Shown here: positions 1 to 64,000 of the stretch, in pieces
Layout: every line of letters begins with the position of its first letter
How positions within the stretch are numbered: the first letter of the stretch is position 1
Assembly: GCA_965112735.1 (NCBI GenBank)
Contig: OZ218960.1
Span: 2,108,001-2,172,000 of the forward strand
Direction: 5' to 3'
DNA length: 64,000 nt
Origin: Phaeosaccion multiseriatum
Taxonomy: Eukaryota; Protista; Ochrophyta, other classes
The notes under the pieces: model-generated
Databases searched by the model: none
Told to the model about the DNA's origin: nothing
The model's input: the letters and a program-made list of their open reading frames with translations, nothing else
Made by a program: the position numbers and the translations under genes

Positions 1-94
1 ATAAAAATGCCATCGAGGTTCCCCTCCTTTCCTCTTGCACAGACCATGAGCCACCAGAGAGCGCAAAGATGGACTCAAAGGGAAAGAGACTTAC

Positions 95-273
95 TGTGGG
101 CACGTGCGCTGCGAGCAATCGGCTCCTGTCCATGCAAAGTCTCCGTTGGGTCGCACGTAGCACGTGCAGATGTCGTGTTGACCGCACGAGCCGTGCCCGC
201 TGCAGCTGTTGGGGCAGTAGGCCATGGTGCCCACTACCAGTGTAAGTACACACAAGACTACTCGAGCAAACAT
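95..273 (-). CDS. Tubular mastigoneme protein (Ocm1/Sig1-like, EGF-like Cys-rich), first exon; gene continues beyond the window start
   Basis: [18 protein letters not shown] signal peptide followed by [41 protein letters not shown], the N-terminal motif typical of stramenopile mastigoneme proteins; GTAAG donor at 94. Confidence 0.8.
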
Positions 274-1658
274 GGTGGTAAGTAGTGTGTGGTAGAAGTC
301 TCCCACCGGAAAGGAAAGGGAGAGAAAAGGAACGCGTGGGAGCTGTAGGCCTTGGGTGTTTGCTGCGTTTCGATTCTTTGTCGTCCTTCTACTCTTGCCC
401 TCTTGTCTCCTCTACCGCTCCTGCTACTGCTGCTGCTGCTGCTGCCGGTACTACTGCTCCTTGCGGCTTGCTGCGGCTCCTTGATGTGGTCCTGGTGCTT
501 CCTGTGTCCTCGAAACGGCTATCAAACTTGTAGTCAGTTATATATTTGGATAAGGCAGTACCGTTGACAAGACGTAACGGTTTGGGGGTTCTAAGTCAAT
601 GAACAGGCATATGGGTATCCCATCCCTCCTCCTTCTCTCTTTTCTGCCTGCCGTCGTTGATGGCCGACCCCACCAGCCTCATCTTCCAGCACCGCGCCTT
701 CAACACCTCGGACCCGCTCAGTCACAGCTGCAGCGGCCGCCGCCGTGCCCCGAACGAAATATTTCTCAACGGCACCGGCACCAGATCTTCCTCTTCCCGC
801 CAACACTCACGCACCGCTAGCACAGCGACCGCAGCATGGAGAGGCGCAAGAGGGGGACGAACAACTCCCCCTACTCATGAGCCGGAGGCCGCAAATCTTT
901 CCGGCGCCGGCAGAGGACCAGCACGCCAACATCAACAACAACAAGACGAGGACGACGTATTGACAACCACCCCCACCCGCAGGGGCAGCACCCGCTCCCC
1001 GCGCCGATGAAGCCTGTCGCACTCCTTCCCTCTCGCCAGACTCCACCACCGCGGCTCCCACAACTCGGAACCACCTCCTCCAATAGGCCACCCCCTTCTC
1101 TTCTCCTTTGCCCTAGGAGGCACCTTCTCCCCACAGGAACCTACATAGCTGGGAAAAGAATCGAACAGGGCCTGGGAAGTATCAAACAGAGAGCATAGAA
1201 GTATCAAACAGGGCCTGGGAGGCTTCCGCAGGGGGGTAACTGCAGCAGAACAGAGGCAGTATTGCAGTCGCAGCAGTGGCGAGACGCCTCGGGGGGCGGC
1301 TGTGTTTGCTTCCGTCGCTCATCTTGCCTGGTGGAGAGAGCCTCCTGCGGAAGGTGGTGCGTGTGGTGCTCAAGGACGAGAGACTGAATCAACCTGTGCT
1401 GGGTATCGCTCTCCACGGGCATCAACGCGTCTCTGCTCGCCGCCCTCCGCCCCGATGCCCACCACAGCCAGCACTGCTCCCTGCTGCACCTGCACGCAAG
1501 CAACAAGCACCACCACCGCTTCCTCTCTGGGGGATGCGGGTTACTGGTGAGTGATGGGTGACACCAGGGGCATGGTGAGTAATGGATGACACCAGTCTCG
1601 TCGGTAGACTCGTTTTTAAGGAAGTCAGTGAGTTTTTAAAAAAATAATAATACACAAG

Positions 1659-3292
1659 TTACAATATCATTGGCGACACCTCCGCACTTGTGTCGAGTTT
1701 ACTCTCGCCTCGGCTCTTGGTACTGCATAGTTCGCGCCTAATTTCAGGAGTGATCTGGGGGTGGTGCTGCACCTTTAGCAGGTCCTTGAGTCTCTCTTTG
1801 TCGGCAGCCTTGATGTCTAGCTTGTAGCGCTGCGCAAAAGTCAAGATGCTCTGGTGCCACAGCACCGGAAGCTCTCGCGTTTCCTTGACGAAGCCCACAA
1901 AGTGGTCCACCAGCCTGTCGATGACCTGTTTGTTGCACACACGCAAGGGACAGGGATTGGGGTAGAGCAGCAAGGAAGGGGGTGTAAGTACAAAACAAAC
2001 CCACCGAGCCATCTATCAAGGCAGGGCGCTGCTCCCCATGCTCACCTTGAAGGGCAAGGAGTACTTCTTGTTGAGCAGCACGCGAATGAACAGGCTCGAG
2101 GCTCCGGAGTAGGGCATTTCGGCCAGCTTGAGCAGCGCCACAGCTGAGTGATTGGCCGGAATGGACACGCGCGCGAGCACAGATCCAAAGATGGTGGCCT
2201 CCCTGAGTGAGCAATTCCCAGAGCTGGCCAGGGGTAGCAATATGCCCTTGTAAAAGGCTGCCGGCTTGTACACACTCTTCATGAGTGACTCGTAGAGGTG
2301 GTAGTTGAGGCGTCGATTGTCGGAAACGTCTTCCCGACATCGCTCAAGCAAAAATACGTTGTAGAAGCGCTGCGCCATCCTGGGGTTAAAGTTGGAGGAG
2401 AATATCCGAGTCGCCGCGTACATAGCGTGAGCGCTCCATTGGTCGGGACGCGTTAGCCACAGCACCTCCTCCCAGTTGGTCAGCGAAGGAATAATCTTGA
2501 AGGCCTTTGGCAGCTTCCCCGCCGTATACCTGCTCAAAATCTTGCCAATCTGAGTGTATACTTCCACGACTTTGGGAGGCATGCTGTCCTCCTCCTGCTG
2601 TTGAGCACCCCCATCCTCATCATTCATTGCCGCCTCCTCCTTCTCTCTAATTTTGTCCATGATGATGTCAGCCAAGTTTCTTCTAGTCCCGCCACCCATG
2701 AAGCTCGACACTAGAGCCTCCTCCGAAGCGCTGAGCTGAGAAGCTCCATAGCCATAGTCGTTCTCATCGATGACTAGCTCCTCTTCTTCCTCGCTGTCAT
2801 ATTCCTCTTCTTGCACATCGACGTCCTCAATGTCGCTGTCCAAGTCTGCATAGAACGCTGAGGGGGGACCCCGCCCCGCCCCCCTTTTCTTGCCTTCTCC
2901 AGAGGACTGCTGCTCCTGCTCTTGTCGCTGCTTAGTCGCCTGCTCCAGAATCTTCTTGGTCATCCCAGGGCTTAGGAAAGCCTCCTCCTCCTCCTCCTCC
3001 TCCTCTTCGTCCTCCTCCCCCTCCTCCTCTCCGCCCTTCATCGCGGCCTTTTGCGCGCGACTGCTGTCCACGGGCCTTGCTCTGACAGCCACCTCGGTCA
3101 AGGCATCACGTGAAATCTGAGAGGCGTTCGTTGGACGAGGCGCAGAGTTAAACAGCAGCAGTACCAAGGGGCCAAGAGGGGAAAAGAGGGGAGGAGAGGA
3201 GACCTCATCTTGCACGTCAGTGCTCACACCTGCTTTCCCAAGGGATCATGTCTAAGAGCTGGACTCTTCTTCTCCCGCTTCTCCTTTGGCAT
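1659..3292 (-). CDS. BYSL: Bystin (ENP1/BYSL), 40S ribosome biogenesis factor, 3 exons
   Basis: MPKEKREKKSPALRHDPL start; conserved YTAGKLPKAFKIIP, WSAHAMYAATRIF, LNYHLYESLMKSVYKPAAFYKG, LPVLWHQSILTFAQRYK. Confidence 0.97.
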
Positions 3293-3535
3293 CGCTTCTG
3301 TTTTGTTGTTTGCTTGTTATTATATCGCGTTCACACAGCCCTTGATTTGAGAGGAGTGGACGACGAGGAGAGGGGGACAGTATGTCAATAAATCACAGAT
3401 GGCGCTCATAACCGCTCCTCTCTCTCTACTGTTCGCCTTAGATAAAGGCAATAAGAAATGGAAGTGCATTCCGCCGGCTTCTCTTGAGAATGAGGAGAAC
3501 ACTGCCGCTGGGGCGCGTGTGCCACTCTGCGTGCG

Positions 3536-6049
3536 ATGAGCCTAACATCGGGACTCGCCTGTGACGCGAGCAAGAATCCATGGCTTCGAGGATGGGAAAT
3601 TGGGGGTCTGAAGCTGCAAGAGGAGGGCGAACACGAGGACGAGGACGAGGGGCCGCAGGAAGGACCGCAGGAAGGTGAAGACGAACACGTGAAGCTCCTC
3701 TTGCTAGACCAACTCGGCGGTGTGGATGGCCTCCTTGCCCTTTTGCGAAGCAGCGAATGGCGAGTTGTCGAGCTTTCTTGTGCTCTCCTTTCCTGCCTGT
3801 GTGCTCATCCAGATGTGGCGGGTACCATACGTCAGCGGCTGCAGACGGACATTAGCAGCATAAGTCCTGTTCTCGAACGGGGACTTGGGCGTGAAGACCA
3901 GAGCGTTTGCAGCAACGCGTGCCTGCTAGTTACATGCTGCTTTACATTCTCCAAGGATGGAGGTGCGGCCCAACCGGGTAAGAACGTCGCTTCGAGCGTC
4001 GAGGAGGACATACCTCGGTTGATAGAAGCTCTGCTCGGTCTTTTGTCGGCGCACACTGCAGCTTCCCCTGGAAGAAAGGGCGCGGATCCTTTCGGAGACC
4101 CCCAGGAGGAACAGCAGCAGCCGCAGCAGGAGGAGTATCAGCAGGAGCAACAGCAGCCCCAGCCGCCGCCAACATGGGGAATTGTTGTGCTGAGCGCTCT
4201 TCTCGCATTGAGGGCTGTTGCTGACAGAAGCGCTTTTCTGGAAAGGGGGGCAGCACAGGCATGTTTCCGTATCGTTACGTCTCGTCACCAGAGCCCGCCG
4301 ATTCTGCCGAAGAGCGGTTCTTCCCCCGAAGTTGCTACCGAGGGCGATGCCAATTACGCAGAGGCCGCCGCACAACTTGCCGCCGAAGCTGTCCTACGGT
4401 GTGTGAGGTGTGCTGCCCGCTCGAGCAGCCCAGACGGAGTCTGCGCGAAAGATGAAGAGGCAATGGGATCCTTCCCGCAGACGGGACACCATGGTGTCGC
4501 TGAGTCCCTCGTTTCATTGTGTTCGCTGGCGGACCTTATATCCCTCCTAGAGACGGACAAGGAGCACATTCAAGCACTGGCACTGCACCTTATATCCGAG
4601 GCTCTGCGGAGAGGAGTTTTAGAAGCGAAGCGAGGGGAAAACGCTGGTCGTCGAAGGGCTAGCCTCAGCCATAGCGCAAGCTTCGGCCAGAGCAACAACG
4701 ACGACACCAGCGGTGCCAGCAGTGTGCGAAGGAAAAGAATCCTGTTGCGAAGCAAAAGTGAAACCCCGAGAAAGGAAGACGTGGCGGGTGGCTTTGGTGT
4801 ATCAGGGAATGGACATGCAGGTGTGAAAACCCAACGGCTGCCGCTCCTACTCTGCGGCACCGGTGCCGTGAGGGTGATTGTCTGGTTGCTGCAGCACCAG
4901 GAAGCTGAGGTTAGGAGCTGTGCACGCAAGGCGCTGTTGCATCTGACTTTCCTCCACCCGAAGTGGTTCTTGAGCTGCGTTGAGCAAGGTTGCGTTCCAA
5001 TCCTGATGCTTGGGCAAAGCAACAGGCGAGAAAGAGGTGACCGTGAGGAGAAGGGCGAGGCGTGTCAAACAACAAGCGAAGGCCAAGATGAGCTGGCGGA
5101 CGAGTTTCGGCAAGGTGTTCTTGAGCCTCTCCAACTACAGGTTTGCGGTCCGCTCTTGCCACACCTGAATCACATGATTTCATCGCCGGGCAACGGCCTT
5201 TCCCGCTCGAATGCCGCAGTGGCCCTGGTGCTTTTGTCTACTCGACAAGGCCTCTTGGGGGAAGAGGCGATTTCTGCGGTGCTGACAATGCTCCGAACTC
5301 CAGTCGGTCGCCCGCCTGCAGTGCTGGTCCTTCGCCTCCTTGCAGCGTTCGTGGATGAGCCAGCCCCCATTTGCAACACCTTTAGAGGCCCCCATACCGA
5401 AATGGAAGCCAGCGAGCTTTGGAGAGGTCAGGCGGCGATTTCGTCTGTGGACTCGGGAGGAGGCAAGGAGGAGGACTGCATTGTATTGATTTTTGACACA
5501 AGACTCGACGGCATTCCCGTGAAAATGGCGTGTCCTCCTGCATCTCTCCTCCGTCTCGCCAGCGCAAAGCTCGGCCGATTGTTGACTTGTGCGGATACGG
5601 ACGGTATGGAGGATCCTGAGACTGAGCAAGCGCCACCCAAGAAAAAATTGGCTGTTCTGTGTGGGCGTTATCGCGTCTGGGAGGAGGTCATGGGCCATTT
5701 GGCAGCCACTCATACGTTCACAAAGGCGGCTGAGGGTTATTCGATTGCCCTTCTTACGGACATGTTCAAAATCGCCACAAGCTACGAGCTGCTTGAGCTG
5801 GCGGACGGCTACGCAGTCGAGCTGTGGGGCAGGGTGCTTCATTCCGATTTGGCCGCGGCCTTCAAGCTTCTTCAAGCGGCCTCCGGCGCAGGACATTGGT
5901 GGTTGACGCGGCACGCCTTTGGTCGACTGGTGAGTCTTCTCGATACTGCGCGCGACGGCTCCCCCGCAGAAGGGGTGGGTATGAACGATCTTATCAGCTC
6001 CTTGCGAGCCTCCATCCTCCTCCTCCTCAGTAAACAGGGCAGTCAGTAG
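3536..6049 (+). CDS. Armadillo-repeat protein with degenerate C-terminal BTB/BACK-like region (ARMC5/ARIA-like architecture)
   Basis: 837-aa single ORF; ARM-like units (LGGVDGLLALLRS..VVELSCALLSCL; GAVRVIVWLLQHQEAEVRSCARKALLHL); C-terminal ASLLRLASAKLGRLL..DMFKIATSYELLEL resembles BTB. Confidence 0.6.
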   Translation: MSLTSGLACDASKNPWLRGWEIGGLKLQEEGEHEDEDEGPQEGPQEGEDEHVKLLLLDQLGGVDGLLALLRSSEWRVVELSCALLSCLCAHPDVAGTIRQRLQTDISSISPVLERGLGREDQSVCSNACLLVTCCFTFSKDGGAAQPGKNVASSVEEDIPRLIEALLGLLSAHTAASPGRKGADPFGDPQEEQQQPQQEEYQQEQQQPQPPPTWGIVVLSALLALRAVADRSAFLERGAAQACFRIVTSRHQSPPILPKSGSSPEVATEGDANYAEAAAQLAAEAVLRCVRCAARSSSPDGVCAKDEEAMGSFPQTGHHGVAESLVSLCSLADLISLLETDKEHIQALALHLISEALRRGVLEAKRGENAGRRRASLSHSASFGQSNNDDTSGASSVRRKRILLRSKSETPRKEDVAGGFGVSGNGHAGVKTQRLPLLLCGTGAVRVIVWLLQHQEAEVRSCARKALLHLTFLHPKWFLSCVEQGCVPILMLGQSNRRERGDREEKGEACQTTSEGQDELADEFRQGVLEPLQLQVCGPLLPHLNHMISSPGNGLSRSNAAVALVLLSTRQGLLGEEAISAVLTMLRTPVGRPPAVLVLRLLAAFVDEPAPICNTFRGPHTEMEASELWRGQAAISSVDSGGGKEEDCIVLIFDTRLDGIPVKMACPPASLLRLASAKLGRLLTCADTDGMEDPETEQAPPKKKLAVLCGRYRVWEEVMGHLAATHTFTKAAEGYSIALLTDMFKIATSYELLELADGYAVELWGRVLHSDLAAAFKLLQAASGAGHWWLTRHAFGRLVSLLDTARDGSPAEGVGMNDLISSLRASILLLLSKQGSQ

Positions 6050-6138
6050 ACCAGAAAACCTCTTACCTCTAGTCTAGTATTAAATAAAAATTAATTAATG
6101 AAGAACGAAGGTAGGTATGTACATGACTGTGTCAGTAT

Positions 6139-7025
6139 TTACTTTGTCTGGTCGCCACTTTCGACGAGCAGCTCCGGCGGCAAAGGCACTCTGTTCAAGC
6201 GGCGGTGGAACTCAGGGGGCGACATGCCTTCAACCTCGCAACACACGCCAACGAAGTTAACAGCAGCATCGCCTTCCACGCTTCGCAGTGCGCCCAAGTA
6301 GAGCTGCATCCAAAAGGGCGTGCCATTGGCTCTGTAGCTGACGAAGCACAGAGTTGTGTCCCTCGATGCGGCCACGTTGTTGTTAACTATGTCAATGCTA
6401 GTTTGAGTCGTGGACGGTCCACGCAGCAACATGCAGAGGTTTTGGCCCAGCACGCCCGCCTCCTCATGCCCAACAAGACTGAGAAATTTTTCACTCACGT
6501 ACAACAGAGTCAAGCTCGGATCTGTGAGAAAGAGCGCTTGCTGCGTCCTCGACAGAAGCTCCACCTGCTTCCTGTCATTTTCCATGAGCTGCAGTGCCGA
6601 TGGCACCCGTGATCCAATGTCGTCACTCCCCAAGCCCTGACCCGTGCGACTCACCCGCCCACGTGGTCGCGACCTCGGCAAAACGTCTTTCGCCGCCTTC
6701 TCACTGCCTGCAATCGTCTTTCGCTTCGCCTCCTCCAGCACTTGGTCGGCCTCATCGGGCAGGTGCCGCTTCACAATCGTAAGGAGGCGCATATTCTCCT
6801 TCCTCAACTTCAACAACTTCTCCTCCAAGCCCTCCAGCCGCTCCTTCTTTCGATTCCTCGACTTCTTTGCGTGCTCCCGATTTCGTGCTCGTTTGTAGCT
6901 CAGCTCACCACTATCCTCTCCGTCCTCCTCGTGGTCGTCGCTATCCTCGCCATGCCGGTGGTCCTCTTCCCGGGAAAGAGCAACTGACACCACATTTCTT
7001 CTCCTCCCTGTCCCTGCTGCCGCCC

Positions 7026-7060
<35 letters not shown>

Positions 7061-7464
7061 TCCTGCAGCTGCTCCTCCTCGGCCACGATGTCACTCTCAA
7101 GGTCGAGGCCCTTCACCTCCCGCCTTGCCTCGCGCTTGCGCAGAGTCATCCTGCTCGAAGATACTGTCGAAATCGCTGCTCCAAGAACGCTGGATTCGCC
7201 CCCCAGAGCAGCGTTTTCGAGCTGCTGCCCCGCCTTGGAAGGCGGCTTCTTCTCCAGAAAGGCCTCTGTAGTAGTCGCGGCGGTGGTAGTGGCAAAAGCA
7301 GCAGCAGCTGCAGCGAAGCTCGAGTCTAGCCCTTCCTTCTCAGGGAGGCAGCCGAAGGGGGGCTCCAAGAGAGACAGCGAGTCCTCATCGTCAAACGACC
7401 CGTCGAGCGACCCGGCGTTCCCCTCGAGGAAGCCCAGCCACGACACATTCCTCTTCATACACAT
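6139..7464 (-). CDS. Aureochrome-like bZIP-LOV(PAS) transcription factor with degenerate LOV domain
   Basis: bZIP KRARNREHAKKSRNRKKERLEGLEEKLLKLRKENMRL followed by LOV-like QQALFLTDPSL..VLGQNLCMLLRGPST..YRANGTPFWMQLYLGALR..NFVGV; start placed at first ATG (7464). Confidence 0.85.
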
Positions 7465-8620
7465 GGATGGTTGTTCAAGGCCCTGGAGCCAGGCGGTAGC
7501 TTGAGAAACAAACAAGTGGTCGAAAGAAAATCAAGAAAAAGAAAATGGCTCCCATCCACTGCCATCCCACGTCTGTGCTGGTCGTTCACAATCGTATTCG
7601 CAAAAAAAAAGAAGAGACCCTGACGCACTTAATCCTCGAGTGCGGATCGACAACAATGTTGGCGGCCGATAGCGCGCTATCGAGAATATGGCGAGGTGGC
7701 AGGCTGTCAGAAGCCAGCAGGGCAGCGGCGAGCTCCCCCCCCCCAAATATTTTTTTTCTCCCCCAGACCGTCTGGCCTGACGCCCGAACAGGGGGCTACG
7801 GCCCAGAAGCCAGGAGCCAGAGAAACCTAGTGCCCGGGGGGCCGATTACATGAGGGTGTCTCGCAGCCCAGAGCCCCCCCCCCCCCCCCCCCTAAAGTGC
7901 CTCTATCGTCGAGTTGAGCAGTTCTGGTACCCGAAGGAGGGGGGGGAAGGGGAGTGCAACAAGACCCTCAGAATATTTTGTTTGGATTAGTGGCACTGCG
8001 CTACGCGAATCGCCTTTTAGGTGTCTTGGAGGTGAGTGGGCTCTCTTACTGTCGCTTCTTCCTTCTTACAGCTCTAGCATCCATCTGCTACCTCGGGACG
8101 TGCCCGAAGCCTTATGACAACCTCGTTGGATGATTGTGGCCCGCGCCTGGGCCATTGGCATGGGCGAGGAGGGCACTGTCGGGTTGTGCTGGGAGAGCGG
8201 GGTGACGGCTCCCGTTGCCTCTGCTGAGGAGCTGGGCACAAAGGCCTGCGGCGTCGCTGCCCCTGCTGCTGATTGACCACCCTACCTTCAGTAAGACTGC
8301 CCTGAGCGCCTCGGGCAGTATGCACTCTGAACACTCCGCCCGACTTCTCGTCCTCTCTCAAGGATGGACTTCCTTCCGATGTGGCGGGGGTGAAAAGCAG
8401 CAGAGCCTTGTCGTTGAGAGCTCCAGTCGAGAGCTCCAGTAATCACACCATAACTGAGACCCTGCAAGTATCACATACAGCTCCGGGTCCGGGCATATGA
8501 TCGAATGGATTCGAAGCGAAGCGATACCAGCAAACCCCCCTTCAGCAGTGAGCGCAAGTCTGTCTCCCTAGAAGCAAGCCGATGAGTGGGCTGACTGCTC
8601 CCCTGCTTCACGCGTCAGGC

Positions 8621-9376
8621 TCAGGACTGATGCGAAATCTGCGTGTCCAATCGATGGTACGCTACGGTGGGGTCCCACAGTCCTTGGACTGTGGGGTTCT
8701 CCGACAAAACAGGGTGGGGAAGCCTCTTCATCTGTGTTGGGTTGGTTGGACCGGGGCAAGCGGTGCCGATCAGCAGTGGCAAGGGGGGGGCAGAGAGAAG
8801 GCACGTGCCTTTTTCGACCCGTAGGGAGGCACAGAGAATGAGACCGCACCTTTCTTCCACTCGAATTTCGCAGCTTCATGGCGAAATGTAGCACCTCATC
8901 GGCGTTCTTGTTCTTCACGTCCATCACCTTGGGCGGCCCTTTCACTGGAGTGGGAAGCAAAGAAAGCAGACGGAACAAACTTGAGTTCACAGTTTGTAGT
9001 CTTCTCTGCTCGCCTAACCCCACCCCCGCCCTCCTTGTAGTTCGCAGTCTCCTCTTCTCTGCGCACCATTAACCACGCCCCCACTCCCCACCCCAGTTCC
9101 CTCACGTCCCTTGGCGTGGATGAGCGAGGTGCGGCAAGAACCACAGGCCAACAACGCCCGACAAGAAAAACAGTAGCCTTACGTCTCACCATAAGTGCCC
9201 ACAAGGACGGGATGTCTCCCGGGCGTGATTGCAGTAGATATCGCCGTCTCGGGTGCCTTGGTGGCGTAGTCGACCAGATGCTTGGCCAGAAAGTCGATCG
9301 TCCCCCTGCTGCTGCCGCTGTGCCCGCAGTACTTAATCGTGAGAGACTTCAGCTGGAGCACGCCTCTTGTTGCCAT
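8621..9376 (-). CDS. MRPL43: Mitochondrial ribosomal protein mL43 (L51/S25/CI-B8 family), 3 exons
   Basis: MATRGVLQLKSLTIKYCGHSGSSRG..PGRHPVLVGTY / VKNKNADEV..KLRNSSGRK / PVLSENPTVQGLWDP. Confidence 0.92.
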
Positions 9377-9484
9377 GCCAGACCTATGAGCCGGGAGGGT
9401 GGGGGGAAGAAGGAGGAGAACTGAAACTCACAGATCCTCCCTTCCATTTCCCTCTACACTTGCTTCCGTTTAAAGAGCGGCACG

Positions 9485-9523
<39 letters not shown>

Positions 9524-9571
9524 GGGGGTGATACCCGGAGGCGGCAGCAACAGGGCACCAATAGAGGGAGA

Positions 9572-9606
<35 letters not shown>

Positions 9607-9674
9607 AGAAGAAGAAGAAGAGGAGAGAGGAGGGGAGGGGACGGAAGGGGGGGCAACACATTGCCTTAAAGCCC

Positions 9675-10766
9675 ATGAGCTCCCCCAGCTCCTCCTTTTA
9701 TGACGTGACTATCAAGAAAGGAGAGGTCAGTTTTGGGGGGGAGCGGGGGTATTCCTGCTTCCCCACACTGCATGAACCTTGGTCAACTTGATGTTGTTCT
9801 CCTCCCGTACCCCCACCAGAAGCTTTGTCTGCACGATGGCTCTCCTGCCCAAGATTGTAGCCTGAGGCTGAGCTTGGGGGGACAAGTTAAGGCTACGACA
9901 ACTAAACGGAACTTGAGGGGCAAGAAGGCCGTATGGATGGAGTCTTTCTCTTTTCACACAAACTCGCCGACGGACTCTATTCTGACAATCGAGGCTGTGC
10001 ATACCACGTGAGACACACCTCGGAAAGAGAGCAGGCCGTTATATTTGCTGTCTGTCCCCAAGAACGTGACGCACTTCCTTTCTCCGCTCCCGTCAATTTT
10101 GCTTCTTGCAGGACTCGTGGAAGCGGAGAGACTTTGGGGACCGCTGCATTGAGATTGGGCGAGAGTCAGGGGGGCACTAGAACAGTGCCGTTGTACGGCA
10201 AGACGCCAGGCGATGGACAGAATATCAAAACAGGGCAGCTGAGTGTTTCCTTTTCCTTCCAAGCCGCCCCTCCGCACCAGCAGCAGAGAGACGAGGCACA
10301 GCCAGAGGAGTCACCAGAGATGAGTACTGTCGAAGCCTCGGAGGACCTCAACGCCGTGGAGGACTCACTTAAGGCACGAAAGTGCGGGTGGCTGCATAGC
10401 TGGAGCCTACTCTATATTGTTCTCTTCGGTGCTTGCGCCATAATGTACAGCAGCTGCAGCGCGCGCGGAGGCTCCCTTGTCGTTGACCCTATCGGATTAC
10501 CGAAGAAGGGACTTAGTGTCAGGTCTCCGCAGGCGCGGAGTGACACCCACTACCTCCAGCTTTTTTCAACTGGTCGGCTTGTTCTGGGGGAGAACGGCGG
10601 GTCGGGCCGGGTCTTGTGGGACAGTGGAACGGGCGTGGCGGGCGTCGCGTGCAGCAAGTGCAGCGCAAAGAAGAACCGCCAGGGCGATCTTCTCCTGGCC
10701 GACGGGAAGAAAGAAATCCTCCGGCTCGCACCGGATCATCTCATTCACAGCTTTCTTCGCCCGTAA
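9675..10766 (+). CDS. C2-domain single-pass membrane protein with C-terminal bulb(B)-lectin-like segment, 3 exons
   Basis: Spliced (introns ~9726-9819, 10008-10111): YDVTIKKGEKL..LRLSLGGQVKATT..AVWMESFSF..LTIEAVHT..ETLGTAALRL..GQLSVSFSF (C2); TM WSLLYIVLFGACAIMY; YLQLFSTGRLVL..VLWDSGT..C..GDLLLADG (lectin-like). Confidence 0.65.
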
Positions 10767-10792
10767 ATCCCTAATCACAATGTACACTGTTT

Positions 10793-11029
10793 TTAAGACG
10801 TGTCGTCCTCCTCGAAGTCGTAGACTCTGTGCCCTGCAGCAGCCAACACTTCATTACATTTTTCTTCACCCTCATACACTGCCCCAACTTGCCGTATTTT
10901 CTCATTCTCAATCCGCCTCTCTTGAAGGTTGATCACCGTCAACTGCTGCTCCCGAAGAAAGATTCCCGCCTTCGTCCCCGCCTCACCAATGGGGGAACAC
11001 GCCACGCTCTCAGCACTCCCTTTATCCAT
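10793..11029 (-). CDS. Hypothetical protein, probable last exon (5' structure unresolved)
   Basis: Open frame ..FLREQQLTVINLQERRIENEKIRQVGAVYEGEEKC..YDFEEDDTS*, stopping 26 bp from the convergent C2 gene stop, which matches the local gene-packing pattern. Confidence 0.35.
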   Translation of the reverse strand: MDKGSAESVACSPIGEAGTKAGIFLREQQLTVINLQERRIENEKIRQVGAVYEGEEKCNEVLAAAGHRVYDFEEDDTS

Positions 11030-11769
11030 GTGCGAGGCTGCTTTGCGTTCAGCAGCCCTGATTTGCCTCTCTCTTCTGATCCCTTTGCCGAATTTCTCCC
11101 CCTTCCTCTCCCCCCCCTCTGTTGAGTATACTCCTTCGCTTTTTCGCCTCCCTTTCTTCCCCGTCTTATGCTGTTCAATGAGAAGATGGATGATGTGCCC
11201 CCTTTGGTGTAGTGTTGTGGCAAAGTCTAATAACAATAAAAGTGTGATTTGTGATTTCGGGGCAACAGAAAACAGTTTCAGTTTCATTTACGTGGCCTGC
11301 ATCTCCTTCCCTCCCCCCCCCCCCCCAAGCCTCCCTTCGACCAAAAAAAAAAAAGTACGCGTTAAATCGTTCCGATCCTCCCCTTCTTCTCGACCCACAA
11401 CCTTACTAGGCTAAATCTCTCCCCCTCCCCTCCACTTCTTCCTTCACCACACACACACACACACACTGCTGCTTTACTCTCATTTTTTTTTATGCTATAC
11501 ACATGGTGATGCTATACACATAGAGAAAATCCTCTCATCATTCAAAATATGTCACTGACTCCCTCACTCTTCACCTCGTGCGTGCTTCATCAGAATAGTA
11601 CGATTTTTTCTGCGCTTGCTTACGCTCCACTTACAATACCTGACCGCGGAGCTGGTGCGTAGCTGAGTGAGCAGGTGTTGTGCAGAGCCAAGTGAGGCCT
11701 TTGGAGACGGTTGAGCCTAATTCTTCCATTCTTTTTTTCTTCTCCCAGAGGCTCTCCCCCACAAGGAGG

Positions 11770-14209
11770 ATGGTGCAGAGGGCATTCTTTGCCGCATCGC
11801 TTCTCTGCTGTACTGGGGTTGCTGGTCAGAATCAACCCGTGCCAACTTCTACGTGTGCGGATCAGGTGAGGGAAAGAGAGCCTCCCGGGCCGATTGCTCA
11901 GGCACGGGACGCCGCTTCACGCTCGTAACTTCACGGGGATCAATAGAGCCGCAGACGTCACGGGGAAATACTCACTCTTCAACTCTCTGCGCAGGTTGTG
12001 GAAGGCGATGTGAGGCGGGGAAAGAGTGCGTTCTGGGCCGACTGCGATGGAAACGCTGCCATCACGGGATGCTTTCAGCCTGGCCAGTATCACCAGGACC
12101 AGTTGGCTTTTGATCTTGAGAATTCCAACTACGGTAAGCAGTAGAGTGCATGCCTACCTTACAAGAAGGGCAGGGGAGGGGACATTGGGGGGACCGAATG
12201 TCCCGTAACTCCGTTACTCCGTAAGAAGTGACATGAGACCACGGTACATGCTGGCCCCAGGGGTTTCCACTCCCCTCGCCACCAACTTCTCTCCACCTCC
12301 TCCAAATGACCCGGTAACATGTCTCTCATACTCCACCTGGGCCGATTCCGCTCCTACGATAACCCTCCCCCTTCCTGGGACTTTACGCCAACTACCCTCC
12401 CTTGCTGACTCCCTCGCATACTCATCCCCGCTGTGGCCTGACTCCCCCTGTACCGTTGAGCAGGTTGCCAAAGCTGCATTGTGCAGGAAGACTGGGCAGC
12501 AGAATCGGTTTTCGCCGTGGCATGGGGAGAGGGGGGGGTCCAGGCTGGGGATGGTCTATTCCCTTGTCCCGACGATTTTGACCACGAAGCGTTCTTCACG
12601 GATAAGTTTGGCACCATCGACGTGGTCACTGCTGCTGAGCTGCTAGACACGGACGAGTGCGAAGCTTACCCCCCCGGCACCTTCTATTATGCCGAGGCTG
12701 ATAGATGCTATTTCAAGAGTACCAGAGAGGTAGGCTTTTTTTGGTGGGGGTGGGTGACTGTTACAAAGAGGGTGAGAGGGTGCATGAAAGAGGGTCAAAG
12801 AGAGAATGAAAGAGACAGAGCGAGAGGGAGAAAGAGAGAGTGTGTGTTATGAGTGTGTCTCTCTGTGCGTGTGGTGAGTGGGTATGGGTGTGGGTGGGGT
12901 GCGTGAGTGAGAGAGTGAGCGTGAGTAAGAGACAGAGAGGGTGTGTGTTGTGTGTGTGTGCGTGTTTTGTGTCCCTCCGTGCGTCTCTCGGAGGGTCGGT
13001 GTGTGTGTAGATGAGGGTTGAGTGAGAGAGAGAGCGAGAGAGAGAAACTCTGTCTCTCTCTGTCTCGGTGCTACTGTTGTACTACGTGACTCTGTGTTGA
13101 TGCACATGGTCTAATGCAAGTTATCCTTGTTGTATTTGTGTGCGCAGACTCCTTATGCTGCTTCCTGGGACGAGGCAGTGGTGTTGTGCGATGACATGGG
13201 AGGCGCGCTCGTGGCGCTGGACAGCGAAGAGGAGAACGATTGGTTTGTCTACAACTTACTGTGGGCAGGCTTTGCAGGAGAGACTTTCACTGGGCTCTAC
13301 AAGTCCAACCGCGAGGGAGAGGAGTACCTCTACGTGCAGTCGGACAGCATCCTGCAGCCGTCCAGCTTCGATGTGGACGACGTGGCCTCTTGGTACGATG
13401 GAGAGGGGCCGTGGTACCCGCCCATGGACGCAAGCAGCGAATACGGGGACATTGCCGACGACCCAAGGACATGCGTGGAGATCTACCCGCTTTATGAAAA
13501 GCTATGGAACCCGTTTTCCTGTGACGTCAACAAGCAGTACGCCTGCGAGCTTCCGTCGGCGTCCTGTGTGGCCTCTGGTGACACCAACTGCGGGGGAACT
13601 ACAACTCAATCGTCGGGTGGATCTACAACTCCATCCCCAGGTGAGTGAACTTTAGGTGGTGGCCAGGGTTCGCCTCTACCACACACGCGCCTTACAAGCC
13701 CTGCTCCTTCAAAGTACCTTTGCATGCCTGGCGATTTTGCCGCCAACGTTGGTACCTCCAAATCCTCGCTCGCTGGGTGCATCCCTGCTCACCCCCACTC
13801 TTTACTGTACCCCCTCCTCCGTGTCCATACAGAGGTATCAACGATGACTACCAGCGCACCGGTAGCCGAGGAGACGCCGGCACCAGAAGGGCCTGCACCC
13901 ACACCGGCTCCAACTGCGGTTCCCACCTTAGAGACGGACGAAACTGATTCTGATAGTCGGGGAGGAGTATCGGCAACGCCGGCACCTGAGGGTAGTGCAA
14001 GCACATCCTCACCATCCTCGCCTCCTACACAAGTCACCACGGATGCGCCCACAACGGGTGCTCCAATCGAGGAGGAAGGAGACACGGACACGCGAGCCAC
14101 GGGCGAAAATGGGGCGTCTAGTGCGCTGGCTGGGCACTCTCTGTCGGCCCTGGCCGTCTCAGTTGCAGCGTGCCTTTGCACTGCCTTTGTGGCTGCCGTG
14201 GGTGTGTAA
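11770..14209 (+). CDS. Secreted/GPI-anchored C-type lectin-domain protein with Ser/Thr/Pro stalk, about 5 exons
   Basis: Signal MVQRAFFAASLLCCTGVAG; CTLD: RCYFK..ASWDEAVVLCDDMGGALVALDSEEENDW..TCVEIY..LWNPFSCDVNKQYACELP; TPAP-rich stalk; hydrophobic tail NGASSALAGHSLSALAVSVAACLCTAFVAAVGV. Confidence 0.8.
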
Positions 14210-14393
14210 CGGAAGAGTGGCTCGATCTTTAAATCGCCACTCATTTCTCAATTCTATGATTTATTTTTTATAAAAAGCATTACAAATGCTATACAATATA
14301 TGTCTTACTAGTTCAGCGACCGCAGCTAGTTCCCCATTGTTGGGGGGGAGATGGGAAATGGTTTTGTTCATTGGTGGGGTTAGGTGAGAATGA

Positions 14394-15658
14394 TCAGGGT
14401 GTCTGCTGCTGCCGCTGTCTCTGGTTTGAGTGAAGCTGGTTGGGAGTTGTCCAGAGGGAAGAACCAAACGCCGACGAAGGATCCATGTTCTGAGTCGCTG
14501 CTTCCGCCCACCCACCTTGAGGCGGAGATGGAGAGGCCTTGAACATACCCAGGCCGTTGGTTGATGCCGACGAAGACTGACCTCCTCCGCCCCCACTTGG
14601 TCCTCCCGTAGACTGCGCTTCTCCCAGACTTTGCGTGCTCGTCTCCCCACCGAAGGACAGCGACACTCCAGGCAAGACCTTTTGCAAAAATGCCAAGCTC
14701 GACTGCAAGTCCTGCGACTTGTGGTTATTGGCGTTTCGACCGACCCCTGGAGAGCTTTGGTGTTGTCCTGCTGCTACCTCCGGCCCGGTGTCCCCCCCAC
14801 TTGGCGGTTGCGGAGCTCCGTTGCCCCGAGCGAATGCAAACCTACTTCCTCCCTTCGCCGCTGCTCCACCGGAATTGGCAAGCGAATTCACCGAGTCCAC
14901 TGGCGGGAGGGTGACACCCAACAAGCTTGCCAAAGCAGAAGAGCTTGACCCAAACGGGTCCACAGAAAGATCTACGACATGCGGCGGGTGCCCATTTGCT
15001 CCCGTACTGCATTGTTGCTGCTGCTGCTGCTGCAGCTGCTGTTGTTGCTGCTGCCGCTGCTGCTGCTGCTGCTCCTGCTCCTGCTGCCCCCTCGTCTCTC
15101 CATCTGATGTGGGTCGTGGAGCTGGAGCCGTCGGTCCCCTCAAAATACTGTCTGCACCTCCCTCAGCCACCATGGGAAAAAGAGAATTCCCAAACGCGTC
15201 GCCAAAAGGATTGGCATGGGGCGGCGGCGCGCCTTGAGCACCGCGAAAGCCCATCAAAGACTCCACCGAAAAAGCTTCCTGAGAATTGGGAGTAACTAAC
15301 CCGTCTGCCAAACCCGTCTTGCTCGCAGTGTTGACTGCATCAGATGTGAATGAGCCTGCTCCAAACATGCCGCCCCCTCCCTTGGCCGCTCCCTGCTGAC
15401 TCTCGTGAGGGCCTTGGAAGAGCTTTCCTTCCTTCTGGTTGCCGAGACCCTCCAAGCCAGGAGGAGGAGGTGGGGGGGGTGGGGGAGGGGGGGGGGGGGG
15501 CTTGCAGCATACTCCTTCCCCAGAAGAAGGCGGACCTCCCCCAAAGAGTGAATTCGAAAACATGGACGGCGGCGACGCGGGCTCTGATGCCTCACTCGAC
15601 CCAGCCACCTGCTCGTGGCCACCACCACCACTTGGCTGCGCCCTCTTGAAACCTCCTA

Positions 15659-15707
<49 letters not shown>

Positions 15708-15966
15708 ATGATGAGGGGGAGGCGGAGGCCGAAGAAGCTGTGACTGAGCTGCTGATGACGCTTCCCCTGGCATGCGCTTGATTTTCGAAGGTGATGGTGC
15801 TGATGCTGGTACTGTCGTCGGTGTTGCTGCTACCGCGGCTTCTCTCTGTGCAGCGAGCTGCTGCTGTCTGATCTGCTGCAGCTGCATGGTATTCAATGCT
15901 CCGCTGCTCTTGTGCTTGTCAGGCTGTTGCTGTTGCTGTTGCTGCTGCTTTTGCTGTTTTTGTGGC

Positions 15967-16014
<48 letters not shown>

Positions 16015-17726
16015 ACTCCCCTCTGCTGCGCCACCATCTGCGCGGGCGTAGGACCCCCCCCTCCTAGGGTCGGCCACTCGTCCGTTGCAAGAGTGCTTGG
16101 CTTACCCCCCCGGGCACCAGCTCCCTTCAAGTCCCCGTGAGCAGCCTCTCCACCCTGCCCAAGCCCCCTAACACTAAGTGGGAACGCCCCTGCGCTGCCC
16201 CTTCCCATAGCCCCCAACCTCTGTTTCCCAACCACATTTTTATCGTGTTGCTGCGAATTGGAGGTTCTGGAAGCGTGCGTGAAGCCTACTGCTCCTCCTC
16301 CTCCTCCTCCACCACCACCACCACCACCAGCACCCGCCCCTGCTACGGCTGCTGCTGCTGCTCCTGCTGTCCCAGTACCGGCGAAGTTTGGGGGAACTTG
16401 AGTCCCCCACACGCCAGAAGCCTGATCTCCGCTACTGCCACTGCTGCTGCTGCGAGCTCGCGGGCTTTGTTGTGAGAGTCTTGTGAAGGTCGAACTACAA
16501 AGGTCATACTGCTGCTGCTGCCGCAGTAGTTCCCCTGCTATCCGGGCGTGATCCTGCGCGGTCATTTTCGACAGTCCCAAACGCTGCTGCATCCTGGGGT
16601 CTGTGACTTCGAAGATGGGGGGGGGAAGAACAGGATTGGGGCATCGCTTCCCCGTCCCGCTGGGACCCCCCGCACCGACCGCAGTAGGCACTCCGTCTCG
16701 GAGCGGAGGGGCGAGTAGCGCGGACTTGTCTTGAATTTCCTCCTTGGTGAAGCGGTCATCGTCATTGCCCAAGTCGTGCAAATAGAGGCAGTCCGGGTTG
16801 TTGCATGGCAGGCCTCGAAGAAAAGAGTTGCAAAACTTGGTAGTGCCAAAGTTCGTACGCAGCTGCCTCCCTTCTAACATGTATCCGTCTACCGCCCGTA
16901 TCGAAGCCTGTGCGTCTTCCTTGAATGCAAAGGTAATGTAGGCGCTGGCGCTTCCATGGCGAGGATCCCCTGCAGGCACGCCCATATTCTGGTTCACCAC
17001 AATCTTGTGAATCCGCCCGTACTGCCCAAAGTACTCTGGTCGCCTCAGCGCGTCCTCCGAGGAGACTTGCAGGGGCAGGCCAATGACATAGACCAAATTG
17101 CGCTGCACAACCCGCATGTTGTTGAGGTCTCTGCTGCGATTCTTGTCCAAGAACCCAAAGTTGGCGGAAGCGAGCTGGTGCTGCTGGGCAGACGCTGCTC
17201 GAGCCGCTGCCAGGGGCGGACTACTGCTGCCGTCCTTGGGCGGAGAGCCTCCGGAGGAAATATCAATTGTCACTCCCCCCCCCGCCCCTTCGGACGCGCT
17301 ACTAGTGTTGCCGCCACTGCTGAAGTGATGGTGTTGTGCGTTGTGGCTGCTGCTGCTGCTGCTGCTGAAGTGAGCAATCCTCTGCTGCTGCTGATGATTT
17401 GACGCAAGCAAGGTGGCATTGGCCGTGGCTGCTGCCGCCGCCGCCGCCGCCGCCGCTGCCTGCTGCTTGGCCTCCTTCTTCTTCTTCCGCCGCTCCTTCT
17501 TGATGACATCCTCCCGGTCCACAGCCGCAAAAGCATGCGGATCATCCGAATACGGATTCCGACAAGCAGGACAAAGGCCATTCAGGTTGTCCTTGATATG
17601 GTGCCAGCACCACATACACACGCGATAGCCACAAGGACACGGCAGGAAATTCTTGTCGGACAGGTCGAGCTCTTCACAGCACAAAGGGCAAATGTCCTCC
17701 TCATCATCATCACTGGAGAACGTCAT
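14394..17726 (-). CDS. CNOT4: CCR4-NOT subunit 4 E3 ligase (C4C4 RING + RRM + CCCH), long low-complexity tail
   Basis: CPLCCEELDLSDKNFLPCPCGYRVCMWCW..CPACR; NMRVVQRNLVYVIGL..EYFGQYG; NFGTTKFCNSFLRGLPCNNPDCLYLH; SRFAFAR motif. Confidence 0.97.
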
Positions 17727-18057
17727 CCTGGACAAGCCAGAGCCGCCCCCGACCCCGTGGCCGTGAGGGGTTAAGAAATCCTGCTACGCTGCTGCGAATC
17801 GCCCTCCGCGCTTCTGATCACAAACGGAGTGGGGGACGGGGTGGGGGGAGAAAGAGGCAGCGGGTAGGAGGGCGCGTGGGTTAGCCCATGTACAAATACC
17901 TGCTGCTTTATTAGCCAAGATCCACAATAACCTGAGCAAGTATAATGGGAGGCTCCTTACCTTCCTTTGATGAAGGGAGGGGGATGCCCTATTAGAGATA
18001 AGTTTAGTACATTATATTTTTAATATAGAAGACCTCTACATTCTGGACCTTTCCTTT

Positions 18058-18283
18058 TCGACCCCTGACACGCTATCGCCCACTTTCTCGATAGCGCGCT
18101 ATCGCGCTATCGGCCGCCCGGCCGATAGCGGATAGTGCGCCGGCTGGCGCCGGCGATAGCGGATAGCGGATCGGCTGGCGCCGGCGACAGCGGATAGCAC
18201 GCCCCCACAACCCCCCTCCCCCCCCCCCCCAAAGCCGGCTGGCGCCGGCGATAGCGGATAGCGGATAGCGTGTCAGGAGTCGA
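18058..18283. mobile_element. MITE-like element with 20-bp terminal inverted repeats and a possible 6-bp TSD
   Basis: TCGACCCCTGACACGCTATC (18058-18077) versus the reverse complement of GATAGCGTGTCAGGAGTCGA (18264-18283), 19/20 identical; TCCTTT on both flanks; interior made of GATAGC and GCCGGCTGGCGCCGGCGA sub-repeats. Confidence 0.7.
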
Positions 18284-18319
18284 TCCTTTCCTCCCTTCCT
18301 GCTACTTCTCCTCTTGCCC

Positions 18320-18515
18320 TGCTACCGGCCAGCCAGCCAACCATCAGCTCCCACCGCCGGCGTGAGCTACCTGCTGCCGGCCGGCCAACCATCAGCTGCC
18401 ACCGCCGGCGTGAGCTACCTGCTACCTGCTACCGCCGGCGTGAGCTGGCGTGCTACCGGGTCCTGAGGGCCCGGTAGCATGCTACTGAGAATCGCTCGGT
18501 AGCACGTCAGGGGTT
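18320..18515. repeat. Dispersed GC-rich repeat (GCTACC type), copy 1
   Basis: Shares GGCCAACCATCAGCTGCCACCGCCGGCGTGAGCT and GGTAGCATG.TAC.GAGAATCGCTCGGTAGCACGTCAGGGG with 53950-54136. Confidence 0.85.
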
Positions 18516-18807
18516 GGCTCACTAAGTTGTAGCCCAATTGATGCCGGCGTGCTACCAACTATTGCCGACGTCAGCCGGCCTTCCACCAGCATTTGGCCCC
18601 CTCCCCCAACTAAGGTAGATGAGCAGGGAATGGCAGGTATACGGGCAGGGTAGCGCGGCTGCCGACCTCGCTATCAGCTATTGACGTGTGCCAATCTCCA
18701 ATCGCGCAGCTATCGAGGTAGAAGACCTCAGCGCCCAGCCTCCAGGCTGGGCTCCTGTACATCCCTCAAAGCCAGCATAGACTAAGGCAGGTGAGGTATC
18801 TAAGAAT

Positions 18808-18856
18808 CTAACGCCTTGGGGGGAGCTGCCCCCCGATGTTGTAGTTTTCCGGGACA

Positions 18857-18888
<32 letters not shown>

Positions 18889-18903
18889 ATGGGGCGGGAA
18901 CGC

Positions 18904-18942
<39 letters not shown>

Positions 18943-19001
18943 ATGCTGCTGCTGATTCACCGGAGGATATTGGGCTGGAGGCTGGCCGTGAAATCCCACA
19001 A

Positions 19002-19039
<38 letters not shown>

Positions 19040-20266
19040 GGCGGCGGTATATGTTGTTGGAGGGGGAGCTGTTGTTGTTGTGGTTGCTGCTGGGGCTGCT
19101 GTTGGGGATGATATTGGGGAGGCTGCGGATGTTGCTGCTGTAGTACTTGCTGCTGTGGTACGTGCTGCTGTGGTGCGTGCTGCTGTGGCACGTGCTGCTG
19201 CTGCTGCTGCTGTGGTGGTGGCTGGTACAAGTGCTGCTGCGGTGGACCACCAAACTGCGGCAGCTGACTCTGTCCCTGCTGTGGTGCTGCGAAGAGCGGC
19301 GTGTCTGGCGGGACTTGATGGTGCACCGCAGGCTGGCTGGCTGCACCAACAGGCTGACTAGCTGCCGATGATACCTGTTTCAGCCACGATGGTCAGCAGC
19401 AAAGAAGAGCAGCAGCAGTGTAAGTCCGCTGGTGAAGAAAGACCCAACAACAGTAGCAGCAATGAAAACACATACCTGATAGGACTTGATCATGTCTAAT
19501 CTCAGTAGCATTTGCATGAGGGCCTCCGTCACCTCCGGGTGAGCAACCATCATCTGTCTGGCCTGGTCCATGTCCGTCTCCGCAAATTCCTTCATATTGG
19601 CAACAATGTCGTAGATCTCGTGCATGTCCATGCCCATCACCACGGCCTTGACGGATCGCTGAGAGCCTTGCTGACCCGCCCCATCTGACGCCGAATTAGC
19701 CCCTCCACCGCCGGAGTTGCCGCTGTCCAAGGATATCTTTCCACTACTATTTGAGAAATTGACTCGAAGCTGCGCTAACACACACGGAGGCAGCAGCAGC
19801 GGGCGACTGAATCAGCGAAAGCATGCTCAAGGATGCCTCCCCTAACCTCTCCCCTAACCTGTCGGCCGTTGCACTCCTCGTTATTCAGGTTCCGAATGGC
19901 GCTCAGGACCGTCGCCTCGTCCTCATACTCCACAAAGCCGAAGCCTTTGGGCTTGTTCGTTTCGGGGTCCGTGACGAGCCTCACATTCACGACACGGCCC
20001 ACCTCTGAAAAGATCCTGTGGAGCTGCTCCTCGGTGGTACCGTAGGGGATGTTCCCCACTGATGAGTAGGTCGTCGGATGGGGTGGGGGGGGGGGAGAGG
20101 ACAAGTTGGTTACGGGATGCACAACAGTGGTGACAGGGGGGCAAGAGAGCACCTCGAGCACCCTTGACCACCCTCCTCACCTCCCTTGCGCACGACACTC
20201 ACCGAACACATCATTTTTACCGCTGCGAAGCCGACGCTGCTGCTGCTGCTGCTGCTGCTGTTGCAT
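18808..20266 (-). CDS. CSTF2: Cleavage stimulation factor 64 kDa (RRM + hinge), polyQ tail, 4 exons
   Basis: [56 protein letters not shown]; hinge [28 protein letters not shown]. Confidence 0.9.
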
Positions 20267-20444
20267 CTCGGCGTCTTGCAAGGCCCAGGCAACCAACCGA
20301 CTAAGAACCAAAAGCAAAGCAATGAGAAAGAGTACGAAATAATAAGCTAACGAATCCCCTCCCGGGCGGCTTTCTCTCTGAAAGAGAACGCTGACTGGGC
20401 GTCATCAAATGCTTTGAGTGCTCTTTTGGAGCTCTGGGCAGGCC

Positions 20445-20710
20445 ATGCAGCGGCTTCCGTCAGAGGTGCTGTGTGATGATATCGATGAGGCTCAGGGAGG
20501 AGCACCAGGGCAATATCCTGACGGGTTGATGCATCAGCCACAGCCACAGCAACAGCAGCAGCATCAGGAGCAGCATGGACATCATCATGGGCAGCACGGG
20601 GTCCAGGGAGAAGCGGCTGGGTTTGAAGCGTTGATGCACCAGCCTAAGCCACGGCAGCCGCAGCAGCATCAGCACCAGCATCAGCAGCACCAGCACCAGC
20701 ACCAGCAAAA

Positions 20711-20743
<33 letters not shown>

Positions 20744-23700
20744 CCAGCACCAGCAGCACCAGCAGCAACTGCGACAGCATATGTTCACAGAGGCATTCTC
20801 AGAGGCACCAGTACATCACCAGCCCCCCCCGCCCCCTTCAAGCGGAAGGGCCGGTGCCAATGTTCCAGCGGGTAGCAGTAGCAAGAGCAAGCAGCAGCAA
20901 CAGCCACCGATACTGCAGCAGGAACAGCAGCTGACCGTATCGGACAGCTTTGTTAACAGGGTCGGAGAGCTCTTTGCTAGCGTGTGGAAGGTCCGTCCAG
21001 ATGTGGCCCTCCGAGACCGCTACGGAGATAAGAGAAAGGGAGCTCTCAGCGTGTTCTGGCAAGACTACAAGAAGGTACAGGCGTGGAGTATATAGCGTGC
21101 AACCAAACATCAATCCATCCATCAATGCAAGACATTAACCAACCCCGCCCCCTGTAGGTTCGCGTCGACTGGAGGGAGCTGGCAGGGGTCTCAGAAGATG
21201 TGTTCCAACTCAAGCTTGCACACTACATGCAAATCGACGGGCCTTCCAGGGATAACTCCGATAACAGGATCAAGTACATAGTTCGGGAGCGTATTAAGGA
21301 CAATACGCATTTGGGGGTGATGGACGGCAAGAACACAAAGGCTGCCAAGAGAAAGGCGGCGGCTGCTGCGGCGGCGGCTGCTCTGAAGAGTCCCCATGCC
21401 TTGCAGCCGGCGGTTCCCTTGGTGCGTGTCAAGACGGAGGAGGTTGGGTTGGATTCTGAGGAAGAAACGAGAACAAAGAAGCGGACTAGAGAGAGCATGC
21501 TTGCCGGCCCGGCGCGAGGGGCTGCAGCCGGCGCAGGTTCCTCGGCTGTCGCTGGTGATGCTCCAACCACCACACCTTCCGCGGCCAAAGGCCCTAAACA
21601 GAGGGGGCCTAACCATTGGTGGGAGAGAGACCTTACCCCTGAAGGCTGTGTGCTGCACCCCACTGCCAACTGTCACGAGTGGACAAGCGACAATGGGATT
21701 GAGCACCGTATCATGGAGGTGAGGCGGGTCACACGTTACGCTCGGCAAGAGGAAAAGAGTTTTGACACACAACACACGCACACCCTTTGTTCTGGCTCAG
21801 ATTGAGTTTCAGCACGGGTGCGAGATGAAGCCCCCGAAGGAGAGGCTCATTGAGAACTTTACGACCATGTGGAGGCCGAATTGCGACGTAGTGTACGTGC
21901 ACGGCTGTCAGGTGAGGAAGGAGTGCACTTTTGGCTGTAGGGCGACTGTTGATTTGGGTAAGGAGTGTTAGCCAATCTCGTGTGCGGTGCGTCTCTTGTT
22001 GAAAACAGCAAGAAGGCATGTACTTCGAACCCATCATGGGTATCTACGAGAAGCAAGTGTCCACCTTCCAAGGCAAATTTCTGTATCGACAGAGCTCCTT
22101 GGCGGGGAGAGAAGGGGTGACTTGGCTGTACTTCGACAAGGAGAGGAGCAAGTGGGTCATCTCAGAGAACTACCTGGCTCAACCTTCCAGCCCCCTCTTC
22201 GAGTACTCGCTCCCGCCGGTGCTTGAAAAGTTAGTAGTCAACCGCGCACGTAAGCGTCGAAAGTATGAGTCCGTGGTTTTCACCTCCTCCCCCCGCCTCC
22301 ACCCATCCAACAATAGGTTGGGGGTACCGGCTATGCAGATGGGTCAACCAACGAACTTGCCCCTGTTTGTCAAGAGCGGAACGACCCTGCTTCCGCCCAT
22401 GGAGATGTATTACCTGCACAACCTGGAGATCCGGCAAGTCTGCGACAGGGCATGGAGGGGATGCTTCAGAGCAAATCCTAGTGAGGTACTGTTTGAGGCC
22501 AAGGGTAGCCCCTAGATGGCCCCACACGCTTGCCCTAAACCTTCACGTCTTGTCTCCACTCGCCTGAGGAAGGTTGCCTTTGGGCTCTTTGCACGGCTGG
22601 CCTCTGCCCAGGAGAGCTTCGTGTCCCAGTCTCCGGCCGATCACTTTGCCGCAGAGGTGCGTTCGTCGTCTTTTGTCTGTGGCTTGTTACGGCTTACTCT
22701 TGGTTCTAAGCACTTTTGTCTTGGTTGACGGCTCCCCAAAGGCCTTCGATGCGGAGCGAGAGCAGATACTGGAGTTCTTCTTGGTCTTTCGAGATGAGAG
22801 TCCCGATGGGGATGCTGGCAAGGTGAGCTTCCTTTGTGGAAGGGGGCAGGACTTTGTTGCTTCCTTCTCTCCTCATCCCGTCCCTTGTTTTGCATCATGG
22901 ACAGGTTGTCCGACGGGAGGACTACTTGGCGTTCATGGAGTGGTTCGTGGGCACGCTGCCGAGCGTGTCCTTGCCCCTCAAGATTTGGCGCATGTACCAC
23001 GCGCTCAAGGAGGGAGGTGTGCCCTTCATTCCCATGGCCATGAGCAACAGCCAGAAGGACTTCAACAAGCACTTCCAGGTAGGGTCATGTGTGTGGGCCA
23101 AGGGCCGTCTACCATTCATGTACCAAGTACCGGGACTTGACGCACACACGCACACACACACTCACGTCTACAGCTACTGGAGAGCGTGCCCAACCTTGGC
23201 CGCTACTGCTTTCGCTTCTCGCGCCAGCCCCACCACGTGACAGTCGACTACACAGTGTCGAACGGATTCGAGGGGGGAAGGGCGACGGTCAAGGTGAAGT
23301 TGTCTTCTCATTCCTTTGAGGGGCTATCTCGGGGCGGCGAAGAACAACCAACCAACTCTTCGTATTTGCAATTGTACCCCGACTGCTGTTGCTGGACCGC
23401 AGGTGATGAGCCACCGAATCAAGATCAGTGACATGACTGTTTCTGGGGTAACTCTTCGCGTGGAGAACCTTATGCTGCGGTGGGAGGGACAAGGGGGGGG
23501 CGTTGGGCGGCAGAACACTCCGTCTCCATCACCGTCGGACCTCGATCAGCGCACCTTTCTGGACATGTTCCATAACCTCACGCCTGCCCTGGCGAGGCAG
23601 CAGGCGAAGGGGAGCCTCATGGACCACCGCCTCTTCAATGGAGGCGCCAACGGGCAGAATGCAACCCCTCTCAACTTGGACTACGTTGAGTACTCCTCCT

Positions 23701-23896
23701 TCGCCGAGCTCGAGGTCAGTGCCCCGTGTGACCGTGTGCATCCCTATCTGTTACTTGGGGCCTCTACTAACCCCCCTCGCTCCCCCTCTATTTGCCGCAG
23801 ATGTTCTTCTCCCGCACACTCGTCGAGAAGTGTGACACGAGCAAGTCCCCAGGCACAGTCGAGCTGGAGCCTACGTATCTGGGAACCATATACTAA
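20445..23896 (+). CDS. Large multi-exon protein: polyQ/H N-terminus, putative winged-helix region, basic NLS-like tracts, C-terminal linker-SH2-like module
   Basis: Ten exons joined in frame by GT-AG introns (donors 21075, 21719, 21912, 22486, ~22656, ~22823, 23079, 23294, 23715); C-terminus has LAFMEWF, LLESVPNLGRYCFRFS, HVTVDY, VMSHRI, YSSFAELEMFFS. Confidence 0.7.
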
Positions 23897-23929
23897 CTAT
23901 CGCAGCTTGTCTAGCACAGACAAATCATC

Positions 23930-23978
23930 CGCTATCCGTTATGCGCGTGCCGGCGCGCTATCCGCTATCGGCCGCCGA
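23930..23978. repeat. Fragment of the GATAGC-type MITE family
   Basis: CCGGCGCGCTATCCGCTATCGGCCG is nearly the reverse complement of the 18119-18143 interior sequence (one mismatch). Confidence 0.6.
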
Positions 23979-24117
23979 GATACTGTAAACATTCTCGGAA
24001 GTACTAGTAAAAGAGAAGGAAGAAAAGAAAGAAAGAAAAAAATTGAAATTTCGTTATTATTTTTTTTGTGTGCGCTTTGGTTCTCCCCTTTTTGTGTCTT
24101 GGGCGCCTGTCTTGACC

Positions 24118-24956
24118 ATGGCGGAGCATGACGATGACGCGCACGTTCAGAATATGAGTCGGCAGCTGAGCGCGTTCTGGGAGGAGCAGGGCGTCGAGGT
24201 ACGGATCCGCTCGATGCTGCTATTTTAATCCCGTAGGCCGGAGAGCGGCGGCTGGCCTGTACTTGGGCTCTTCCAGGGTGGGGAGGGGGGTTTTCTCTGC
24301 CTGAGCGTCGCGCGCACTACAGCAGAGCCCAATTCAACATTTCCCGCTGCTACTGCTGCTACCCCGTGTATATCTCCTTGCTGTCGCCCCCCTCTCCCGT
24401 CCTCCCGCCCCTCCCCTCAAGGTGGACGAACTAGAGACAGGCACCGAGCAGGACTTTAAGAATCACAACGACCTCCCGCTGGCAAGAATCAAGCGTATTA
24501 TGAAGAGCGACGAAGACGTCCGAATGATTAGCGCTGAGGCGCCTGTGCTATTCGCAAAGGTGAGATAGGCAGACAGCCGAGATTGAAGGTTGGTGGGGAA
24601 GAAGGATGGAAGGGAGAGTAGCCAGGACTGTCGCATCGAAACTCGTTGGCTTTTCGACTGGGCCTAACTTGTGCCCCGAGTGTAGAACGAGTGTGATGGA
24701 GTGATTTTGTGGGAGGTTTTGTGTTGTGTTATAAGGCTGTTTTTTGGTTACGTTTTATTATAGCCTGCCTGCTGGCTGCCTGCCCTTTTGAACCCCCCCC
24801 CTTATGCAGGCTTGTGAGATGTTCATTTTGGAGCTAACATTACGGAGCTGGTGCTTCAGCGAGAAGAACAAACGGAGGACCCTTCAGAAGGAGGACATTC
24901 AAACAGCAATTGCAAAGACCGACATTTTCGACTTCCTGGTGCAGGTCATTAAATAA
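24118..24956 (+). CDS. NFYC: Nuclear factor Y subunit C (histone fold), 3 exons
   Basis: [68 protein letters not shown]; not captured by the supplied ORF track. Confidence 0.96.
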
Positions 24957-25025
24957 GTAAAACACGTTGTGCACGTTTTGATCATTCTTAAGCTACACAC
25001 TATACGACAGACAGACACCACTAAA

Positions 25026-25991
25026 CTAGACTCGATTGATGTGTGGGAGCACGCAACTCGTCATGTCGAGCTCGCTCAGATCTGTGGCCTGCATATGAGC
25101 TCCTACTCCAACCAGTGCCTGCTTCAACGCGTCCTTGCTGCCTGCAAACACCATCTTGTCCTTAACCTTGGCTGTGTCAGGGGCCCATGCCACAAACAAT
25201 AGCTTGTCCGTAGGGCGTCCGTCGGGAGTAGTGTACTCCAGGTCGAAGAGGCCGTACCGGCACTCGTTTGGCGGCAGTGCTGCACAAAAGTCATCCCATG
25301 TCATGGCCTTCTCCCCGACCTGATCGATCACAATCTCATCGTCCGCCACCTGATGAATGGGCATTGAGGTGTGTGTGGGGGGGGGAGGGCGGCGGGCAAG
25401 GGGGAGCAGAAGAACACGGCAGCGTTAGAGAACGTGCACAGCGATTGGTGCCACCCTAGAACATGTCTTGCCTTGTATACGTAGAAGCGGTTGTTGTGAG
25501 GCTCTTTGTGAAGCTTAAAGTCGTTGAACTCCGTGATAATTTGGTCGTTCACAGCGATTCCGGTGGCCTGTCCGGGGACGGCGGGAACAACAAGCGAAAA
25601 CAGCGGGGCAGGTTATTGGGGGATACCGCAAAAGCAGCCGTGCCCCTGGGCCGCGGGGAGGAGCACCATGCCTAGGCAAGAGCAGAGTGTGGAGCTGGGA
25701 CTCCCGAGCGTCCGCCGCCGCAGCAGCGGACCTTTGCTCCAAGAAGGGTCCAGGAACAACGGCGCAGGGGACTTGACATCTTGTCGCCGTCCTACCCTTG
25801 GCTGCCATGCACTCGCCGCCGCGCGCAGGAATAATAAGCCCGGGAGGAGGACGACGCACATGCCGAGTAGCGGCGGCAGGGCGACAGCAGGCCGCAGCAG
25901 CCAGGCAGGACCGGGAGCGGGGCCCGAACTCACTGAAATTACAGGATCCGCCTTGACTTCCCTTGTACAGCACGTCTTTTCCACGTACCAT
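25026..25991 (-). CDS. Actin-depolymerizing factor/cofilin; ATG-only first exon, second intron GC-AG
   Basis: M/ATGIAVNDQIITEFNDFKL..RFYVYK/VADDEIVI..CRYGLFDLEY..KLLFVAWAPDTAKVKDKMVFAGSKDALK..QATDLSEL. Confidence 0.93.
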
Positions 25992-26244
25992 GATGTCCTG
26001 TTAGCAACAACACTGGTCCTTTCTCTGGTGGTTTCCCTCTGCTTGCTGTGTCTTTCTGCGTGCGATGTGGGTACTCAAAGAAGGACGAAAGTGTCGTCTA
26101 TGAGAGCCCAGGGGTGGGGGGGGGGGTGATCACAAATGGAGGTGGTCGAATCCAGAACCTCTCCCGCGTCGTGTCTTCCTCTGCTAAGGCCTTTGTATAC
26201 AGACTCTACGGGGAGGATCTCCCCCTCCTGATCTGCGGGGCAGG

Positions 26245-27536
26245 ATGGCGGCCCAGGCCAACCCCCTTGTGACCATCGACACGCAGCACAATGACATGAT
26301 CCACGACGCGCAGCTGGACTACTATGCCAAGAAGCTCGCAACGGCTTCGTCGGACCGAACGATACAGGTACGAAAGGGGAAGGGAACGAAGTGGTAGAGG
26401 ACCTGGTCATCACCCTCCTCCGCGCGTCCCACAGGTGTTTGAAATCACCGGAGATCTGTACAACAAGACTGCAGTACTCACCGGGCATGCGGGCCCAGTG
26501 TGGCAAGTGACCTGGGCCCACCCCAAGTTCGGCGTCCTGCTGGCGAGTTGCAGCTACGATGGTCGAGTCATTATCCATCGAGAGAGCTCCACGGGGATGT
26601 GGACCACAATTCACACCCACGCTATACATGAGTCCAGTGTGAATAGGTGCGTGCCCTGCCGAGCAAACTAAGGGAGGTAGGAGTGCACTTTGGCGCTAAT
26701 TTATGTGTATGTGTGTGTGTGTGTGTGTGTGTGATTTCCACAGCATTGCGTGGGCTCCTCACGAGCTGGGCCTCCTGTTGGCCTGTGCGAGTAGCGACGG
26801 GCGCGTCTCTGTGCTGCGCCATATGGAGGACGACTCCTGGCAGACGCATCAGTTTCAGGAATCCAAAGTGGGCTGTAATGCAGTGTCATGGGCGCCGTTC
26901 AACTCCATCGGGAGCAGGGATGTAGCGACGGGTCAGCCGCTATTGCGACTCGTCACGGGCTCATGGTTAGTCATGGGACGATACGTGGGTGCTCCAGGTT
27001 CTGCGCACTTTATGTAACGTTTTTCTTTCTGTTTGCCCCACACCAGCGACAACAAGGTTCGTATTTGGAGGAGCGCAGACGGAGGGAGTACGTGGCAGTC
27101 AGAAGACCATGATGCAGTGCATCAGGGACATTCGGATTGGGTGAGGGACGTGGCTTGGGCCCCGAGCACGGGCATGCCCTGCAATACGATTGCCTCATGC
27201 AGCGAGGACAAGGTGTGTACAGCGAGAGCAGCACCAGCGGGTGTTGTATTACAGCAACCAACTTGCTTATCCCCCTCCCCCCCCCTTCTTTTCTTTCTTG
27301 TGTCTCTCCAGACCGTCTATATCTGGACACAGACGGAGCCAAATGGACCTTGGGTGGGGGCTCTGATGAACACTTTTGATGGCCCTGTGTGGAGAGTCAG
27401 CTGGTCCGTGACAGGAAACGTACTGGCCGTGTCCTATGGAGACCACGACGTGAAGCTTTGGAAGCAGAGCTTGAAGGGCACGTGGGAAGAGATAAGCACA
27501 GTGGATGAGGGAGGCGCCGTGCAGTCGATAAGCTAA
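26245..27536 (+). CDS. SEC13: SEC13 WD40 protein (COPII/nuclear pore), 5 exons
   Basis: [91 protein letters not shown]. Confidence 0.97.
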
Positions 27537-27568
27537 GTCATATGAATAGATACCATACTCTTTGAGAC

Positions 27569-30500
27569 TCATGAAGACGACAAGATTCTGGCAATGTCAT
27601 GAGCGGGTAGGCCTCTGCTGCTGTCGGCTGCGTATTGGTCCAGGATCTGCCCTACTTCAGCCATCATGTCCTCCTTGCCGTCATGGAATCTCTCCCGAAT
27701 TGATCTCGCCGCTCTGCTGGAAGAGAGTGTGGCACTGTACAGCTGGTGCCGCGCCAAGCGGGCGGGCTTCTTCGCGTCCCGCTCTTGGCTGTGCACGCAG
27801 CGGGCCATGGCACATACGGTGTAAGCGATAATACTCTGGAGTCGACCAATGTGAAAGGCGTTGCATTGCTGCTGGAGTAGGAGTAGGTCACTCGGTGCAT
27901 CGCCTTCCTCCTCGTCAGCCTCCGATTCTGTAACCAGGACTTGGGCCAGGGTTTGTCGAGCCGTCTCCCAGCCTTGAGGCGAAATTCTTTCTCTGAGCTC
28001 CGCAGTATGTCGGCGCAAGCTGGCTGCGGCGGCGTTGTCTCCATCTTGTTCCTCTTGCTCGAGGAGGAAGTGGGGTGGCCCTACAAGTGCATGGAAGTTG
28101 CGGACCAGCTCCACCCTCTTCGTATGCAGCTCAAGCTCTTCCGTGCATAGCTGCAGGGCTGAAGTCAGCAACGGCCCCTCGCACCAGGCGTGCACGTCGA
28201 GTTCCATTTGCTGCGCCAAGGCCTCCGCACCTTGGGCAGTCGCCAAGTGCAACGTCTCGGCGACGTTTCCGGCCGCTAGCTCGAAATCGTCCAGCGCCAA
28301 CCAAGCCCTTTTCGGCACCGCCCCTTGAGCTCCTGCAGCCGCTTGCCGGAGCGCTTCTGCCCAACTCAGGAGAGAGTCGCGAGCAGCAGGCGGAGTGGCC
28401 ACTTCCACATGGAGAAATCTCTGTAGCTGCTCTGCTCGAGCAGCGGCGAGGGCCTGTCCAGAGGCAGCCTTGGAGAAGCTCCCTTTCCGTCGCTCAATCC
28501 ACTTTTGGTACTTGGAAAGGCCTTCCGTCCAAATCGAATCCGCTTTGGAAAGGGCTCTCGTATCCAAGACCGTCTCCCCAAGCCGGACTTGATGCCATAT
28601 CCTCTTGGCAGGGGTCATGCTGGCTCTCATGAGAGCCTGCTTCTCGAAAATCATCGCCTCCTCCTCCTCCATGGATCCGAAGGAGGTGGTCCCCATAGTG
28701 ACGAGAATGCCCAGCCGCTCCACAAGACGCTCCTCTTCTTGCTCAGGCGTCGCCCGCGGCTGGTCACTGTCGTCCTGGCGCGGCATTTTGCACACGCGCG
28801 GCCTGTTTCCTGGAAACTCTTGCCCCCACCACCGAAGGAGCGCCTCTGCCCTCTTCTGCTCGTGGTCCTCGTCGTCTGCCTCTTCCTGCTGTCCCCCCTC
28901 CTCATCGTCTGCCTGTTCGCTGGCTTTTCCCGCCTCCAAGTCGGTGGTGCGAAAGTCAAACACGGCATGAAGCCTCGACCTAGCTGCAGGGGCAGGCTCT
29001 GCTTCAGTAGTAGCAGCCGCAGTGTCGATGACGCCTTTCGTCTTCTTCTCTTTCCCCACCGTCGTTCCCTTCCTCTTCGCTTTGCTTCCTTTCACATCCT
29101 CGACTGCCGCCTGCGGAGGGGATTCCAACTCCGCCAGCCCACGCTCAAGCAATTCCGCCTCCTCAACTGTGGTGGGGTAGTTGAGGAGCATCCAACCCCT
29201 GTCTCTGGGCGCTTTACATTGCAGGTGTAGCACCAAGAGCTCGTTCGTTGTAGCCAAGGTCGGTGGTGCTTTGGCTTTGCTTTGAGCAGTATGGAAGTTC
29301 ACTGAAGCGGTCACGAACTTGTCCCGGTCCTCTTGCCTCGTCTCCGGTACATAGGCCAATGCTTCAATTTGCTCTCTCTCAAGCTTGCCCTCCGCAGCTG
29401 CCGCCGCTGCCGCCTCAGTCGCCGACGTCTTTGCCTTCTTCGAAGCCGACACGGAGGCAATCGCGTCGAGAGCCACTGCCGTTACCGCTGCCAATACGTC
29501 CTGCATCGAGAAGCAATAGTGACCCAAGCACTTTGCCACGCGCTCGCATATCCTTGCATCACCGTCCGCCGGAGCCCACGCTACACTCGACAGTCCCAGT
29601 CCCCCGGCCTTTCCACACGTCGCCAGTGCTAACTCCAGTCCCGTCTGAGGGTCCTCTTCCTCCGCTAGCAGCTGCTCAATCTCACGCTGGACCAGCGCAG
29701 CGGGGTCGCGCTCCTGCGACAAGCTGTCTTGGCCAAAAGAAAACCTCTCGTCCTCCTCCTCCTGCTCCTGCTCCTCCACCTGCTCCTCCCCCTGCTCCTC
29801 CCCCCCCGCCTCTTCCCCTCCTTCTTGACCCTGTCGGATGTCTCCTGGTAAGCTTTGCTTCACAAAGTGTCTCTTTAGAGCCTTCCATTCGGAAGGAGTC
29901 ATGGCATCTCCATGTGCCACCTCGCCATGGCGCATGAAAGACAAAGCGTGCTTCTGACCCGCAGCCTGCATCGCCAGCTCCACCAAATCCCTGCACGCAC
30001 CGGAGCAAACTTCAGCGATTCTCTTTCCTCTTCGTTCCCTGTCAGCCAAGAGGTATTTCGCCCGCAACGCCTCGTTACAGGCCCTTCGCTCCTCTGCCAC
30101 GCGCTCGTGGGCCTCCCGTGTAATCTCGGCTCTTTTCGAAAAGTCTGCTTCGAAGTCCGCGGAAAGCTGTCGCCGCCGTGCTTCGTTCGACGTACGCCTC
30201 AGCTCTGCCTTGTGCAGACTAGCCTGACGAGATTCCCATAGTTGAGCAGCCGCCGCCCTCCGACAGCGACCCGCCCTCACCATATCCTCAAGTCGGCACC
30301 GCTCCGCTAGCTCGAGGTCCGCCTGAGGGTATAGGTGCGTGCATACGAGTTTTTGCTTGTGTTCCTTCTTGCGGGGGGTTAAGGATGAGAACGTACCACT
30401 GCCTGAGCCTGGCGCTGGTCTCCAGCATTCTTTCTCCGGCGATACTCTCTCTCCGCTTGCGACTTGCGACCAGTAATTCCCTGTGGAAGTAAGGTGGGTG

Positions 30501-31718
30501 TGTGTGTGGGGGGGGGGGGGGGGTTGTTAGGGGTTGTTTCCAGCGAATGTTCTCCCATCGGAAAAGAAGGCCCTCTGCCGTACCCGATGCTTGAGCGTCG
30601 CCATTACTTCGGCGTTGGACTCGGGCCGCCAGTTCTGTCGTGCTGCCATCTCCTCCAATCGGCCTCGGAAAGCTACAGAAGACTCAGAGGAGTCGTATCC
30701 AGCAAGATCGCCTGTTCGTGTGATGGTTTCGATTCACTCCATTAGCGACGAGCAAAGGTGGGGTTGGAACAAACTGCCGTTCGTCCCAAGCGCTCACCTG
30801 CTGTAGTCGTTGCTGAAGGAGAAAGGGAGAGACGGTTCATGTTCCTTTCGAACCACAAGCATCCTGTGCGAGCGTCCCTCTGAGCAACGCGCGCCCCGTT
30901 GTCTCTGGCCACCTTTGCCCTCTCCAACACAGCAAGCTCATACGCAAGCAAGCGCCGCTCTGATTGGACAAACTCAGCTTGGTTGGTTGTCCAATCCTTG
31001 CGCCGGTTGGCCTGTGAAATGGAGGAGGTACGGTCATACACAGTGGCTGCCTTGCAAGTTGGTATCCCATGACAAAATGACTCACCTCCCAATTGCCCTG
31101 GAACTCCCTGCCTACTTTCCGCCTCGCAAGCCATGCGCGCCGACGATTCTTGGAGAACTCATCGGCGTCGAAAGCCTCTTTTCCGCGTCGTTCCTGTTCT
31201 CGAATCTCTCTGTCCAGCTGCCTTTCGTGATACTTTCGCTGCTGGGCGACGAAGAGCAGCTCCTTCATTGACGTCTGCTCCGCGGTTATCGCCTGATTCC
31301 TGCGTTTTGCTTGTCCAGACTTTGTCGAGGAAATCCCAAGCTCTTGTTGCTGTGCTGAAGCCCCTTTGGACAAAGGTCCCAGTTTTCGGAGCTTGAGGAG
31401 AAGCAGGGCGGCTGAGCCCGGTTGCTCGGTCATGATGTCCACGAGCAGGGAAGGGGTGAGCACAGTACATCCTGCATCCTTCAAGAGTTCGGCGAGCGCG
31501 GAGAGATTGCTGAGTCGGGCGTCGCGCCGTTTGCTGGATATGACCACCCCGCTGCTGCCATTTGCCTCCGCTCCGGCCGCCAAGGGCTGAATCAGGGAGA
31601 GCACTTCATGAAAAAGAGCCCCGCTCGCGAAAGCGCTGGGAAGCTCTTTAAGGCCAAGACGACCACAAGAAAGAGGCCCAATCTCGTCATTAAGCCACTG
31701 CACAACCTGACTGGCCAT
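27569..31718 (-). CDS. SPEF2: SPEF2/CPC1-like central-pair flagellar protein (CH domain, coiled coil, adenylate-kinase-like remnant)
   Basis: N-terminal QWLNDEI..AFASGALFHEVL..RLSNLSAL..IMTEQPGSAALLLLKL matches the SPEF2 CH domain; RGWMLLNYPTTVEEAELLERGL matches the AK-like GW.L.GFP....A..LE motif. Confidence 0.7.
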
Positions 31719-31860
31719 AGGCGCCACACCCTTCTATCATAGAAGGAGAAAATGACAGTTTCAGTCACACTTCACAGGAAAAAAGAACCAACTGCTGAAC
31801 TTCGCAAATCAATGTAATTTGGTAATTTCCCACTTTTTTTTTTTTTTTTTTTGGAGAAGA

Positions 31861-33931
31861 ATGCAACTCGTATGCCGCTTGGCCATGTCGAAATCGGCAG
31901 CGGCAGTAGCAGCGGTGGCGGCGACGAGGGTTGTCCCAGTCGCAGGAGCAGTGGCCAAAGGTGGGGTGAAGCGCGGCCTCTCGAAGTCCCGCGCTCCCGC
32001 CCACCAGGTGAAAGTCCTCGCCCCGTCCGACGTAGGCGGTCGCAAAGCCGCGCTAGCCATTGCGATCAAACAAGTAGAGGGATCTCACGGGAAAGGAAGC
32101 ATCATGAAGCTCGGGTCGAAAAAGGCTGTGACCGGGGCGGATGTGATCCCAACAGGAAGTCTGGCTCTGGATCACGCCCTGGGCACGGGAGGTCTTCCTC
32201 GAGGTACGTACTCCCTTCCTCTCTCTCTCCCTCTCTCGCTCTTGCTCTCTCCCTCTCTCCCTCTCTCCCTCCCTCCCTCCCTCCCTCTCTCTCTCTCTCT
32301 CTCAATCTCTATCTCTTTCTCTCCCTCTCCCTCTCTCTGTGTGTCCCTATCTCTGTCTCTGTCTCTCTCTGTCTCTCTGCCTGATGTGGTGCTCCAAATT
32401 GTATACCTACCCCTCCCCGAGCAGGACGCGTGGTGGAAGTGTACGGAATGGAGAGTTGTGGTAAAACCACAGTGGCCCTGCACGTTATAGCAGAGTGCCA
32501 ACGGCTAGGGGGCACTGCAGTTTTCATCGACGCGGAGCATGCACTTGATCCTGCGTACGCCAAGTGAGTAGGCTCTGCTTCCTTTTCATCATCTTTTTCC
32601 CAACCATTCTCTCGCAGCGAAAGATTCCAGCTTGACCTTACGCCCTCCGAACGCGCTTCTAGGTCTGTGGGTGTATCCGTTAAGGACATGTACATATCTC
32701 AGCCAGACAGCGGCGAGCAAGCTTTGGACATTGTGGAGACCCTGGTGCGGTCTGGGAGTGTAGACTGCATCGTGATCGACTCCGTAGCAGCCTTAGTGCC
32801 AAGAGCGGAGCTTGACGGGGAAATGGGAGACCACCACATCGCCCTGCAGGTTGGAGAGTTCGAAAGGCGGACAGAGAGGCGAAAGCCGCCCCGTAAGCCA
32901 CTAACCGAGCTTCTTACTAACCCTGCAAACAGGCCCGCCTCATGAGCCAGGCAATGCGAAAGCTCACTTCAGTGCTCGCCAAGACGAAATGCCTGTGCAT
33001 CTTCATCAATCAAATTCGGCAAAAGGTTGGGGTCGTCTTTGGGAATCCAGACGTCACTACGGGAGGGAATGCTCTCCGATTTTATTCCTCTGTGCGCCTG
33101 GAGGTCAGGAAGGGGCAGCAGATCAAGAAGGACGGGAATCCAATCGGAAACGAGGTAAGCCTGTCCGGTGCCTAGTCTTTCCTTTATTTCATCTCATCCG
33201 GGTGCCCTGCCCTCCCGCTACTGCTGCTCTGCATGGACCAGTGTCGTATCAAGGTTGCCAAGAACAAGCTTGCCCCGCCCTTTCAGTGGGGGGAAGTCGA
33301 CATGCTCTACGGCTCCGGTATGAACCCCTTTCCCAATCCCTTTCACTCATCAGGCGATCACAGAGGCAAAACCCTTTCTCACTTTAATGTGACTACACAA
33401 CCCCTGCATGTCTACTGTGCCACAGGTTTCGATAGGGTCGGAGAGCTCATCGATCTGGGAGTACAAACAGGTGAGTGGTGAACATCCCGCTATTCATAGA
33501 AGGCGCTTCTGAGTCCTCTCCCCCCTTCCCCCAAACGAAAGGCCTCGTCAAGAAAAGTGGAGCATGGTTTAGTTTGTCCGACGGCCTTGATGTCACAGGG
33601 ACAGAGTTAAGCGGCAAGGGAGCGGCGCAAGTATCTAAAGACGGCGTCACTCTTGTGGGACAGGGGAAATCCAAGTCCAGAGACTTTATCCTAGAACATC
33701 CCAAGCTTAGGGAGAGGCTGGAAACAACCATCAAGGTACGTGGCCTTGTGGGGGGGCAATCAAAGGCTGTGGTGCTGCTGCGGATGGGCTCACCGACAAT
33801 ACCCTTCACCCCCCAATGCGCAGGCAAGGCTGCAGACAGCGGCGGAGGTGGACGATGAGGATCTTGTTGGAGGCATCCAAGCCGAGCCTGATCTCCCTCC
33901 GACTGAGGAGGAGGGAACCGCCACAGCGTGA
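31861..33931 (+). CDS. recA: Nuclear-encoded organellar RecA (probably mitochondrial), multi-exon
   Basis: [115 protein letters not shown]; basic Ala/Ser/Arg-rich presequence with no signal peptide. Confidence 0.95.
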
Positions 33932-33951
33932 TTGCAAGCCTAACATAAATA

Positions 33952-35486
33952 TCACCTCTTTACTCTCTTCTTTACGGTTGTCCTCTCCTTTCTATAGCGT
34001 CGTAGATTGTCCTCTGTTTGAGCTCTGACATCGTCCACAGCTGCTTCTGCGTAGGTGCTGCTACTCATCTCCTCTGCTTCCCTGTCTTTCTCCCTAGCCG
34101 AATCACTTTCTGCTGCTGGCCCGAAAAAGTACTCGATTTCCTGCTGCCACACCGCGACAGCCCCGTCCGCCACACTGCCATTGCTGCCCAAGAAATCCGC
34201 CGCGGTGGTGTTCCCCGGCGTTGCCTTCAAAATGCTTTCAAAAGTGTCTGCTCCAGCCGGAATGACGATGGGCTTCTCGGGATTGACCTCCATTATGCGC
34301 TTGGATACCGACGCAGAGGACTTGAACAAGTGCTTGTTCAGAAAGAGACGACACTGCGCGCAACATGGACAGAAGAAAGGAGCAGAGAGGGTTAGTGCGC
34401 TTGTTCGTGGGGGGACAATGAGGAACACGAGAACGATGTGCTCACCGTGTCTCTGTGCTGCTTCTCTCTCGAGCAGCAGAAGACCAGGGATGCGCCATTC
34501 AAATGGGCGACAAAGCGAAGGGCCTGGGCCACCACCTTGCGCTTCACACTGTCCTGGTCCCTGAACATATCGTACTTATTGGCTATAATGACCTGCGGTC
34601 CGAGAGAGAGAGAAGAGAAGTTAGCGCTTGACGTTGTGCCAGAGATCACTCGTTCGTACGCACCAAAGGGACGGGGCAAGGTTTGATCGAACGCAAATCA
34701 GGGTGGTCTCTCCCGAACTTTGCGTACGTCTTGCGTTTGAGCTTCTCGCCAAAGGTTGGATCGGCTTTGCTCAGGTCTCTCAAGCAAGCCTTGACACATA
34801 TCTTAATCTGTTCCGTCCAAGCCTGCAGCGCGGGAACGGTCTCGCTGGGCCGGCTCAAGTCCAGCACGACCACATACGTGGCATTCTCAAACGTGGACGG
34901 TGTCATTGTAATACTCAGCAATTGGCTGACCTGGGTGCCAAAGAAGCGCAAAGTCGAGATAGCATTTCATAAGCACCTTCCACCACCACGCCCCCCCCAA
35001 CAACATAAAGCACCCTCACCTCCTCTGACCCCGGGCTGCCCAATCCGCCAAGCTCCCAAATGTGAGCAATATCCTTGGGACCGAGGCTACTACCAGCGCC
35101 ATTGCCGCTCTTTCGCGCAAACACATAGTCCAGTGCTGCGGTAGGTTTGGGGGTCACATCGTCTGCAGCGGAACCAGACCAAGAGGCAACAAGGGCCTTC
35201 GTATCAGTCTCCCTCCACAGCCCAAGCCGCTACAAGTACACTCACCCCTGTTCGGGTTTAAGTACGCGTTGAGGACGCTCGACTTGCCGGCCGATGACTG
35301 CCCGACGACGACCGCATGCGACTCAGAGGCTTGCGGAACAGTCACAGCTGGCGCTGCTTCCGCGCCTCCCTCCCCCACGTCGTCTTCGCCCGCCGCTGCT
35401 GGAGAAGTTTTCTGATTCACGTCCTTCGCAGGCGTCGGGAATATCTCCCGCGTCAGTCTCACCCAAATGTCCTCTACATCACCCAT
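33952..35486 (-). CDS. DYNC2LI1: Cytoplasmic dynein-2 light intermediate chain (retrograde IFT)
   Basis: EDIW start; [12 protein letters not shown]; [13 protein letters not shown]; [11 protein letters not shown]; VVLDLSRP; [29 protein letters not shown]; [12 protein letters not shown]. Confidence 0.92.
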
Positions 35487-35679
35487 AACCAACTATACTA
35501 CGAAAGTACTTCGAAGTATAAAGTAGTAGGAGAGAGGGGTGTAACGGTTTTCGTAGAGTACTCACTGACTTATGGGGTTTCGACACTGCTTCTTGCCCAA
35601 AGAGAGAGGAGGGAGAGGGAGAGAAAAAAGGCCTTTTTTGTTGTCGGTAGAAAATCCCCTCCTAAGGAGTACGGGGCCG

Positions 35680-36792
35680 ATGAGTAGTACGCGGGAGGGT
35701 GTTGCGGAGGGGAAGCAGGGGGGAGAGGAGGAGGCCAACAACTTGAAGGCTCGCCTCACCAGCATCAATGAAAACTTCCAAACATTTGAAACAGAAATGA
35801 AGGTACTGAAGGGGAGGAGGGAGGGGGGAGGTGGGCTTGCTATCTAAACAAACCCCAATACGTGGTCGCAGGTTGGAACTCGGCAACGCCGAGAAAAAGA
35901 CGAGCACCGAATTGCAGAGCTGACCAACGAGCTGGGGCGCTTGGAGCTAACGCTCAATACGGAGATCAAAAGACGAGTAGAAATGAACAAGTCTGTTCAA
36001 ACGGTGAGTGGGCTGCTGAGTGTCTCGGTGGGCAGCTGCTGTTGTTTGATGACCTGCCTTTGTCTCCACCCGCACAGTGGGCCGAAAAGGAGATTGAGAG
36101 AGTGGTGGCAACCTTTGGGCAACTTGTACGGAACCGTAGCGATGCCATCAGCGGGCGGCTGGGCGATATAGTTGCCACTATCAAGGCCCTGGAAGAGAAG
36201 GTGCGCGGAAAGGAGGGAGCATCGTAGGCGAGATGCAGAAAGTAACTCTGAGAGTGGTGGTGCTCCTTTCCCGAATCACAGTGCGAAAGCGAAATGGCGA
36301 AAATCCCGGTCGATATCGAGCGCAGGGGAGCAGAGCTGACAGCCATGCTGCTGTCCTTCGAGGCCAAGTTCGAGGAGGAGCGCAAGGGGCGGCTTGAGAG
36401 GGAGGGGAGGATTTTGAAGCAGCTGGTGGATCACGAGCAAGAAGTGGCGCAAAATTTCGACTCAGAGCGGACCAGCAGGTGAGCCCCAAGAACTGAGGTG
36501 GTGTTGGTTGAACTCACTCAAGCCCATACGACCCTCCCCCCACACCCTCCCACATAGGGAAGCAACGTATGCTGATATACGGCGCGTGCTGGAAGAGAGT
36601 ATCCGCTCTCGAATCAAGGGGGACGAGAACTTCCAAGCCTTTGTCGCAGAGGAGATGGCAAGTTTGAAAAACGCCATCACTCTGGAGCGGCAAAATCGAG
36701 AGAGAGAGGACGACGAGATTGTAGATGCCCTTAATCGTTACACAAGCAAACTTCAGTCAAGCCTGAAGATTATAAATAGCTCGGAGACATAA
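35680..36792 (+). CDS. SF-assemblin/beta-giardin family striated fibre protein, 5 exons
   Basis: LTSINENFQTFETEMK..TRQRREKDEHRI..LNTEIKRRVEMNK..IPVDIERRG..ERQNREREDDEIVDALNRYTSKLQSSLKIIN. Confidence 0.88.
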
Positions 36793-36817
36793 TAACAAAA
36801 CTTGTACCTAATCTGCT

Positions 36818-39165
36818 TTATGTACTTCGAACTCGCGCGCGAACCCTCGTTCTACCAGCTCGTGCAGAGTTAGTGGCCGGCAGCGCTACCGCACAGCTTG
36901 GGGCGGGGTCGACTGCCTGCGTCTTCTTCTTCTCTCCCTCGTGTGGGGCGAGGAGCAAGCCATTGAGGCGGGCCAAAGAGGCCATGAGCTGGTCCTCTGT
37001 GGCCTCACTCACCTCCTCTGTGCTCGGCTGTCGGGGGTGGTTGCCTTCCAAAGCCGCTCCAAAGTTCTTGGAAAAGGCTTCTGCGGGAAGCGGTGCGGCA
37101 TCGAAGTTGGCCAAGAGCTTGGTACCCCAAACGTCGACGGATTGCCGACTTGCCCTGTGACGCGGTGCTGCTGCTGCTCCTCCTCCTCCTCCTCCTCCTC
37201 CTCCTCCTCCTCCGCGCTCTTTAAATTGAGGGTAGGGAATGAGCGCAGCAGCACCCCCTGCTTCTCGTTGTTGCTGTTTGCCTTTTCGCCGCCGCGTTGC
37301 ACCCCTCGCCAGAGCTTTCACCTTCAGGTCCTCGGCAAACTTCTTCTTCTTCTCTCGCAGCAGCCGCCGCTGCCTGTCAGCCGCAGACTCATGTCCTATC
37401 CCCCAAGCACTGCGCTCTGCCAGCTTCCCAACGGTACTCACGCCTGGGCTGCTTGCGCCTTGGTGCTTCTTTGCATTTTGCTGCTGACGCTTGCGCAAGG
37501 CCGCTAAGTAACCTGGACGGGGAGAGCCGAGGTGAGGGGCGCGAACCGGAACCCGCAATCGCCCCCAACCCCCAAGCAGCAGGTGACATACCTTCTCTAC
37601 TGCTGCTGCTGTTCGTCAGCCCCGACAGGTCGGACACATGTGTACGCATCGATGACCGGGTATAGTAGGACCTCTCGTCCATGGTGCATGCCTGCGAGAT
37701 GGAAACATCACAGGCAGAAGCTGTGATACTGCAGAACACTCAACGAAGGAGATGAAGCAAGTCTGGCCTACCTCTGTGACAGGGGTCATCACGATATGAC
37801 TACCCCCCCTCAGCCCTCCACATGTTCTTGGGGATGGAGGCAGCTTTGGGGGTAGTGGCTTGCTCTGGCCTGGTGTACTCGTGTGGGGAGGTTGTCGCAC
37901 AGGTGAAGCAGGAGGTGGACTCGCTCGGCGCATCCTCGAATTGGGCTTCGCAAGGGGGGCGCCGTCATCCTGAGACTCCAGTAAGGGGCTGCTACTCCCG
38001 CCCAGTGGCCTGCGTAGCATAGTATCAGACATGCTTGCATGAGACAAATGATGGGGGAAAGCTTTGTCACAGAGATCAATCACATGACAATACTTACAGT
38101 TGAGCTTCAAGCTGCTGATTCTTTGTCATGGACAAGTCGAGGCTGTCCATCAAGTCGGAGTTCTCGGAGTCTCTATTCCACGCCTTCTCTGCCTCAATCT
38201 CCTCTGCAAGGATGGGCCCACATTCGTCTGCTTGGAGCGTAAACAGATTGGCGGCTGCTTTCTGAGACTGGAGAGGGGAAGGCTGCTCGGAACGCTGAGT
38301 CATAATACCCTTCTCCTCCTCGACCTCCCTCTCTTCCTCCTTTTCAGCTCCCTGAGTCGCTTCCGAAATGGCCAGAGCTGGTCGGAGCCTTTTCTCATCC
38401 ACGCGCGGTTGTTGATCAACCTCCTCTGTCCACCGCTGCATCAATGAATCCGTTGAAAACTCCCCCGTATTTACAACTTGCTCCGGAGCACTCGAGTCGG
38501 GTAGCAGCTCCTGCGGTTTCTCCTCAGTCTTGCCTTCGACGGCACCCTTTCCACACCACCTCTCTTTAATCGCCCATAAGTCTGGGGGAAGGTTCGTCCA
38601 CTCCTGCGCGAAGACTACCTCATCCGTGGATTCGGGCACTTCTATTGTAGTACCTCCTGTAGCAGGAGGGCTTGGCGGGGACGTGCTGTACGCCAGCTCC
38701 TTGCCCTGGAAGTGAGGCGGAGATGATACAAGACAGGCCACGACTCCTTCCTGGGACGCGCGGTCTGACTGCCTCTCTCGCACCACGCTCTTTCGCACGT
38801 GCCGGACGTGGTCACGTCTAAACTGGTACTCCTGATGGGGCAGAGAGAGAGAGAGAGGCATGAAGACTATGCAAGGGAGTTGGAAAAGGGCTGTCGTCAC
38901 CCCTCGCGCATCACCCCTACCTCTATCCTCCTCGTCTTTTTCTTCTCCGCGGCCAATTTCTGCAAGACTGCTCTCCTCTCCTGCACTCTGTCGGCACACA
39001 AGGGTCAAGGGTTAGAGGGGAGCGAAGACAATTTAGAGATTTCTCTTCTCCTTCCTACCTCCTCCTCTTCAGACTGTCTCTTCTAGCTGGCTCATTCCGC
39101 CTCTGTTCCTCTACTGCCGTCCACCGCTCGAGGGCGAGAGGCGTCTGTTTCGTTCGAGCCAACAT
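36818..39165 (-). CDS. Hypothetical multi-exon protein (coiled-coil and disordered)
   Basis: Spliceable MLARTKQTPL..RRR/VQERRAVLQKLAAEKKKTRRIE/EYQFRRDH.. continuing through the 38094-38835 and 36818-37558 ORFs; stop 25 bp from the convergent SF-assemblin stop. Confidence 0.55.
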
Positions 39166-39288
39166 GGGGCTTCACGATTTTTTTGTTCTCTCTCTCCCTC
39201 TCTCATCAACGGTTAACTTGGGTCGGCGGAGGCCCAAAACCACGCAGATGGGATGGCACCTCACATATTATTCCCCTGCTGGTAGAGG

Positions 39289-39948
39289 ATGGAGGGAGCA
39301 GTTGTCCAGCTTCAAGATGGATATACTGTGCGTGTGGCTGAGCTTGACAGGCTACTTGAATGCCTGGATGCGACTCTGGTGGTGGTGGGGGAGCACGGAC
39401 AAGCGAAAGGGAGCCAAGCTCGCATAGACTGGAACGCCGTATCGGCGGGGCTCATGGCAGTCGGCCAGGACTGGGGGCCAGCATTGTGTCAGGGGATGTG
39501 GAAGATGATGGCCTATGCTGACGTGGGTGCTTCAGTAGATGCATTGAAGGCGAAAGCGAAGGCGAAGGATGTCGGCGGCAACGGCTGGATGCCGCCTCTG
39601 CTGCTGCTTCCAGATAGTGACGACGAGGATATCAATGGGCCTCCTGCCACGAGTTTGAGGAGGACCCATGTCAACAAGAAGGCACGGAAATGTGGGAATT
39701 CTACGCTTGGAACAGCGTGTAAAGGGCCGGGCCTCAACGTGTCACCTCCGCCGGACAGCATGGATATCTCCGATGCTCCGAGACTACTTAGCGGAGCCAT
39801 CTCTAAAAAGGTTCCTCGGAACGCAGGCAGCGGTAGCAGCAGCGACAACGACAGATCGCTCAGAACAGAGGGGACGGCAACATCCTTGAGCACCTTTGGG
39901 TACGGCGTCAACTCTGGTTCACAGGCGGAAGGGCCCGCTCCGGTTTAG
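39289..39948 (+). CDS. Hypothetical protein with Myb/SANT-like segment (3' structure uncertain)
   Basis: AELDRLLECL..RIDWNAVSAGL..WGPALCQGMWKMM resembles a SANT/Myb helix-turn-helix; divergent from the 39165 gene. Confidence 0.45.
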   Translation: MEGAVVQLQDGYTVRVAELDRLLECLDATLVVVGEHGQAKGSQARIDWNAVSAGLMAVGQDWGPALCQGMWKMMAYADVGASVDALKAKAKAKDVGGNGWMPPLLLLPDSDDEDINGPPATSLRRTHVNKKARKCGNSTLGTACKGPGLNVSPPPDSMDISDAPRLLSGAISKKVPRNAGSGSSSDNDRSLRTEGTATSLSTFGYGVNSGSQAEGPAPV

Positions 39949-40747
39949 TTGAGAGGTGGAGACCCTTAAGTTGGGTCAATGGACGCTGTTCTGTGCCCAG
40001 CGAGAATTAAGAGAAACACCAGGGCAATGTCGTCCACTTGCGGTGCTCTTTAGGGGCCTCGGCGGCATGCAGCGTTTGTAGCTACGCTTTCAGGCTGCAC
40101 AGGCTTTGTGGAAAGTTCGCAGGCGTCTGGGGCCTGACCCCGAAGCTCGCACGAGATGGAGAGGCTTCGCCGCCTGCAAGCCCTCGGTGCTTTCCCTTCC
40201 TTCCGATGCCGGTCCATTACAACACTGGTGAAGTCATGCTGGCCGAGTGTGTTTGTGACGGTGATGGTGACTGAGGAGACCGAGGCAAAGATTGACGCTC
40301 ACAAGACGCTGACAAGTGACTACGGTCGTCGAAACTTCCTGGGCAAAGCCACTGCTCCCCAGCCTCGACGCCTGCTTTTCGCTCGGAGTAGGCTTTGGTG
40401 CTGCCCCCTTTGGTTGCTCTGCCCATACGTGGCACCTCCGCAGCCTCCCGGTAGCGATTGGGCCCAAGGGCAAGGGCAGGAGTGTCGCAGGAATTATCGG
40501 GGAAGTGTGCGTGAGCGAGAATATCCTCAGAATATCCTACTGCAGCTTAAAAGCGCAATTACTTTCTAAGGGTGCGTGGCCCAGCAATGAAAGATATGTA
40601 TGCATCGCCCAACGCGCTTGGCTATCTCGTCACAACGCACGTCAATCGATCCAGAGTCCTTTGACTTCAACATGGGACATGAATGACCATGAGCACACGA
40701 AGCCCTCAATCGCTGCTGACATGCCATGCTCACCTCCGACCCACCAA

Positions 40748-43622
40748 CTAATCGGCCGCCGCATCATTCGGTTGTGGGGCCTCGTCTGCTGGTGGTGGGG
40801 GGGGTGGGGCTGAGAAATTCGCAAACTCGGCAAAATCGAGTTGGTTGCCCGGTGTTGAGGTTGCGAACAAATCTTCCTCAGCCGGCATACCGAACAAGTC
40901 CTGCTGCGCACTCAAGTTTCCCCCTGGGAGCTCATCGACTGCTGAGTCCTCGTGGAGCTGCTGCTGCAGCTGCTGCTGGTCAAAATCTGGAAAGCTGCTG
41001 CCCCATGAGCCCCCCCCGTCTTCTTCTAAATCTCCTGCAGGCTCACCATCGCGCGAGGGTATAGGGAATCCCCCCAGAGGATTGGACTGAAGGGCAGTCA
41101 TTTCTGCGAGCGCGCCTATGCAAAAAGCTTGCCACCTCTCAACGCAATCGCCCTCGTCGATGAGTCTTTTCACTAGACTCGAAGAGGTAGCCGTGGCAGG
41201 CGCAGCCACACGTTCCCCTTCTCCATCTCCTTCTTTCTCCACTGCATCCTCGCTGCTGCTGCTGCTGCTGCTGCTGCTTGCCTCCTGAGCTGTTAGCACT
41301 GCCTGACAGATCAGGAGGACATGTCCCATGTAGCCCATACGCCTGGACTGCCTATCACCTTCATCGGCGGCCCTTTTCGCCGCTTGACTAGAGTCTACCA
41401 ACTCCAGCAGGCGCTGCACGAGCTTGCAATCAGTCAGCAAGTGCTCCTGGAGCAGCCCTCGAGATGCATCTTCCAGCACCATGGTGAGCATGGCGCACAC
41501 CGACTGATGCAAGAGAGTCGCCGCTCGGAACTTGGGCACAAGGCTCAAGCAGAGATCGAGAGCTTCTTCCTTCTTCAATGCAGCGTCCATCACTGCATGG
41601 TCGAGCCGGATTAATGACTCGATAAATTGAACTCCCTTCGGTCAAGAGGAGAAGACGGAGAATACGAACATGAGTGACTGAGTTCAGCGCTTTGTTTCGA
41701 ACACTTGTGCTCCGTTACCTGCAGGCAGAGTTTCCCCATTCGCGGCGCCTGCTCTCGTATTTGTGCGGGGAATGTGTCGTTCGTTTGCAGTCTCCGTCGT
41801 AAACTAGTGCAGATCGATGGCACGAGCCCAGACAGATGCCTTGTGAGAGAGGCGGCATATGCATGAGAGCGAAGTGGTTGGAGAGAGTTCGTTAGCGAGA
41901 GACGTTCGTGTTTGTTAGGGGTAAGTTCGTCCGTTACACGCACCTCACAAACAGATCATTATCAACATTCGGGACTGCGCTGAGCACCGCATCGGCTCCC
42001 TGGTCGAGAAGATCACTCCCTCCGGTGAGCGGCTGATCTTGAGGTGAGAGCCTACCGAGCATGGCGCCCTGTGTGGGGGCGAAACAAAGGGTTGGATCTC
42101 TCAACACGTACAGGTCTCCTCCCCCCCCTCTCGAACCAACCAGTATTTGAAAGGCTCCGATGGTCGTGTCTTCCTTTGTTGTACCCAAAACCAGATCGTC
42201 TCCCTCGTCCCCCGCCATGTGCTCCACTGTGGCCGCCGCTCCCACCAGAATGCGTGTAACCTCATCTGAAAACATGCTGGTCAGGAACGCAGACTCCGCA
42301 CTGGACTGGCCTATCAGCTTGAGGAGGAGCTCTGCCGTGTGGCTGGCGTAGAGCACATCTCCGCTCTTCTCCGAGCGAGAGGTGCCGCCTGACAGAGCCG
42401 CAACCAAAGCCTGCGGTCGATGGGTCGAAAAGGAAATGGTTAATCTTTCATGTCAAGGCGAAAAACAAGGAGATGGGCATCGCCGACGACACCTCTCTCA
42501 CCATTAGCACATTTCTATCCTCCCCCCACGAGCACCACGACGAGAGTTCCTCCTCCCCGTCCTCCTCCCCGCCTGTGTCTGCCCCTTCCACAGAAGTCTC
42601 TGAGAACATGTTCCACGTGGGCGTTTCAACCTCCTGGAGAGAAGCGAACTTGGGTAGAAGGAGACGCTTCGCCACCTGAGAGGGACCCCAAGCAGGCAAG
42701 GTGTCGGAAATGGAGAGCGAGAAGACAGAGGCAGTACTGTGCTGCGTGCGTACCTGCATGGTGCTGAAGTTGCCAAGGTGCACCAGGAATCGCTCAAAGA
42801 GGGGCATGCCCTCGCCATTGATGAATGTACACAGATGAGCGCACTTGTGCTTCAGCAGTAGCGAAACCACCTGGGGGGGGGAGGGAGATGTACCAGCAAT
42901 CCTCGTTTCAATACTCCATGCCGGTCGGAGGGAGAGCCTAGCCAACTCTCTCGCCCACAAACCTTCTCAAAATAGCCAGCCGCTCGCACATCAACGTCGC
43001 CTTCCAAGTACACCAGCGAAAACAGCTTGTGCATCCACGCTGCCCCATGATCGGCACCTGCAGTGATGGCGTTCAAAATCTCCGGCACTTCGCAGCAAAA
43101 AATTTCGCAGGACATGTACGGGTACCTTTGCGAAGAGAGAGCAGTAGCGTGAGAAGAGAGAGATGGGGAGGGGGGAGGGGTGAGAGAGAGAGAGAGGACG
43201 GGCAACGCAGAGAGAGCGCGAGAGAGGCAGAGAGGCACCGCTTGGCAGCACATCATTTGCACAGCACAGCATACTCACTTGAAGGTACGATTGTCGCCAG
43301 CGTCGCTGTCAGGGGTCGAGATGATGTACCCAACCAGCTCCAGCAAGGTTTCAGGTTGGCAGAGACTGTTCACAAAGGGCAGGTATAACGACGTCACAAT
43401 ACATCAAGCACCTCCATAATCCGCTTCCGCATTAACTCACAATGAAATGAGCTTGTCGTTGAGGCTCTTCACCTCCTGCAAGACTTCATCTTCTTCCAGC
43501 AGCTCCGCCAAAGTAAAGCTCTCCTTGTCTAAAATTTCGTTGAGCTGGCTCGCGAACGAAAATCCGTTGTTGGTCCATATGTCCCCCCCAAAGCCTGACA
43601 GAGAGGACGCAAACAGGGACAT
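40748..43622 (-). CDS. PPP6R: SIT4-associated/PP6 regulatory subunit (SAPS family), multi-exon
   Basis: LNEILDKESFTLAELLEEDEVLQEVKSLNDKLI, FKYPYMSCEIFCCEV, AGYFEKV, RMGYMGHVLLI. Confidence 0.92.
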
Positions 43623-43939
43623 AGGAGCCCTCTCGCTGCTCCCTCTCTCTCTAACACAAGAGGAGCAGGGCGAGATCACAGAAGGACGAGGCGATATGTC
43701 GGCTTCGCTGCTTCCAGTGTTTGTTCCTATGGGGCGACTGGGAGTGGCCAGCCAAGCGGAGGAGGGAGTAGAGGGAAAGGACCGAGAGTCGCCCCTCTCT
43801 CTCGATATAATCGCTTTTTATATAGGGGAAAGAAGGAAAAGTTGTACAATGCCGATTCCCGTCCGTTCGCTCCGTCGCCATCTGCAGAGCGTCAAGTCAC
43901 AACCTCGGGCGGGCGCGGGGAAGCCAGGGATGAAAGAAG

Positions 43940-47923
<3,984 letters not shown>

Positions 47924-47939
47924 CAAAACGCCTTTAGAC

Positions 47940-50900
47940 TCAGCCCATGAGATACGTCAGCACCGGCTCCAACTCAAAGCCACACACTTGAGTCGCCGCA
48001 TTGCACTGGTCGATATCGAACCCCATCTCCAACAGCTGTGCAAAGAGCTGGTCCACCACCTCAATTTCGTCTCGAGGGGAACGAGGGGTGCTCCCGTTGC
48101 CAAGAGGAGGGAAGGTGGAATGAGACTGCGCTTCTGGAGCCGGTGAAGCCGGTGGAGCCGCTGCCGCAGGTGCAGGTGCTGCGGCCCGACGTGAGCCCCC
48201 CCTCGTTTTCTGCTTCTGCCTTGGCTGCTGACGTCCCCCCTTTTTCTTCTCCTGTGGCGCCTGGTGCTGCTGCTGCTGCTGGGAGTATTGGTGCTGAGGT
48301 TGCCGCTGCTGCGGCTGCTGCTGTTGATGCTCCTGTGGGTACTGCTGTTGAGATTGCTGTTGCTGCTGCTGCTGCTGATGATACTGAGGCTGCTGCTGGG
48401 GGTATTGGTGCTGCGGTTGCTGCTGATGCTCCTGGGACAGCGAAGTAGGGGTAGGTGTATAGCTCCACCGTTCATCTGCTGGCTGCTGTGGTTGCTTGTA
48501 CTCGCCATAATCCGCGCCTGTTTCCCAGCCACCTCCACCTCCCGAGTGTTGCGGCTGGCCTGTGTCCCCCCAGTCAGGCGATGCCGAGCTGCCTCCGTCC
48601 CCCCACCCGCCGTAAGAAGGGATGGCTTCAGATTGCAGGGGTGCCTCCTGAGGAGCTACGGCTGGCTGATGCTGATACTTCGCCGCACCGCCTCCGAAGA
48701 GCGTGTAGCCCGGCGCCATGTCCACCTGAACTGTTTCTCCACAGCCGCTCGAACCGACTCCGAGGCAGTACACGGCCCCTGGCTCGTCCGCCGGAGCGAA
48801 GCAAGAGAGATCCTCGTTGCCTGAGGGGAGGCACCGGCCGGACTTATGTAAGCAAGCAAAGAAAGAAACGTGAAGCAGCCAGCCACCCCTCTCTTCCGCC
48901 ACCTTACCGCATCTGCACCGCGGACCGCTGTTGGAGGATGCAGCCGGGGGCGGTGGAGGAGGGGGCAAGGAATGCTCAGCCTCTGCCAAAGAGACCGGGG
49001 CTTGCGCCAAAGAGGGCTCAAAGCTCCGCGCCACCTCGTTCCGCACCCCCAGTTGGCTCTCAATTCGTCCCTGTTGGTGTTGGGCTGGTGGGTACACAGC
49101 CGACGAGTCCACAGTACCTTGGACTGGGACGGATGGTCCGTCCAAATCGCCATTGTTCATGTCAATACCCGTAGTCTGCAGCAACGACATGTACCTGTCC
49201 AGGTTCATGCCCCCCCCCCCAGTCGCCGCAGGTGCTGTTGATGCCGAGGACTTGAGCCCACTTTGAGTGCCGTTTCCTGCATCCCTAACACCCAAATGCT
49301 TCTGACTGAGCCTTTTCCTGGTCTCCAGAGCACGCTCACGATCCCTCTTATCCGCGTCAGAGGCCCGTGACACTTGCGGAGAGTACGAATAGCCCCCACC
49401 CATCGCCGCAGAATGAGCATGGGATGGCGTCTGGTGCGAGCTGGTATACGCGCTTAACCCAAAATCACTCTTCCCGGCCGCATTTCTCGACGCCTTGACG
49501 GCCTCTGCCTCCAAAACTGCGGCGCTCTTCTTCTTTTTCTTCTTCCCCTTGGCCTTCTTCTTTCCTTGGCCCTCATTGCTTTGGGTCAGCTGGCCTTTGT
49601 CACCCGTGTCCTTCTGCTGCGACTGCTGCCGCTGCTGCTGAAGCTGCTGCTGCTGCTGCTTTCGCTCCTCGTCAAGTGCTCTGGACTTCTTGTCTGCCAA
49701 GGCCTTCTTCTTCTTTTCCAACAGAGCCTGCTCCACAGCTTCTCGTGCAGCTTGCTCGGCGGCCGCTTTCTGCTTCTCCTTCTCCTGCGCTTGCCTGGCC
49801 GCCTCCCGTGCCTGTCTCGCCTTCAGCAACTCTGCTGTGGCATTCTCCAAGCGCATCTTCGCCGCACGCAGCATGATCTCCCCTTGCTTCTCCAGCCCCC
49901 CCTTCGCCAGCTGCTCCTTCACCATATCCAGTGCCGTCTGGGGTACGCCGCCGTACTCGCACACTGTCCACAGTAGAGCGTACCACGCACAACAAAAACA
50001 CGGTGTGGGGGGGTTGAGTGAGCTCTTCTGTGGCAAGCATGGACAAGCGCGTCGTGGTCTTTCTTTCATACCGGTGATGTCCGTCAGAGTGGTCACCTGA
50101 GCGCCCGCGGCTAAGAGCGCTTTCATCATAGACACCCTTCCTCCTGCGAGACGTTTGGCAAAGAGCGTGGGTTTAACAAGCGCACACTACGGATCGATGG
50201 AACAACGCGTTGCTTTTCAAATCCTCGTACCTGTAGCGGCGTACATTAAGGGGGTCCATCCGTTCTCGAGACAAGTTTTCTCGAGGTCCACACCGCAGCT
50301 AGGAGACTTCACCCTGCGCGTGACACACCCGAACGAATGAGCAAATGTCTGACAGGGAAAGACTTGCAAGGCCCCTCACTTACTTCTTCTCCAAAAGCAG
50401 ATTGAGCAGCGGGACATCGCCAGCGTCCACGGCGGAGTGGAGAACGGTGAGCCCGCGCCTGAGTGAGTACACATGCAACTGGTAAGCACAAGTAGGAACA
50501 TCCTTCCGTCGCCCTTCCTTCCCCTTCGGAGAACAAAGCGCCACTCACTGGTCGTGCTTGCTAAGATCAGGAGCGCCGTACGGTCCGCTCGTAGGTTGGG
50601 CGAGTAGCCAAGTCGCTACATCACAGCGACCCTTACGGAGTTCTTCGTCCACGCCCTCCCCAGCAACAGTCATGTGCAGCAGGGTCGCGAAAGTCACGTC
50701 TTGGTATATCAAGCAGTCGTTCAGCTTGACGTGGTACATGGGCTCGACGTCCTTCTGCTCTTCCTCAAGCAAGGCCTGCAATGCACGGAGGTTTCCAGCG
50801 CCACAAGCTTCGAAGGCCCTCCTGCGTCGAGCGTGTTGGTCTCGGATCTTTTGCCGAATCACTTGCTGACTGGAGCGGGCTCGCGCCTCCTTTTCCCTAC

Positions 50901-52149
50901 GACTGTGCGGCAAGTTGCAAGCAGATGCATGAAAAAGGAGGTGAGAATAGGACAAAAAGGAATGGCGAGTATTGGAAGCGCACCTGTCTTCCTCAGTCTT
51001 GCGCTTCGCTGCCTCACTCTCAGCAGCCCTTTTCGCCCGCGACGCTGAGTTTTTGGTAGGCACACAACACAAGGATTAGGAGAGCAAGGAATACATATAC
51101 AATACAAATGGAGAGGAAAATAGAAACGAATGGACATACCTTCCGCTTCCTCCTGTCGCTTCCTGACCTTCTCTCGTCGTGCCGCCTTGGCATGCTGCTT
51201 GCGCAGATACTCCGCTTCCCTGTGAGTCAGGCATACACGGACATGATAGGATGGTCAGGATTTCGGAAGGCAAAGGTCTCGAGATAAACGGGGCACCGGA
51301 GCGGCCCGCTTCGGGGACTCACTTCCGAGCAGTCTCCTCGCGCTCCCTCTTCTTCTTCTCAGCCTTTTTCTTCTCCCTCTCCTTCCACCACTCCGACTCG
51401 GTGTCGTGCTCTCGTTCCTGTCCCCCATAGCTTGAGCTAAAGGGGCCCGCGTGCTGCTGAGGCGGAGGCCGGAACTGTGGCTGCTGCTGCTGATTCTGCT
51501 GCTGCCCCGGCCCCGCTCCGTAGGGACCGAACGGCACACCGAACACCACGTTGCCGCCGCTGAGATTGACCTGAACCCCACCTTGCCTCATAAATGCAAA
51601 GAACGCAAAGGGATCTTGGCGGCGGGCAGTGACAAGAGGAGGAGCGGGGGTGGTTAGTTGGCGCCTTTACTTTTTGGCTCGCGAAACCTAACGCCGCCCC
51701 TTCTTACCAAAGCCGAACTCCTCGCCGAAGCTGGGCCGAGAAACAAAAAGCAAACAGGCGGGGAGGAGGCAGACGACAAGTCAGGTTATCTTATGAGGAT
51801 CAGGTGGTGGGCCCTCTCCTCGACTTACTCGTCCTCATCGTCATCATCGTAGTAGTAGTCGTCGTCGTCGTCGTCAAAGTCCCTCTCCTGATCGTACCCC
51901 GGATCAGTCAAGCACGCGTAGGCCTCTCCAATGTGCTGGAAAGTTGCTGTAGCGTTCTCGTCCTGCGCTAAGGTGCACGTGCGTTAGGCTAGCTGCATCT
52001 TGAAAGCTCCCCCCCCCCCTTTCCCTTCCCACCTCTCTGTTCTTGTCAGGGTGATTCTGAAGAGCGAGCTTCCGGTAAGCCGACGTGATGGCGGAAAGCT
52101 CGGCATCATCAGCGACCCCCAGGACCTCTCTGGCTTCAGAGGGCTTCAT
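47940..52149 (-). CDS. J-domain (DnaJ) + ankyrin-repeat + Q-rich + C-terminal UBA protein, multi-exon
   Basis: EVLGV..ITSAYRKLALQNHPDKN..FQHIGEAYACL (J domain); TLLHMTV, GLTVLHSAVDAGDVPLLNLLL, GWTPLMYAA..SMMKALLAAGA (ANK); QLLEMGFDIDQCNAA..LEPVLTYL (UBA). Confidence 0.8.
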
Positions 52150-52269
52150 ATGATATAAAATCAAAATAAATGGGTGAGATGGAAAGAAGGAGATGTGGGG
52201 AGAAGAAAAGGAAATTCAAATTGTGTCGCAAAAATAAAGAGATGTTGGGCTATGATGGGGCTATGGACG

Positions 52270-52635
52270 CAATTCTCGATAGCATGTGATCGGCCGCCGG
52301 CGATAGCGGATAGCACGTCAGGGGAGGTCTTGGCGGAAGCAGGGAAGCCGGTAAGGTAGCACGTCAAGGTCGATTCGACAAGGGCGTCGGCTCCAGGCGA
52401 GGTTTCTGGCGATAAAGCAGAAGCCTGCGGCGGCCTGCGGCCGAAAGTAAGAAGCCTGCGGCTGGCCTGCGGCCAGAAGCCTGCAGAAAGTAGCGAAAAG
52501 CCTGCCAAGTCCCCCATTTTTCCCCCAGCCTGAGAAGCCTGAAGCCTGACCACTGGCCTGCGGCCAGAAGCCCGAAGCCTGGAGGGGGCTACGGCCCAGA
52601 AGCCTAAAGCCCGAGAATCCTCGCCTGGAGCCGAA
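52270..52635. repeat. Composite of GATAGC-type MITE remnant and GAAGCCT/GGCCTGCGGCC repeats
   Basis: TTCTCGATAGC..GGCCGCCGGCGATAGCGGATAGCACGTCAGGGG matches the 18058 element; GGGGGCTACGGCCCAGAAGCC is also found at ~7791-7811. Confidence 0.7.
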
Positions 52636-52700
52636 GGGCGGTCGGAGAGCCTCTCCCTCTCGACCTCTCGCTACCCGCAGCTCTTCGTTGTGACTTGTGT

Positions 52701-53703
52701 TTATTTTTTAACTCCGCCCGTATACTCGGGAGGCAGTTGGAAGCTTTGTGCCGCCATGTTCTTTGCGAATATCCTGCCTGTCAAGGGCATTAGCTCCCAG
52801 TAGAGATGTAAGGTCACATCGGTGTCTCGCAGTCCCGCGCCCTTGTCGATGAGCCCATACTCTATAAACGTGTTGCCTAGCTTCAACTCCAAATCGTCGT
52901 GTCGCTCCACGACTTTGTCCCATAATATGACTTGGTTGAGCGGACTACCTTCTGTCTTGTACTCGGCACAGACGAACACGAAGAGCTGGGGGGTTGTTGC
53001 AGTGGACACGAGGCACGAGAGAGCGAAACGTCAGGATAAGGACAGAGACTGGATAAGGCACAACCTCCCTCCCTCCCTCCGCCCCACCATCTCTTACCTG
53101 CTTTATATTCCAATTAAATGCCCCTGCCAGATTTGCGTGTAGGTCGAAGTTGAAAAGCGCGCGGTCGTCCCCTCCTTGTGTCCTAAACGAGCGAATCTTG
53201 CTCACGCCGAGCTTGCCAATCGTTGGAGCATCTATAGAGGCACGTAGAGATAAGAGGGGGGGAGGGGTGAGAAGACAGAAACACACACAAGAGGAGGATA
53301 CGCAAAGAGGCACAGAGGGAAAGACACACACACGCAGACAGAGGGATGGAGGGAGCAGCGGGAAAGAGAGAGACAGAGAGCAAGGTCGAAGAGGGAAACG
53401 AGGGAAAAGAAGGGTTGCCATTCGCAGGACCTCCCCTCTTTCTGTCCGCCATCACTCTCCATGGTACCATATACAGCAAGAAAGACGTGCAGGGTCCCCG
53501 CAGCAGTGCTTACCGTGATGGAGGTATGTGCTGACAGCAGTCAAGCTCGCCAGGATGAGAAGTACTGTCAAGCACGGGGAAAAGGGTGTGTTAAAGACCA
53601 ATTAGGCTGAGAACACTTGACAACGGAGCGTTCAATGCGATGCACTCCTACCTGTTAGTCCAAAGAAAACCACAGCATTGAGCCGGATCAAGGCACTGTG
53701 CAT
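52701..53703 (-). CDS. SPCS3: Signal peptidase complex subunit 3 (SPC22/23), 4 exons
   Basis: MHSALIRLNAVVFFGLT; FDLHANLAGAFNWNIKQLFVFVCAEY..NQVILWDKVV..YGLIDKGAGLR..LYWELMPLTG. Confidence 0.95.
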
Positions 53704-53834
53704 GATGTATCTGAGGGGCGGGCTGAAAGGAGGAGTAAAGTATGGGGGGGGGGGGGGGGAGATGGATTGTTAAAAGGCCATTTTTTATTTTTTTTTTTAT
53801 TTTTTTTTTGGGGACTTTTCACCTCCTAACTCGA

Positions 53835-54136
53835 TGCTACCTGGTACCGCCGGCGTCAGCCACCGCGCTACCTGCTACCGCCGGAGCCCGTCGGCGTATA
53901 CACTGAGTCGGCATATGCACTGCTGCTACCGCCGGTGTCAGCCGGCCTTGACCTGCTACCGGCCGACCGGCCGGCCGGCCAACCATCAGCTGCCACCGCC
54001 GGCGTGAGCTCCCTGCTATCGTCGGCGTCAGCTGGCGTGCTACGTGCTACCGGCCGGTCGCCAGTAGTGTGCCACCGGGTCCGGAGGGCCTGGTAGCATG
54101 TTACCGAGAATCGCTCGGTAGCACGTCAGGGGTCGA
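53835..54136. repeat. Dispersed GC-rich repeat (GCTACC type), copy 2, ending in TIR-like CACGTCAGGGGTCGA
   Basis: High similarity to 18320-18515; its right end matches the MITE terminal repeat. Confidence 0.85.
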
Positions 54137-54386
54137 CAGGACAAGGTTCCCCGCGGGTTGACCAGGTTCCAGCCGGCGCCAGCCCACCAGGTTCCAGGTT
54201 GCGGAACCTTGTCGGGGGCCGAGAATTTCCTCATTCTTCTCCCCCCCAGCCGGGGAGACTAGTTCAAGACCGTGCAACAAGGTGTTTCGCCTAGGAGCCG
54301 TTTTCTACCTTCCTCCTGCTGTGGGGGGGGGGGGGGGGGGGCAGCCAGCCATGCCCTTGAGTGTGTGTGCTTTTCCAAATACTATT

Positions 54387-56045
54387 TCACGTCGTTCGAG
54401 TCTCGTGGAGACATTCGCGGAGAGAGGGGGGGCAAGGTTGGGGGTTTGGGGAGTGCCCTTTGGCTCCATCGTGTCGGCTTGTGAGGGATTCACACTCATG
54501 GCCGTCATCGCTATACTTCCTTTCAGAAAAATGCGACTTTGAAGCTCGAGGACTCGCAGAGAGAGGCTCTAACACAACATCCCGCCCTGGCGATCGAGAG
54601 CGGGGCATCTGGCGACCCCCTGCTGTCCGCTTAGAGTAGCCAGTCTTGTCGCCCGCACAATCCAGATCGCTAAAGGTTCCATCGCCAGAATACTCGGAGG
54701 GCCTCCCTCTTTTTGGCTGGTCCAGTGCCTCCAAAGACCGCTTCGAGGGCTTTCCCTCCGCGCGCTCCTCCGGAAGGGCAAGGTGTTTCAGCCTACGCGG
54801 GGAAGAAGGCTCGGTTCGAGGAGACGATGCCGACGGCAACGCACGCGCTACTGGCTGCAAGTCAAGGATGGTCAAGTTCCTCACTCGCAGCCAACAGTGG
54901 CTAAAGATTTCTGGCACCGAAGCCCTCTCGTTTGGATCAAGCTTCAGCATACGGTTGACAAGGTCTTTGGCTTCTGGCGAAATGTCGAGGTTGTCATCCA
55001 TCTTATACTGACCCTGCAGTATTCTCTGCCGAATAACCGACTCCATGGGTTGCTCGTCGCTGCTCAAATCTGATCTTTCGAACGGCAAGCGCCCGCACAG
55101 CAGGGCGAAAAGAATGACTCCCATGGCCCACACATCCAGAGGAGGGCCAGCGTTGCTGGTCCCGTGGAACACCTCTGGTGCTTGATAGCTCAGCGTACCA
55201 CAATTTGTGCGGACCGTCGCGCCCGGACGGTAAAAGTCGCTCAAGCCAAAGTCTGCTATCTTCACCCCATCTGCCAGCGAGTTCTTCTTCTTTAAAAGAA
55301 TGTTGTCAAGCTTCATATCGCGGTGGCAGATGTGCTGATTATGGGCATAGCCCACAGCACTCATAACAATGTGGAAGATCGATCTTGCCTCGTCCTCCTC
55401 CAACCGCTGGTCAGGCAAAGCGGAAAGATAGTGAAACATGTCGCCCCCTTCCATCAGCTCGAAGGCCAGCACAACATACTGCGGCGAGTCAATATGCTGG
55501 AGAAGTCTTATGATTCCAGGGTGCTTCAGGGAGGTCAGACATTGTATCTCCGTCGTAGTCCTCTCCGCAGCTCCCATATTGGCAATCTCGCTCTTTGCCA
55601 GAAATTTCAACGCCACCTTTTCTCCCGTCAGCATGTGGTCTCCCACCCTCACCTCCCCAAAGCCACCTTTCCCCAGAAATCCCTTCACCGTGAATCCCCC
55701 CACGAGCTCCGGGAGGCCTGAGGCTTGCAAGTCGTGCTCGTCTTCGCCCACCCGCTTAGAGACTGTCGGTGCTGCAAAATCTGCTCCGTTTGATACAAAA
55801 ATAATGGCATCGTCTTCCAACATCATAACGTCTGTCACCTCCAAGCCATCGCTATTAAAAACGCGATGAGGTGTGGAGGCCAGGTCTAGTCTCTGTTGGG
55901 CTGCGTTCAGCAAGTCATCAAGGCCCCAGCCCTCTCCGATCTGAAGAGCTTTCCAATCGTCTATTTTCCCATTCAGGTGGACCCTCACATGCTTCTGCCT
56001 GATCCTACTGCTGATATTCCCAAACTCTGACTCGTCCTCCAACAT
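54387..56045 (-). CDS. AMPK/MARK-related Ser/Thr kinase with N-terminal KHA/doublecortin-like domain
   Basis: LGKGGFGEV, VALK, HRDMKLDN, DFG, TNCGTLSYQAPE; N-terminal RVHLNG..LDDLLNAAQQRL..RVFNSDGLEVTDVMMLEDDAIIFVS. Confidence 0.9.
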   Translation of the reverse strand: MLEDESEFGNISSRIRQKHVRVHLNGKIDDWKALQIGEGWGLDDLLNAAQQRLDLASTPHRVFNSDGLEVTDVMMLEDDAIIFVSNGADFAAPTVSKRVGEDEHDLQASGLPELVGGFTVKGFLGKGGFGEVRVGDHMLTGEKVALKFLAKSEIANMGAAERTTTEIQCLTSLKHPGIIRLLQHIDSPQYVVLAFELMEGGDMFHYLSALPDQRLEEDEARSIFHIVMSAVGYAHNQHICHRDMKLDNILLKKKNSLADGVKIADFGLSDFYRPGATVRTNCGTLSYQAPEVFHGTSNAGPPLDVWAMGVILFALLCGRLPFERSDLSSDEQPMESVIRQRILQGQYKMDDNLDISPEAKDLVNRMLKLDPNERASVPEIFSHCWLRVRNLTILDLQPVARALPSASSPRTEPSSPRRLKHLALPEERAEGKPSKRSLEALDQPKRGRPSEYSGDGTFSDLDCAGDKTGYSKRTAGGRQMPRSRSPGRDVVLEPLSASPRASKSHFSERKYSDDGHECESLTSRHDGAKGHSPNPQPCPPSLRECLHETRTT

Positions 56046-56461
56046 CGTACCAAGAGGGCCGCCGTAGCGAACATAGAGCAGAGAGCATTCAATTTTTTTT
56101 TCTGTAACGTCGAAATTGGCGTTTCAACCTGTGACTTGAGGCTCTCCCCCTATCCCGCTTTTGGCAGTGTGCCTGACTACCCTGCCCCCTTGCTTTTGGC
56201 GTGTCCTTTGGACAAGTAGGTATGTGATGGAGGAGTGGGGTGAGAGATGCACGGGGCTCTCCCGTGGTCCTCCAAGTTTGAAGACTGGGAAGATTGAAGG
56301 ACCGGGGGGGGTTCACAGCTCATTTTTTCTGCATCCTCTTCCCCTGCGTTCCCAAGCAGTGTTTATTGAGCCAGACATACAGAAGGCACTCTAGATTGTC
56401 TCGATGGAAAACTCATAGAGACTCTTGGAAACGAAGGAGAGTTGTCCGCGCTGCAGGAGCC

Positions 56462-58082
56462 ATGGGCGTCTGCATTTCGTCGCTCACCCCTGAGGAGAGG
56501 GAGGCCGTACGCCGCAACCGAGAGGTGGAGATGGCAAACGCGGAAGGATTCCAAAGGTTCGTCATAAGTCTCTCGTCGTTGTCACTGTTGAGAAGGGTTG
56601 AATCGATTGCTTGACGCGAGGATTTTGACTTTCTGCCACGATGCCAACAGAGACTCCAAGACCATAAAGCTGTTGCTACTGGGGGCTGGATCTTCGGGGA
56701 AGTCTACAATATTCAAGCAGATGAAGGTTCGTGGTGCGTCAAGGTGACAAAGAGCTATTGGGACAAGCTTTCGGGCCTGATCTGACCCATCTCCTCCCCC
56801 GTTGGCTCTCGGCTCAACCCTGCTTGTTCGATGCTGTGGGCTTTGCAGCTTCTTCATGGTGTTATATCGGAGAAGGAGCGGCAGACCTTTACAACGGTCA
56901 TGTACACCAACGCGGTTGACTCGATGAAAACCCTTGTGACAAAGGCAGAGCATCTAGGATATCGCGACAGCCTGACAGAAGAGGCGAGTAAAAGAAGCAG
57001 AGGGAGGAGGGCGTGCCGCCTCTTACTGTGCTGATAATCCCACGTCCTGTTACCTCGCAGGGCAAGGCCGCAGTAGCCGTCCTTGACGAAGCGTCACCCG
57101 GCAAAAAGGTTGGGGAGGAGTTGGGGGGCGCTATCAAAACACTCTGGTTAGAGAATGCCATACAAATGACATTCGAGAGGAGGTCGGAGTTTCAGCTCTG
57201 CGACAGCGCTCAATACGTGTTGAAAGAGATAGACCGTATAATGCAGGTGAGGAAGCGGTGGCATATATGTACACATACGTATACACAGGAGCCCTGCATG
57301 ACGCCACTTTTCTCTGTGTGGCCTCAGGACGATTACGTAGCCTCCGTCACAGATGTGTTGCACGCCCGAGTGCGGTCATCGGGCATCGTAACCGAGTGTT
57401 ATAAAATCAATGGTTCCCTGTTCGAAATGTACGATGTCGGCGGGCAAAGGAACGAGCGTCGGAAATGGATTCACTGTTTCGACGACGTGAGCGCCGTCAT
57501 CTTCGTCGTCGCGATTAGCGAATTCGACCAAACGCTCTTCGAAGACCCAGACACGAATCGGTGAGTGCCGATCATGGGGGTGGGCAGAGAAAGGCTCTGG
57601 ATGTGTTTCAGGCAAGCGCCCTGCTGCTGCTCGGCCCCAAAGCTGCTGTACCCGTCTCGGGTGGGCCCCTTCAATTTATGTTTTGAGGCGTTTGAGCCTT
57701 ACCCAGTCCCCCCCTCCTTGCTTGCTTCCTCAGCATCGTTGAGGCTATCCACCTCTTTCGAGACATTTGCAACAACCAAGCCTTCATGAGCAGCAGCATG
57801 ATTCTCTTCCTGAACAAGAAAGACCTGTACTACGAAAAGATTGAGCGGAAAGCCATCGCCTCTGTGAAGGAGTTTAGCGACTATGACGGCCCAGAGCATG
57901 ACCGAGACGCTGGCATTGAGTTCTTCCTCCGGAAATTCTTGGAGGTCAATGAGAATCCCGGGCGGCGAATCTACCACCATGTTACCTGTGCAACAGACAC
58001 GCATAACGTCAATCATGTGTTCAACATCTGTGTGGACATGATTGTCAGATCATCACTGAATGACAGTGGTTTCGTTGTGTAA
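56462..58082 (+). CDS. Heterotrimeric G-protein alpha subunit, 6 exons
   Basis: MGVC myristoylation/palmitoylation start; [14 protein letters not shown]; ARVRSSGI; [16 protein letters not shown]; ILFLNKKD; HVTCATDT. Confidence 0.97.
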
Positions 58083-58138
58083 ACAAATGGATAGGATAGA
58101 GACACGAGAATGATCAAACATTATGTATATTGTCTACC

Positions 58139-59217
58139 CTATGCCCAGAATGGGTCGTCCTCGACTTTCCCATCATCTTCTTCGTCTTGTACATCCGCAT
58201 CTTCCTCCTCTCCGCTCCCAACCATGGCAGACGCCGGCTTGTTGGGCTTTACGACGTCTGAGACATCGACTTCTTCCCCTTTCGACCAGAAGCCCTCCAA
58301 ATTGTAGTATGCCCTTGACTTGGGGGTCATGATGTGCACAATAAAGTCCCCGTAATCAAGAAGAATCCAGCCGGATTCGGCCGTTCCTTGCTCCACTCCC
58401 TTTCTTCCGTGTACCTCTTCCATCTGGTCCACAATATTCTGTGTGGCAGCGTCACGGCGAGAGAGGACGACGCGTTATGCTCCAAGAGAGAGAGACTACA
58501 CAGACTACATAACAGCGGAGCCTTCTCCAACATACCTGCGCAATAGCCTGGTTTTGAGGCCTACTGTTTCCAACAAGGAAGAGCATGAAGTCCGTAACAA
58601 CAGTCATGTGCCCGACCTTCAAGCACACAATGTCCTCGGCCTTCCGCGCATCAGCAGCAGCGACAGCAGTGAAGATATTTTCCAAAGTTTTCTCCTCGTC
58701 CACCAGGGGACCGACCATTTCAACCTGCCCGTGCGTGAAAAAAAGGGCGTAGCATGGAGGCAAGGCAGTCAGCCCCAGCAGAGTGACGGGCAGAGAGATT
58801 GGACTCTACAGAGTATACTCGCGGGCAGCAGCAGTTCACAGGAGAGAGAGAGTATAGTCCAAGTTCCAAGTGCTGCCTGACCTGTTTCGTCGACATTCCT
58901 TCCTGTAGAGCCCGCTTCCGCTCCTCCTTCGACCCCCTAGCCTCCTCAGCAGCCATCATCATTCGCGCAGAGGATTTCGCCTCCCTTTGACACCTCACTT
59001 GACAAGCACCCATCGGCTGTGGTCGTACGAGCCCTCTAGGTAGGATTCGCAGCTCTTGCTTCTCCTGCTGCTGCTGCCGCTGCAGTTGCTGTGCCGGCCC
59101 TCGGTGGTACATTGAACAGCTGGGGCTGCCCCCAATGAAAGCTTCAACTCCGCGAAGCGGAGCAGCCGCCACAACCATACATGCCAGTATCCACCCACCG
59201 GAGGTTCTCCCTATCAT
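58139..59217 (-). CDS. rsfS: Ribosome silencing factor RsfS/Iojap, probably plastid-targeted, 3 exons
   Basis: AADARKAEDIVCLKV..TDFMLFLVGNSRPQNQAIA..GTAESGWILLDYGDFIVHIMTPKSRAYYNLEGFW; signal peptide ending VEA-FIG (ASAFAP-like). Confidence 0.92.
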
Positions 59218-60049
59218 ACTACTATGCTCTCGGGTGCATAGACAAGTGAGCGTGGAGAAGAGGAAGAGAGGAATCCATGTGTGTGGTTCCCTCATTTACA
59301 CCTTCCACTGCCATCCGGAAAAGTGTTTTTCTTTTTCTTTTTTCCTTCTCTTCTCTCCTCCCCCCCCTCTTCTCCTTCCCCTCCTTTATCTTCTCTCCTG
59401 CAGACTTCGAGTCTTTCGCCTTCCCACCCACTTCCCCCACGCGGCAGCCGATTTCCTGCATGGATGACCTGCAGGCCCAGGCCAACATGATGTTTTTTTT
59501 GCTTCCCTGCTTCTTCCACACCCGCCCGTCGTTTCCTGCACCTTCTCCTCTCCTGTGCCGCCCACCCACTTCCTTCAGGCGGGCCGATTTCCTGCATGGA
59601 TTTTCTTATCCACTCCGTTATCTGGAGACGCATCGCAGCCAGACCAACCCCCTCCTCCTCCTCCCGCCGAGTCTTTCCACATCCTGCACTCGCCATTTGT
59701 GAGTCCCTACTTTTGCTCTTCCCCTCCTGCCTCGCCTCCCCCTTTCACGTTCCTCTCCTCCACTCTCCCTTCTCCCACTTCTTGCCAACTCCAACCCTCT
59801 TCTCTCCTCCTCCTCCTCCTCCTCCCTGCCGAGGGCGCAGCCCGAAGCACCACCTTGTAAAAAGTAACGTTTTTGTTAATCTCCTTCAAATCCCCCTCTC
59901 CTTGTTTCTCCTCCCGCTCATTACTCACTTCTCCCCTTTCCCCTTTCTCTCTCTCTCTCTCTCTCTCTTCTACCTCTGTGGCTATACTATTATGTACTGC
60001 ACCATCCCTCCCCAACCCCCCCAGCCTATATCCCCCCCCCCGTATGTGG

Positions 60050-61610
60050 CTACTTGTAGCCAGCCTCCACGCGGTCAACAAGATGGGGATTGCCAATAAT
60101 GATAGGACACCGCTCGTGGATTGTCTTGGGCACGATCTCCAGGACGCGTTGGATTGACCCATTGAACATACCCGTAGAGGCCTTCCCTCCCGCCTGCTCG
60201 ATGATCAAAGCCATCGGAAAGCCCTCGTACAGAACACGGAGCTTGCCTGTAGTGAGAGAGAGAGGGGGAGAAGGTGGCGGTATGGTTGATGGTTACAGTC
60301 TCACTATACAGGCATTTTACAGTGTGTATGGCTAGAGCATCACCACTCACCCTGGGTGGACCGCTTGTCGGCTGGATACAAGAATACACCTCCGTAGAGG
60401 AGCGTGCGATGGACATCAGACACCATGGATCCGACGTATCTGGCAGCGAAAGGCTTGGGCAGCTCAGTCTTGAAGCCAACTACAGCAGTCTTTATGGCCT
60501 CGTCCCACGACTCCGAGTTGCCCTCATTGCAAGAGTATATACGCTACAGACGAAGGAAGGAAGGAAGGAAGGAAGGAAGGAAGGAAGGAGACCAGTCAGG
60601 CGATGAGGGCAAGCCCGCGTTCACAAATCGAGCTCACACCCCAATAAAGTACTGAGAGCCCACAAGCAAGTACCAGGAGGGGAGAGACAGACACTCCACC
60701 CAAATCCAGCTTCCTCCACCCTCCTCACCTTTGGCTCAGAGGGGATCTGGCAATCTCCAGCCACGTGAATGAATTCGCCGAGCGAGGGGTCCAGCGTGAA
60801 TCTATGTACGCCACTCCCATAAAACGTAACTACCATCTCTGTCGCACTGCCGTACATGCAGTAGCCCGCCACCTTAATGTCAATACCAGCACGGAGAACG
60901 TCATCCATGCTGCCCACTGATGCCGTCGACTTTCGCTCGTAGACAGCAAAGATTGTGCCAGTGGACACGTTGCAGTCAATGTTGCTAGAACCGTCGAGGG
61001 GGTCGAAGGCAACGCAGTACTTCCCCGTGTGGGCCTCATCCACAATGATGGGGTCCTCGTTCTCCTCTGACACAAGGACTGCGCACACGTGAGACATCTG
61101 TAGCGAGCGAGGGACAAAAGGGAGGGAGGGGAGGACAATCAAACAAATTAGCCGAAAAGGAGCCAAAAAAATATAAAGTCTACTCCACCACAACAACGAC
61201 TCCTGTATGCCCTTCTCACCGATAGCGCATTGATCATAATGTCGTTCGACAGCAGGTCCAGCTTCTTGACTTGGTCTCCAGTACTGTTCTCCGCCCCGGC
61301 CAGTCCGTACAAGCCCGCAATGCCTGGAAAGTCAAGAGTTGAAGAAAGCCGGCAAGAGCTCGTCGTCAGCACAACCTCTCCCCCGCTACCGCTGCCGCCA
61401 ATCCAGTGCCAACGAGCAAGGCACTACGACTGCCCGTCACACGATCGACGCACCAGCTTTGCGCACAGCGCGGGTGATGGACTTGCATGAAAGCTGGAGA
61501 GCATTCATCAAAATCGTGAGCTCGTGATCTTTCGTCTCCGACATGACAAAGCTCGACAGGGTAGCGTGAGACACATCCGTCTTCAGCTGGTCGGGGTCGA
61601 AAGAAGCCAT
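60050..61610 (-). CDS. FBP: Fructose-1,6-bisphosphatase class I (likely cytosolic), 5 exons
   Basis: [75 protein letters not shown]; no evident targeting peptide. Confidence 0.96.
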
Positions 61611-61775
61611 CCTGCTGCCTCAGGGTATAGAGAGAGAAGACGAAGGTTGCTCTATACAAACGCGTACGATTTCACAAAAAAAGTGGGCGCAGAAACCCGC
61701 AGCCCCATCCCCCGGGGGCCCAGCGAGGGGGCGGCTACGGGCTCGGCATTGAGCACCTCCCCCACCCGGGCGACA

Positions 61776-62714
61776 ATGGTGAGTAGAAGCTGATGATGCA
61801 GCAGCAGCGGTAGCAGTAGTGGCGGCGGCAGCAGGGGTGGCAGGTGGGACCGTCGCAGGGGAAAAGTAGCGGGGGCACTTGGCAGTCTTGGCGAGGGAGG
61901 AGGAGCAGCTGGCTGCTACACCAGGACAAGCAGACACCAGACGCCAGCGGCACCAGCAGCAGCAGAAAAGGCGTCTTCACCGCGTGCGAGTTATCGCTGA
62001 GAGTGAACGGCGTTGAGGAGGGGGGAGGGGATTACTTTGCGTGACTGGAAAGGGTGGGAGGATTGGGTCGGGAGGGGTGTTATCAAGGGCAGGTATACAA
62101 GCGGACAGAAGAGGGTATGGGGGCTCTGCTGCTGTGGAACTCGCAAGAAAAGAGAAGGCTCGGAGTTGAGGTCCACTGGCGGCTGGTGGCGCGAAAGTGG
62201 GGATGTCTAGGCTCTCGCTCTCGCAGGGCCTTGGGGGATGAGGAAATCACGTATTGAGAGCGAGCCCCTTCTCCAGGAGAAGGCAACGCAAAACTAACAT
62301 GACACGCGGGCAGCGCGGTTGATTTCGTTCGTGGAGGGAAGAGGGGCAACGTAAGACTGACTGCCTGACTAAATTGGCTAACCTTTTCCCTTTTCCCTCT
62401 CTCTTCTGCTTGCCAAACTCTCTTTCGCCTTCCGAATACAGACGAAGGGAACATCGAGTTTCGGTAAGCGCCACACCAAGACTCACACGGCGTGCAGGCG
62501 ATGTGGACGCACGTCTTTCCATAAACAGAAGAAGATATGCTCTTACTGCGGGTACCCTGGGGCCAAAATGCGTCGGTTCAACTGGAGTGAGAAGGCGAAG
62601 CGCCGTAACACTGAGGGCACTGGACGTATGCGTCACTTGAAGACTATGCCCCGTCGCTTCAAGAATGGTTTCCACGAGGGAAAGACCGCAACGAAGGTGG
62701 TGAAGAGCACATGA
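61776..62714 (+). CDS. RPL37: 60S ribosomal protein eL37; ATG-only first exon and 663-nt intron
   Basis: ACAATG/GTGAGT at 61776; exon 2 from 62442: [54 protein letters not shown]. Confidence 0.95.
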
Positions 62715-63103
62715 TTTTCCGTCCGAACCATTCTGCTCTAGGAGGAGAAGGAGAAGGGGGGGGGAGGAGATAACCAATTCAAAGCTCGAATATCACCAAG
62801 GACAAATTTTCTGGCTCTTCCCCTGGAGGGCAAAGAAGAGCGAAGGCATGTGTTTCGTCAGCGTGTGGGACAGCTGCCGTGCGCAACGAAACTCGAAGGA
62901 GGGAGCTGGGGGAGGGATGTGGACAGTGTGATGACCGCACAAGACGGAGGCATGGTTCAGCCGCTCAATCATCAATCAAAGCGGCTCACAACGCTAGTGG
63001 CGGTGCGGTGGACTGAGTGGTCTCTCATTTAGAGGGGTTGATGCTACCAAAACTGCCTACCTACTGGGAGGAGCGCCTCTTCTCCCCTTTCGTGTCTGTT
63101 TCA

Positions 63104-63225
63104 ACGTGGAGCAATCAGTCAGCGTGCTGCCAATCAGCGGCAGCCCCCAGTCAGGGAGCGCATGACGTGGAGCAATCAGTCAGCGTGCTGCCAATCAGCG
63201 GCAGCCCCCAGTCAGGGAGCGCATG
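63104..63225. repeat. Perfect 61-bp tandem duplication
   Basis: ACGTGGAGCAATCAGTCAGCGTGCTGCCAATCAGCGGCAGCCCCCAGTCAGGGAGCGCATG occurs twice head-to-tail. Confidence 0.95.
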
Positions 63226-64000
63226 CTACTCTCCTCCATGCCTGTGTGTCCCTACCGTACCGTCTGCCAAACTCCTTCTCTCGGGTAGATGAAGGCACGT
63301 TAGGGCCGCCCTCCATGCCGGAAAGGTCTCCCCACTTCCCCTCTGATATCGTATCCTTCCTTCTCCGGAGGGCATCTTCTCCCTTGCGCCCCGCGCTTCT
63401 CCATTAACTGCCCCCCTGCCTGCGAGAAACACTGTCTTGGCAAAGGCGGGCTCGATCCAAACCCGGTGCCTATCGAGAGGTCTCCTCCCTTGAAGTTGGG
63501 GGGGGAACTATTCATTGAAAATGTGCCGCCAGGAGAGCCGCGGAAACGATTAGCGTCTCCAACGGAGTGCCGCCCTCCCCGTATACATGCTCCACCCCCA
63601 ACCCCCTTCGCGCCCCCCACCCATGTCCTCCATGCGCCGCATGCGCACCGCCCAGCCCCAACGCCCCCTGTCCTGCTCCGATCTTTGTCTTCGGTTCTTG
63701 AGGAATCCACCCACAGCAGAGGACCGTCCCTGTCTCCTCTCACCAGCAGCTTCCTCAATGGGGGCAGTGGTGGAATCCAGGAGGGGATTTTCCGGCACGC
63801 ATAGCCATCCCATCCTCGCGGTTCTCCTGTGGATGGCGGGGGAGAAGAGAGAGAGCAAGGGGGAGGTGGCGGGCACCACTTGCTGCGATCCTACACCCTG
63901 CCCAGCATATGCCCCCCTGCCACTGATCCAAGAGGGGTGGAGCCTGTTCAATCCCCATTTGCTCATGATTGCTCCTGTGGATCTCTTCTCTTCTTCTGGG

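What the first reader, a model, noticed from the sequence alone, without database searches (positions are those of the whole stretch)
6139..6900. Aureochrome with a probably 'blind' LOV domain
Seen: intact aureochrome bZIP, but the LOV core reads GQNLCMLLRG instead of GRNCRFLQG, the PDNP loop is missing (DPSLTLLY), and flavin-contacting residues are replaced: NYR->SYR, FWNQ->FWMQ, and the signalling Gln VGVQ->VGVC. Established: LOV photochemistry needs the NCRFLQ Cys and these Asn/Asn/Gln contacts; aureochromes dimerise through bZIP and LOV, and non-flavin-binding members are known (AUREO2 type). Inference: a light-independent or dominant-negative partner, or a PAS domain re-tuned to another ligand or redox signal (note the new Cys residues).
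Basis: partly seen in the sequence, partly recalled or inferred. Interest (0 to 1): 0.7.

Follow-up and report, generated by a model that had tools for sequence, protein, structure and literature searches.

The report
Flavin-blind AUREO5-type aureochrome gene
This expressed algal gene encodes a light-receptor-type transcription factor (aureochrome) that has lost most of the residues that hold its light-absorbing flavin, so it most likely works without sensing light; such blind aureochromes are known, but not from this branch of the family.

Summary
A single-exon gene on the minus strand (7464..6139, 441 aa) encodes an acidic/polyQ N-terminus, an intact aureochrome bZIP (NREHAKKSR) and a C-terminal A'alpha-LOV-Jalpha module.

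Only 2 of the 8 polar flavin contacts survive. There is also a 3-residue deletion of the PDN loop and one extra residue in the NCRFLQ motif. Among 174 aureochrome-type LOVs, 160 lose none or one contact.

The gene is not AUREO2-like. It sits in a well-supported clade with brown-algal AUREO5 (SjAUREO5). Within that clade it groups with three other heavily degenerate proteins: one from Chrysoparadoxa australica, one from a transcript contig and one from a metagenome.

The gene is transcribed: unspliced contigs cover the ORF in two RNA-like runs. The ORF is intact despite a long branch, and two degenerate relatives show dN well below a saturated dS. The domain still models as an aureochrome LOV fold.

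Best reading (about 0.72): a light-independent bZIP-PAS factor that keeps the ex-LOV domain for dimerisation or regulation. Partner choice and any dominant-negative role are untested.

Blind aureochromes are already known (AUREO2). What is new is a separate and far more radical loss, in AUREO5. The scan had not noted this before on other DNA.

The parts
6139..7464 (-). Whole coding sequence: 441 codons plus stop, single exon. ATG at 7464-7462, TAA at 6141-6139.
   Evidence: ORF list and sequence. Unspliced RNA-like contigs cover 3441/4437-7011 and 7088-7465/7493. GC3 is 0.70.
7351..7410 (-). Acidic/hydrophobic N-terminal stretch (SLDGSFDDEDSLSLLEPPFG), a possible activation motif.
   Evidence: Read directly from the sequence. 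It resembles the acidic N-terminal motifs of SjAUREO3/4 printed. Inference only.
7027..7059 (-). Run of 11 Gln (aa 136-146) inside a CAG repeat that breaks short-read contigs.
   Evidence: read laying skipped 7012-7087 as a repeat.
6844..6894 (-). bZIP basic region KRARNREHAKKSRNRKK. It has N-x7-R and the aureochrome-typical His.
   Evidence: Pfam bZIP_1 scores 28.2 bits (cut-off 27.6) and bZIP_2 28.7 (cut-off 22.3). N195, R196, H198, A199 and R203 are invariant in A3. The His signature is described in 10.1101/2022.05.19.492614.
6760..6837 (-). Short leucine zipper. The d positions are L213, L220, L227; the a positions are L217, N224, V231.
   Evidence: L213, L220, N224 and L227 are invariant in A3. 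The heptad register was read from the sequence.
6610..6759 (-). Variable linker between bZIP and LOV.
   Evidence: Alignments A1 and A3.
6541..6609 (-). A'alpha cap with the AUREO5-clade motif RVPSALQLMEND.
   Evidence: The motif is shared with SjAUREO5 and relatives. The model has a helix at residues 7-23.
6232..6540 (-). LOV-derived PAS core (aa 309-411).
   Evidence: Pfam PAS_9 29.2 bits (cut-off 27) and PAS 25.6 (cut-off 22.6). Best solved relatives are aureochrome LOVs, E about 5e-20. The model core has pLDDT above 95. Foldseek's best matches are 6i21, 5a8b, 5dkk and 3ue6.
6505..6516 (-). Site of the 3-residue deletion of the PDN loop (SL|TL).
6418..6447 (-). Degenerate E-alpha motif GQNLCMLLRG, one residue longer than GRNCRFLQG.
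6376..6390 (-). IVNNN: the second phosphate-binding Arg (AsLOV2 R467) is replaced by Asn.
   Evidence: 160 of 174 relatives keep Arg.
6331..6339 (-). SYR: flavin-binding Asn (N482) replaced by Ser.
   Evidence: 170 of 174 keep Asn. Ser occurs only here and in P0051.
6304..6315 (-). FWMQ: flavin-binding Asn (N492) replaced by Met.
   Evidence: 157 of 161 filled rows keep Asn. Met occurs only here and in P0051.
6238..6249 (-). GVCC: the signalling Gln (Q513) replaced by Cys.
6166..6219 (-). J-alpha and conserved tail PPEFHRRLNRVPLPPELL, shared by the AUREO4/5 lineages.
   Evidence: The model has a helix at residues 133-142.

Best explanation
The gene encodes an AUREO5-clade aureochrome. The layout is an acidic/polyQ N-terminus, a bZIP, a linker, and A'alpha-LOV-Jalpha. 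The LOV-derived domain has lost the flavin-binding site and so no longer acts as a blue-light sensor.

Shown here:
- The architecture, the intact DNA-contact residues of the bZIP, and a short zipper with Asn at an 'a' position.
- Loss of 6 of the 8 polar flavin contacts, two indels at the pocket, and bulkier or more hydrophobic pocket residues (V416F, L480F, N492M, R451M).
- A retained PAS fold with its flanking helices.
- Transcription of the gene, and clade membership next to three similarly degenerate relatives.

Inferred:
- The protein binds TGACGT-like sites as a dimer whatever the light.
- The ex-LOV PAS domain is kept as a dimerisation or bZIP-regulating module.
- Through zipper and PAS contacts the protein may pair with flavin-binding aureochromes and so modulate their light response. 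The zipper has one like-charged g-e' pair (K216/R221) and lacks the attractive E-R pair of AUREO4/5 relatives. That is a weak hint of heterodimer preference.
For: - Architecture and bZIP.
- Closest solved relatives are aureochrome LOVs.
- Contact table: this protein reads N-C-M-R-N-S-M-C against the consensus N-C-R-Q-R-N-N-Q. Of 174 aureochrome-type LOVs, 105 keep all 8 contacts and 55 lose one.
- The PDN deletion is unique and the motif is one residue longer.
- Phylogeny: a starred 20-row clade with SjAUREO5 (99/88, and 99/87 without the trait columns). Inside it is a starred 5-row subclade (95/84), and the four degenerate rows form one clade at 98/71.
- Constraint: the 441-codon ORF is intact on an end branch of about 1 change per site. 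WIN-P0051 has dN 0.55 with dS saturated. P0051-P0075 has 64% amino-acid identity, dN 0.31, dS saturated.
- Expression: runs X1 and X5 carry spliced contigs of the neighbouring gene, so they are RNA-like, and they cover this ORF unspliced, ending at 7465 and 7493. The DNA runs X2 and X4 read on to 7819.
- Precedent: PtAUREO2 and VfAUREO2 do not bind FMN, in PtAUREO2 through a Met in the cavity (PMC4937327; PMC13737086).
Against: - No biochemistry: loss of flavin binding is inferred from residues alone.
- Asn449 and a Cys next to it remain, and LOV variants that lack the phosphate-binding Arg can still hold riboflavin (titles of PDB 7qf2-7qf4).
- The AlphaFold model leans on an alignment of canonical LOVs, so the retained fold is not independent evidence.
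- The degenerate rows are long branches, so their grouping may owe something to long-branch attraction.
- dS is saturated, so the omega values are rough.
- No close orthologue exists in the collections, so constraint on this lineage itself is not measured.
- Partner proteins in this genome were not examined.
Confidence: 0.72

Rival explanations
1. The domain still binds a chromophore or another small ligand in a non-canonical way, for example riboflavin or lumichrome without the phosphate contacts, or a hydrophobic or redox-active ligand. It would then sense light weakly, or sense redox or a metabolite, with Cys344 and/or Cys408 taking part.
For: The PAS fold and the pocket-forming secondary structure are kept. 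Asn449 and an adjacent Cys remain, and Q513 is Cys here and in P0048. The domain is conserved among degenerate relatives, so it does something. miniSOG Arg mutants solved with riboflavin show that the phosphate contacts are dispensable for flavin binding (PDB titles).
Against: Both Asn that hydrogen-bond the isoalloxazine are gone. Four pocket positions became bulkier or more hydrophobic. The four degenerate relatives do not share a common new set of pocket residues: their motifs read NLCMLLR, SLKQLLA, NLQILT and SWKILV. That argues against a shared new ligand. Only one Cys is new.
Confidence: 0.18
2. It is a decaying or functionless duplicate. The LOV half drifts neutrally and the transcript is noise.
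For: The end branch is long (1.0-1.16 changes per site against a median of 0.3). The indels are unique. No close orthologue was found.
Against: The 441-codon frame has no stop or frameshift despite that divergence. By my own rough estimate, not a tool result, neutral change of that size should have introduced many stops. The bZIP contact residues and the structural PAS residues (G, Y, GTPFW, the tail) are kept. RNA-like contigs from two studies cover the ORF. Relatives with the same kind of loss persist in at least three other sources. GC3 of 0.70 is above the CDS's overall GC of 0.59, a bias often seen in coding sequence, though no other gene of this genome was measured for comparison.
Confidence: 0.06
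3. It is an assembly or reading artefact: a frameshifted or chimeric canonical aureochrome.
For: None found. The CAG repeat at 7012-7087 does break short-read contigs.
Against: Four runs from two studies, DNA-like and RNA-like, match the window with no other letters or indels across 6139-7011 and 7088-7465. The substitutions are spread across the domain and in frame.
Confidence: 0.01

Closest known systems
AUREO5 subfamily of brown algae (e.g. SjAUREO5 of Saccharina japonica; group V in PMC9416419)
   Same: Same starred clade. Same architecture. Shared motifs: RL.GLEE in the zipper, RVPSAL.LM before the LOV core, and the tail (E)FHR.L.RVPLP. The signalling Gln is also replaced in the brown-algal members, by Leu or Met.
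   Different: Brown-algal AUREO5 keep NCRFLQ, both Arg and both Asn, so 7 of 8 contacts, and have PDCP in the loop. This protein keeps 2 of 8, has the loop deletion and the longer motif, is intronless, and shares only 41-44% identity.
Degenerate AUREO5-like proteins: Chrysoparadoxa australica CAM9489832.1 (P0047), a Logan SRR16343740 transcript contig (P0051), and JGI metagenome 3300034482 (P0075)
   Same: Nearest relatives on the tree. They lose 7, 8 and 6 of the 8 contacts. P0051 shares N482S, N492M and the 11-residue motif length.
   Different: Only 37-50% identical. Each has different replacements in the E-alpha motif. None has the PDN deletion. None is described in the searchable literature.
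AUREO2 / class II aureochromes (VfAUREO2, PtAUREO2)
   Same: bZIP-LOV proteins whose LOV does not bind flavin. In PtAUREO2 a Met in the cavity blocks binding, and a non-sensory role is proposed (PMC4937327, PMC13737086).
   Different: A different subfamily. AUREO2 lacks the bZIP His (SjAUREO2 reads RNRVLARRTR) and keeps most pocket residues: 9 of 11 according to 10.1101/2022.05.19.492614, and 7 of my 8 in SjAUREO2. Here the loss is far more radical, and the bZIP carries the His.
Canonical aureochrome 1 LOV domains with solved structures (PtAUREO1a 5a8b/5dkk, VfAUREO1 3ue6, Ochromonas 6i20)
   Same: Best sequence matches (E about 5e-20) and best structural matches (Foldseek E about 1e-12). Same A'alpha-core-Jalpha layout.
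   Different: Those bind FMN and photocycle, with all 8 contacts present.

Membership tests
Aureochrome (stramenopile bZIP + C-terminal LOV) | N-terminal bZIP followed by a C-terminal LOV/PAS domain in one chain | tested here: met
   Pfam bZIP_1/bZIP_2 at ORF residues 208-250 and PAS_9 at 327-425, all above their cut-offs.
Aureochrome (stramenopile bZIP + C-terminal LOV) | bZIP basic region N-x7-R with the aureochrome-typical His (NREHAK.SR) | tested here: met
   NREHAKKSR; N195, H198, A199 and R203 are invariant in A3. The signature is described in 10.1101/2022.05.19.492614.
Aureochrome (stramenopile bZIP + C-terminal LOV) | LOV domain closest to aureochrome LOVs rather than to phototropin or bacterial LOVs | tested here: met
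   Aureochrome LOVs score E about 5e-20 against 1e-10 to 1e-11 for the others. Foldseek's top 19 matches are aureochrome LOVs.
Aureochrome (stramenopile bZIP + C-terminal LOV) | Flavin binding and a blue-light photocycle | not testable with these tools
   Needs recombinant protein and spectroscopy. The sequence argues against it.
LOV photosensor domain | GXNCRFLQ motif with the adduct-forming Cys in register | tested here: not met
   GQNLCMLLRG is one residue longer. R451 is M and Q454 is R. The Cys is either displaced or not homologous.
LOV photosensor domain | Polar flavin contacts N449, C450, R451, Q454, R467, N482, N492, Q513 (AsLOV2 numbering, from my knowledge of LOV structures) | tested here: not met
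   2 of 8 are kept. 160 of 174 relatives keep 7 or 8.
LOV photosensor domain | PAS fold with five-stranded sheet and flanking A'alpha/Jalpha helices | tested here: met
   AF2 model with pLDDT 85 (core above 95) and the expected order of elements, plus the Foldseek matches. The model depends on an alignment of canonical LOVs.
AUREO5 subfamily | Falls in one clade with named AUREO5 (SjAUREO5) | tested here: met
   P0004 was identified as SjAUREO5 from the supplement of PMC9416419. The clade is starred at 99/88 and 99/87.
AUREO5 subfamily | Shared clade motifs outside the pocket (RVPSAL.LM cap; FHR.L.RVPLP tail) | tested here: met
AUREO2 (class II, non-flavin-binding) | AUREO2-type bZIP (no His in the basic region) and AUREO2 clade membership | tested here: not met
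   The His is present, whereas SjAUREO2 reads RNRVLARRTR. This protein sits in the AUREO5 clade. No labelled AUREO2 row was in my tree, so the clade part rests on the AUREO5 placement alone.

The most novel reading that the evidence does not exclude
An old subclade of AUREO5 aureochromes is shared by this alga, Chrysoparadoxa and at least two unsampled ochrophytes. It turned a LOV photosensor into a flavin-free PAS module that has been kept under selection across class-level splits. It works either as an obligate heterodimer partner that sets the gain of the light-sensing aureochromes, or as a sensor of a different signal. The AUREO5 family as a whole runs from canonical, through Cys-to-Met and Gln-to-Leu forms, to fully degenerate. 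It would then be a natural series showing how a photoreceptor is dismantled step by step while the transcription factor is kept.
Probability: 0.3. Interest if true: 0.6.

Novelty: new variant of a known kind. Interest (0 to 1): 0.42.

Why it matters
Aureochromes are the main blue-light transcription factors of stramenopile algae and are used as optogenetic scaffolds. So far, flavin-free members are documented only for AUREO2, where the pocket is almost intact.

A second, independent and much deeper loss in the barely studied AUREO5 branch, kept in several lineages, would show two things. Losing photochemistry while keeping bZIP-PAS is a recurrent and selected outcome. And aureochrome networks contain light-blind subunits.

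It also gives a natural set of sequences for asking which LOV residues matter for fold and dimerisation as opposed to chromophore binding. For this genome's annotation, the practical point is that the gene should not be labelled a blue-light receptor.

Tried and rejected
- The first word search with the whole protein was swamped by low-complexity words and gave one hit. Restricting it to residues 185-440 fixed this.
- The exact-sequence look-ups used coordinates one codon off (7461 and 7455 instead of 7464 and 7458), so they say nothing. The look-up repeated with the right CDS found no record.
- The exhaustive representative search found no relative above 55% identity. A meaningful dN/dS on this lineage was therefore impossible. 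Pairwise estimates against P0051 and P0075 have saturated dS and serve only as a rough sign of constraint.
- The AUREO2 reading was considered and rejected on the bZIP His and the clade placement.
- The 'new cysteines, hence redox sensor' idea was checked: three of the four Cys are family-typical.
- There is no TGACGT 'aureo box' in the gene's own upstream region (7465-8000). The window's count of 28 is within chance, with 20.4 expected.
- The organism could not be named. The neighbouring bystin gene is 70-75% identical to brown algae, Phaeothamnion and Chrysoparadoxa. It is therefore an ochrophyte near the brown-alga/xanthophyte group that is absent from the protein collection.
- Earlier scan notes on LOV and bZIP genes elsewhere in this genome gave context only.

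Full report
**Gene and observation**

The finding lies in a 458-codon open frame on the minus strand, 7515..6139. The first ATG is at 7464, so the product is 441 aa. There is no sign of an intron. Contigs of four public runs match the window without a single difference or indel across 6139-7011 and 7088-7465. They break only at a CAG repeat at 7012-7087, which encodes 11 Gln.

Pfam finds bZIP_1 and bZIP_2 (28.2 and 28.7 bits) and PAS_9 and PAS (29.2 and 25.6 bits), all above their curated cut-offs. Against the PDB, the best sequence matches of the C-terminal 193 residues are the aureochrome LOV domains of Ochromonas (6i20-6i25), Phaeodactylum (5a8b, 5dkk, 6t73) and Vaucheria (3ue6, 3ulf), at E about 4e-18 to 5e-20. 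Phototropin and bacterial LOVs follow at 1e-10 to 1e-11.

**How unusual the LOV domain is**

I took the relatives found by the word search and by an exhaustive phmmer search of 1.84 billion representatives. That search gave 4201 hits at E up to 0.001, with a best identity of 44-55%.

I aligned 174 aureochrome-type LOV domains and read the eight polar flavin contacts. In AsLOV2 numbering these are N449, C450, R451, Q454, R467, N482, N492 and Q513. The list comes from my knowledge of LOV crystal structures.

- 105 rows keep all eight contacts and 55 lose one, usually the Gln.
- The window protein reads N-C-M-R-N-S-M-C, so six are replaced. These include both Asn that hydrogen-bond the isoalloxazine ring and both Arg that hold the phosphate.
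- Four pocket positions become bulkier or more hydrophobic: V416F, L480F, N492M and R451M. This recalls the Met that blocks the cavity of PtAUREO2 (PMC4937327).
- The three-residue PDN deletion is unique among rows that cover that part.
- The E-alpha motif is one residue longer than in all canonical rows. Only P0051 has the same length.

HMMER aligns the remaining Cys with the photoactive Cys, with a Leu inserted before it. But the three nearest relatives carry Leu, Leu and Trp at that column, so its homology is open. Either way it is out of register.

Of the four Cys in the core, three stand in columns where Cys is the family majority. Only Q513C is new.

**Which aureochrome it is**

The best named hits were brown-algal 'putative LOV domain-containing proteins' and Tribonema 'aureochrome 4'. 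The supplement of the Saccharina aureochrome-family paper (PMC9416419) shows that P0004 is SjAUREO5. Its sequence there carries the same ...RRVPSALKLMSPCYQSVK... stretch.

A careful maximum-likelihood tree of 85 LOV modules puts the window protein in a starred 20-row clade (99/88). That clade holds all the brown-algal AUREO5 rows plus P0048, P0041, P0047, P0051 and P0075.

I rebuilt the tree after removing the trait's own columns: the motif, the four contact columns outside it with two neighbouring I-beta columns, and the loop.

- The 20-row clade stays starred (99/87).
- A 5-row subclade becomes starred (95/84): P0041 plus the four degenerate rows.
- The four degenerate rows form one clade at 98/71, which is not starred.

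Motifs outside the pocket agree with this placement. They are RL.GLEE in the zipper, VP[SN]A[LI].L[MI]E before the core, WxQLY.GALR, and the tail EFHRRL.RVPLP.

The protein is therefore an AUREO5-type aureochrome, not an AUREO2-type one. It has the aureochrome His in NREHAK. AUREO2 lacks that His (10.1101/2022.05.19.492614; SjAUREO2 sequence).

**A graded series within the clade**

| Row | Source | State of the flavin site |
|---|---|---|
| P0117 | fragment | Canonical where visible |
| P0041 | Logan transcript contig | Only Cys to Met |
| Brown-algal AUREO5 | several species | Only Gln to Leu or Met, and PDCP in the loop |
| P0048 | JGI | Loses 4 of 8 contacts |
| Window protein | this window | Loses 6 |
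| P0075 | JGI metagenome | Loses 6 |
| P0047 | Chrysoparadoxa australica CAM9489832.1 | Loses 7 |
| P0051 | Logan SRR16343740 | Loses 8 |

The window protein and P0051 share N482S, N492M and the longer motif. The replacements inside the motif differ in every member: NLCMLLR, SLKQLLA, NLQILT and SWKILV. That looks like release from flavin-related constraint rather than convergence on a new ligand.

The long end branches (window 1.0-1.16, P0047 1.37, P0048 1.3-1.6, against a median of 0.3) mean that the internal order, and whether there was one loss or two, are uncertain.

**Is it a live gene?**

Runs X1 and X5 carry contigs of the neighbouring minus-strand gene with two introns removed (8732-8849 and 8945-9189, with CT..AC ends). 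X5 also has very uneven depth. I therefore read both as RNA-like, although X1 is labelled 'DNA?'. X2 and X4 have flat depth and unspliced contigs, so they are DNA.

The RNA-like contigs cover the ORF unspliced and stop at 7465 and 7493, whereas the DNA contigs read on to 7819. That fits a transcript start shortly upstream of the ATG. Contigs cannot give strand or level.

The frame is intact over 441 codons, although the protein's end branch is about one change per site. Under neutral drift of that size, many stops would be expected. This is my rough estimate, not a tool result.

Codon comparisons give these values:

| Pair | Amino-acid identity | dN | dS | omega |
|---|---|---|---|---|
| Window vs P0051 | 46% | 0.55-0.57 | saturated (2.0 by NG86, 21 by ML) | 0.28 (NG86), 0.03 (ML) |
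| P0051 vs P0075 | 64% | 0.31 | saturated | 0.06 (ML) |

These figures are rough, but they point to constraint on the degenerate domain.

An AlphaFold2 model of aa 284-441, built on a 55-row alignment, has mean pLDDT 85 and above 95 in the core. It shows the order A'alpha, five strands with the C/D/E/F helices, then J-alpha. Foldseek's best PDB matches are aureochrome LOVs. The model leans on canonical homologues, so it shows compatibility with the fold, not proof of it.

**Mechanism**

Shown: an intact bZIP, a short zipper with Asn224 at an 'a' position as in other aureochromes, a kept PAS fold with cap and tail, and a lost flavin site.

Inferred: the protein binds ACGT-core sites as a dimer independently of light. 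The ex-LOV domain serves dimerisation or intramolecular control of the bZIP, as LOV does in AUREO1.

In PtAUREO1a and 1c the bZIP drives heterodimerisation (PMC4937327). The window zipper has a like-charged g-e' pair (K216/R221) and lacks the E-R pair seen in AUREO4/5 relatives (read). That is a weak hint that it prefers a partner.

Whether it activates, represses or acts as a dominant negative is not addressed by any result here.

**Comparison with what is known, and novelty**

Non-flavin-binding aureochromes are established for VfAUREO2 and PtAUREO2. A 2026 survey also discusses light-independent early-branching AUREO-like genes (PMC13737086). AUREO2 keeps 9 of 11 pocket residues, or 7 of my 8 in SjAUREO2.

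The case here is in another subfamily, is much more radical, and is shared by a small group of lineages. AUREO5 itself is hardly characterised: one preprint even treats the Ectocarpus gene as LOV-only. I found no paper mentioning aureochromes together with Chrysoparadoxa or Schizocladia.

I rate it a new variant of a known kind, of moderate interest.

**Context**

The window is ordinary nuclear DNA of an ochrophyte. It holds bystin (2016-3227, minus), a CNOT4-like RING+RRM protein (14394-17735, minus) and a protein kinase (54387-56045, minus).

Bystin is 70-75% identical to brown algae, Phaeothamnion and Chrysoparadoxa. The species is close to that group but absent from the protein collections.

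Noticed in passing
window 4437-7011 (and 3437-4461): In the RNA-like run X5, one contig at depth 485 spans 4437-7011. That covers the aureochrome ORF plus 1.7 kb beyond its stop, antisense to the 3' half of the convergent plus-strand ORF. Meanwhile 3437-4461 is covered only by fragments at depth 2-10. Either the aureochrome mRNA has a very long 3' UTR overlapping its neighbour, or the neighbour has an internal start near 4440. Contigs cannot tell the strand.
   Followed up: partly
window 3536-6049 (+): An 837-aa open frame with no Pfam family, convergent with the aureochrome gene. Its stop lies only 90 bases from the aureochrome stop. X5 shows a fixed T>C at 4798 (485 of 485), which could be a strain difference or editing.
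   Followed up: no
window 7979-9300 (-): The neighbouring minus-strand gene has two introns, 8732-8849 and 8945-9189 (GT..AG on the minus strand). They are removed in contigs of X1 and X5. This is what revealed that those two runs are RNA-like, although X1 is labelled 'DNA?'.
   Followed up: partly
window 7549-7570 and 7790-7925: Low-complexity C-rich/G-rich stretches upstream of the gene. Many contigs of the DNA runs end there or join to unrelated sequence, so this is probably a dispersed simple repeat.
   Followed up: no
P0002-P0007 (brown-algal AUREO5), alignments A1/A3: All brown-algal AUREO5 rows have the signalling Gln of I-beta replaced by Leu or Met (VGVLCEV), and PDCP instead of PDNP, while keeping the rest of the flavin site. 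In phototropin LOV2 the Gln-to-Leu change is known (from my knowledge) to uncouple photochemistry from signalling. So brown-algal AUREO5 may photocycle without canonical output.
   Followed up: partly
L004 220-1518 (P0041, Logan SRR29150329): A full-length AUREO5-like protein whose only pocket change is Cys to Met (GRNMRVMQG). It may be a flavin-binding LOV that cannot form the adduct.
   Followed up: no
P0040 (3055 aa) and P0050 (4197 aa): Very long proteins with 9-10 LOV-like stretches each were among the top hits. They are probably helmchrome-type multi-LOV proteins. Earlier scan notes report such genes in this genome too.
   Followed up: no
window 2016-3227 (-), 14394-17735 (-), 54387-56045 (-): Ordinary housekeeping neighbours: bystin, a CNOT4-like RING + RRM protein, and a Ser/Thr protein kinase with a ubiquitin-like N-terminal piece.
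   Followed up: partly

What the first reader, a model, noticed from the sequence alone, without database searches (positions are those of the whole stretch)
22905..23896. Hidden STAT/SHK-type linker-SH2 module in an ochrophyte protein, visible only after splicing
Seen: exons 22905-23078, 23174-23293, 23403-23714 and 23801-23896 splice in frame (GT-AG) to VVRREDYLAFMEWFVGTL..LKIWRMYHALKEGGVPF..LLESVPNLGRYCFRFSRQPHHVTVDY..VKVMSHRIKI..(insert)..YSSFAELEMFFSR..LEPTYL. Established: SH2 domains have betaB G-x-F/Y-x-x-R-x-S with the phosphotyrosine-binding Arg (here the CGC codon at 23213), a hydrophobic betaC ending in an aromatic, betaD V-x-H-x-x-I and alphaB F-x-S-L-x-E-L. STATs and Dictyostelium SHK proteins precede the SH2 with an EF-hand-like linker containing F..WF. 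All these elements appear here in the right order. Inference: a phosphotyrosine-reading module in a photosynthetic stramenopile, where SH2 signalling is poorly described. The ORF track splits it over several entries, so it is easy to miss.
Basis: partly seen in the sequence, partly recalled or inferred. Interest (0 to 1): 0.9.

Follow-up and report, generated by a model that had tools for sequence, protein, structure and literature searches.

The report
Unproven SH2-like domain, algal orphan gene
The exons and the conserved arginine motif are real and belong to an 11-exon gene found only in a few related algae, but no test I could run shows that its C-terminal domain is a phosphotyrosine-reading SH2 domain, so that reading stays open.

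Summary
The four exons splice in frame with GT-AG borders. They end an 11-exon, 852-aa gene (20445-23896, + strand) with strong third-codon GC bias. Orthologue fragments from eight public assemblies confirm four of its ten junctions.

The motif G-R-Y-C-F-R-F-S is at the stated place, with the Arg codon CGC at 23213. In the one orthologue that covers it, 16 residues around the Arg are identical.

The SH2 reading could be neither confirmed nor refuted.
- Pfam finds nothing on any exon, on the orthologue piece, or on a 66-aa junction-spanning core, yet it does find domains on neighbouring single exons.
- Sequence and profile searches of the PDB find no SH2 or STAT.
- Comparison with human STAT segments is marginal (about 4-5% of shuffles score as well in two tests, 22% in the third).
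The strands are long, and five fold searches return no SH2.

The spliced domain has no reference, so it could not be folded whole.

My odds: divergent STAT-like linker plus SH2-like module 0.35, NTF2/cystatin-like roll 0.25, unrelated alpha+beta domain 0.35.

The scan noted STAT-type SH2 modules before, on other DNA of this genome.

The parts
20445..21074 (+). Exon 1: first ATG of the ORF and a Gln/His-rich N-terminus. Its end starts a conserved-looking block (..FWQDYKK).
   Evidence: GC1 0.77, GC3 0.65. Donor AAG|gtacag.
21158..21718 (+). Exon 2: charged region with poly-Ala and two basic clusters (K-N-T-K-A-A-K-R-K at residue 268, R-T-K-K-R-T-R-E at 315) that look like nuclear localisation signals, then a Cys/His-rich stretch.
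   Evidence: No Pfam family. The NLS reading is inference.
21801..22485 (+). Exons 3-5 (21801-21911, 22009-22229, 22317-22485): conserved middle domain of unknown family.
   Evidence: Orthologue pieces L006:440-610 (E 5e-15), L005:567-734 and L005:1377-1520 (E 5e-12) run across junctions 21911|22009 and 22229|22317. Pfam gives only a chance-level hit.
22573..22822 (+). Exons 6-7 (22573-22656, 22742-22822): first long helix of the helical region. The degenerate EF-loop-like D-G-D-A-G-K stretch is not conserved in the orthologues.
   Evidence: These exons are fused with exon 8a in L001, L005 and L006. AF2 helix 11-33 on the orthologue piece.
22905..23078 (+). Exon A of the finding: the most conserved helix (Y-L-A-F-M-E-W-F-V), I-W-R-M-Y, a short hydrophobic strand-like stretch, and the start of the helix read as alphaA.
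   Evidence: 20 of 26 residues identical to L005 in the first helix. Invariant across 9 sequences. AF2 helix 46-63. The orthologues have an extra intron after L-P-V-K.
23174..23293 (+). Exon B: end of the helix, then G-R-Y-C-F-R-F-S (Arg R691, codon 23213-23215), the turn R-Q-P-H, and the strand H-V-T-V-D-Y-T-V.
   Evidence: 19 of 24 identical; F-R-F-S-R-Q-P-H-H-V-T-V-D-Y-T-V is unchanged in L005. AF2 strands 23-32 and 35-48 with pLDDT 80-90.
23403..23714 (+). Exon C: third long strand (V-M-S-H-R-I-K-I-S-D), probably a fourth (V-T-L-R-V-E-N-L-M-L-R-W), a Gly/Pro/Ser-rich stretch, a helix-like stretch, then Y-S-S-F-A-E-L-E.
   Evidence: Only the first 15 residues are covered by the orthologue, where they are contiguous with exon B. 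AF2 strand 51-65. GC3 0.75 over the exon. No homologue found for the rest.
23801..23896 (+). Exon D: C-terminal 31 residues with Tyr 847 and Tyr 852, then stop TAA.
   Evidence: No orthologue sequence was obtained, so its conservation is unknown.

Best explanation
The window carries a real 11-exon gene for an 852-aa protein. It has a Gln-rich N-terminus, basic NLS-like clusters, a conserved middle domain of unknown family, and a conserved C-terminal alpha+beta module (residues about 560-745 plus a tail).

The module would be a very divergent relative of the STAT-type helical linker plus SH2 domain. The helix F-M-E-W-F would pack on the domain. The strand-turn-strand Y-C-F-R-F-S-R-Q-P-H-H-V-T-V-D-Y would present Arg691, Ser693 and the two His as a pocket for a phosphorylated (or otherwise anionic) ligand. 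The protein would then be a nuclear adaptor or transcription regulator recruited, or dimerised through its C-terminal tyrosines, by phosphorylation.

Shown: the gene model, the conservation, and the helix-strand-strand-strand order. Inferred: the fold, the pocket, any ligand, and the nuclear role.
For: - The gene model is sound: GT-AG at all ten introns, GC3 0.63-0.90 in every exon, and introns of 82-109 nt.
- Orthologue fragments confirm four junctions directly and share the architecture from the middle domain to the third strand.
- The motif G-x-[YF]-x-F-R-F-S is followed by an alternating h-T-h-x-Y strand, and both are unchanged in L005 while flanking parts are 39-40% identical.
- AF2 on the junction-spanning 66 residues gives H5-17, E23-32, E35-48 and E51-65, with pLDDT 80-90 on the strands. 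This is the order the SH2 reading predicts.
- The upstream region is helical.
- Earlier notes of this scan report STAT-type linker-SH2 modules in other genes of the same genome. I did not check them.
Against: - No Pfam SH2, STAT or Cbl family appears on any exon, on the orthologue piece that joins the three strands, or on the 66-aa core, even at E<=10. The same tool finds histone-fold, cofilin, RRM and CSTF2-hinge domains on single neighbouring exons.
- PDB sequence and profile searches return only chance hits.
- Smith-Waterman against STAT5B/STAT6 gives P about 0.05. A four-STAT HMM scores -0.8 bits, matched by 22% of shuffles.
- The partial AF2 model has strands of 10-15 residues and two-residue turns, longer and tighter than I recall for SH2 domains.
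- None of five fold searches lists an SH2. The neighbours are cystatin/affimer, PAS halves, NAC and TFIIA, all weak.
- The proposed alphaB lies about 90 residues after the proposed betaD.
- The betaD His is Tyr in the orthologue.
Confidence: 0.35

Rival explanations
1. The module is an NTF2-like or cystatin-like alpha+beta roll. Two or three N-terminal helices would pack into a curved sheet of four or five long antiparallel strands. This is a ligand-binding or oligomerisation domain with no link to phosphotyrosine. The Arg motif would be a conserved strand of that sheet.
For: - The element order helix, helix(+short helix), short strand, helix, then three to four long strands is also the NTF2 order as I recall it. 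It is read here plus the sequence.
- The strands are 10-15 residues long.
- The only Pfam family that appears at all is SnoaL. It hits four orthologue helical pieces in the right register (profile positions 6-63 of 126) at E 0.03-0.13.
- The weak structural neighbours include cystatins, the CaMKII association domain and a ketosteroid-isomerase-like protein.
Against: - The SnoaL scores are 12.5-14.6 bits against a threshold of 28.4. They come from closely related sequences and are absent for the window's own version.
- The PDB profile search with the helical alignment finds no NTF2-like chain.
Confidence: 0.25
2. The module is a lineage-restricted alpha+beta domain unrelated to any described family. 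Its resemblance to SH2 (and to SnoaL) is a chance match of short motifs picked out by eye.
For: - Every family-level test is at chance level.
- The protein atlas gives no recognisable family for the strand pieces.
- Relatives are found only as nine short fragments in Logan and ENA assemblies, and none in two scans of JGI metagenomes.
- A loose betaB pattern is expected about once per window by chance.
Against: The secondary structure agrees with a prediction made beforehand from the SH2 reading. The colinear alignment to STAT segments is somewhat better than most shuffles. An absence of hits from short pieces is weak evidence.
Confidence: 0.35
3. The region is the C-terminal half of a degenerate class I SAM-dependent methyltransferase fold (beta4, helix, L-K-x-G-G, beta5, helix, beta6-beta7 hairpin).
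For: - The atlas features of exon A point only to methyltransferase clusters, with score 0.81.
- The exon B profile's best PDB hit is glycine N-methyltransferase at E 1.7.
- Several methyltransferase C-terminal sheets appear among the weak structural neighbours.
Against: - No G-x-G-x-G motif or N-terminal half is visible anywhere upstream in the sequence.
- L-K-E-G-G is L-H-D-D-D or L-R-D-D-N in the orthologues.
- AF2 makes the supposed beta4 a helix.
- Pfam finds no methyltransferase family on exon A.
- An atlas score of 0.81 is reached by a third of shuffled proteins.
Confidence: 0.04

Closest known systems
STAT linker-SH2 module (human STAT1/3/5/6; Dictyostelium STATa, PDB 1uur)
   Same: - A helical region with an F-x-x-W-[FL] helix sits directly before a helix-strand-strand-strand unit.
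- The first strand reads G-x-[FY]-x-x-R-F-S and the second reads h-T-h-x-[WY].
- The C-terminal tail contains tyrosines.
- An N-terminus that looks like a transcription regulator's fits the STAT idea.
   Different: - No significant sequence or profile similarity.
- Not found by Pfam or PDB searches.
- The turn after R-F-S is shorter.
- The strands in the partial model are longer.
- About 90 residues separate the third strand from the proposed alphaB.
- No STAT coiled-coil or DNA-binding domain was detected.
Plant STAT-like (STATL / SHA, SHB) proto-SH2 proteins (Gao et al. 2004; Williams and Zvelebil 2004, as cited in PMC8331091 and PMC3670131)
   Same: These are non-animal proteins with a proposed linker-SH2 module whose phosphotyrosine binding is unproven. 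They are the nearest precedent for an SH2 outside animals and amoebae.
   Different: According to PMC8331091 those domains are recognised as SH2 homologues, whereas this one is not recognised by any profile I could run.
SnoaL / NTF2-like fold (Pfam PF07366 and clan)
   Same: Sub-threshold SnoaL hits fall on the helical part of four orthologues in the correct register. Helices are followed by several long antiparallel strands.
   Different: Scores are far below the curated threshold, the window's own sequence gives no hit, and there is no PDB match.
Other STAT-type SH2 genes noted in this genome (CHAT-STAND-SH2, GTPase-SH2; notes s1-352608, s1-352599, s1-331474)
   Same: They are in the same genome and carry the same proposed module type.
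   Different: According to the notes, follow-up agents accepted the SH2 module in the two CHAT-STAND genes. The present gene fails every family-level test I could run, so it is at best a far outlier of that set. I could not read those sequences.

Membership tests
SH2 domain | Recognised by an SH2 sequence profile (Pfam PF00017 or the related SH2_2 and Cbl_N3 models) | tested here: not met
   There are 0 families at E<=10 for each exon, for L005:4506-4676, which joins the three strands, and for the 66-aa junction-spanning core. Positive control on neighbouring exons.
SH2 domain | betaB motif G-x-[FY]-x-x-R-x-S with a conserved Arg at betaB5 | tested here: met
   G-R-Y-C-F-R-F-S at residues 686-693, with the Arg codon at 23213. 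It reads G-R-F-S-F-R-F-S in L005, with the following 11 residues identical. Only one orthologue covers it.
SH2 domain | Secondary-structure order alphaA, betaB, betaC, betaD | tested here: met
   AF2 on the 66-aa core gives H5-17, E23-32, E35-48 and E51-65, with mean pLDDT 76. The same order occurs in other folds.
SH2 domain | Three-dimensional fold: central antiparallel sheet flanked by alphaA and alphaB | tested here: inconclusive
   Only a partial model without alphaB could be made. No SH2 appears among the listed matches in PDB Foldseek, two VIA runs, AFDB clusters or Swiss-Prot. All matches are weak, so this is neither confirmation nor exclusion.
SH2 domain | alphaB helix shortly after betaD-betaF | tested here: inconclusive
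   The proposed alphaB (Y-S-S-F-A-E-L-E) lies about 90 residues after the third strand. Another helix-like stretch lies in between. No orthologue or model covers this part.
SH2 domain | Binds phosphotyrosine peptides through the betaB Arg | not testable with these tools
   This needs the expressed domain and peptide binding assays.
STAT-type linker-SH2 | Significant similarity to the STAT linker-SH2 region | tested here: not met
   Smith-Waterman against PDB-checked STAT5B/STAT6 segments gives P about 0.05. A four-STAT HMM scores -0.8 bits, and 22% of shuffles do as well. hhalign scores 15.1, and 4% of shuffles do as well. No STAT appears in the PDB profile searches.
STAT-type linker-SH2 | Helical linker with a conserved F-x-x-W-[FL] helix directly N-terminal of the SH2 | tested here: met
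   F-M-E-W-F is invariant in 9 sequences. AF2 gives helices 11-33 and 46-63 with pLDDT 66. The Foldseek search of that piece was uninformative.
SnoaL / NTF2-like | Pfam SnoaL-clan profile at or above the curated threshold | tested here: not met
   12.5-14.6 bits against a cut-off of 28.4 on four related orthologue pieces. Nothing on the window's own exon A or on the 66-aa junction piece.
Class I SAM-dependent methyltransferase | G-x-G-x-G SAM-binding motif and an N-terminal Rossmann half | tested here: not met
   No such motif is visible in the 852-aa model. The supposed beta4 is helical in AF2. Pfam finds no methyltransferase family.

The most novel reading that the evidence does not exclude
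An ochrophyte alga has a STAT-analogous regulator built independently of animal and amoebal STATs. It would combine a Gln-rich, NLS-bearing N-terminus, a lineage-specific middle domain, and a linker-SH2 module so divergent that no current profile sees it. It would end in tyrosines that could mediate reciprocal SH2-phosphotyrosine dimerisation.
Probability: 0.25. Interest if true: 0.75.

Novelty: new variant of a known kind. Interest (0 to 1): 0.4.

Why it matters
Phosphotyrosine readers outside animals and amoebae are few and disputed. For plants the question is still open (PMC8331091).

If this module is an SH2, photosynthetic stramenopiles would have a STAT-like nuclear factor, and SH2 domains could hide below the reach of current profiles. 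That would widen the known spread of phosphotyrosine signalling.

If it is not, the gene is still a well-conserved, lineage-restricted protein with two domains of unknown family. The case also shows that a betaB-like motif alone is not enough to call an SH2.

Tried and rejected
- **Finding the full-length protein or annotated relatives.** phmmer of exon A against 1.84 billion representatives gave only four orthologue fragments plus two junk repeat proteins. The word-index search found nothing for exon C or for exon B with read-through. It found eight fragments, two already known, when queried with P0005. Two scans of JGI metagenomes confirmed no relative.
- **Protein atlas on exons A and B and the L005 piece.** No usable family. 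The methyltransferase lead from exon A is rejected for the reasons given under the rivals.
- **Local profile libraries.** The script machine holds none.
- **First alignment (A1).** It read through an intron by my mistake and was discarded.
- **Alignment A3.** A short piece was misaligned, so it was not used.
- **Foldseek on the 69-aa helical model.** Uninformative.
- **Paper searches.** I found no description of SH2 domains in stramenopile algae, and no paper naming the sequencing runs that hold the orthologues.
- **Left out.** Only two separate 66-aa junction-spanning peptides were typed.
Full report
**1. What is in the sequence**

Each is preceded by AG and followed by GT, and the last ends at TAA 23894-23896. 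Joined, they give a 233-residue open reading frame with the quoted peptides. The Arg of F-R-F-S is the CGC codon at 23213-23215. A mechanical ORF list does cut the region into several entries.

Reading upstream gave a complete model on the + strand. The exons are:
- 20445-21074
- 21158-21718
- 21801-21911
- 22009-22229
- 22317-22485
- 22573-22656
- 22742-22822

The product is 852 residues. All ten introns are GT-AG and 82-109 nt long, and nine of the ten are in phase 0. Every exon has GC3 of 0.63-0.90, well above its GC2, in the proposed frame.

The neighbours are ordinary eukaryotic genes. They are a CstF-64-like gene on the minus strand, a histone-fold NF-Y/NC2-type gene and a cofilin gene. 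The same window holds a bZIP-plus-PAS ORF of the aureochrome type.

**2. Relatives**

The window's own protein is not in the searchable collections. phmmer of exon A against 1.84 billion representatives found only four real hits. All are short ORF fragments with the motif Y-L-A-F-M-E-W-F-V-Y-T-L-P. A further search added six more fragments.

I fetched eight contigs (L001-L008) and mapped the model onto them with tblastn.
- They come from Logan and ENA assemblies, have 45-62% GC, and carry much longer introns.
- They share the architecture from the middle domain onward.
- In L001, L005 and L006, exons 6, 7 and the first half of exon A are one exon. This confirms junctions 22656|22742 and 22822|22905.
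- L006 and L005 run across 21911|22009 and 22229|22317.
- The orthologues have an intron after L-P-V-K that the window lacks.

The key piece is L005:4512-4673. It holds the counterpart of exon B joined directly to the first 15 residues of exon C (E 1e-12). This confirms the B|C junction. It also shows that F-R-F-S-R-Q-P-H-H-V-T-V-D-Y-T-V is unchanged, while the parts on either side are only 39-40% identical.

The His of the supposed betaD is Tyr in L005. Nothing was found for the rest of exon C or for exon D, and two metagenome scans were blank.

**3. Tests of the SH2 reading by sequence**

Pfam finds no family at E<=10 on any exon, on the L005 piece that joins the three strands, or on a 66-residue peptide typed across the two junctions from the proposed alphaA to betaD. 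The tool is not blind to exon-sized pieces. It finds the histone fold on 48- and 50-residue exons, and finds cofilin, RRM and the CSTF2 hinge next door.

phmmer and profile searches of all PDB sequences give nothing or chance hits. The chance hits are glycine N-methyltransferase at E 1.7, TilS and serum amyloid A. There is never an SH2 or a STAT.

That output also gave me a STAT6 segment. STAT1 and STAT3 segments came from memory only.
- Smith-Waterman of the spliced protein against STAT5B/STAT6 gives P about 0.05 for the C-terminal region. For STAT5B, the best hit in the whole protein lies elsewhere.
- A four-STAT HMM scores -0.8 bits, and 22% of shuffles do as well.
Its score is 15.1 against 10.4 +/- 2.2 for column shuffles, and 4% of shuffles are as good.

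This is a lead, not a demonstration. A loose betaB pattern alone is expected about 0.7 times in the six-frame translation of the window by my estimate, and it occurs three times.

**4. Tests by structure**

The whole spliced domain has no reference, so I could only fold pieces.

The 69-residue orthologue piece for exons 6-8a, with 13 further rows, folds as two helices (11-33 and 46-63; pLDDT 66). Foldseek says nothing useful about it.

The 66-residue junction-spanning core of the window, aligned with four orthologue pieces, gave mean pLDDT 76, with 80-90 on the strands. Its elements are helix 5-17 and strands 23-32, 35-48 and 51-65. That is a correct prediction of the SH2 reading.

However, the strands are 10-15 residues long and joined by two-residue turns, and the same order occurs in other folds.

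Five fold searches of this model list no SH2 (PDB Foldseek, VIA wide, VIA second look, AFDB clusters, Swiss-Prot).
- The neighbours are cystatins and affimers, C-terminal halves of PAS domains, NAC, TFIIA, a few NTF2-like proteins and some methyltransferase C-terminal sheets.
- A partial model with an uncertain helix position cannot settle the fold either way.

**5. Rivals**

The only Pfam family that appears anywhere in the module is SnoaL. It hits four orthologue helical pieces at 12.5-14.6 bits (E 0.03-0.13), in the right register for the helical first half of that fold. The window's own version gives nothing.

The element order is helix, helix, short strand-like stretch, helix, then three or four long strands. 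As I recall it, this fits an NTF2-like roll as well as it fits a STAT linker plus SH2. The long strands and the cystatin/NTF2-type neighbours lean that way.

A methyltransferase lead came from atlas features of exon A, the GNMT hit and some structural neighbours. I reject it for three reasons:
- There is no G-x-G-x-G motif and no N-terminal half.
- L-K-E-G-G is not conserved in the orthologues.
- AF2 makes the supposed beta4 a helix.

**6. Verdict**

The betaD and alphaB motifs are looser than stated, and the motif set is only marginally better than chance.

The interpretation cannot be decided with the tools as they stand. I put a very divergent STAT-like linker plus SH2-like module at 0.35, an NTF2/cystatin-like roll at 0.25, an unrelated alpha+beta domain at 0.35 and a methyltransferase remnant at 0.04.

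The conserved polar face (Arg687, Cys689, Arg691 and Ser693, with His696/697, Thr699 and Asp701 on the next strand) is my inference from the strand pattern. It would suit an anionic ligand under any of these folds.

Earlier notes of this scan report STAT-type SH2 modules in other genes of this genome. I could not read those sequences. The present gene fails the family-level tests that a typical member should pass, so it would be an outlier of that set at best.

The decisive step is a fold prediction and profile-profile search of the whole spliced C-terminus, followed by binding tests with an Arg691 mutant.

Noticed in passing
window 6142-7515 (-): A single 458-aa ORF with a bZIP domain followed by a C-terminal PAS/LOV-type domain, which is the aureochrome architecture. 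The usual N-C-R-F-L motif reads N-L-C-M-L-L here. It supports an ochrophyte origin.
   Followed up: partly
window 21075-23800: Nine of the ten introns of this gene are in phase 0 and all are 82-109 nt long. The orthologue contigs have introns of 400-1100 nt at partly different positions: an extra one after L-P-V-K and one after I-S-D-I-D-I-R, and none at the window's B|C, 6|7 and 7|8 junctions. This shows intron gain and loss within the family.
   Followed up: partly
window 22230-22316: This 87-nt intron has no in-frame stop, so ORF 22018-22515 reads straight through it. The orthologues L005 and L006 lack the 29 extra residues, so it is an intron and not coding.
   Followed up: yes
window 21801-22485; L006:440-610; L005:567-734: A conserved middle domain (K-P-P-K-[ED]-R-L-I, G-[IM]-Y-E-K-Q, K-F-L-Y-R-Q, W-L-[YF]-x-D ... 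W-x-I-S) with no Pfam or PDB family. This is a second unknown domain in the same protein.
   Followed up: partly
window 19380-20161 (-): A divergently transcribed neighbour with an RRM and a CSTF2 hinge domain (CstF-64-like), followed upstream by a very long poly-Gln tract (18808-19326).
   Followed up: partly
window 24119-24956 (+): A three-exon histone-fold gene of the NF-YC / NC2-alpha type, starting about 220 nt after the stop codon of the gene studied.
   Followed up: partly
window 25026-25552 (-): A cofilin/ADF gene (Pfam E 7e-29 on one exon).
   Followed up: partly
P0001, P0002: The two top hits of the representative search are long proteins made of shuffled short repeats. They matched exon A in 7-11 stretches and look like translated repetitive DNA, not relatives.
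   Followed up: no
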